64,000 nucleotides of DNA from Raillietiella orientalis (lineage: Eukaryota): contig JAYWIR010000050.1 in the NCBI GenBank assembly GCA_036172245.1, positions 620,001 to 684,000 on the forward strand. Direction: 5' to 3'. The notes under the pieces are model-generated. The model searched no databases. It had not been told where the DNA came from and worked only from the letters and a program-made list of their open reading frames with translations. This document shows, piece by piece, positions 1 through 64,000 of this stretch. The number at the start of each line of letters is the position of its first letter. Positions within the stretch are counted from its first letter, which is position 1. A program made the position numbers and the translations under genes.

Positions 1-798
1 CAACATACGTCTTCGACCATTTCTTGCAGCTGTATGCGGTGAAGGCTCTTCTCGAGAGACTGCATCACTGAGAAGTGGTGAATCTGAAAGCTCAGATGTT
101 TGAGAAAAGAGCATTTCCTGTCGTTAAGTAATTTTTGCACGTGCAGCGTGTGCAGTTGTAATTACTCGTGAGTGAAATCCTGAAAAAAGGCAACCGCTGT
201 TTCATAACGGAGCACTTGGAAGCGTCAGCAGCTTCCCTGCTTGCGGGCAATGCCACATTTCGATGTTCCTCAACTCTTGCAAAGTTCCACTGGAGATGGA
301 AGAGGCGGAGGCGGAGTAGAGCAGTTTTAGAGGTTGCTCTGCTTCTCTATGATTTGCCGATGGCATGTTCCGTGTACAGATGGAATTGGCACGAAAGAAG
401 CGGAAAATAAAGATGAACATGAAAAATCGAGACGAATTTTATGATTTCACAGATTTCTGCGTAGGCCGAGTGACCTCCAATTCCCACGGACCTCGCACTT
501 TTCTGCCGAGAAATTTTGCGGATAGCGTATAATTAGTCTCACGCTTTGTGCATACAGAAGGATGGCTGCTGCCTTCCCCTTCTCCCCTTCTGGAGTCGCG
601 AAAATTAATAGATTGAAAAATGTGGATTTTTTCCCGAGTCCGTGGTCCGTCGCGCTTTCCGTTGATGGGATAGGTCTATAGGTTGATGGGATGTCGCGGA
701 AGAGATAGGGAATGATCGCGTTACTCGACTGGAAGCGCATTTGTCGCCTGACGTTGGCTAGCTGCAAGAGATTCGAGATGAGATGAGAAACAAGATGG

Positions 799-1080
799 AT
801 GCTGCCGTTGGGTACCCGCGTGAAGCGTCTCGCAATGCTCGAAATGCGAATCCTACGAGAAAATCTCGAAAAGCGTCGCACTGTGGATGAGTTTTCGAAT
901 TTCTTGGCCATTAATGGACTCGCAGAGCTGCAGCACGTTAATCCTCACGGCCGTCGCGTGTCTTCTGAGACTGTCGACTGGCGTCCGTCCCAGGTTCGTT
1001 TTCAAGGCAGGAAACCCGTCGCGAGTCCGCGAGCCGGGTCATTTGAAGTTCCGGAAAGCAAGGTCGGGTCGTGCTCATAG
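799..1080 (+). mobile_element. Decayed RTE-like non-LTR retrotransposon C-terminal remnant
   Basis: Translation LAMLEMRILREN...RRVSSETVDWRPSQVRFQGRKP resembles the RTE-clade C-terminal pattern (E.K.LR ... W.P...R..GRP). Highly degenerate. Confidence 0.4.
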
Positions 1081-2687
1081 ATCGCAAGAATTTCCAAACG
1101 AAAGTTTCCCCATCGCGTTTCAGGTCAACATCCAGAAAGACGACCGGCTTTGGTCAAGGCGTTCAACGGAACCCCTTGGACAAATGAATTGCGATTTCAC
1201 GAGATGCCCCCCGGTCAACCGCTGGCACAGCGTGTGCCGATGGCGGTGGCGATGCATGAGGCACCTGAATTCTAGAAGCAGCTCTCCTTTATGGCCACCA
1301 CAAGGTCACCGTCGTCGAACCACTTTTTCGTCTTTGCAAACCCAGCACCTGGATTTGGAAGCAGCTCTCTCGGAGAACAGGCCTGTCTGCACATGAAGCT
1401 GTCCTAAGGATGAGCCACATACACATCGTCTGTACAGTCGATTGTACGAACGCCGTTGCTGCTCGTAAGATGTGTCCGCCTACTGAGGTTTTCGCTTTTG
1501 CTTATGGACGCACCGCCGGTCAGGTGGGACACGGTTCCATCGGATGCCAATTGTGTGCCAAGAGTCGCGTTGCTGATTCCATCCTCAATCGGCAATGCCA
1601 TCGGCATGGGAATCGAATTTGTGAAAAGCTATCATCTCTTTATGGAATTCTTAAAGCTCTTTTAAATGATTCACAGAATCAACATGAAGGATAATCGTTT
1701 CAATTTGTCCGAATGTCCCATTTCCGCGTTACCTTGGAAGTCCTTGCTAACATCGTTTCCTCCGGGAGTCAGGATTCCTTCTGATAATGGATCTGCATTG
1801 TGTTGAATTTATGGACAAACTTATGCACTGCTAATGACGAAATTTAAGGCCGTCATGAACTATGTATGTGTACCTATATATGAGCGAGTCCAATTATTTA
1901 TGAGTTCGCTGGTTGCGTGAACCGTTCTCGGTCCCCACACTTCTCAGACTCGCTGGCATAAATTAATTGCCGCGTTCAGTGAAAGTTCGTTCATGACGAC
2001 GCAGGCAAACTCTGCTTGCTGTTTCCATTAGCGAACCGACAATTCCGAGCAGTGAGCACTCTGAAATGAGCGTTTCTCTTGAGATCGACATGCAGATGGG
2101 CCAGAGCGTGGTCCCTTGAGTTATCTCTAAGATGCTTTTCCCTTGTACATTCCTCCGCTAATGTGAGTGAACACTCTGCTCGTTATGCAGTCGTGTGTTG
2201 CAGCAGTTGCCAAACATGAAGGAACCGAGGATTTTCTATTCACAAGTTTTAGGAAAATCACTCTTCCGCAAGGCTCTTCTGGAATTCAACAGATTCCAGC
2301 ACTGAGACTGTTAAAAGTCTCTCTTTCTGCTTCCTTTTTAAGTTCCCTGTCCATAACGACGGTTACAATTTTTGATTGAAACGGGTGTAGCGCTGCCAGT
2401 TTATCACATGTGGAACTACAAACGAACACTCGGTTTGAGGGTGATAAGCTCGCAGCCTCGAAAAATTTGCATGGATGGCACCTGCAAGGACCGGGTACGA
2501 TTTCAGTTTGCCTGTATGTCGACTGTGGGGCCCTGACAGGCAAAAAATTTACTCTTTCGAGTTTCTCAAAACTCGGGAATGCCTCAAACGTAGAAAATGC
2601 TTTCTACGAACAAAAAGTGTGTTCCGAGTCGCAACTAAAACAGGAAAAACGAAAAACGATCAAGGAAAAAATATATTGGCGCTTGAT

Positions 2688-5209
2688 TCAGGCTCGAAGC
2701 AAAAACAAAAGAAGACATCCAAGTAAACTGCAGGTCAAAGTCCTGGAAAAAAAAAGAAAGAAAGAAACAGTCTACATCAAAAAGGAATCATCGGCAAGAA
2801 TCACAAGTTAATTTTCACAAATCTACTACTGTTATCATTTACAGTCCCATCAGATAGACCAACTTACCACTGCAACATCACAGCTGGGGTTGAGTGCCAC
2901 TTGGGATCATAGGCAACAGCCTTGTAGCATTGGTGACGTGAAAACATCTTAATAATCTCTTCACTCCTAGAAGGATTCTGCAATTACCATCGAGTTCTGT
3001 TCGTCATAAACTTACACGATTTAAAATTTCATTATTATTTTAAAGCAGCAAAGTATGCAGAAAGGCTCTTTGAATGAAAGAAAATCACGCTTTTTCACAC
3101 CCATACAAAAAAAAATCCTTTGCACCTAACATTCTCATTTCTGAGTCAAGAAAACTTCAGAAACACATATTATTGACTTAAGAAGAATTATAACTTTATA
3201 ATATAATTGAACTTTATTTGAAGCAAAAGCTGACAAGCTGATGTTTTTGTTTACCATTTTTGGGGAAATGGTGATGACCTACTTATCAAATAAACATATA
3301 AAAGGAGGTAGCTATGGTAACACGAATGGCTAAATAAAGGAAAAACTACTAACCCACGCTTTGAAGTAACAGCAACCATTACAGATCTCCAACTGATCTG
3401 TTGTACATCTACTGAGCCATGACGAGAAGCCAGTTGGGCAACCTAAGTTACAGACAGTCAACATGAATGAACCGATAATTATTACCATAAACATTTTCAC
3501 TCAAGTTAAACAGTAATTTTCTCTTAATATCTTTCATATTTGTTTGTGCATCTACTAATTCAAACATTATACAAACTAAGCATGCTTTACCTCTGATAAG
3601 TTAATGTGCTTCCAATATTTGCGTTGTACATACAGATACCATACTGAAGATTCAGGATCTGATCCATCCAAAGTCTAAATATGAGATAAAGAGGATGTGA
3701 GAAAGAAAAATTTCATGCCAACCAGATATTTTGTTGATCCACGAGGCAAATTTACTTTGCTTGAATGTTCTTGGATGGCTGCTAAACATTCTTGGAATGC
3801 CAACTGCCTATCACCTGTACACCTGAACACAACGATAAGTTACCCAAAGAGTCCTACATACTTGAGTGTTGATTTAGCTAACAAATACGCCATGCTAAGA
3901 AAACAACATCCAGTCATGTAAGCATCATAACCTGCCTCATGGGGTAGACTTTCACCTAAACTAAAGTGTGGTTACAACTGTGCAACACACATCATCTTAC
4001 CATAACGATCACTTTCTTCTGATAGCGTTACTCTGGGTGCAAAGAAGAGATCAGCATTGTTGAGAGGATCCATTACTTTGTAAAGATCGGAAAGAGAAGT
4101 AGGGCTTGATCCTGGAAAAATGCACTCAAGTTTTTTTTAATTCACAGCATTTCTTACTTAGAAATCCCTGTTCCCTGAGATGAGAAGCCATGTATTTGGT
4201 GTCAAACAGAATAGGAAACAGCTGATGCAGCTCACTCTTAAAACTAGCAAAATTTTCTGGAAATACACGAACAATGAAGCTGAAGGGAAATGCATCATAG
4301 CACCTGGGAGGGGATTGACAAATTGCTGGTAAAAGAGCAACATATCCAATAGACAATTATGACCAATAATAACCTTCCGTTCACGACTTAATAAATCAAA
4401 AATTTCAGAAACACCACGTAGATACGTAAGCAATTGGTGCTGAACCAGCTGTTTGTCTACTGAACAGCTATCTGGATTCTTAGTGACTAATAACTGTTCA
4501 CCGGACATGGATGTATTCAGTGCAGGAAAGTTCTGTTGCAACCGTAGTTGCAGCAAACAAGATAATAATTGTTCACGAACATCTAGGGTAAGTCTATCGC
4601 CTGAAACAGCATGTACATTCCACTCCACAACTTGGCTGTACAGTGTTTTGAACACTTTTTCTTCATCTATTCCAAGTGCACGCTCTGCATCAACTGTGAG
4701 AGCTGTAAGCATATCAGCAGCCTCAGTTTGATTCAGATATGGAATGCCATGATATGCCAACTAAAGGGGAATCTCATATTTCTATAGCACTAGCTCACCT
4801 TATTGAAATCAAAGTTATTCTTGCAGTGGAAATCAACCGTGGATGCTTGCCAGCAAAAACGGGGATCATGCGAAAGGATAGCTTTGGGTGATACATATAC
4901 ATTATAGGCATGTGCTCGAAAGTGATTTTTGCTACCACACACTTCTTCAAATGCACAGATGCCTAACTGGCAAACTATGAAGTGACGCATACCCAAACGC
5001 AATTTGTGATAGCAGGCTTGGGGTGAATCAAAAAGGCTGCAATGGGCTCTAACACTGATAGAAAATGATGGATTCTACCTTGGACGCATATTTTCATTAA
5101 TTCGCAATCCGGTAAATTCGGCATCCAAGGCAACAAAAACTGAATTGCGCAGCACTTTGAGAATCTCCGGAAGGTAGAAACTGAAATTTTCCTTTAGGAC
5201 GTCACACAT
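2688..5209 (-). CDS. PNLDC1: PARN-family (CAF1/DEDD) 3'-5' exonuclease, PNLDC1/Trimmer-like, multi-exon
   Basis: ATG at 5209: MCDVLKENFSFYLPEIL...VALDAEFTGL; then SLFDSPQACYHKLR, CQLGICAF, FDFNK/LAYHGIPYL, IIGHNCLLDML, LFDTKYMA, HEAGYDAYMTG (DEDDh residues intact). All introns GT-AG (e.g. 5037-5078, 4761-4798, 4257-4303). Last exon 2688-2742 encodes a hydrophobic tail WTLTCSLLGCLLLFLLRA*, which favours PNLDC1/Trimmer over PARN. Confidence 0.85.
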
Positions 5210-5315
5210 TGTGTTTTTAAATGTGAATCTAATAAAGAAACATGCTCAAAATGCAAAGGAATGGTGTTTTTCCCTCCCTTCCCACAGCTATATTTCCTAA
5301 TGCCACTTAAAAAGA

Positions 5316-5321
5316 TTTATT
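5316..5321 (-). promoter_or_regulatory. Polyadenylation signal (AATAAA) of the PITP gene
   Basis: AATAAA on the minus strand about 94 nt after the PITP stop codon. Confidence 0.65.
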
Positions 5322-5414
5322 ATGAGTATCATCTGCAAGAATGGTCAGGAGCAAACAGCTGCATTTGGAAACAACCAGCAAAACTTTGGAATGCACAGAC
5401 AGGGCTCTCCAGAT

Positions 5415-7092
5415 TTAGTCGGCACTAAACCCTTTGACAGCACCCTTAGTCAGTTGCTAGGGGAGAGAGAAATGAGCAGAAAGTGAAGGGCTGGGAAATA
5501 TAATAAGTACCTCTTCCAACTGTTTTCGAGTTTCTTCTTCCAGTTCTCTGATTTGTACCATTGTCATACCATACCACAAGTCCAAACTGCAAAACACCTG
5601 CCAAAACATGTTATGAATCGTGCTAATGTACAAACTTGTCTATGAAAAGTACAGAATAGCCTTCTTTCCTGCTTTTGGATGAACTCTTCCACACGGCTCT
5701 GCAAGCCAAACCATTTAAATTCTGTTGTGACTAGTTTATAACAGCACATCAATGGGGAAGTCTATGAAAGTTCAATAAGAGTAACTCTTATATTTGACTT
5801 ACCATTTTCATCCAATTTGGCTTCAGTGGTCCTCTACCTGATTTCACGGAATAGTACAGAGCTGGATCGTATTCCACACAGTAATCCCGACTGTCTACTG
5901 GGTCAGCAGCAATATCTATGGGCACAACCTCCCTCTGCTTAAGTGTTTCTGGATCAAGTTGGTGCACCTGCAAAACGAAAGCAAACAGATGTGAGTGCTA
6001 CATACAGGGCATAACCTACATTTTCTTGCTGGCCGTCATCATCAAGATGATATGTCTCAATCACAATATAAAAGCACTCCTTCATGTATCCTGGATTCTA
6101 ACAACCACACTTCAGTGTCCCATCATCCCTCATCAAGCACCCTACCGAGAGGACTGTTTTGCAGTAAGGATAAGCATTCCATGCTTGCTCATGGATTTCA
6201 AGTGCTCCTTTAGGAGCTAGCAACCGAATGAAAGCAGGAACTTTGCTGAAACAGATGAAATAGCACGTCAATGGTTACTGCAATTGCTAAGTTGTTCAAG
6301 GAGTTTGAAAGAGCATCCATGACTTTATCATACACATAATTGGCGAAACATAGATACCTGGCCAAATGATATATTTTATAAGTATATTGTCCTTTAGTAA
6401 ACATTCCATTTAACAGTGGATAATTATCGTATGGTTCATTCTTCAACACTTCAATACCTTCTCCACCTCCAGTGTTTTGCTTACTGGCTTCAGCTACACA
6501 ATGCAACTGAGCAACCTGGTACTAAAAAGAGATTGTTTTGAACAGGAAAAAATATTCAACCTAATTTATACTGGCAAATATCTCTTATAATTTCTTGAAA
6601 ATACTGCAATAGAAAATGCAACTTACGATGAAAAACTGAATTCGGTATACAAAAAAAAAAAAAAAAAAATTTATGAATACTCACTTCTTCCACCGTTAGT
6701 GGCATAACAATACGGCTGAAACAAAAACTCGGTTATAAAAAAGCATACAATAAATTATGAAGCTTTAAACATAGACTGGTTAACTTCTCTTTCCAGACTC
6801 AGTCTTAAAATTTTTTTGATTATAAACCAAGAATCTTAAAGTCCTATCTCTTAAAATACCCTGTAGCCATACATGATTACTCATAACAGTAAACACGGAA
6901 ATTCAAACTGATTTACTCATAAGTTCCCTAGGATCAATGCCTGGATCATAATAAAAATTACATCAGAGTCCTTGCTATGAAATAGCTGGACATCTGTGCT
7001 TCTCAGCATAATCATTTCAAATCACATAACTACTCCAACCAATGAAATGGGATATCATGCAAACTTCATACTTACTATTCTTTAATAAGCAT
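5415..7092 (-). CDS. Class I phosphatidylinositol transfer protein (PITP alpha/beta-like), multi-exon
   Basis: ATG 7092 [46 protein letters not shown]...[58 protein letters not shown]; ends [13 protein letters not shown] (TAA 5415-5417). GT-AG introns. Confidence 0.95.
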
Positions 7093-8319
7093 TGTATGTT
7101 AGAAAACATATAGTGAAGTACATTACAAGGTCACGTACAAAAGTGTTATCGTTCGGAAGATTTTCTCCTGATGGAATGGTCAGCACGAAAATTCTGCACA
7201 ATAAGAAACAACAATTACATAGAGGGTACATACTAACGTGTCTGACGGATAAATACACATTTTGATAATATTTTTTTTTTTTTGTTCAAGTTGACATTAC
7301 AAGCTGAAATTGCTGCGCTGCTTAACGTTCCGCAACGAGACATTTTTCCTTTGATTTGCACAATTTGAAAAGAAGCAGAAATACATTAAAAAATTAAATT
7401 ACTGTTTCGGTATTCCAAACCGAAGATGCTGATAGCTTAAAATTGCATATCACCCATTCTATGAACGAAACATAACGGCACGGCTCTCTACTCGGTGAGG
7501 CAATTCCGAGCCGTTGCGAGCGCAGCTTCCGCGAGCTTCGCGCGTGGAAGGGAGACGTGGAAAGCTGGCTGGCAGCCTACGGAGGCCAGCGGGGCAAAAA
7601 TCGAAGTTGCCCCCCGATAAATAGGATAAATAGAGCGCCGCCCCACCGCCGTCCCCCGGGCAAGCCACGGGCTTCCAAAACCGCCTCGGAGATCCACCCC
7701 AGGTGCATTCCCGCGACAGGGGCAAATCTCCGGTGGATAATCCATGGGAGACCCACACACTCCAAGCATTCCTTTCCCACCCCGGGGATTCCACGCCGAG
7801 TCAACCGGGTCGGGAATGATGTAGAAGGGGAGGGGGGAAAGTAAAGAATTCCACCACGTCACACCCGTCATCGATCTACGTGTAAGTTTCAGTTAGTGAA
7901 GGAAAAAAAAAAGAAGAAGAAGAAGAAATGCCTGTTAGCTATGTAGAGTCCTGCATAGCAATCCGTTTATCACGCATAAGCAAAGAAAAAGCCTTCGTGA
8001 ACTTGAGATGTTTCCAGATGCATCTGGAAACATCTCAAGTTTTAGTTGCACATGTAGGTAGCGAAGCAGCCTTCCCGGAAGATTCACTTTTCAGCCTCCC
8101 CTACAACAACTCCAATGGGGACGGTGCTTTGCTCCATCTACTTTCTCCTCGCAACTTATCTCTTCTCCTGTCTTTTTGGGATGCAGATAGAGGAGCCATT
8201 TGCTGCTTATTTAATTAGTGACGACGGGCAACTTGCACAGTATTCATCATGATTCTCGATGGTGAGCTAAGAGTGCAACGGCATAAAAGAACCGATAATC
8301 AAATGTTAAGCCCTATTTT

Positions 8320-8900
8320 ATGTGAACGAAAAGGTGAATGCTTGTGGTTGGTTTCCTTTAGCTTTCTTGCCTAGGATCGCACGAACAGCTTTTAAAAAGA
8401 AAAACTCTCGTCCCCGGGGGGTGAGACGAAATGCTCTTCGTACTGTTACATAGGTTGAGAGGAACCCCTCCTTCCCAGGTTTCTGGAAACTCTTACGACT
8501 CCTGCAAATTGCTTGCAAATCGTTACACGACGGAGTTCCACACGATTCAGGAGGAGAATGCCGATTTTGAAAACGATGGACCACAACATGTTGTTAACTT
8601 CAGCATGGAGTTCACGATGTTGAAAAGAATAAATCAACCACGCGGTCACGGCATTTTCCATTTTCTGCACGCAAATATCATCCGGTTCACATGCTGTTCG
8701 TGAAATCAATCCAGGCGGAGTGTGAGCTCTCGAGTCGAAGGTGTTCCGCCCATAGTAAAGTCCCCAATCAGAAGTTTCAAATGGAATTCATCAGATCGTG
8801 CTGCACCACCACGGGCACCTAAGCGTTTTGGGATCCCATATGTGATGATCTGAGAGAACACAACGAAACCAGCTTCAGTACACTAATGGTTGAGGGACAA
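8320..8900 (-). mobile_element. Decayed LINE reverse transcriptase remnant (CR1/L2/Jockey-like)
   Basis: Degenerate RT motifs in order on the minus strand: TYGIPKRLG (~GVPQGSxLGP), EPDDIC (~YADD), LLLNRVELRRV...FAGVVRVSRNL (~LNG..LE.V..FKYLGV). Confidence 0.45.
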
Positions 8901-10149
8901 CTCGGTGCCGCCCCCGCCAAATCATTTCTCCTCCTAAAATCAGACAGCAGACCTTCCGATTTTGTCGAGCGTCATTTTGTTGAACGGCAGGAATGGTTCT
9001 TCCTACTTGACTTGATTTCAGTTGACCGACTCCGATTCTAAATCTTCGCGGTTATTAAAAAGTTATGGCCATCCTGCCGCTCGTGTTCGTTTTTCCGGGG
9101 GAGCGAGGCCGGAAGGTGCTGACCAAATATGCGAGTAAGGACATCTGAATGTGGGGCCTGTCCACCCCACGTTCACACCGCATTGAGAGTTCATTCCCTC
9201 AAAACGAATGCAATTTTCGAAGCCCACTATAATTTCGTGCCACTCGAAAACGCTGCTATGGAGATTTGGCTTCACGGCTGGAGCTCGTTCACGGAAATGA
9301 GGGAAGAAGTTTCCCAACTTTCCCTAAAGTTTAAGATGTGTAGATGCAATTTACCTTCCCACGTTTCAAATTCCGTTTCTTTGAGTGGGTAGCAAATTCA
9401 CTAAAAAAAAAAAAAAAAACGTGATGAAAACAATCTCGCGTAGGGCTAACAGCAAACTGCAATTGACTAAGATTTTAGGACGAATCTCGAAGTTTGGCCA
9501 ACTAAAATGCAGGCTTTCGCATCTTTGTCCTTCCATTCATCGATATCGCGAAGTTACTGACATTCTAAATAGATAGAACCGATCGATTTGCTTTCAAAAC
9601 GACCACAAAATAGGGATGGCAGTTTACGTTTTTTTTTTTTTTTTCTTCCTGTTTCAGCTTGCGTATATTATTGAGTATAGGAAATGAATGCTAAAGTCGC
9701 ACTTTCATTCGTGGATGGCTGATAGATAGATTTTGGCATTTGCTCGTGGCTACTGATGCATCACTAACTGGTATACTAATAACTGTTTCAAACTGAAAGT
9801 GCTCAAATTCATAGCTCAGAGAGGCTGAACTTCATTTTGTCTGCAGCCGTGATTTAAGGCTTATCGTCTCCATGCTACCGCCGCCATCCATCAACTACTC
9901 ACTTATTATGGAAAACTGATGAATTAAATGAGAAGAAAAAAAAAAAAAAAAGACAGTAAATGAAATTAGAATGCTTTCTCAATTCAGGTGGTCAAAGAAA
10001 TGCCCGCTTTACGGCTGAATCACGTCAAATTATTCGCCTCGGAATTCTACATGTTTTTTGTCCTGCTTTGCAAAGAGGCCACACGTTCCTGGAAAACCAT
10101 GCTTAAGATGAATGGATTCAGAAGCAGCGTGGTGGAAAGTTGGAACGGG

Positions 10150-10680
10150 TTAACAGCAGTTTCGATAAAGTGCCACGTTCCTATCCCCACGATACCAAAA
10201 CCAGCGCAGTGAGGAGGCATCCTCGTTCTTCTCGAGGAGTAGTAGGGTCAAGGACCAAAATCGGTTACATGGGAATGGGAAGTCGCCGGGTCCTCAGCGT
10301 GCCCACTATGCGAGTCGCCAGCAGCCTTTCCGGCTACACGGCGTGTTAGGGGCATGCCGAGTTTGAGAGATGCCACAGGGCAAGGATACAACCGAGACCA
10401 TGCGAAAACAGGGATCGAGTGCAAACTGACACCGCATTCGGAGCAAAGGTCGCAGGATGGTTGGCTCCCGGGGAGAGCACGGGGAGCGCACCTCGACCTG
10501 CGTGCGAGTGACCCCCCATCCCACAGTTCGCAGAGCAGGCGTTGAAAGAATGAAAGCCCTCGAGGGATGGAACGAAGCGCTGCAGCCTCTTGCAGGGAAA
10601 GAGGGAGAGCCGGGGCAAACACGTCAGATTCGTGAGAACGCAGCAGCAGCAACGTGTGAACACTCGAAGGCACACATCAG
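10150..10680 (+). mobile_element. Possible decayed LINE ORF1 (gag-like zinc knuckle) remnant
   Basis: GC-rich block with broken Cys/His spacing (TAC*GHAEFERC...GSRGEHGERTSTC) like CCHC knuckles. Stops and frameshifts present. Confidence 0.3.
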
Positions 10681-11714
10681 GATTCTTACATTCGCTTTAC
10701 CTCCCAATCACACACACAACAACAAAAAAAAAAAAGACCTAAGCAGAATCTTTTCCGAATCGTCAACAAAAAGAAAAAAACACTTTTTCGTGTTGGTGCT
10801 TAGACGTGCATTTCGAGCATACTTTTTGCTGGAATCGAAAGTTCTTCCTTTGATTACTTCACACTTAGGTGCAAATCATTTCGTTTTCAGTAAGGAATCA
10901 TCATAAACTTGAAAGAACCGTTTATAATTAATTAATCCACAAAACAAAATATGATGAAAAGAGAATTATAGAAAAAAAAAAAAAAAAGGCATCAAATAAC
11001 CATTCCATCTCCATGGGAGTTGGGCGGGATGCCTGAAAGGGGACGACAGCAAAGGAACGGAACAGCCCCTTTTCTGAACAAATATTTTCGCAAGAAAAGC
11101 GCCGAAGAAGAACAAATGAAGTACAAGGAGGCAGATCAGGGTGCCGTTAACCACGAAGTGAGGTCGCAAGTGCTCACAATCAACCACCAGAAACGGCGAA
11201 AACCATAGAAACAAGGATGCATCCTTTGCTATCCTTGCTGGAAATACAACGTGCAGCTTTCTGGCTCCATTTTCGAAAAAAAAAACGACCAGGAAGATTT
11301 CTCTCCCTCTTTCTCTCTCTCTCTTTCCGTTCGTGTTTGCGAACAAAACGGAGGATCCCTTTCCTCCTGTTGAAATTCGACACCGTAACGTGAGCATGAA
11401 ATTCCACACTTAAACGGGCAAAAACTGAAACACTTCACCCGTAGAGATGCTGCTGCCTTCGTGAACACCCCCACCTGAACCACTCGTGGCCAGAGGCTGA
11501 ACCGAAATGGAAACCAGCCGTGTTTGCACGCTACCGCCTGTGGGATCAAAAACGCCAACGAAGATGGACACAAAGAGAAGACAACGTGAGCAATGGAATA
11601 GGCACCCGAAGACCCACGACGTGAGGGGATGATGGAAATCCTTTGGGGTTCTTTTCTGTCTTCGCTGTTTTTTCCCTTCCAGCATTTTTGTTCAGGTTTT
11701 TCAGGTTTTCTTTC

Positions 11715-12550
11715 TTTTTTTTTTTTTGGTTCGCTAAGTACCTCAAGAGCCGGTCGGGTGCCTCGCGGCGCACGTGGCTCTTTAACACTGTTCCACGCCA
11801 CCCGCGGAGGGTGCGTGTTATTCCTCAAGATACCCCGGAAGGGGGTCCGCCCCATGAATCCAGGAAGGCTTGGAGTCTGCTCCCCTCACGTTTGGGGAGG
11901 GGGATCGCACCCTGGTTGTCTCCGAAGGGGAACCCAGAAGGGAACCTCCTTCCTCATTCTCTCCGGAGGGACCCCTTCGGAAAAGGGGTGGTCCTCTCCA
12001 TTTCATCTTCTACTGAGGGAACTCGCAAGGGAACCGCTCCTCTTCACTCCTCTGAAGAGAACCCCGAAGGGACGCTTCCAATATTCAGAAAGGGCGCTGA
12101 AGCTTCCCGCAGGGGGATCGCTCCCGCTTGCTTCCTTGCACTCTTCTGGAGAGGCAGCGACTCGGAGGGTCCCCCCGCAACAGAGGGGGGTCCGCTCCTT
12201 TGAACAACTGGAGAGGTGCCCGTGAGGGCTCCTGATCCATCTTGAAACCGGAGGGGTCCCCCGGTGAGGGGGGTTCGCTCTCCGTTGCACGACAGGAGTA
12301 AGAACTCCCCACTCCTCTATTCCTGGAAGAATCCGAAGGTCGACTCCCGTCGTTCTGGCCTTCATCGGGGGCCTCCAACTTAAACGACCCCCGGTGCCAC
12401 GCTCGAATGTCTCGGCCAACCAGCGCCATTGCAGGAGAAACTCGGCACCCACCGACGCAGTGGCGTCAGAGTTTCTGCCGGAGTATTCGAACCCGCGACG
12501 CGTGGTGCCACACGCGGAAGCCTTAACCACAAAGCCTCCCGCGTGAGGGG
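11715..12550 (-). mobile_element. tRNA-derived SINE, copy B, with A-rich tail
   Basis: Minus-strand head has A-box-like GTGGTTAAGGC and B-box GGTTCGAATAC (12483-12493). Body aligns with 59900-60600. Ends in an A13 run (T tract 11715-11727). Confidence 0.75.
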
Positions 12551-14453
12551 AGAAACACGTCCGATGTTCAACCAGCTTTTTCCACCGAATGCATCGATCA
12601 GTTTCAGCGCTTCGGCACCCAATGACCTATATTGGCTGTGGACTTCATTCTGAATTCGAATACTGTCTTACATAAGACGAGGAGGTGTAGGCTACCATTT
12701 GGGTTAACAGCAGACTCAGGGGGAAAGCACTCGTTGCAAATGGTGTGCATCACGGTTTCGAACAGAGAAAGCCAAGTGGCATGAACCACACACACACCAA
12801 CCCCACTGACCCCACTTGAAAAGCATGAAAGTTGCAACTGAGCACTCTGGGGAGAGGAATCTGAATCTGGGTAGCATGGCACAATTCAACGCAAGGACCC
12901 TGGCGCTCAGGCCAAAAAGGGGGCGACGCATGCAAATCGACGTAATTTGCACCTTCTGAGACCGCTCCGAAGGAGGCCAAAAGAGCATGAGAAAGAAGAC
13001 AACGGTCTCGTCGCTCGCTACACAAGTTAACCGAAGGAGGTAATGGAATGGTCATAGTTCCAATCACGATGAAATTACTCAATTTTACATTTTCGGAATC
13101 AAAATTCGTTTTGTTTTTTTCCTACTGGATTAAATTGCATTTCATGTGAAAAACTCCCAAGGCAGGAACTTGCAAAAAATTCAACTGACACAACTGTAAT
13201 TTTTCCGGGTACAACGAAACTGCTAATGACAATGCATTTTTACTGTTTTAGTACTTTTGGTGCCATCATTGACATAAAGTCTGACCAAAAGCTCTGTATG
13301 TAAAGATGGAAAGAAATTCGGTTACGAAAACAAATCTGTTAAAGGAATTCCGAGTTTTGTAACCACATTGCTAGTAGCCAATTAATAGCTTTCAACATAT
13401 ATGGGGCCAAATGAAAAAGATTCCTGGCAAATTTGCAGAAGGCGAATGAGCAAAAATTTTGATGACAAAAAGTTGAGTGCCATTCATTAAATAATTTGGA
13501 CTTTCTCCTCAAATTATACAGAACTGAATTCCTGCCTCTCATTACAATCTAGGGAGCATCAACTAAATTAAGTATCATGAGGGGCACTGAAAATAGCATA
13601 TCAAATGTGACAATCTCTTTATTTCTGCACATAGCTTTCAAATCTTAAACCCATTCCGGAAAAAAGGATGGATCTTGCAAGTACTTTAATGTGGAAAATT
13701 GTAAAAAATTTAACATCCTTGGAACTACATAAAAACAAGAGAAACTGTATTCGACAGTAAGGCTACTAATTTTTCTCAGTGAAGAAAATAATTATCAGCT
13801 GAAAACAGATAGTATGAAAAATGATAATCAAACATTCCTGTTGCTTATAAAAGCATTCTGAATGGAGGGCAAGCTCATCACCATATTGATGTGATAAGCT
13901 CTTTTTTTAAAAAAGGTAAAAAAACATTTCAAAGTAAACACACTATTGGTGGATCACCTTACAAGCTCTTAACAGCATTCATTTATTTCTTATTCCATGT
14001 TTAACCAAACTTTCTGGCTTTCTTCTTAAACAGAGTACCACTAACATGCTTATGACAAATAGATCACAACATTTTTAACACTTCATCATGTGATCTTTAA
14101 AAGCTAAACCAAACTTTGTTTCTGCAAAAGTACTGAAAAACTCCGATTCTGAGATAAGTGAATGAAACTAAAACACATCCAAAAGATCAGCACACATATT
14201 GTCAAGATTGTCAGTAAAATCATCAGCTTCATCAGAACCATTACTAAGCTCATTACAAATGAGAAACACTTGATCAAATTCACTTTCCAATTAATAAATT
14301 CAAAAATCTGTCAAAACTAAAAAAATCAACCCATTTTTTTGTAACAAGACTTAAAATGAAAGGATTCGAATGCAATGAGCAAATTCATCAATAAAATAAG
14401 TTCAACGTAAAATGGTAAAATATATTTGCCTTCAAAATTGGTTAATGAAATCT

Positions 14454-17400
14454 TCACAGGTGACTTAGAAGCTCACTATACTCTGAATGTATCCTCTGCA
14501 GGTGACTGTTGCTGGAAATGATGTTCAGGACATCAAGCAGTAATTCATGTTTGGACCAATTCTGTTAAATATTTAGCATGAACAGCACAGACTGTAAAAA
14601 AATAAAATAAAATATACCAATATGCTGGGACTCCAACTTTTCTTGTCAAGTGAGTGAAACACAGGACCAAGGAGATCATCACAAATTTCTCGCAACTGGG
14701 ACTCAAGTCCTTGCTCAGTGAGGTATCGTACTAAAGTAAGTAGCCAGAAACGGTATTCTAAAGATGAACATAACTGCAAACTAGCTGCTATCTGGCAGTC
14801 CAAATAACTAATAGTTGCACATTCTTGGATAGCAGCAGTGGCTCGGAACACACGTGAATTTCCACCAACTCTGTGCTTTGTTTCTACTTGTGCTAATAGC
14901 AAAGGTAGATGATGCAGACTACCATGAGGCTGCTGTGTGACTATGGTTTGCTCAGCACTCAACTGAATGCTACTGCTACAGTCATAAAACAGCATCCATG
15001 TACGAAGACCCAGATGAAAGAAAAAAGCTTTCCCTGAAGAAAGACTGACTACAGGATTGCCCTGATCAGTCAGCCATGTTTTTATCACAGAAGTTTTGGA
15101 GCCAGCTAGAAACCAAAGACTGCATGCACAATAGAAACGACACTCCCATATTACCTTCAGCTAACTCTTTCAGAGTGTCTTTGGCAATGAGCTGCTGTGA
15201 CTTTAAATCCCATACATACAGATCTTGACATGAAGTCAACACCATTAGCATCCATTCCTTGACACACAGTCTTCCAGCTACACCATTAACCACTAAAGGA
15301 GGAAACAAACGCCTTCCACGATGGGTAAACACATGGATTGAACTATCCTGACATGCAGCAACACACACATGAAGGGAACCAACAATGGCACAAATGGGGG
15401 ATGATAACAACACTTGCCATATCACATGGCAATCCTTAATCAGATGTATACGGTGGACTGCTGAGGTTCCAAAAGAATGCACACCATTTTCTGCCTCCAA
15501 AAAGCCATTTGTTCCTGACAGCTGGATAGACATTCTACTGTCCAGTTTTAAGGCAGGAATATGCAATCCGGAAACTGGGGCTGACATCGTATTTTCATTT
15601 TGCAAAGGGACAATATTCATTTCTCTGACTGGAGATGCAGTTGTAGGAACTGCAGGTGCTTTGTATGTAATACGGCTTCTTTTTGCTGCACTCTTGGGAA
15701 CATCCTTCTCCGTATCATTCTTTCTCTTGGAAGAAAGGATATTCTGCTTTTCTTTGCTTATCTCAGGAGTTCCCTCATTCTGAATCCTAGACCCAGTTAC
15801 AATCTTCCACCAATTAATTTCTTACTTGTCTTTAATATGATTGGACGGAAGATCCTGAACAGCTTTTTTCTCGAAAACAGGAACAACAGGATTAGTTGTT
15901 CCTTCATCTTGATGCTCAACATGAATCTTGCTGCGGGATTCTGTGAAACTACTGAAGCTTGCTGCTTGTGTAGTTGCAAATAATGAGTTTCCTACACTGA
16001 ATTCAAATTGTATTGATGAAAATTATCTATATAATCTACCCTTTCTCCATTACAGGAGGGATAAACACGGGAGTAATACGCCGACGTCCATCAGCTGTGC
16101 GAGTCTCTATCTGTTTATCCAACGGTCCTTTGATAATTTCAGTCTTATTTTCACTGGATGGCAATAAATCTTTTTGCTCTTCTATGCTCAAGCGTCTACG
16201 ATTCTCTTGGATCTTCAGGAACTCGGGATTTTCAATTAGCACATCTTTTAGATTTGAAGTGCCATCAAGTAACGCTAGAGATTTTCCATAAAGGCGCTGA
16301 TGAACTCCAATCTGATACAGTGACTCAGTTTACTGTTGTGAAAAACGGATTACCTTTTCTTCAGGAGAAAGAGATTTTCCTAATTCCTCCTCTGTGAATT
16401 CAATATAAGCAATAGTACCATCCCAAGAACAAGCCAACAATTCAGTTCCATACATGCTCCATGTTAGATCCAATATCTTAAGAGATACAATAATTTCTCG
16501 ATGAAATCGACATTGTACTAACAGAATTTGAAAATAATTCCTGGATAACAACTAGCGGCCGTTTAAGTGCAGTTAGCCATACAGAGATTGTTTTGTCTCG
16601 AGATCCAATAGCACAGCAACAGTAACTCTGGGTTTTATTTGATTTTCGTCTGATATTCTGTAGAATAGTGGGACAAAATCTCTGAAACAGAATGGCATCA
16701 CGAACCAAGGCGAAATGTAATCTTACAACACAAGTAACAGCTTTACGATGGCCAACAAAATCCTTATCACTTCTCCAGCCAGCTCGTTCGATAATCTGTG
16801 CAGTGGGAGCACCATTATTCATACTGTGTGCAGACACGAGATACTGTCCATCTGGAGACCAATTCAGTCGAAGAACATGAGTTGTACCTCCACACTACAA
16901 TGAAACAAAGGCATTCATATCACTACAGCCATATGTTATGATACCTCAGAAAAAGGCTCAACAATATTTCGCTCCTGTTTCCAGTCAGCAGTTCTCCAAA
17001 TTTTCAATGATTTATCGTCCGACTGACTAGCTAAATATTTGCCAACAGGATCCCAAGCAACACCCTTCACCAAACTAGAATGACCTTGGAGTGTGGTTAT
17101 TTGTTCTGAAAATAATGCACTTATATGAAAAAAATCAAGAAATACATACCTGGCCACTTCAAAGCATTCCAAACAATAATTGTGTTATCTATAGAACAAG
17201 AAGCCAACCAAGCATTGTGAGGAGACCATGCTAAGTCTAGAATGTCTCCTGCATGTCCACGTAGTGTAGCAACACATTTCCATGATTCCACTATGATCAC
17301 TTTGCTGCCAAAAACTTGTGAACCTGTTAAGCAAACAAATAACATTATCGATACTCCACAGACATACCAACTGAACTACCACTTAGTTGCCAGATCATAA

Positions 17401-20400
17401 TGACTTTGTCATCACCTCCGGATGCCAGATACTTGCCATTAGATGACCATCTTACACAATTGACACAGGCTAAAAAAAATTAATTATAAAGTACAAAACC
17501 TTGATAATTCAACTGAATCTGAATCAACAATCAATTTTATTTCTTCACTACGATAATAAAATACAGTCTTTAATGTACCATCTTTCAAAATATTTTTTAT
17601 ATAATTCTGAAAATTCTCTACTGGATCTATCCTGAGCTTATGACACTATACTGATATTTCAAAAGAATGGCTTCATTCTCATCAAGTCCTTGAACTACTT
17701 TTAAATAAAATTAGGAAAGAGCAGGCCCCAATATCATTAATTTAATGTATTTATGAATTACTGAAGAATCAAAAAAATGATTTTGGTTAACGAGTATCAA
17801 TTAAACAATTATGTTTTTTGTAGCGCACTTTCTTCAGCTTGGAAGCATGACATGAAACTTCCGACAAAATTTCTTTCTTTTCCTATAAACTACATCTTTA
17901 TAAAAGATGACGATCACGAGAAATCTTTATAGCATAATCTGCTTGCATTACAATATGATCTCCAAAAAAGAAAAAAGATGCAAACGGAGATCAATTTTTT
18001 TTTCTCTTGGTTGAAGCTTCTATAATACAATTCGAATTTGCAAACATGCTGGCTTCTGATAACATGGGTACTGTAACAAACAGTAAAAATTGGAACACTG
18101 AAGAGTGAAGCTCATCTGGAATAATGGTACACAAAGTTTTACTATCCTACTTGAGAAAATGAAGTACAAATCTGCTAATTCTTTTAATGTTTTGCACAGC
18201 TATTATTTAAGAAATGCATACGTTATAAATGAGGTATACTTGTGACTGGGTACAAAATTTTTTGAAACAACACATGTAAACGAATTCACAAATTCTTTCT
18301 CCACGTAATCACTATCTGGAATTTGTGATTTTTCTTGTTCTTAAAAAGTACTCGGTTACCTTTATTGAAAAGAAATTTCTTAAAGACTTTCTTAAACCTA
18401 ACTGCACCTATTTTAAGTTAGGGATGAAAAACATTTTCCTGTTTTCAAAAAAATTGGAAACAATGGATTTCTGTGAGCAGTATACACAAAACATATAGCA
18501 AACATTCAAATAAAAAAAACAAAATCCTTTCTAAAACTCATTCCAAAGACTTGATAACAGGGAACTCCTGCTGTTTTTGCACCTATATTAACTGTTCCTT
18601 TACTTGTCTTAGACCTGTAAGCAAGTCACTATGTAAGTAAAATACATACACCATATTTACTGGATAATATGCATACATAATTCTTGAAGCTTCCAAAGAT
18701 GCACATCTAATGGATAATGCATCAAGTTTTTTACTTGTATGTTGTTTACATTCACGATATTGGATAGAATTAAACAGTGAGGTCTTAGATATGCCTCTAC
18801 TTGAAGAAAGCAAATGATTAATAATTTCAATTTTCAATGTGAATAATAAATTGGAACTGAAGATTCAAGTACAGCATAAATTCTGTATTTCTTGGGAAAT
18901 GTTTAATGTTGTTATACCTCACAAAACTGAAACTTCAATTAAATGGAAAAACCAGCAGCAAAACCAGGGATGTACAATAAGCAAAATAACTTACCAAGAT
19001 GATTATCCATTTGACACAAGATTTTTGGATTGTCCCCATCAGTTTCAATCTCTTCTTTTCTTATTGGATTCATATTCCAGATTATGATTAAGCCAGAATC
19101 CTCACCTGGTCACAAAACAAAAATGATAAAAGTAAGATACAACACAAGATACAATTACAATAGAATAGAATTATACAATTAAACTATAGGCAAATAAAGA
19201 GAAAAAGAAGATAACAATTGTTAGCAATCTTTAACTGCACAGCCTTCAAAGATTTCCAATAAACCAAAACTGAAATTTTAGAACTGCAACATAGATTCAT
19301 AAAACTTCCAAATTAAAGCAAAACAACACAAAACAAAAAACAGACTGCTCAAACACAGTACTGGTGATATTTGTTGACTTAGTTGAACAGATTGCACTGA
19401 ACAGAAATTTATTGCTTAAAAGGGATATGAGAATCATATACTACGGAACAATTAAACCAGAAACAGATGGATACTAAGAAAATAAGAAATGAAAAACTTT
19501 GAAGAGAAAATTATTTAAATGACTGCATCATTACAATGAAAATTTTGTAATTTACAAGTGGCAAAACATCTTGATGTAATCTACGATCAAGGACCATTTA
19601 TCAGCTACATAATGTTACTGCTTCACTTTATCATTCATGAATTGAAAATCAAAGCCACTGAATGGATCAGATTAAAAAACTACTGTCATAACTCAATAAT
19701 CATATATAGCATTTTCTTAAATTTCAACTGAATCAACAAGTACAAAAGCTATAGTAAATCCTGGAATTAAATTGCATACCTCAAAATACAAAAGCACATA
19801 AATTTAAGGGGTTGTCATAGGTTCAACGAAGGTAAATCAAAAAAATGGTAGAAAAACAATCACTTTTGCAGGAAGAAAATCATTTGTACAGCAACAAATG
19901 TTTGAAATCACAATGGGTTTTACAACGGGCACCAAAAATTATGCAATTGTAATATTTACTATTATCAGAAACATGAAACTAAACTCAGTGGAATGTACAC
20001 ATTATGGTATACTACAAATGCCTGCGCTTACAATTAATATAACACATATACAATGCGATTATTAATCTCAATGTATCTTCTGAATTTGTATCATGAGAAC
20101 ATTATTGAAGTTGCATCAACCAGAAACCTAATTCACGTAATTACATAGGAATAAAACCAGGATGTGTACACGAAAATTTCATGATATCTTTTCAAAAATC
20201 TCATGGTTAGCAGCTTGCACTTTCACTAAAAATGGAGAATTTTTTGGTACCTTGTCCTCCAGAAGCAAGCCTTGACCCATCTGGATGTATGTCCAAGGAA
20301 AATATTGGATTTCCTATCGGAAATGGATAAACTTTGTATAGATACAAACAAGAATAGCATGTACAACTTTGCATAAACTAAAAGAAAAACAACTACCGTC

Positions 20401-20433
20401 ATGGTGCACCCAAGTAGGTTTCAAAAGCTTCAT
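14454..20433 (-). CDS. HIRA: Histone H3.3 chaperone HIRA, multi-exon
   Basis: ATG 20433 [52 protein letters not shown]40 repeats ([39 protein letters not shown]); B-domain [16 protein letters not shown]-terminal [13 protein letters not shown]...[11 protein letters not shown]; stop TGA 14454-14456. Confidence 0.97.
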
Positions 20434-20530
20434 GTTTCATCAAGCTAAGTCACTTGATAGATGGACAGCAAAAAGAAGTCCTTTGATATCTTTGCTACCG
20501 CCATTAATCGAATTATCATACGGTGTTGGG

Positions 20531-20559
20531 AATCATTAATAGGGTAGCTATTAATGATT
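20531..20559. repeat. Perfect 12-bp inverted repeat upstream of HIRA
   Basis: AATCATTAATAG-ggtag-CTATTAATGATT. Confidence 0.9.
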
Positions 20560-21109
20560 TCACTTTACTCTGGAATGCAACGTTTCACATCAGTTTAAAA
20601 CACGATATAGACCTTTATCAAACTCATTTCAAATATGCCGAGGTATGAACGCTGAAATATGATTTCCTGTACTCTTGTACCAAAAAAACACACTATTATA
20701 ATAGTACTTGTAAACACGCGGCATCTTACTAAAGGTTTTAGAAATGCATGAGACAGGCTGTTGGTAGGAAATCAGAACGTGAATACAAAATACTTGAAGT
20801 GGTTTAAAGGGGAAACAACCTGCAATCACACAAACAAACGAATTTTATGGGCAGTACCTATTACGGAATCCGTACGAAACGGCAAGAATTGATATGTTCG
20901 TTCACATACGTTATCATTCGACTGACAATAATCACATCCAAGTGGGCCCATATTGTGGGTACCTTACTCGCACAAAGGTATGTCTGTTCCTTTTACCGGT
21001 TGCTGGCTTCTCGAATTTACCATTTCAGGAGGGAAACGGGCACGAGTGGCAGGAGCAACCCTTTACAGATGCCTGGGCAGCCTCGTCCATCTCACGGATC
21101 CCTGGGCAG

Positions 21110-21160
21110 AGGGAGGGAGGGAGGGAGGGAGGGAGGGAGGAACGGTGGGGGGAGGGGGGG
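21110..21160 (+). repeat. (AGGG)n microsatellite plus G runs
   Basis: About 7 AGGG units followed by G6 and G7 runs. Confidence 0.9.
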
Positions 21161-21169
21161 AGGAAACCG

Positions 21170-21760
21170 CCCTCACAGCAGGGTGCGCTGCCGTCAAAGA
21201 CCGTCGGTCAGCAAACACGTGAAACCGAGCAGCCCGATGCTCGCCGCCAGGCAGAAGCGACGTACCACACGCGCTCGCCGGCCGCCACGAATCCTTTGGC
21301 GCGATCCTTCGACTTTCCGTCCCGTGCGGCGTTGGCGCCAGACGGAGCACCAGGAATCTTCCCAAAGAAATGACCGACCTTGCCTCTTCCGGAGAGGTGG
21401 TGCTGCTGCACGAACTGGCGACCAATTTCCCTCGGAACCGAATCCGTTTGGCCCTCCGGGCTCCCCCACCACCACCACTGCACGAGGAGGATGAAAGAAC
21501 CTTTCCTGCCGAGCAGCAAATCGGAATGCTGAGGATCCAGCAGCTATCCCCCCCCCCCTCTTAAGCACTTTTTGAAAAGTGGGTACCGCCGTTGGCCGGA
21601 TGCAAGCAGCACGCTCAGCGCTGCTTCCAAGTAACGAAGCATCTGGGCAACGGTTTCTCTATCACCGGGTTGGGTCATAGAAGGAATGCTTCCGGGCGAG
21701 TCCGTAGAATCTTCCTCTACGAAACCGGGCAGCCCCGGCACAATTGGCAGCGAGCACTTT
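21170..21760 (+). mobile_element. Decayed Tx1/L1-like endonuclease end and linker remnant
   Basis: PPGRSDVPH (~SDH endonuclease motif) followed by linker-like NGFSITG...RRIFLYE. GC-rich and frameshifted. Confidence 0.4.
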
Positions 21761-22699
21761 GGAATTTCGCAATGCCGCTACGGCAATTGCGATTTGAAAT
21801 CCCATCCGGCAGGTTCCTACCAGGACTTTTAAAATCACATCATTTCCATGTGTTTTCTACACAGCCCATTTCCATTTCGTAACAAAAAAAAAAAAAATCA
21901 AGCTTTGCACGATTGGCGTTTCCATCATACACAAGGGTCAAGAAATGAATGCCATCACCCATAACGGTATCGACTTCAAACAGATCTTCCTAGGTGCATA
22001 CTCAACTCCATAATCTTCAATTGTGATCGGCGTCTTTTTAATGTTTTCAAGGAGCACCTCGTCTTAGAGATCATCATGAATGCTGAATCAAACAGACATT
22101 ACTGCTTGGCATCACTGAAGCCAATTTCGTGTACTTCAGAACGCGGATTGGCTATCGGAACTGCAGTTAACTGTGCGTACACTAAGAATCCTGCGAAATA
22201 TTTCAGACCCACGACAGCTTAATACTCTTTACGGAAATTGACTTTCTCAACCTTTCATGTTAACCTGATAAAGTAAATCATTTTATCATATGCCACTGGT
22301 ATTTCAAGAATTTCCTCAGCAAAGGGACGTGTGGGTGTTTTCTCAAGTGTGTTCTTTTTTACACTGTGTTCCTGCTTTTGCTTTTCTGGTTCACAGAAGT
22401 TACCAATAACCTACTTTTTACCAATCCACGGCGTTAAACACCCAGTTTTTCGTTCACTCTTCCTTGTTTTCACCAGAAATCCGTGATCAAGACTCTCTCC
22501 ACCACAAGTAGTATTGTTTTTCTGGGCAGTGGAGTGAAACTTGAGGATTTATTTTTGTTAAATGATGTCTTCCGCAAATTTACATAAAATTGCACTGAAA
22601 TAGGATTCCTGAGCTTTCGAATTATTTTCATTTTCAAACGCGGAACTGCGTGATGGAATCGCATTCAAGAGGGGGCATAATTAACTGAAAGCACATTCC

Positions 22700-23250
22700 T
22701 AGCTCAGACAGACAGTTTTTCCTGTTTCAACCGGCTTCCCATGAGGGGGGGACATCAGAAAAGACTTGCATTCGAAAAAAGAGCAAGGATGTGTTCGGGG
22801 ATGATAACAACCAAAACGTGCGAGTATCTTTAGCACCGAACCTCTTGCAGCACCAAAACTATCGAAAAAAAATAGTAGTGGCTGGGTACGGCATATCGGC
22901 TTCACCGGTCGGGGCCTGAGAAACAACCGATGTGATCCTTTAGAGTCACCATTTAATCCAGCAAGTCCACTAGTTTGAACTCGGTTCGACCGGATGCAGT
23001 ACACACCGTTTCCACTCTTGTCTATTAGGTTCGAAGATGGAAGCGTCCAAAGTGTTTACATGTGTCGTAACGCTCTGATTCCAGTCGGATGTCCCGAGGC
23101 ACGGACGTCGTTCCAGTCACCGAGGAGAAAATTTTGCAAATCCTGCCGATCACTGCAGTCTGATACTAGCGTGAATACAAAATCCATAACGACTCTTAAC
23201 AAATTTCCCATCACTAGGAAAGTGCACGCTGTTTCACACCGAGTGAAAGC
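22700..23250 (-). mobile_element. Possible Penelope-like GIY-YIG remnant
   Basis: GNGVYCI followed, in a shifted frame, by TLKDH (~GVY.I.C...RLKEH). Confidence 0.3.
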
Positions 23251-24399
23251 GTGATTTGTCTGTTTTCCAATAGGTTATACTTGCAAACAATTATTTCCTC
23301 TTGCGAAGCGTCAAATGCAGAGTGCGATTTCGACTTCATTGTGAAATTTGAAATGGGCATTGTTTCGATCAATATAATCAGTATATCAGCTGCGACAAAT
23401 GGTATGATGAAACATTGTATATCTGGCCGATATAGTTGGCAAGCAATGCAGGTCTCCTGTACACTCTGAGCTCTACTTGAGCTACCTGTGTCTCCAGCCG
23501 CGTTTCCCAGTGCAGCTGCTAGAGAAATCGTAATTGTGCTTCAGTGGAAACGAACTCCAAAAGGAAAAGACATTTTTTCAAGCTTCAGAAATGAATGCGT
23601 TACAAAAATTTTTCCTGTTTTGTTGCCTTTAACGTCCACGTGGGTGTAAGCGCCGTCAAAGCTCCTTCCGAGTACAAAAACTATCAGTAGCTTTTTTTGC
23701 ATTCGGATTTTCAGCTTTGCGCGAATTCCTGGGGATGCTTTTGGTAAGATGTTCGAGTGGAAGCTTCTGGAATAGTTGAGGTCAAATGAACCTTTGTGGG
23801 GAAAGAAGCACCAAGGATGCAGTTGAGGATTCGGTGTTCGACTCGCGTATGAGAAAGACAATTCCCTTCGGTCTGCGCACGATTCAAGGAAAGGTGGCGT
23901 GGACACCCCGTGTCGCAAACACCAGAATCCCGTATTCTAGCCCTATGCAATTTCTCATTACTTTGCTGGGCTGATCGGCTGGAAACTCCTCTTCGGTATT
24001 CTGGAATGGATACAAATGTATTCAACAATAAATGTTCAGAGGAAAGACGTGCTGCACCATTTACCGAAGCCTTCCAGGCACAGAATGGTAATGGCTGCAG
24101 CTCGTACACCCCAAATGATATCTTCTCCCTGATTACCTTTGTTCCGAAGGAATCTTTATGCATGTGCAAACATGTATGATCGTAAAGCATGCACACGCTC
24201 GAGAAGGAAAGGGGGAAAGAAAAAACAAAAAAAAAAAAAGGGAAGACCATGTCTCGCGTTGGGAGTCACCTGATTTCTAGTATTTTGTATCCACCCAAGG
24301 TCACTCTCGATCCATGAATCACAGATTTATTCATGCGGAGCGACTTAACCTTCCGCCCGTAGGGGCATCGCCCTCAAGGGATGACGCCGACTGCAGGTG

Positions 24400-25050
24400 T
24401 GGAAGCTGAGGAAAATAGCTAGGGAACATGCTGCACAGATACGTCAGCAATGATCACGGAAAGGCATGCAGAGCTGGTAGCCCAGCTTAGGTGAAGACCG
24501 CCTCGAAACAACGGGAACGGGTGGCACGCAACCTCTTCCGGGAATAGCCCCGAAGAAATCTCCGGGGATGCTGAAACCGCATCTGGTGCTCCACGGCCAA
24601 GGAAAAGCGCATACGCTGGACCTCTCCTGCCCTTAAGAATACGCAGCGACAGCTCGAGAAGAAGCATGGGAAAAAGAAGCAAAGCAAATGGATCACTTCT
24701 TACCCAACGATCACTCCTACGGGGCACGCGACCGTAGAAGCAATCGTCGTAGGGCCTCTGAGGTCTCGCGATCCGGAGGATGACAAAGTGTGAAGAGGTA
24801 TTGGGGGAATTCCCTCGAAATTCCCTCCAAAAGGGCGGGGGTGCAGCAGAAAGAAAATGATACCCTCGAACGTATAATACTCTCGAGTACTGGTAGCATA
24901 GTATGGGACATGCCGAAGAACTTTCAAGAGCAGCTTCGTCACGAGAGAAGGGAGGAAACTGGAGGAAAAGGTGGTGGAGACTCCTCCTCCCTTCACCCTT
25001 GTGCTCCCTTTACAAACATGGATGTAGTTAACAAAATGTTGGATAAAAGC
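24400..25050 (+). mobile_element. Decayed Tx1/L1-like endonuclease-RT linker remnant
   Basis: YGARDRRS (~GA..RSR) and IVWDMPKNFQEQL (~I.....FY..LY). GC-rich block. Confidence 0.35.
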
Positions 25051-26246
25051 CTGTACGCTACTTTGGGAAAACAAACACAGGTTAATAAATAGGCTGCTTT
25101 GATTCGTTGTATCCATTCAACAGTTGGTTTCAATGTGATAAGTAACCAAAGTTTTGTTGGATGCAAAACAATTTTTGCTGACAAACTGAAAGAGCCAACT
25201 CACTTAACTCCAAAGTCCGCTAGATTTGCTTCTTACATTTTATGAAATAGCCGATTTCTAGACTTTGAGCTGCAATGAATTACTTAATCACTTTGAGGTG
25301 TATTGTGCTATGTTATACAATGAACTATCTTATCGGGGAATTGAACATGCTGCAAATACTAACTGCAAAGAATTTGAGAAATTATGAACTCTGGTATTTA
25401 CCACGGTCCTTCATTTTCATTTTATTGTTCACTCTATACTCCTCTGAATGTACTTGTACGAATTCTCTTCTAAACTGAATTTTTTAAGCCTGTGCATTAT
25501 CCATCACTCAAAAGCACAATTTAAGGGTCCTTTCCACTTTTACAATGATGATATTAAAATTATGTATTAAAAAAAAAAAATGCAGCAGTGCTTATCTGCA
25601 GTTGTTTTTGCAATAATCTGCACATATTTTTTGGATTTCTAGTTAAACCTTCGGAGTAAAAAAAAATACTGGGTTAAAATTTGGAAGTTTCGTCGATTCC
25701 ATAAAAGCTATCAAGAAATAACCTAAAAGATTCAGCTAATAATTATTCTATCACTTTAGGGTCTAATTTGTTAGTGCTGTATTCAATATTTGTTGCAAAC
25801 ATGGAATATTAAAAAAAAAAAAAAAATCAGTCAAAATCTTGCAATTATAAATTCTTTCATCGAAAAGAAATTGTATGAGATTATCCCAAACTATCCCATA
25901 AACAATTCAATGTCCCTTATACTACACAATGCAAAATGGCATATGTTGACTTGTCCGATGCAATGAAAGTTTACATTGAGAACTTAAGTATCTTGCATAC
26001 ATGGTAAAAATGAAAGACTCGAAGAATATTTATCATGTTATTATTTTGTCACAGGGGATTACAACTATAAAATCTGGAAATGTTTGCTATCCATTTTGTT
26101 TATTGTCCAATCATGCTTTGTAATAATCATATACAAAAATGCTTCAAGAATCACAAAACGACACTGTTACATTCTGATGCACACCAAAATTATTTGCATT
26201 ATAAAAATAAATTCACTAATCAAACAACATGAAAAAAAACTGGATA

Positions 26247-27804
26247 TCAGCTAACCAATCCTTTTCCAATTCTGATTCTCTCACCAGCCTGCACTTGCAA
26301 TTGTACTTTACATGGAGCTTCAAAAATCAACACAACTGTGGAACCCAAATTAAACTCTCCAAAGGGGGTTCCTTTGTTAACATGTAGGTTCTCAAACATG
26401 TTGTGGATAGGTTGGTGTTTCTTTAAACATCGAGAATTTGTATGAAGTTCCTTGGAAAAACATCAATGCAACAAAAACACCAAACTTTCCGATACCTCAT
26501 CCACATAAACTTTTACAGAACCAACATTAGTAGCTCCAATTGCTGCCATGCTAAAGAATCCATGTTTCCAGGTACCTAGATAAAGTACCCGCTCATTCTG
26601 ATGAAGCAAACCAGGTACACCACATGCTACATTAGGATTGACACTTAGTAGTTTGCCTATAAAGATTTGAACAATATTTAATTGCAGTGTCAACTGGGAT
26701 CTACCTGGAAAATGTCGGCGTTCACATACTTCCCAATCAACAGGAGAATAAAATCGATGGCAGTCACCAGGAGCCAAGTAAATGACACAGTGGTACAATA
26801 CATTTGTTGGATCATGAAGCAAACCTTGAGGAATTTGCACGTCTTCACTCAATCCCATGAACCTAGATAATGAATATGTGATTCCCTTAATCTGATACAA
26901 CTGATTAGAGCAAACATCTCCACAGGACAAAATCTGACCATCTGCTGGTGAAACCTAGAAACATTGATAAGCACTTACATCATACAGCTCCTTCATCTTA
27001 CCACACCATTTTCATCTATAGGCCTGACTTCTGGTTTAAGAGAACGCCTGAACAATTCTCCCAAATTTCTGTATGCCTTCAGATCTTCAACTTCGGATTC
27101 TTCCATCTTACAACCATATGTATTCACATACAGTTTGAGAACCGGTTCTCTTATCATTACTGGCAAGGTCCAATCATGAACCATGCCCCACATACGAGAA
27201 ACCGTTCGTAAAGGTAAGCACCGATATAAAAGAATTCTTCCTGAACTCCATTTTTCTGTTTATGCACTTTATCCAAGACTGGAAAACCAAATTGGTACTC
27301 ACGTAATTCAATTAGTTCTTCGTCTACTACATGCGCTCTGGAAGATTTACGGCGGATTGCTAGCCATGCTGCACACGAACCCGTTAATAAAAATAATACT
27401 TTTTTACAAAACTTAATTCCAATGCACATCCCATATGCTTTAGACGATCAATAAATAAATATTGTTGAGGTCAAGTATACATTTTACATGTAATAAATTG
27501 TCGTTTTACTATTTACGATGATACGAGAACAAACTACAATACCCACTTTAAGATGGTACAGAGTGCATAAAACATGTTCCTACTGCAATCCGCTGTGATC
27601 AAACTCACACTGATTAAATATGCATACTAAAAGATGAAAGTTCAACTCAACAACCAACTAATTCTGCTGCATCTTCAACAGATGGTTCATATGTTTTATG
27701 CTACATAATGACGTTCCTTTCTGCACGAACCATTTTATGTTGTTACAGCACCTGCCTTCCTTATAGATGACTCGAACGCTCTTTAAACGAACCGAGGGCC
27801 ACAT
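26247..27804 (-). CDS. PISD: Mitochondrial-type phosphatidylserine decarboxylase proenzyme, multi-exon
   Basis: LYRCLPLRTVSRMWG; YRNLGELFRRSLKPEVRPI; VSPADGQIL; QIKGITYSLSRF; VIYLAPGDCHRFYSP; NERV; IGATNVGSV; autocleavage motif GEFNLGSTVVLIFEAP; stop TGA 26247-26249. Start is uncertain: ATG 27804 (needs a GC-AG intron) or ATG 27429. Confidence 0.93.
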
Positions 27805-29039
27805 TTTTCCGCATGTTGCAAGTGTTACCAAGCATCACTCAATCTGGATCCAATCCAGATTCCCAACAGACGGAAAAACAAGTTTCACGTTGGGTAACCT
27901 ACGTCATAAGTGAATACGTGCATCATGAAGATACAAGACCATATCTTCCCCTCCTTTCGCAACTTATAAAGATAAATGGATTCGTTTGTCAAAATTCCTT
28001 TTCTTTAATGTGTGGTTATTTTTACTAATCAACGACTCGTGAATTGAAAACACCAACATACAGAGAGCACAAGCTTTATCAAAGTACTCTCAGTGTACTT
28101 AATAATTTCCTGAACAAGTACTTATAGACGAAACATGAGATTTCCAGGGTTTACTAAGGAGTAAACCCTTGCTATCATTTTGAACCTAATAAAAAGAGCA
28201 TCGTGTGCAAATGATCTGAGATTTCGTTTTCCGTGCTTGTGCAAAATTAAACCGAACATTTCAGTTAGAAATATGAAGCAACCTCTTTTTTGTATTCTCT
28301 CGTCTTGATAAGAGCCATTTCGCTGTTTTTTTCATCTGTTTCGTCACCGAAAACATCAACTTTATTCTCAATTTTATCATACGTACATACATTTTTCGAA
28401 ATTAGTTAACAGCTCCTCAATGTTTAGTAATCCCCATGAATAATAACAAATATGAAAAATATAAATCATAAAATTTACATAAATGATGGACACAAACCAT
28501 CACTCCGATCCATAAAATGGATCGTCAAAATATTTTATTCCAAATTGCATCCTTGAATCTTGTTTTTTAATTTTACTTTTTTGTAAACAGGACATGGATG
28601 CACATCTACTTTTGCTTTTTGAAGTATCTTCCTCGCTTCCTTCTAGTGTCTTTGGTTTATAACTTTAAACACTTTGTTTCAAACTTTCCATGCAAACTTT
28701 AAATAGAATGTTTCTAGATTGTGAATGAAAGAATCATTGTGGTCTTTGTAACTTTCTAGCAATAGCATATTTAGTGATGAGTACAGAATGTTTCTATGCA
28801 TAAAACGACCCACACTTCAGAAATACGGGAAAAGCTTCATGAAAACCCTAATCTTGAGAATAATAAATTCACCGACTCTTCTCCACTTCCGTCAGTAAAA
28901 TAAAGGAAGAAAAATCTTGTGCATCTTGCACAAGGTTTTCTCTTTCCTTTACATGCAGTTGTAGTTTATCACCCGGATATGCCGGGGCATTTATTATTAA
29001 AATTATTGTAATAAAAATTCCATAATAAAGTCTTAAATT

Positions 29040-30780
29040 ATGTTCAGGCAGAACACATGGTTCTGCCTGTCTTGATACACTTGCCGTTGCAGGCCCGCAG
29101 GTCTCTGAGGTCCTCTCTGAAGGCGATGGGGAAGGAAAAACCACAAAGAATAAACAAAAATACAAACAAAGAAAAAAACCGAGGGGAGGGAAATGTTTTA
29201 GGGGAGGGGGAGGGCTGGGAAGGGATCACTGTTCTCCCCGAGTGGTCCTCTGCATCCTGTTCAGGGTTCGGACAACTGTCGGTCGTAAAGTTCTTAACCG
29301 GGGCCATCGGGAAGCTTTCTCAATGTTGAGAGCCGCACAGTGAATGGCGTTGCGACTGTTATGGCCTCTCCTGGACACAGTCCATTTCTCCAGGATCCCG
29401 CGTGTGTAGCAGTTCTCTGCTACACACGCGACTGCTGGCAGGGCGTTCTGCATCAGGAGGCGTCGGAAAATGTCCTTCGGGTCGCCCCTGGGAATGTACA
29501 AGATCGACGATAGTCGATCCCACATGGGTCGGAGGGAGGTACACTCGATGATGAGGTGGGGGAAGGTCTCCCGTTCCCCGCACCCTGCACAATTAGCATC
29601 CACAGTCCCTGATGTCCAATGGAAGAGGCGTGCTTTGCAAAGGAGTCTCCAATGCAACACCAGCATCTCCGTCTCCTGTCATTCCAGGGAGAAGGTGCGA
29701 CTATCCCAACGCGCTGGCGGTCACTTCACCTCCTCTGGAGGTATGCCCAGCAGCTCGCCCCAGCGCACAATTCCTTTAGACGTGATGCTCGGGGTCGTAG
29801 CGTCCGCTGACTCCCGAGTCGTCCACGCCTTCAGCGGATTTCCCCTTCCTCGGATGAGGCAGGACACTCCCCACAATGCTCGCTCGTTGCTGTTCCTAAT
29901 GTTCTTGAGGGAGGACAGCACGGGGGCAAGGGGGGTCAAAGAGGCCCACAGAAACTTCCGCCGGTTGTTGATTATCTCCTGCAGGGGCTGTCGAGCGTTG
30001 AGTCCTCGACGGAGACAGTTGTGCTCCGCCTCGCTCGAGCCGTTGATCTTGGCGCACGCGGAAACTGACTCCTGAAGCCAGGCAGTGCAGTTCGCGGGGA
30101 GGCAGGAGATCGAGGTATTCTCCCTCATGAGGGCGACCATCTGGCCACAGTTGTTCAGGCTGCGCTGGTATACCATGAAGATCGAGGACAATCCGTCGCA
30201 GCTGGTCCCTCTGCTGGCGAGAAGCCGTGCGGGTTCGCACCAAGACCTCATCCAAGACATCGCCGCAAGGGCGAGTCTTCTGAATTGGAGCTGCCGCTCC
30301 ATGCGCTCCATCGTCAGGAGGCCCAAGCCACTGTCTCTGCATGGAGCGCACATGTCTTTTAATCGGACACGAGACCTCCCTGTGCCCCAAAGGGCTTTTC
30401 TTAGGAGGACCTCGGTCCTTCGTTTCATGATCGGTGGAGGGGGCAAACAAAAAGTAGGGGGCGAAGGAGAGGGGCCGCGAAAGTGTTCCACACCGCGTTC
30501 CGTTCCGGCAAGTAAAACTTGCTATTCTAGGTCAGGCCGATCGCCAATTCCACCTTTTGTGGACGGTCGGAACAGGCTTTTGCAACGCAGAGGTCCCCTA
30601 ACGGAACGCCGAGGTACTCGATGCACCTGCCCGTGGGGATCCCCAAGCGGATGCAGTCCGGCCGTCCGCCCCACGACGTATTAGATGGAGGTATTGAGGC
30701 TTTCTCCTTGTTCACTTCCAGGTCTGTCCCACGGCGGAACAGCTCAAAGACTTCACCATTGTTAGGACTCATAGCCAAGG
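29040..30780 (-). mobile_element. 5'-truncated Tx1/L1-like non-LTR retrotransposon, copy 1
   Basis: RT thumb LEVNKEK, IEYLGVPLG; KALWG...MCAPCRDSGLGL (~FLW...P...GGLG); C-terminal zinc motif CAGCGERETFPHLIIEC; C-rich then T-rich 3' UTR. Stops and frameshifts, so inactive. Confidence 0.85.
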
Positions 30781-33101
30781 CAATTTTATATCAACTTGTT
30801 TCTCAGTGTGAGATGCCATGAAAGGCTCTATGGAGCATTTACCTTCCTTTAGCCACCAAGGAGTGATGGAAGAGTTTCTGGCATCTATAATATTATGTGT
30901 AAAGAATAAATGTGAAGTGTGTGCATTTCGGAATGAAAAAAGGAAAGGTCTCGAATTTGGAAAATTACCTAGTACCTTGTGATTCTTCAGTGTTGACTAC
31001 ATGATTTTGTTGATTGGCTCGCCGCTTGCAGAAACTAAAAGAATATACAAAACTAGAGTACCTGAAAGAAAAATGCCGCGATCTTGTAATAAACACCTGT
31101 AAAAATACATTGTATTCCAAAAGTTAAACTGGAAACTGAGAACAAACGCTTTGTCCATCTGCATCGTTCAGATATTTTTCATGATAAATGTTCTCGTTTG
31201 CTTGACAAACATGAAATGCTTTGAGAGAAGATTCATGCAACTAATCAATCGTTTCAGAAGAATACATATGTCTCGCTAAAATTGCAACTAATCTTCTATT
31301 CGTACTTTTTGATTGTTATTTCGACTACAATATGCGAATAAAAATGTGGACGCATTTTTAATTTAAAAGATTCGTTCATTAGTTATCAAGTTCAAGATTT
31401 TCGGGAATTAAGAATCAGTAGATAATATTTCCCAATGACAGTCCAAACATAAGTGTGAACTAGAAAAAAAGTATCCCTCACCAAAATGATGAAGGCATTC
31501 AAGTAAATAAATGATCTTATTTTCATTTATAATGCAGAATAAAATCAAATACCCCAAAGTTGATACCAAGCAATTGCTAAAATTATTTTGTAAATCTAGG
31601 ATGATTTGTAACAAATCTGAAGGAAGCAAGTTCACTTTTGATGCGAAGGGTGGAAACAAAGAGTCGAAGTCACATAAAAAATTCGTTTAACATCAAATGA
31701 AAAACGAATAATATACAATGTGAATCATATTTCATATTACTTTTTACAAGAATTGTTCATTTTTTTAAAATATGACCACCATCCATGAAAAGAAAATATG
31801 ACAATAACTATTTTAGATGCAATAACCAACTGATTTGTAACATCGAGATTTTGAATTGAAGAAAAAATCTTTAGAATGTTCATGTACTAATATAGTTTCG
31901 AATATACTTTAAACTTGTTATGAACACTTATCGTTGTCATACATACGGTATAGTAAATAATGGGGTAATCTTGATGAAAAGATTTTGTTCTACTGTTTCC
32001 ATTCAAGACTGGCAAATTTGCAGATATTAGAAGAATAGCAAAATGTTTAATTTAATGTTTAAAATGTTAAATTTTAGAATGTTTAATGTACTACTAGTTA
32101 GCAGGACGAAGAAAATTCTATCATTTGGGGTTTTTGTTCAAGTTCCTTAATTTTTAATAGATTGTTTAGAATCATTGTTAATAGAACTTTCATCGTCAAC
32201 TGAACGGAATTGTGAATAAAATTATTCTTAAAGATCGAAAGATATAATTTCAGAATCTGATAGGAAATTGCAGTTTTTCCAACGTCTGGAATATAGCATG
32301 TTTCTCTTGTTTTAAAACTGCCACTGTTTAAATTATGCTTATGATTACCAAAAAAAAATACGAATCTGGCAGTAGGATAAAAAATTTTGATGTGTTAATC
32401 CTGCGATGTCGTTTGGCCGAAAAATTTGAAACTAACACGAATTGTGCGGCGGCAGTGTTTGTCACTGTGTGTGCACTCTCTGCTGTTAATGTGAAAATAT
32501 AGCCATAGTTCTTAATAGCTTTGTGAGTTCCTGTTATTTATTTCTGTTTACATATGGAGTAACACTAAAAAGAAAAAAGAATATAAAACAGTTAGTTATA
32601 GTTACAGTCTTCGCAATACCTGAAGAGAAGCAATGCCTGGTATTGAAAACATGCAACCATGATTAAAAGGTATTAATATTCCATAGAAATGATTATTTCA
32701 TAAAAATTTAATGCCTTCTAAGATCACTAAGTTACATGCATCAACGAAAATATTTACAGTTCTATTTTTTGAAGACGTGAGCTGTAAATATTTTGAGGAT
32801 GTGTGCTGTTTACACAAAAAATTTCATATTTTCTATGTTAGGTAGGTTGTTACAAAAATATTACAGAAAAATTGCCGCAAAATGATCCATGCAATTAGTA
32901 TGCGCCCTCAATTCTTATGACAGTATCATCACTATCCTGAAAATTAATTGACATGGGTTAAAAAAATTTTGATATTGATTTGCTGTTACTATTGCAAAGA
33001 TCATTCCAAAGATATCGTGTGTATCAAAATAGTATGCTTGTAATTCTGATATGCTAATAATACCTATTTTAGGTGTCAGGTTTCTTGTGAAACTTGCTGA
33101 A

Positions 33102-35480
<2,379 letters not shown>

Positions 35481-35524
35481 AATCATTGCTAGGCCTATGC
35501 ACTGAATGTTACAATGTAAAGTAT

Positions 35525-35530
35525 AATAAA
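35525..35530 (+). promoter_or_regulatory. Polyadenylation signal of ARF6
   Basis: AATAAA 44 nt after the ARF6 stop. Confidence 0.65.
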
Positions 35531-35557
35531 CAAACTGGGATCACAGACATCATATTT

Positions 35558-38437
35558 TTAAATCTTTGAAAGGTTTCTTTGAAGCAAAGTCAACATGATG
35601 GGATATATAGGAGCAAACTGTTCTCGTTGCAAATGTCGACATAATGATGTGTACCTCTCTAAAGCACCAGTAATCAACTGCAATCTCTGTTGTTCATCTG
35701 GATGTTCATCCAGCCAACGACTATATCGGGCTATTGACCATTTAGTTAGCTCATGGGGAGCTTGCAATTCAGTGGGAGCTTGGGCAAATAATAGATGAAG
35801 CAATAAGCTAACAGGCACTTGAGTTCCAACGTCTGGATTTGAAAGGATCTGGTCACCAGTTTGGAAAAGTAGTGGTTTGAAGACTCTCAGTGATTGGAAT
35901 ATAGCACCTGCTGACATGCTTGGTGAACATGCTTTTATGAGTGCTGCCTCCAACTACACCAAGAGTAACTTTCGTGTCATTGATATAACTAACCTGAGAA
36001 AAATCCGCAGCCAGCTGCTTGCATCCTCCTTCTTGCAATGGTCTAATTAAACAAATATGACGTAGAAAAAGTTCAATTACTCTGTTTATCAAAGGCAGCC
36101 TTAATCTACAAAGCTCTTAAAGTGCCATCAGTTCTGTTTTCCCCAGACATACTTGTTTATCACAATTTCTGATTCACCCATGGGGATAATGTAATCTTTT
36201 ATTGCTCGGAGCAAAAAATCTCTTAGTTCTTGCATATAAGGGGAACAAAGGCGACCAGTGTCCGTCCACTCTCTGAAATCTTCCTTGTGCATTGTAAGAA
36301 GAATAGTTTCCACTGTTTCTTGCAAAGAATGCAAGAGTGGTTGCACAATGTGGACAACTACACCATGCAACTTTTCTAAAGACTCTGTCACAACAATATT
36401 GCTTAGCTGATGCTCAAAATGGCACAAAAGGTGAACTAGTTTAGCATTGCGGGCTTGGCCCGCTGTTGGAGGACCTATAGAGAATTAGGAGTCATTATAA
36501 AATGCAGCAACCTACCAATAACTTGGGTTGCTTCCCCACTGTTATCTGTTGCTTGTTCACATTTAGTACATAAAAGTTGAACAGTCTTTTCTACATTGTG
36601 CATAAGTGCAGTTTTAAGTCCATTATCTATACATTCAACTTTCAACTCCCTAATTGACCAACTGTACGTTAGCTTTCCTTGATGGATTCTCTGGACTCAC
36701 TTTTTAATGGTATTTACAAGCCTTTGCACTTCCTCCATTTCTTTGATAGTGTCCAGTTCAGCAAATATCATGTTGACACTGTCAAATAATTGTGATAATG
36801 AATGGGATAAGTATGCCTGTTGATAAACACCCAACAAGGCCTGAAGATCTTTATCAGCAGTATCAGACTCAAGCAATTCATAAAATACTTGTAGCTTTTT
36901 CCATAGATTTTTAAAAATATGTAATAACTTAGGGTACTCATTTTCAAAGGTCTGCTTCAAATATGGAGAATCTATAGAGAATATCATTAACATCCCCACA
37001 AAATCATTTAAGAGGATTACCTTGAGTTGCTTGTTGGAACATACAGCTAAGCAGTTTCAACATCTGTTTCCAAACATTCAAAAATAAGTTTGCATTAAAA
37101 ATATCTGCAGTTCCTTCCTGCAAACCAGGATGTTTCAATGCTTGAACCACTTGTACAATTTGGTTTGTGCTAGACAGCAGCTGTTGAACCAAGTGTTCTA
37201 GATTTGTCCACATAGAGGAAGAAAAACTTAGCACACTAGCAGAATTCGATACAACTACTCTTCCTGGACCTATTCTCTATCATTTCTCAAAATATTACAT
37301 GTGTATAAAATCACCAGATGCTACACCAAGAACATGAGGAACCAGCTGCAGATTAAAAGTTCGTTTTGAGTGCATTTCCAATTCAATCTGGATATCTTCC
37401 AATATCTTAGTAATCACCTGATACAGAGTATCCAGGCATTGTGCTGACTGTAAAGCTGTAATAATCTATTCAAAGTATGCAATGCTGGTTAAATTGCATT
37501 TTTATGTTACTTGATTCTGATTATTTTTAAGTAACCCTTCATTAAGCAATTGTTGTATGTCCTTAATAATGTCCTCTTTAACCCTCTCTATGAACTGCAA
37601 CTCATGCTGTACCACACAGATATCTGCCAAATCTACATCTTTACAAATCTGATCTGGAACCCAGAAATGATGCACAGAAGATGATATCTTACTGAGCTCT
37701 TGAAGAACTTGAGCTATCTTCAAAATATCTTGATTATCATAGCTCAAAAGACGATTCAAATGTTTAAACAAATGTAAGATGCTGGCAATCCTTCTCACTG
37801 AATTGCAAGTTTCCTGGAGATGTGTCAAGACTTGAACTTGTAACTTCAGTTGTTTATATGGCTGATAAAGTTTAACTTTCAACTGTATAGCAGATTTATT
37901 CAAAGCCTAAGCAAATTTCCATTAGTATACGTTTTATCTTATCAAAATACCTTTGACTGCATTTGTAATGTTTTCACATCACAATCTAATCTTTGGATAT
38001 TTTCTACTGAATTTAACAGATTGTCGAAATATGTATCGGTATATTTATGCAACTCTTTGTCCAGTACAGCTATTCCTGTAAACACATACGGAAATAAAGT
38101 ATTTTATTTTCAAATTCATGAGCACATCTTTTTTATATTTACCTTTATTTAGGGAATTAATAACTTCAGAAGCAGATGAATGTTGCAATACGCTCTGAAC
38201 TTCGGTCTTTAAATTGAAATCCTCATTTATGACATGGAGAAGGCTATCTGAAATGAAAAGCTAAACCAATTGAGTGCATTATTCATTGCCATGACTTACG
38301 TTAACATGCGTGTGCAATAAGTACATTCATTTGGAGTGTATTTCACATAAAATATATGGCAATTTCTTACCGTTTTCTTTTAGCAGTAAGTTCCTTATTT
38401 TGTTTTTCACTTCTTCTGGGTCGTTCTCTAAATCCAT
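35558..38437 (-). CDS. COG5: Conserved oligomeric Golgi complex subunit 5, multi-exon
   Basis: ATG 38437 MDLENDPEEV; GIAVLDKELH; HLQETCNSVRRIASILHL; GPGR...SMWTNLE; SPYLKQTFENEYPKLL; ETILLTMHKEDF; CSPYMQEL; LFLRHICLIRPLQEGG...LAADFSQ; WSIARYSRWLDEH; FAPIYPIM; stop 35558-35560. Confidence 0.93.
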
Positions 38438-40070
38438 TTCACAATTAAACCAAGCCACTATCCATTAGGGTTTGATATGACCAGGCCCTCTGCACCCCTC
38501 AAGGGGAAACCGTTCGAAAATATTGAAACAGCCACAGAACACATATAAAGCACTGTTGGGAAAACTAACTTTTATCATTGTGGTGATTTCGGGGGTCTTC
38601 TGAAGAAATCCATACCAACAAATGAGTCAGTTATCCTTCATTCCCAAAAACTCGCGGGCCAAATGTGCAAAACTCAACTATCCATAAAAGTGACTACTTC
38701 AGCAAACGATTCCAAGCATCCACAGACGAAAACGTGGGTCAAGAAGAGAAACGTGGCAATGCTATGAGCGCAACTATTCACATTCCGCTTTACTGTCGAA
38801 AAACCTCCACCGCAGATACTTATTCTTTTCTTTTTTTTCCGAAAGCAGAAAGATAATCATTCAGTCCCCCCCCCCCCCAACCCTTTCCATGCTTCGCTAC
38901 GGTGTTGAGGTGGCTCAAAGTGCACCGCGCCGGCAGCGCCGCAGCGGCGGCCACAAGCAGTCCGTCAGGACAACCCTTTCCAGTTCGTGCATTACCAAAG
39001 AATAGATGTGCGACTATGCTTTCAAATCACTTAACAAAAACCTTTTCGCTCAATCTGTTTTGTTATGTAAGTGTGACACAAAGCCACGGTCATAGGCGAG
39101 TTGCATTACAACCCGAGTGGTTGCTCCAGCCTTCTCGTATCGATCAGGCAGCTGTTGCAGGAACGCGGCCACCCAATGTGGATTCCTCCTTTTATCATAT
39201 CGGGATGAATTGACTGTTCATAATTACTAACACTTTTACAAAGTCTCTTTGTCACCATTTCGACCTAATAGTTTGGGAACATGAGAAAGCCTTAAACTTC
39301 TCCATTTACCTATGATTAACTTAAAATAAAGAATCTATGGAAAGTTTACTTATGGCCGTTGAGCTAGAATATCCTTTACGATTGGCCATGTTCTTTTACG
39401 TTGCTTAGGAAGATCTTTTGGTCTCTCCAGAAAGAGTCGGTAGTCAAGGTTCATGAATCTTGCTTTGAAAGAAACTCTTTCTTAAATCTTATGTAACATA
39501 ATCTTATCTAACATAATGCTCCCCAATTTTCGTTCTTAATTTCAGTTGTTTCTTTATGAGCATTTGCTGAGACCTTCAGAAACTCATTGAGGGCTCGAAT
39601 CATCACTTGTGCTGAGAACTTCTGCTCATGTAGCTAATTTGCTACATATTTCTTGCATTCTTCTTTTATTTCCTTTAGTCCATTGAATTATTTTACCTGG
39701 TAGTTCCGACTGGAGTATTTATAGAGCAAAAGAATGGAAACAAAACGGCATGCCAGCTTTTGTTTTTGATCCGCTGATAAATTTCATGAGCCTCTCTCCT
39801 TCAGTTCACTCAAATTTAAAGGACAAAGCATGCCATTTTTTTGGACGTCTATTAGTCTTCATAATTCCTACTCAGTTTTCAACAGTTAAGTACGTAAAGT
39901 TTTCTATTTCCTCCGCAATTCTCTCGAAAGCATTCAAGAATTTTGTATCTTCGTTCCAGGGTTCCTCATAAGCACGACCGATAAAATGCTTGTAGTTCTA
40001 AGAATCTATAACCTTTTTCCACAGTCTTCAACGTAGTAAATAAAAAGAAGGGCTATTGCTGCTTTTTAAG

Positions 40071-40112
40071 CGTCATTCACTTGTAATGCTAGTGCATTAC
40101 AAGTGAATGACG
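40071..40112. repeat. Perfect 19-bp inverted repeat, 4-nt loop
   Basis: CGTCATTCACTTGTAATGC-tagt-GCATTACAAGTGAATGACG. Confidence 0.97.
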
Positions 40113-40779
40113 TGATTGCACACGTGATTACATTATTACGATGATATTTGTGATATTTCCACAGCGATTACACATTCTTCAGATCCTTCATTATTCCCTT
40201 TTGTAATACAATGTTTCAGGAAACTTTCAGCAAGTGGAACAAAAGAACATTTGTGTCGATGATCCTATCTTCATGATTTCCACACAGAATTTGAAAATTC
40301 CTTCCATCTGTTCTTCAAGAGTCACACTTGCATGAAATATAGATATGAGCCTAAACTAAAACTTTCGTATTCGATTTGTTTTTTCTTCCTCATTTTGAAT
40401 CATCGTGTGCCAAATTTTTGGCAAACTTTATTTTCTATCGTTTGATATTTGCGATTGATTACTGATTTAAAACTTGGGCACGGTTCGTGTTTTTTTAATA
40501 CGTGCATTATCGATTTCCAGGAACGACTCCTTCCATTCCTAATGTACAAAAAAATGAAAATGAATGTTTCCCAATCAATTATCCATCAAATAAAGAGATT
40601 TAGAAACGAATGAGATGGTCAACATGCATGAAATGGAAAAACCAGCAGTTGAGGCAAAACATTTTGAAGTAGGACAGGAATAACTTGATATCTAGGTACC
40701 ATATCAAATAAGAGTCATTTTTCATGGAATTAAGCTTTGAGTATAATTTCGAATGATTTTCCAAGTATTGATGCTCGAA

Positions 40780-42700
40780 AGGTTGTGATTGGGTTTGCAG
40801 ATGACTAATGCATAAAGATGCACAAGGAAGAAGGAATGAAGAAGAGTGCTGAGGTATTTGGCATCAAATAGGGAGCAGTTTTCAATCGTCTGAGGAAACT
40901 GCATTGGATGGTCTCTTTGTTCTCTCTAGTGAAATCAGTAGTAGTAATTATTATCCTCTCATCGTTGCATGAGTGAGCAGCATCCGACGACGAACTCCGG
41001 GAACCGAAGTATCTGGATGTTCTCTTAAACAGTGTAAAATATCGAGTCGCCATTCTTTCAAGGGTGGACCATTCATTGGATCAGGGATGTTGTATTTGCT
41101 GCATAAGCGGAAGCGTTGCCCAACGAAATTCATTTCCCCGCCATAAAATTTGGGTTTGGTTGTGAGCACTTGAAGTTGGCTTGCACAAATTTAAATCATG
41201 GCCAAGAAGTCAGGTGAATTCGTTCCGGGATTTTTCATAAAATAAAACGTGGGCTCCTTTATTTAAAGTGCAGTGGATTGCATTCTGAGGTAATGCTCCC
41301 AGAGATTTCTCTAAACATGCGAGTTCCAGTAGGTCCTTTTCGAATCTTGCCCAAGTGTTTTGCGTATTTAAACTGAGAGTGCCCTTAGAGATAGAATGTT
41401 CCAGTGGCTGGGATTTCTCTTCAGACTACTTCGAAGAAGGCTTATTATCCTGCTTTGCTGTTGATCTGTGTAGCCGTCTTGTTAGTGATTGTTCAGGAAG
41501 AAATACACTCTTGGGGGGGACGAAAGGCCCAACATCATCGCCGTTGCACTAGTCCCTGATGAGAACAGGTCAATATACCTTGATGTAGTTTAAGCAGCTG
41601 AATAGTGATAGGCTGAGCAGGTCGACTCCTCTTGGGAAAAAGTTGGAACTTGCTCGTAAGGTTTGAACTTCCTTGGAGTTGGAAATCATGGATCAAATGG
41701 TGAGCACACTCGAGCATTATCCCACCGGATGGCCGCAACATCGAGTTGCAATATCATTTAACGGTGAAGGTGGGATGTTTCTGGGGCACTTCAAGGCGCA
41801 GACTTCCCGTTCAGGGTTTTAGCAACGGTAGGAGAGGTATATCAAATGGTAGTATGTGTCTGAAGTTTCCGTGGTTTTCCTTAACAAAGGCGAGAGAGTT
41901 TATGTCGGTTTGTTCTGTGTTTCTTATGCATCCATGAGTACGTAGGCCACCTGATTGCTGCAATCAGTCACGGGAGGTTTGTAGCGGTGCCCCGTGGTAT
42001 GATGTTAAGCGTTTGCATAAGACATGCTGCAGACGGGATAGACAACAGTCGTGATGGTCGACGTAGTGGGAGGGCGAGGAGCTACACTCCTCGACGACTG
42101 AGTGGTCTGCCACATTAGGAGGATTGCAATCCAGTTTGGAATGAATTTTTATAAACTCAGGCGGCGTGAGGTGGGTCAGCATGCTGGTAATCCTGATTAT
42201 GAGAAGATGAGAATGAAACGAGTCGGTGGCCTCACGTCGTCGAGTTGCTTGGATGGTACGGCGGTTTGGGTTTTGGCGGATGCTCTCATTTGATTAAAGC
42301 ACGTCTGTTTCGTTTGTCGCGCGAGTGCCGTTTTTTCCAGAGAAATCCGAAGGATCAGACGTTGAGTTTGGCTGGTGAGAAAAACGGCGTGGCGCGGAGG
42401 GGGTTCCCCGTTCTGGGAAGATAAATCAACTTCTGGGGAGGAAATGTGATCGCCGTTCTTGGGTCTTGTAAACACCGACAAGCATTCTGCATCGAGGATA
42501 TGGAGGAGTGGTAATTCAGGTGAATTTGTACTTGAATTTGTACCGAGCGTTGAATGTAGTAATCCTGGAGGAAAGGAGTTGGAAGCGTGTATGTATCCTG
42601 GTCGGAGCATTAAGGAAAAGGACAAGGAGCTACGGCTGGAGTTGGGTGTTTTTCGGGAGTACACGAATGATGGAAACACGCGGTTGTTGAAGCTTCAACA
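40780..42700 (-). mobile_element. Decayed Penelope-like element (RT plus GIY-YIG remnant)
   Basis: In order on the minus strand: LAFVKENHG...ILPFDI...LRLEVPQKHPT (~FT.E.E.NG.LPFLD...VYRKPT), then LHCLREH (~R..EH) and SSDAAHS (~SAVA.H). Many stops. Confidence 0.45.
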
Positions 42701-45345
42701 CTCTTCGTATGGTTAGCCCGCAGAAGAGCTCTCGTGCAGCAGTGAAGGCGAGGACGCTCATAGAGTCCGATTTCCGTGTAGTAGACCGAAGCTTTTGAAT
42801 GGGAACGATCTCATTTACGAGTGTAATTTATTCCCCAGTTTTGCGGAAATTTCTTTCTGAAGAGGAGTCCGGGCAAGTGTTGGGTGGGGGCGTTTTTTTC
42901 TTTCTAGTTACATTCTTTTACTTGAGAGTGAAGCTGGAGATGATCTTCGCCTATGAACTAATTGCTTGCTCTGCTGTTGCTGAGCTGGATGACTTTTCGT
43001 CCGGCTACACTTAATGTATGTTAATTGAAAGCAAGATTTTGGACTAGTGAAATGAAAAAATAATCTCTTAAAGCGAATTAAATACCATCGTCAAACCAAT
43101 TTTCAACAAGGAAGGCCTTCTGATATGATGTATCTTTCAGGGAATGCCTTCTGAAAGATCCATCTGCAGCCGCACAAATCAGCCACATTGCCAGATATAA
43201 AGATAACCCGCGTTTAAGTGACGGCTTCCACTATATTTGATATTGATACTTCTGAATAGCCAATGTTCTGTTCACTTACTGCATGTAATTTTACAAACAA
43301 TGAAAGCTACTAAAACAAGACTGATTGAAATGAAGCTAACTTGAAAATGAAACAGCACTTTTTTATATTAGAAATACCAACTTTCCATGTTTTAGTAAAA
43401 TTAATATCTCGAAAACTAGTTCTAAATCTAGATTAAGAATTATTAGGAAAGGAAGAAAAATGTCCGAGTTGGCTGGAATAAATTATCCTTTTTCACCAAA
43501 GTTCACCAACATCTTCATTGGTTTCAGTTGGTCAGCGAACAAAAGAGTACGAAATTACTTGCTTCGCATATGCTTAAATGATTTGCTGATTAGGAAAGCA
43601 TCCCCTCAGGAACAATCTGGCATCTCCTTAGTTAGAATGTATCTGGATATTGTTTGTATTGCATAAATTGTGTGAAATATTTTATATATATACCTTTACA
43701 TACAACATAGGTACCCTTACATTAAATACCTTATTGGCAAGTTGTCCAAAACGGTTTAGTAGAATGCTGCCCAGACTGTTAAATAGAATTCAAGCTGTTA
43801 TAAGAGACAGAAAACGCTGGTGCCTCAGAAACCGCAAATTCGCCGTCATCGGACGAGAAACCGCTGAGACTGGAACCAAATATCCAAAGGGATACTTCCA
43901 ACTGTTGGATCCAAGAACCTTTCTTCAACTTTGCACACATACCTTTTACGGATTCCACATAGAAGCAGTCATAGGATCTCCCTCGTGGAATTAGGAATAC
44001 TGCGGCAAAAAAGATGAGGAAGCCTGGTGCTACGGATCCTTCACGAACGACGGAGACAATTCACACGAAAAGCAGGTATGGTTTCAACCCAAACGACCAG
44101 ATCCTTGCCATGATACGCTTCCGTAAAAGTGAAGAATGGACCATGGAACACCACACCAAATTTTACGTCAGGAACATGAACTCCACAAAAGAATGCCTCC
44201 GTGTTTACCAATTCATCACCCAACCAAAGCCTCATTGCAGGGCTACTCTTGAAGCAGTGGTGCCTCAACAACCTGGACATACTCAAAGAACCACCACATC
44301 CCAGTCGCACACATCTACTGGATTGATGATCCTGCCGGAAACAACGGCAAGGCAACCTTGGCGAAATTCAAATGGATAAGAAACAACATTTACATGCAAA
44401 GTTGCAAAAAAATTGACACAGCCCACCTACACAACCAATCATCACCGTGGACTTCACTCGAGATAACCTCAAGACCGCACAACACGGCTTTATGGAATTG
44501 TTGAAAAACGGAACCCAAATGTCAAAGATGCATGAAGAGCTTCCCAACACCCCATGTCTGCGTTTTCAGAAACTGGTCTCCCAAATTAGAAAAAGTTTGC
44601 ATCGATAGATGGAAAATACTATCAACCAACAGCTCCTGAGGAGAAAAAAAAAAAAAAACCCTGCATCAAACAACAACCAGTCCCAACCAGTCAACAATCT
44701 GTTGATTATGTAATAAAACATTTTCAAATCAAAATGTTTGTAGCAACTCCTCTGAAATGAAAATATAAATGCCTTCGTACTCATAAGTTTGAACTGAAAG
44801 AAACCGACGTATGACGCAGAGTGTTCGTTTACAATCACATCATTCTGTATGAAACTTCACAAGTTTCAACACACCTACGGAGAATACCTTTCATACTCTT
44901 TTACGTGTTCTCTGTGACTGCATCTCTCAAGTTTCATTATGGTTTATTAAAAGCATTTTTCTGCTCCAACAATCTAATTTGATATTTCCATTGGCGGGTA
45001 ATGAAATTGCAATTCTCGCAAATGGTTACCTGTGATTTCAGTTCTCTAGGAAAAATCGGTTAGAGTTCCGTTTGAGGTAGAAATGAATTCCATAAATCTC
45101 TACGAAAGAACAAAACCATTTCTGTTGCATTATTTTGTTTGCGGAGAAAACTTTTAATTAAAGGAAAATTTGCCTGATTTTTGGTGATACTTTCATTTGC
45201 TTTCATCAATGATACGAGTCGGGAAAACTTGAATTCTACAAATTCTTTCCATTTGAAAACCTCTAGGAGCTTTAAAAATCTTGAGAGGCTTTAGAATTAT
45301 TGCAGCACGGATGAATGTAAGTAAGCATCAGCTGAACTAAACAAC

Positions 45346-45382
45346 TTTCTGTTCATCTATTTATCAAATAGATGAACAGAAA
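45346..45382. repeat. Perfect 17-bp inverted repeat, 3-nt loop
   Basis: TTTCTGTTCATCTATTT-atc-AAATAGATGAACAGAAA. Confidence 0.97.
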
Positions 45383-46705
45383 ATAAGAGCGTCTACTCAC
45401 AGGCAATCTGCTGGAGATCGATGCAAGACACAGGGGATTTGCTCAAAGACCAACGATGTAGGTTAAATTTGAGATCTAAATGTGCGAGTTAAGATAGAGG
45501 GATATGGCCCCTAAGTTTAGGTTCATGTATTCACGCAGTTCAGATATGGAGTTCAACATGATGTTATAAAATAATAAACTGAATTTTCGTTCCTTCAAAG
45601 GAACAATGAAAAGCAGTAACTTATATGATGAAGAAGCAATATCACCGTCCTTCGAATGGTTCGTGCTACATCAGCACAGCATTGATAAATAATTGCTAGC
45701 AGTATTCGAAAAACCCTACTTCTCATCCTTAACGTTTTACACTCATGAATGGTCATATTTTATTAAAACTGTCGGCATAAAATATATAAATATGATTACA
45801 TAAAAATATGTCCCAATGCCATTTGTATCCATACAAATAAGTTGATCAACGTTTTGATTTCATATTTTGATCACTATTCGTATTTGATCTAAATTCATTT
45901 TATGCACGTTTTATGTAACGAATTCATTAATTTCGTGAATAGAAAATGTAAGCGTTGCAGAATACATGTTGGCCTGAAGTATTTTTTCGACCGTAATGCC
46001 CTTTTAACGTTGAGTGTATGTAACTAGGATGGCGATGTTTAATTTTTTTGTTTAATAAATGCATTTGAAAAAAATTAAACTATGATTAAATATCTCTGCT
46101 AAACACACGATAGCAAACATTTTCATTATTCAGATTCATCAGACTTGATTTATAATTTTCTCGTAATTTTTTGTGCCAGTTTCTGAGAATACTTAAATTT
46201 TCGAGATTGTGCTTACAGTAGGTTTGTAGGCCAGCATACCGTGCAAATAGGTTTTTTTTACAAATCAAAGTGAAACACCGACCGTGTAGAGGTAATTGTT
46301 AATGACCTATGTTTTTCTAACGATGAACTAATGAATCGCAGGTTATTTATGTGTATTCGAATAAGCATACTGCGCTCATAGCAAAAGTCTTGACGTTCAT
46401 AGCGAAAGTTTTAAACTGTTATTACCAGTAAACAGCTTTGATATTCTAAGTGCAACTTTTGATATTAAGTGCAGTACATCGTATTTTACTCATTGTTACT
46501 AGCCCCTGTATGAAGTGAAGACAGTGTTCTTGTTTACAACTGAGCATATATGAAGATGCATAAAGGAATCAAACTTACTCCAATTAAGCTTAAAAAGGAT
46601 TACAAAATTCCTCCAGATGCAGTAGCAGATGATATTCTCACAAATTCACATGTATACCCTAACCATTGTTATTTCAATGACGAGAAAATTCCATTTTATT
46701 TTTAG

Positions 46706-53018
<6,313 letters not shown>

Positions 53019-53659
53019 AACGTTGTGTCCTCTGGTTGTGCGGTATGCCTTTCTTCTAACCACCACCGTTGCGGCCATGTTGATCACTCGCAAAGACAAC
53101 CCTTCTTTTTTTCTTTCGCGCTGATGTCTTTGAGTGTGGAGTTCATTCCCTTTGGCCGGTAGAAGGTTTCGAGTTTCCTCGTGAAATTTCACAGAATGAA
53201 CTGCCTCGAGCCATTGATTGCTCCCTTTAGTTGGAAGCAGTCGGAATGTGGGGTTTGAGCCTGAGAGAGGCAAAAAAACAAAAACAAAAAAAGAAGCACT
53301 CGTTGTCGTAATGGCGTGGTCGTTGTAAAATTTTGCAGTTGCAGTGTTAACGTAACGTTTCTGCATTTGGCAAAAAAGAAGAGGGCTTTTTTTTTCCCTC
53401 TCTCTCTCTCTCCCCGCCCCCCTTCCCCGCCCCGTTTTTCTCATTGCCTTAAGCTGCTTTTAATTTGCAGCGAGGTTCATATCAGCGGCGAGCACATGCT
53501 TATGATCCTTACGAATTTGCTCTTCGAATTTACCTCGACCGATCCACCAGTTTTTGAATGGTGTTTCCAAATGGCTTCCCGAGCACAACCTCCTGTGGCC
53601 GTGTTTTTTTTTTTTTTTTTCTTTCCCGTCGGGGAAGCCGGGGGGAGTCGAGCTCGACC

Positions 53660-54400
53660 GACCTTTTTCCCTTCCGATTGAATTGCACTGTCACGTCGGC
53701 AGCGGCATAAACGGCTTGGATCTGTGACGTCATGCTCCCGGACGTGTCGGTGTCCAAGCATCCAGCACGTTACCAGAAGTAAGGATCCAAACGGCAAGGT
53801 GTCCTCGCCTGCAGCTGGAAGGAACAACAGGAGGATCCCGTAGTGATAAAGGTTCCCCTGTGTCATCCCGACGAGCATACCCCAAATGCGACAGGATCAG
53901 CATCTCGGAATCTACCGTTGGGGTCAAATGCATCAATAAAAAGTGTCACGGTTTGATTTTCGAAAGGTGAAACATCAGACTCATGTAACCTGAGATCGGG
54001 GAAGAGAGATCAGACGGCCTTTCACAATCCACGGAGGGAGAATGCGAGGCTGCAACCACCGTTTTGCACCGAAAACCTTCCTCGCAACGAGGAGACAATG
54101 CAAGACAAAGGAAAACACCCCAGGTCACAGTTGTCTTGCGAAGTCCGAGAACGGTCACAGCAGATGTTCGCTTGGATTGAGTTCCGGCTTTAGGGGGGGG
54201 GGGGTCTTCGAAGCGGAAGTGCACTCTTGTTCTTCCATCCTTGTTTCGCTCGGTCATCGTGCATAGGTAACCAAGAATCCCTTTGCCGGCCACATGAAGA
54301 CGAAGCCGGTGGTGTCGTTATGGCTTTGAGGGTGACCAGGGGAGCTTGATGTGCCATGCAGATGGAGCGCATCAAGCTGGCGGCGCTCAGATTTATATGG
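53660..54400 (-). mobile_element. Decayed L1/Tx1-like reverse transcriptase remnant
   Basis: In order: LLVARKVFGAKRW (~LD.EKAFD.V.W), VGMTQGNLYHYGILLL (~GVRQG.PLSPLLF), AVYAAADVTV (~YADD). Confidence 0.5.
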
Positions 54401-56734
54401 CTTCATGCAGAGCGATGGAAGCAGAGCAGTGACTGTGGTCTAAATCTAAATAAGTCCACGTGAGCCATGTTTCCCCGTTTCCTATCAGCGACCGTTCCTT
54501 TTCTCCTGCGGTTGGCGATTCCAATCCTGTAAAGAGCGAAGCTCAGAGTGGATGATAATTCGTACATTTCTTCTAGACATGAATGAAGCCATCAACCTAT
54601 TCCTGTCAGTTTCCCAGCTAATCAGTAACGGTAGGGATCGCCAAAGCACAATCGTATCGGAGATTTCACCCTTTACAAGCAATCTGAGGGAATGATGAGT
54701 TCTTATATGATTAAAGCGAGATGCAGTGCTATCTCCGAAGCTCCGTTGCCATAGTTGCCTGCTCGCGAGGATGCGGAAGCGACTTGATACCATCGAATCG
54801 GAAATATGGATTGCGAGTATCGGAGAAACTGCAAATCGGACAAGAGGAGACGATGGAGCGAACTTGCAAGTATCGATTCGTAAAATATTAAAAGACTTTG
54901 TCTCTTATTCATTGGGATTGCCGAAGAATTCTGGATTATAGGATAAAAAGCTCGCACGGTGGATCCTTGCCAGTCCGTCAAAGTACGTCCATTAAAGCAA
55001 GAAGAAAATTTGTCCGCACGTTTCCAAGCATCGGTTGCTCCCGAAATGTCAGCATCATATAGAAACGAGGCCTCGGGAAAATTCTTCCCCTTACGGTTCA
55101 TTTTCGCGCGCGATTGGTCTTCGTTTCCCAAACCCAGGAGGACTGCACACCTCGGAGGAAAGGGCATGCCGGTGTTCAGTTTGATCCACCACGGTGAACA
55201 CCTGGGCAAAGCTACACATCGCGAGGTATGCGCGGTTGCTGATCCGAGATCGGCGGAAGAGAGCTGTTGGCTTCTGCTTTCAATTCGTGGCTCACTGATT
55301 TCCACCCTTTGCGTCCTTCGGGCTTCGAGATCCCAACAACTGCAGGGAGAGTCCAATTTCCGGTCGGTCTTTTTGAGGTCAAACGACCCTGCTCTGCAAA
55401 CTTGGCCGCCTCGTCCGAGTGTCACGCTCTGCCTCTATAAAAGTACTTCAGGGGTTCCCTGCAGAAATAAGCTACGGTAGTCATTTCCTTGGTCATTTGA
55501 TTGTGGGTGGCAGCCTTTCCCTCCGAGTATCCTGATGAGACAAAAAAAAAAAAAAAAAAATAGAAGGGAACGTGCAACTATGCAACATAGAGATGGCACG
55601 TTTCGTCCGTTTCCATCGGGGCTTCGTTCCAGTCCGAACTTGAAACTCTTCGAGCACAGGAACGGCACTCGTGGCTGCTCGCTGCAAACCCAGAAGGATA
55701 GTCCTGCCCATCCCGAATCCCAGCGCCTGCTCCGTCAGGCGCAAGCTGTTTGCAGCCTGCGCTCCACATTCCAAAAATCCTTAAAGATCGGATCTTGGCG
55801 CGTTCGAGACGAATAAATCAATCAGGCAGGCGGAGCGCCGTTCCCCGCGACGCCGACTGCTCGATGGCGTTCCGTGGAGCGGAGTTCCTGCTCAAGGGCT
55901 GCAGGATCAAAGCACGGGGCGCGCGAGCTGGGGCTACCGTCGACATGGCCAGGCACGAGCGACCTTTCCCTCAGTCGTGACCCTCATTTCCAGCAAGCTT
56001 CGCCTCCCGCTTGAAACTCTTCCGCAGCGGTGGAGGCCTCCCAGTCACGTAAAAGTGGGTCGCGTTCCATCATGAATCGGAGTCCACACATCGCGGCAGT
56101 ACCGAACCGGCGCAACCCGACAACGCGCGCGCCCCCTGAAGAGTTGACGCTGCCGAGAGGGCGTCGGCGACTCGTCACACCAGGAGGAGTCCAAATGGCG
56201 CCTCGCCCAGCCGCGAGAGGAGGCCGCGCGGGGTCCAAACGCTCCGAGCAAAAAGCGGTCTGACTGAATTTAGGGTTATGCCTTGACCCAATGCCAGCCT
56301 CCTCCGGGCTGAGCGACTCAGCGGATTTGCCCCACCCGGCGACCGCAAGGCGTCTATTTCACAGAAGGGTAATACAAACGAAAACAAGAGGGGAACGCAA
56401 CCGTAGAGAAGGTGATTTCCCCGACAGACTTTCAGTGGGGGTTCAAGGAGGGGGGTCCGAGGCACACGCCCGACCGGTTTCCTGAACGTCCGGATCGGTG
56501 GACGGGGGCATAAAACAAAAGCAAAAAGTAACGTGGAGGGAAGGGGCGGAGTCTTTGGCTCTTCCCGCTCCTCCATGAAGCACGGGAAAAGTCCGGAACG
56601 GGAGGGAATGGGCTGTAAGCAATTATATAAGAAGGAGAAGGACGGACCGAGGGTCACCGGCAATGTCCGTTCCTTCGTCTCAGAAGCGGAGCAGCAAATC
56701 AATGATGCCCTTCCTCTCTTCCTCGTCTAGGTGG

Positions 56735-56881
56735 GGCCTAGGCGAGGAAGGAAGGCCTAGGCGAGGAAGGAAGGCCTAGGCGAGGAAGGAAGGCCTAGGC
56801 GAGGAAGGAAGGCCTAGGCGAGGAAGGAAGGCCTAGGCGAGGAAGGAAGGCCTAGGCGAGGAAGGAAGGCCTAGGCGAGGA
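56735..56881. repeat. Minisatellite, 19-bp unit GGCCTAGGCGAGGAAGGAA, 7 perfect copies plus 14 nt
   Basis: Units start at 56735, 56754, 56773, 56792, 56811, 56830, 56849 and 56868 (partial). No spacers. Confidence 0.98.
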
Positions 56882-56891
56882 GGCGGGCCTT

Positions 56892-57980
56892 CCGGCCCGC
56901 CTCCTCGCCAGGCGTGCATCCGGAACCGGAGGACTTGCATCTCTTCTTTTATGTCGTGGAAAGAAGATAAGAAGATGCGGCCTTCTCCTCGGTCGAGTAG
57001 CCACCCTGGCGAAGGAGAATGCGCTGATGATCTGCAGCCCCGTCAACTCCAGCGCATGGCTGGAAGAAACAGTTGGCACGTGGGCGGTAGTGAATCAGAG
57101 GAGCCACGAGAGGTGGAATAGCCTGGGACGCCCGCTGCGCTCTACGCGAGATCCTGGAGTGTCCAGCCAGGAGCACGTGGGCAGAGACGACCCGCCTAGC
57201 GACGGTGCTACCCTTCCTACGGAGGGACCTCGTCAGCAGCCGGACGCCGAGGTGGCAAGTCTCTTGCCGTATCGCAGGCAGAGAAAAATTGTTGAGCGGT
57301 TGGACAAGGGGACAGCTGACGGACGCCACAACCCATAGCATCCTTCCGCAAGGACTAAAAAAATGGGGCGAGCTGCCCGGCATCACGACGGATGACCTGA
57401 AGTGGCCCCCAGTGATAACCGAAACGAGAATCCTTCCCCTAAAATGGCAGGAGTCGGCGCTGATGCTGTTGCACTGGGGACTCCCCTGCAATGCACGCCG
57501 TCATCACTGGACACGGGGAAGTGTGAACCCAAACTGTGCCCGGTGTGGGGAGCGGGAAACCCTCCCGCACCTTTTAGTTGACTGTGCTGCCCTCCGGCCC
57601 CTGTGGGAACGCTTCGGTTCCACCTTAGGGATCCTGGAAGGTAGCCTTCCCAGAGACGTTTTTCGGCTCCTCTTCGTGCGGGACGCCCTGCAGCCAGCCG
57701 CTGTCGTAGTAGGTCTCAGCTGCGTGCGCGGTATTGTGGCAGCTTGGAGTGGATCCGACGAAGCAGAGGATGTTAACAGAAGGAATGCCATGGAGTATGC
57801 AGCTCGCTTTCTGCGAATAGCATCCCGATGGCCCCACCTGGGAAATCTGTACCAGGACCTCGTCGGCATCCTGCAAAGGATTTAAGCTCCACGCAACGGA
57901 CAGTGATCCCTTCCCGGCCCTCCAACTGACAAGTGTTTTTACTTTTTCTTTTTTTTTTATTTTTGTTTTTCCCCAACCCC
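56892..57980 (+). mobile_element. 5'-truncated Tx1/L1-like element, copy 2
   Basis: PARLLARRAS...LAKENALMICSPVNSSAWLEE aligns with copy 1 (PARLLASRGT...MRENTSISCLPANCTAWLQE); KWGELPGI...KWPP; CARCGERETLPHLLVDC; ASRWPHL; stop 57883-57885; same 3' UTR motif as copy 1. Confidence 0.88.
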
Positions 57981-57999
57981 ATCTGTTGACGTGGAGTGT

Positions 58000-59010
58000 T
58001 AAGTCGGTCTGCGAACCGACCACCCGACAGCTCCATAGAACTATTGGCGGCAGAGGGGCCTTGTACCGCAAACACTGTAAGTTTTCTGAAATAAAGGCCC
58101 CAGCTTGACCGGGTGAAAACGTCTAGGTGGGGCCACCTGGCAGACTTCCTCATGAAGACAGCCGCGATGCAGGCGGCCTCCATTCGCTGCGCCCGAGACT
58201 CCAGCAAATGGCGGGCGTTAACGATGGCATGGACGCGACCTATCGTCGCTATCACAGCACCTCTCGGAACTTCGTCTCTTCGGAAGAATCGCCACAGCAA
58301 ATCCGTCGCAGTGTCTTCTCTGCGCAGGAGTGCTGAGTTCAGCCTTCGCCAAAGTTCCTGGAAGGCACCGCAGTTCAACAAGAGGTGCAGGAAGGACTCG
58401 GTCGCTCCTCACTTCGAATGGATCGGGGACGCGACGCCCCCAGGAAATCCGGTTCCTCTGCACTGGTTGCACCAGGAACCTTAATGCAGAAACAGCAGGA
58501 TGCCCTGTTCCCACTTCAGCGGGAACACGGAAGTGTTCAGGCGCAGGGGGAGGGACAACAACAAGCTCCTCGGAGTCCACTCCGAGCAGCTCAGTCCATC
58601 GAAGCAGTCCTTTCGCTCTATGAAGTGGAGTGGCAGAGTCCGACAGCTCTCAAGGCGAACCCGTCGCAGTTCGCTCTTTCCCGCGGCGTCCAGCTTGCAT
58701 CACCTGCGGCCTCGAAGAGCAAACGCGCCTCGCACCTACAAACGTCTTCATTCTGAATCGACCACAGGAAGGGAGGAGGAGATGCTGTGGCTGCACCCGA
58801 AAGGACACCCGGCGGTGCCGCCTGGAACATGCCGGAGCACCACAGCTCTCTCAAGACATCAGGAAGACCGGCAACTTCCGAACAGGTCTCGGCTCCTGCC
58901 AGCTAAGCGATTCTGAGAGACGCGTAGATCGTCCGTGTGATACCGGGCCGTCGCCTATCTTTCCAGGATGGATTGGGTTTTCAGTGATTGCGTTTTCAGT
59001 GGATCTTCTG
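58000..59010 (-). mobile_element. More decayed Tx1/L1-like element, copy 3, tail-to-tail with copy 2
   Basis: HLLLNCGAFQELWRRL...DLLWRFF...KSARWPHL is homologous to the C-termini of copies 1 and 2. Frameshifted. Confidence 0.75.
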
Positions 59011-59229
59011 GAGAGGGGAGGGGAGGGGGAGGACAAAAAAAAGAAGAAAAAATGCCGTGCTTACTGGGTCACACGGAGTACCCGGCGCCGTTCACCGCAT
59101 TGATTAGAACGTGGCACGCGAAGAGACGCTGCCAACATCACAAACGGTTTTTTTTATCGAGAGAGAGCATGCCGGAGGTCTTCACATGGCTACCACCCGA
59201 AGGACCCTGACTTCCTTGGAGTTGGGGAA

Positions 59230-59460
59230 TCTGTGCGTCACCCCCTGAGACGGGGAGAGCGACGCTACTGCCAGCACCACACAAGAGGAAACCGGTGGAA
59301 GCCTCAACTACGGGTTCTCGAATCCACAAAGATGTCTTCAAAGTGCCAAGGACGGATCAGGGTGTTCCTCCCCCTTTCGTACGGCTATCTTGTCCGACTT
59401 CATCTCCGTGAGGGGCTGATGGCCTTTAGCGCCATCTGCCACCGAGGGCTTCAGCGTCCT
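59230..59460 (+). mobile_element. Possible LINE ORF1 (gag-like) remnant
   Basis: NPQRC/KCQG across a frameshift resembles PNPxRCFKCQxxGH. Confidence 0.3.
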
Positions 59461-59899
59461 CCAAAAACACCGTGGAACAAAGTAAAAAAAAAAAAAGAAA
59501 AAAGAAAAGCAGCAGATCTCCGGTCTTCCAGGGAGCTCTCAGACCAGCGGACGGTTCGGTCTCCTGGAACAGAGGTGCCACGTGGGTCCCCTCGCTTCCC
59601 GACGGAACTCGCGATTCGGGTTCACGTGGTCAGGAGGGAGAGACAAGCCTTCTGCTTTCTGGCAGCTGAAAATTTTTAACCGGCCGCTCGGCGAACTCCT
59701 CGAGTCACTGCAACTCGGTTTGTGAAGCCGGGCTTCCGGCATTCACGCGCATCCGCCTCCTTCGACCGCGCGCTTTTCGGATTCTTCTGCTTCCGATCCG
59801 AGCACCGAATGCAGGAAGAAGGTGTAGTGAGTTCTGCTTGGGGCAGGGTCGAACGCGAGCAGCCCCGATAGCAACCCTTTCGCTCCCTTGGACTGACCG

Positions 59900-60600
59900 G
59901 AGCCTCCCTGGAGCCGTGCGGCTGAGGCCTCCGCCCGTGGTGACAAGCGTCGCGGGTTCGAATCCCGCCCGGGCAAAGGTCGACGCCGAAAGATGGAGGT
60001 GCGTCGCTGGTTCGCGTTCCCCCCGCGAGATGACGCTCGTCGGCCTCTATTACGGTGCGGCACTGGTGGAAGTTGCTGAAAACCGGATGCTGCCGATGAG
60101 TGGCCGGGATTGGGAAGCGTCCCTTCGGGGTCCTTCCAGGAAACCGAACCAAGGAGTCCTTTCGGGGTTCCCCTCCAGCTCTGCAAAGGAGCCGTCCCTA
60201 CCCCCTCGTGGATGGACCCTCCGTCTCGTGCCATGGAGCTGGTGGATAGATGACACCTCTCCAGAGTGCAGAGAAGCGCGCTGCTCCCTTCAGGGAGCAC
60301 ACTCTTTAAAGAAATTGGGGAGCTTCCCTTCGGGATCCTTTTAGAGGAGTGAACAGGAGCGGTTCCCTTGCGGGTTTCCTCCGGAGAAAACAAGGAAGAG
60401 GTAATTCCCTTTAGATTCCCCTCCCAAGCGTGAGAGGAACGGACTCCTTTTTCCGGAGCCCTTCCTGGATTCAAGGGGTGGTCCCCTCCCGGGGTATCCC
60501 CTAGCTTGAAGAGTTATTACACTCACCTTCGAGGGTGGACGCGGAAACAGCGCAGGATCGCCCGTGTAGTGTGGCACGGGTAACCCTGCGCGCCGAGATT
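59900..60600 (+). mobile_element. tRNA-derived SINE, copy A
   Basis: B-box GGTTCGAATCC at 59955-59965. Shares GCGTCGCGGGTTCGAAT exactly with copy B and is collinear with the reverse complement of 11730-12550. Confidence 0.75.
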
Positions 60601-62609
60601 TCGCTCTCGTTTCTGAGAGGGAAGGCGATTTTTTTCTTTTTCCTTTACCCTGAGGGCACCTTCACGTCCAAATCTCGCAACCCGCCGTCGGGCCCCCATG
60701 CTAAGCAAGGGAGCACCCCGAGCCCCTCTCGAAGCCTCCTGCAGTTCCACTGCTTGGCAGTCCGATCTGTGGGGTTCGTCCCTTTTTTTCCTTTTTTCCT
60801 TGCCTTGCTTTCGCAGCTTCCGCGTCCTCCACTTCACCCGTCCGTCCGTGCGTTTCCCTCCTGCTGCCCACGTCGCCTCCCTTGATTATCCCGTCACTTC
60901 TTCCGCGTTCCACTTAAATCGAGCGCTTGCGGCTTGAACGACAAGCTCCATTCCCGTGTCTTTCCCGCCTGTGGTGGTGTGCGATCCGCGCTGCATTTCT
61001 TCTGCCCCCGATACTTACCCGGCCCTAATTGGACCCGATGGCTTCCTCCCGGCTGGTCCTGCAGCTCTTGTTTGTTCGTGGGCGTCATGGGTTACCGGCG
61101 ACGGTGGATGAAGAAGAATGCGAGCGCGGGGGCCGGAGGTATCGGGGGAGGAATGAAGGAAAGATCGGCACGAGACGGAAGAGGTTGGTTAGGAAAGCAG
61201 GGGGAGGTCTGGGACGCGTTTAAGGGCATGCGGATTTTCGTAAGTAAACAGAGGAGAGGCAGGGTGCCCTCCCTCCGGTTGGAGCGGCAGAAAGGAAGAA
61301 GGAAAGAAAAGGAATCTGGAAGCAAGCGGGAGAAGGAAGGAATTTGTGGGTGCTTATCTCCAAGGGCAGCGAAGGAGCGAAAGAGATTCGTGCTTATTGG
61401 ATTAACGCAACAGCACTATGGGGGAAATAAAATGCAGTTTCCGCTTCGCCAGGACAACTGCTTTATTTCAGCTCTCGAGCTCCACCTCGGATCTCGTCGC
61501 GAGGGAATCCTCGGTTCGTTTAATTTCGCCGGATGAGAGTAGCCATAGGGATTAATGGCGGTTGATGTTCTGCGTCGGGTTTACGGAGGGCCTTGCTTTC
61601 AGCACGTGCTCCATCTTCCAGCTGCACCCACGTTGAAGCATCCATTGTGCTGTGGCGCCGGGAACAGTCCCTCAGACTCTTCTCTGATGCGCCCAAGTTC
61701 TCTTGGATGTTCATGCAGTTGGCGCCATCTCCCTATTCCCGAAGTGCTTCCATTTTCTTTCTTGTGTGTGTTTTTTTTTCAAAGAAAAATCGCATGTGAT
61801 TTTGCCATCGATCATCCCCTGCGCTGAGCGCCTCTGGAACATTGGGAACGAGAGCTGCCTGGCTGTTCTCGGCAAAGGGATAACTGCCCTGGCAGCCAGC
61901 TCCTTGATTTTCCCGGCAAGCCCCGTTCTAATCCAAGCCCCGTTCCTCCTTTCGGCATTCGCGCACTTTTCCGGATTTCGGAAAAACCATCCTTCCCGCC
62001 AAAATGAACCGCACGTCGTGTAAACACAGCGGCGTTCCGCCGACCACGGGGGGAACAAAGTTGCCGTCATTTTCTACATTTATTCATTTATTTATTCTCC
62101 TATGGGAATTCCACCAACCATTCCTGCCAAAAGTTCGCGATCGATTCCCACAATAATCCATCTCGACTTTATAGGGATGACGATGGAGACTTCTTAAACA
62201 CTGAATGGCGTTTCAAATTTCCGCTCTTCTCGTAGCAAAGATTCGCGGTCCTCATTTGGTTTCAGAGCCACCTGGACTTGGGCGTGGCTACCACAAAAGC
62301 ACGAAGCCTCTTCCCACCCACCCCTTTATCTCTGAACCTCTGAATTTTCTCACACCTCAGTGTCTTCGTTAGGCGGGAGGCAAATTCTTGGAGATCCTCA
62401 GTCGTTTTCTGAGCAGCCCCCAAGGTCTCTGCTCGCACGAGATTTGCCATCCCTCTTGGAACGCAACCATTCGTCTTCCCTCGCATCTCTTCCGCGGCTC
62501 CACCCCCACGCGAGCTCTCTCTCCGGGGAGAATCTCGGAAGCATTTCCCCCCTCCCCCTTTCTCGCCTCTTTATTTTTCGTCTTTTACCATCTTCCAGAA
62601 GCCGTGCGA

Positions 62610-63150
62610 ATTCGCCGCAGATCACCCCTCTGGAGAGTTCCATGTTGGACTGCAGCGCCCTGGAGGACTTGTGGCGGCGACCCGCTTTGGCGCTCCTCAG
62701 ACAACCGCAGGACACCGCTTTGGACTTGCTGCGACGCCTCTTCGCCGGAGGCTGGCTGAAAAAGGGTGCTGAGATGATCTCAATGAGACGTTGCATGACA
62801 GCAGCCACTTGTTGGAGTCAGGTTCGCGGCGAAGAGAGGCCACCAGCATGGCAGAAGATCCCCATGAGGACAGCAGCAAGGTGGCCAGACGAAGTGGCCA
62901 GGGAGATCGCCACCGTCAAGAGTCGCTTCTGGAACGTTGAACCAAAGACCCCTATCCCAACCCTCCTTCCTGCCTTTTTTAATGTATCCATTGTCCGCTC
63001 CCTCGGTTCCCTACTTTTTGGAAGCCCAAAGTTCTGCGTGCCAGTGGTGAACCTCAAAGAACGTCTTTTTTGTGCGTTTTGGCATTTCTTGTTTCTGAGA
63101 GATACCCTTCCTTCCCTCTTCCTTGTGGTTTGTTTTTTTTTGAAATAAAC
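62610..63150 (+). mobile_element. Tx1/L1-like 3' fragment, copy 4
   Basis: MLDCSALEDLWRRP...ALDLLRRLF...RTAARWP, then a C-rich motif (GACCCCTATCCCAACCCTCC) and T-rich tract as in copies 1 and 2. Confidence 0.7.
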
Positions 63151-64000
63151 GTCTCGGCGTAACCGGGTTCCAATCCCTCTAGAGATTCCGGTCATTCCAC
63201 GCGATCATTGCGGATTTCGGGGACCGACGCGAACTCTCGCTGTTGCTCGCTCGAGGCGAAGATGAACCGTGTCACAGTTATCGATCTTCTCGGAAGCTGC
63301 CAACCTTGGAGAGCGGGCGTGCATCGGTAAGCTGGCAGAAAGGAATTCGCAGCCAAGAAGTACTGTCGAGCTGTTCGCTGACCGAGGGTTCCGACCTGGC
63401 TACACTGCAGTCCCGTCAATGCCACCTCCGCCCCTGCCGCGAACAGGGCAGCGCCGGGTCGCGGGGGGAGCAGGGACCGGGGGGTAAGTGGGGTGGGTGG
63501 GGGGGAAACGTCTCTGCTCGTTTTCGATCCGCCCGTAGCGGGAGGAGGCTCTGCTGGCTTCGCCTCCGTTTCACGATTTTCCGTTGCCGGGCCCGACTCT
63601 TCCACGTCATCCCCGTGTCTTCGCTTGGATGACGGTGCTGCCAGGCTGCTGACCAGTCTGCCTCGTCGCGGTTGCCGTTTCGCAGAGTGACGTGCTCCAT
63701 CTTCCCATTCGCTTCGAATGATCCTCTGCTACAGCAGCGGCTGCTCAGCTGTCGCAACCCCAAGGACTGCTGGCCGCGCTAGCACGGTAGTGACATGAGG
63801 ACGCTGATGGTTCCGAGGACCAGATTTTTCTCCTAGATGAGTTTTCAGGATGCTCGCGGAACCGGCTCGAAGTGGACTCGTGGCGCAGAGGTTCCGGCAT
63901 CTCCAGCAAAAGTGCCGATCCATCCCGGTGGATGCGGCAGAAGATGGAAACAGACATTTGCACAAGCCGATGGATGCACTCACCGCCGGTGCCGCGAAAT

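Follow-up and report, generated by a model that had tools for sequence, protein, structure and literature searches.

The window analysed here is a stretch of 64,000 nucleotides from Raillietiella orientalis (assembly GCA_036172245.1, contig JAYWIR010000050.1, positions 620,001–684,000 of the forward strand), and all positions given below are numbered within it. Six genes were identified by Pfam scans of the open frames together with tblastn searches using HIRA homologues. The minus strand carries Trimmer (5209 to 2688), PITP (7092 to 5415), HIRA (ATG at 20433, end near 14457), PISD (about 27000 to 26250) and a COG5-like gene recognized by a weak match (from 35561), and the plus strand carries ARF (ending at 35477). 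PITP is followed directly by Trimmer, with the PITP stop codon (TAA, 5417–5415) and the Trimmer start codon (ATG, 5209–5207) enclosing a gap of 205 nt (5414–5210). A first-pass annotation of the same DNA had placed the gap, the AATAAA hexamer, the acceptor AG and the ATG at the coordinates used here, and all of these were exact when we re-read the minus strand; both genes are intact and the signals lie where they are given below. The remaining same-strand neighbours in the window (HIRA to PITP and PISD to HIRA) are ∼6–7 kb apart, and the 205 nt gap between PITP and Trimmer is exceptional within the window.

A search with an exon of HIRA returned 1539 relatives; among the best 120, the named matches were all from arthropods with one exception, at ∼57–69% identity, the sole non-arthropod named match being a bullfrog protein with 44% identity. 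The animal looks to be of arthropod affinity and crustacean-like. In the HIRA open frame at 16481–16894, an in-frame segment of ∼15 codons is seemingly extra with respect to insect HIRA and may be an in-frame mini-intron. The PISD exon matched bacterial clusters only in the protein atlas search. ARF (plus strand) and the gene with the weak COG5_C match (minus strand) appear to lie tail to tail with ∼80 nt between their ends (35477–35561; the stops are approximate), and the first exon of ARF was not found within 33600–34960. Long open frames in CpG-rich DNA are present on both strands at 57094–57882, 29200–30500 and 62300–63150; one of them has a weak zf-RVT match (E = 3e-4, below the Pfam cut-off), which suggests decayed LINE-type retroelements. 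Pfam scans of the frames of 1–2300 and 7459–13121 gave zero domains, while Rfam gave 0 matches over the whole window and no spliced-leader RNA gene was seen there.

The coding part of PITP (5415–7092, minus strand) comprises nine exons (7092–7076, 6715–6685, 6521–6358, 6245–6146, 6097–6020, 5967–5803, 5761–5636, 5597–5511 and 5456–5415) that encode 269 residues. All eight introns are of the GT–AG type and the spliced frame is open. Four of the exons match the Pfam family IP_trans with E values of 1e-12 to 1e-16, covering profile positions 17–221 of 246, and the model starts at the usual N-terminus of the family. On this evidence, PITP is a complete class I phosphatidylinositol transfer protein gene. 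A mini-intron of 40 nt is predicted in its 5′ UTR (7194–7233, minus strand), with a donor at 7233 (6.0 bits) and an acceptor at 7194 (5.4 bits) that is the sole AG to reach 2 bits within 300 nt upstream of the PITP start codon. This predicted pair resembles an ordinary mini-intron of a 5′ UTR, whereas the acceptor in front of Trimmer is without such a partner. The region upstream of PITP (7100–8000, minus strand), which is presumed to contain the promoter, is CpG-normal, with an observed/expected (o/e) ratio of 0.67–1.53 in 150 nt windows. A perfect 42 bp palindrome, formed by two 21 nt arms with zero spacer, is found at 8000–8041 in the CpG-normal DNA upstream of PITP. At the other end of the gene, the 3′ UTR predicted from the sequence (5302–5414, minus strand) extends from the stop codon to a CA located 15 nt past the AATAAA.

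The coding part of the downstream gene, PNLDC1/Trimmer (2688–5209, minus strand), comprises 11 exons (5209–5079, 5036–4799, 4760–4304, 4256–4158, 4111–4001, 3955–3862, 3822–3723, 3674–3591, 3442–3354, 2966–2868 and 2742–2688) that encode 518 residues. Pfam CAF1 was matched by four of the five exon or open-frame stretches that were scanned, with exon 1 corresponding to profile positions 1–33 from residue 4 onwards. A search with exon 2 returned 228 relatives, and in the full-length ones this exon aligns at residues 45–122, as in our model. Residues 1–517 of the model align end to end with six homologues of 527–545 residues (blastp E values of 3e-70 to 2e-100), although the identity is only 31–34%. 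The strongest match (E = 2e-100) was to a protein from Limulus that is annotated as trimmer-like; Asterias, Xenia and Glandiceps contributed PNLDC1-like proteins with E values of 1e-87 to 1e-94. Four of the five cluster names that were looked up read ‘PNLDC1-like’ or ‘pre-piRNA 3′-exonuclease trimmer-like’, and the fifth cluster is nameless. The closest relatives with solved structures are PARN. The D-x-E, H-N-x-x-x-D and H-E-A-G-Y-D blocks align with those of all six homologues; we take these acidic blocks to be the DEDD catalytic set, with residue roles as in PARN. The last exon encodes a hydrophobic C-terminal tail that aligns with hydrophobic tails in the same six proteins, and a C-terminal hydrophobic membrane anchor is a trait of PNLDC1/Trimmer that is absent from PARN.

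We identify the downstream gene from these features as an intact PNLDC1/Trimmer orthologue, and the ATG at 5209 as its conserved start. Since this ATG corresponds to the conserved N-terminus, a hidden upstream coding exon is not needed. Word-index protein searches with exons 1 and 3 of Trimmer gave no match among longer proteins. A metagenome locus that came up in a scan with exon 2 was rejected as spurious, with only 8–9 matching residues and otherwise no resemblance to either gene. PNLDC1/Trimmer is a germline piRNA enzyme in other animals, and by extension from them it would be expected to have a germline role in the present animal.

Within the gap, the AATAAA poly(A) signal (5316–5321, minus strand) is located 94 nt past the PITP stop. 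It is followed by a likely cleavage region (5281–5302, minus strand) containing the CA (5302–5301), 15 nt past the AATAAA, and a GU-rich TGTGGG (5286–5281). A hexamer followed by a CA and a GU-rich block is the canonical layout of an animal poly(A) site. With its AATAAA, the CA 15 nt further on and the GU-rich block, the spacer has what appears to be a normal poly(A) site, which we count in favour of an operon. Further towards Trimmer, a pyrimidine tract and TAG form a candidate trans-splice acceptor, TTTCTTTATTAG (5229–5252, minus strand; 6.6 bits). Its AG (5230–5229) lies 85 nt past the AATAAA, 72 nt past the CA and 19 nt before the Trimmer ATG. The 19 nt that would remain as the genomic 5′ UTR after the addition of a leader (5210–5228, minus strand) contain zero ATG and place an A at position −3 of the start codon.

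Splice sites were scored with matrices built from the 18 GT–AG introns of the PITP and Trimmer models. The 6.6-bit acceptor beats 14 of the 18 real acceptors (leave-one-out range −2.5 to 13.0) and is the best AG in the 205 nt gap as well as the one nearest to the ATG. Acceptor-like sites scoring 6.6 bits or more turn up 2.27 times per kb on the minus strand and 1.88 times per kb on the plus strand; the chance of finding one is ∼8% within 40 nt of an ATG and ∼35% anywhere in 205 nt. Among 1276 minus-strand windows of 205 nt, 182 (14%) contain an AATAAA. The single motifs in the gap are not significant alone, and it is their combined layout, together with the exceptional spacing of the two genes, that stands out.

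The observation in the first-pass annotation that the acceptor has no convincing donor was borne out. Scored with the full model, the GTs between the AATAAA and the acceptor reach 1.9 bits (5306), 1.5 bits (5285) and 1.2 bits (5241), all weaker than the weakest of the 18 real donors, which range from 4.1 to 9.9 bits. The acceptor at 5230–5229 is good, and a credible cis partner is absent downstream of the poly(A) signal. The only GT of the gap in the range of real donors is a donor-like site of 4.8 bits (5367–5375, minus strand) in the PITP 3′ UTR before the AATAAA; sites as strong as this one occur at 4.7 per kb, which is compatible with chance. The introns of PITP and Trimmer are short, 12 of the 18 measuring 38–54 nt and the longest 387 nt. 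Two of the 18, intron 7 of PITP and intron 7 of Trimmer, begin with GTTTGT or GTTGGC. HIRA also has a pyrimidine tract with a moderate TTAG before its ATG (AG 20446–20445, 3.2 bits, 11 nt from the ATG), the sole candidate donor for which is weak (20498, 3.1 bits, giving a 54 nt intron); this site could serve as a leader acceptor or close a mini-intron in the 5′ UTR.

The CpG content of the spacer was compared with that of the start-site regions of PITP and HIRA, which were the only comparators used (ARF, PISD and COG5 were left out). The 205 nt before the Trimmer ATG contain 0 CpG, with 7.4 expected, compared with o/e values of 1.15 before PITP and 0.82 before HIRA. Over the 500 nt before the ATG, the o/e is 0.20 for Trimmer, 1.32 for PITP and 1.10 for HIRA. 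Along the minus strand the ratio is ∼1 from 8000 to 7100 and 0.0–0.5 from 7100 to 5226, bar one bump of 1.0–1.5 around PITP exon 2 (∼6800–6576), and it is back to ∼1 below 2750, just past the Trimmer stop. The CpG-poor block as a whole thus reaches from ∼7100 to ∼2750, and Trimmer exon 1, immediately next to the CpG-free 205 nt, forms a small CpG-normal island inside it. The earlier claim that the spacer, unlike the 5′ ends of other genes, is free of CpG therefore holds against the CpG-normal regions upstream of PITP and HIRA. By its CpG content the spacer resembles gene body more than promoter.

We propose that PITP and Trimmer form an operon resolved by spliced-leader trans-splicing, a reading whose chances of being right and of being wrong we judge to be evenly balanced. 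One transcription unit comprising PITP and Trimmer would be driven from the CpG-normal region upstream of PITP (∼7100–8000), with RNA polymerase II passing through both genes. The PITP message would be cleaved and polyadenylated ∼15 nt past the AATAAA, near 5301, and a capped spliced leader would be joined to the downstream RNA at the acceptor AG (5230–5229). The product would be a Trimmer mRNA with a 19 nt genomic 5′ UTR. That the two genes are co-transcribed, that the acceptor is used and that a leader exists are inferences from the arrangement of the signals. The first-pass annotation had offered the same operon or, as a variant, a shared first exon. The operon retains the support of the tight spacing, a plausible poly(A) site 72–87 nt before the acceptor, an acceptor with no usable donor and a CpG-free spacer; the shared-first-exon variant came out weaker. 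The further statement of the first-pass annotation that either arrangement would couple a lipid-transfer gene to a piRNA nuclease reads too much into the locus; the partners in nematode operons are mostly unrelated in function.

The gap of 205 nt is, on the other hand, large enough for a compact promoter. PITP and Trimmer might then be two ordinary packed genes, with Trimmer transcribed from a compact promoter of its own that lies in the gap and overlaps the PITP 3′ end, its mRNA starting at ∼5230–5300. We consider this unlikely, but well short of negligible. The best argument for a local start site is the CpG content of Trimmer exon 1 (5079–5209, minus strand), a local CpG-rich patch with 7 CpG and an o/e of 1.26, compared with 0.35 for the pooled later Trimmer exons (Poisson P = 0.004); in the HIRA gene body, only one of 75 windows reaches an o/e of at least 1.2. 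This patch could mark an own start site that is unmethylated in the germline. A TATA-like AAATATAG (5295–5288) and an Inr-like CCATTCC (5264–5258), which lie 30 nt apart (5258–5295, minus strand), would suit such a promoter, but both were matched by eye and fit the consensus motifs only weakly, and the complete lack of CpG in the gap, set against the upstream regions of PITP and HIRA, argues against a promoter there. The pyrimidine-AG would have to be either a chance match in an unspliced 5′ UTR, acceptor-like sites this strong occurring ∼2 times per kb, or the end of a ∼57 nt mini-intron beginning at the weak donor 5285. Mini-introns of 38–54 nt are common here (12 of 18), so a 57 nt 5′ UTR intron from the GT at 5285 is geometrically possible, but every one of the 18 real donors scores higher than this one (1.5 bits). 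If the leader were unspliced and began at 5262, it would include an upstream ATG at 5243, which is a minor objection because the PITP 5′ UTR also has upstream ATGs, and a start upstream of 5285 would coincide with the PITP cleavage site. An operon and a separate Trimmer promoter are not mutually exclusive, because C. elegans has hybrid operons that contain internal promoters. The separate promoter would also agree with the status of crustacean operons, which are unreported for copepods and amphipods according to one source (PMC7986045).

Cis-splicing might instead allow the two genes to share a promoter. A first exon that lies upstream of PITP, codes for no protein and ends at donor 7233 or further up would then be joined either to 7194 or, skipping PITP, to 5229, an arrangement that we regard as distinctly improbable. 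A good donor is available at 7233 (6.0 bits), with more donor-like sites in the CpG-normal region upstream of PITP, and the acceptor at 5229 has no nearby partner. Joining the two would, however, require an intron of ∼2.0 kb, compared with 38–387 nt in all 18 local introns; donor 7233 is already matched by an acceptor 40 nt away, and transcription would have to bypass a poly(A) site of normal appearance.

Failure of PITP 3′-end formation, giving a bicistronic read-through RNA that might be spliced from 5510 or 5375 to 5229, with Trimmer translated inefficiently or the acceptor serving by-products only, could draw on the real exon 8 donor at 5510 upstream of the acceptor and on the donor-like site at 5375 (4.8 bits), but it is very improbable, since translation of a second cistron with neither a leader nor an IRES is rare in animals and the intact, conserved 518-residue gene argues for a dedicated route of expression. 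The small share of probability left over falls to explanations of some other kind. A PITP–Trimmer fusion protein was considered and rejected: exon 8 of PITP (5511) spliced to 5228 runs into a stop after three codons, and PITP itself ends in TAA.

Operons resolved by spliced leaders, as proposed here for PITP and Trimmer, have been described in nematodes, tunicates, flatworms and chaetognaths and in a small number of further groups. Those of Ciona intestinalis, Oikopleura and the chaetognath are the closest in kind among non-nematode animals, being resolved by a single leader class. The cistrons of Ciona operons are typically separated by few nucleotides or none, and the present junction is not of that type: its spacer is 205 nt long, and signal and acceptor are 85 nt apart and not merged. 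In Drosophila, packed tandem genes and dicistronic loci either have their own promoters or give true dicistronic mRNAs that carry no leader. The PITP–Trimmer pair resembles these in consisting of same-strand arthropod genes less than 300 nt apart, but differs in that its spacer is not CpG-normal, as the other promoters of the window are.

The SL2-type operons of C. elegans and other rhabditine nematodes are like the present locus in that the genes are on the same strand and the upstream gene keeps its poly(A) signal. From poly(A) signal to acceptor the distance is ∼100 bp in C. elegans (PMC1657053), compared with 85–87 nt here. Genes highly expressed in the germline are more frequent in C. elegans operons than would be expected (PMC1657053), a further likeness in so far as Trimmer may have a germline role here. 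The C. elegans operons belong to another phylum, and the present genome differs in its pattern of gene-body CpG depletion. In the chaetognath, a spacing of less than 250 bp likewise marks genes as candidates for an operon, and leader reads validated 1,470 of the 2,151 gene sets spaced in this way (PMC12460157); we take this proportion as an approximate base rate for an animal that uses leaders. The chaetognath genome is described as being without gene-body methylation (PMC12460157), which sets it apart from the present locus, where both gene bodies are CpG-depleted. On this ground, and because the named HIRA matches among the best 120 are arthropod with one exception, a chaetognath origin of the window was rejected.

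Copepods and amphipods resemble the present animal as arthropod lineages with leader trans-splicing, if a leader is used here as proposed. In copepods, spliced leaders are documented and are added at a 5′ UTR acceptor; the word ‘operon’ is absent from that paper (PMC4664967). Amphipods are listed among the users of spliced leaders in PMC7986045. The genome paper of the amphipod Parhyale describes the trimming of leaders off reads and leaves operons unmentioned (PMC5111886). The difference lies in the operons themselves: for copepods and amphipods, operons and polycistronic mRNAs are stated to be unreported (PMC7986045). A literature search for a later report of copepod or amphipod operons, with subscription journals outside its scope, found none.

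The operon reading of PITP–Trimmer is plausible but unproven, and the main value of the junction is as a well defined test locus with exact coordinates. The wider picture, which we hold tentatively and put slightly short of an even chance, is that of a crustacean-like arthropod with nematode-style operons (a poly(A) signal, ∼90 nt and a leader acceptor), with PITP–Trimmer among them and Trimmer made only as the leader-spliced downstream cistron of a housekeeping gene. If true, this would be a class of operon so far unreported for any arthropod, and its host genome would be one whose gene bodies are still depleted of CpG. Should such pairs truly be co-transcribed, arthropods would join the list of animals with operons, adding a further and probably independent origin of operons in animals. 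An enzyme of the germline piRNA pathway would then be run from a promoter belonging to a lipid-transfer gene in broad use.
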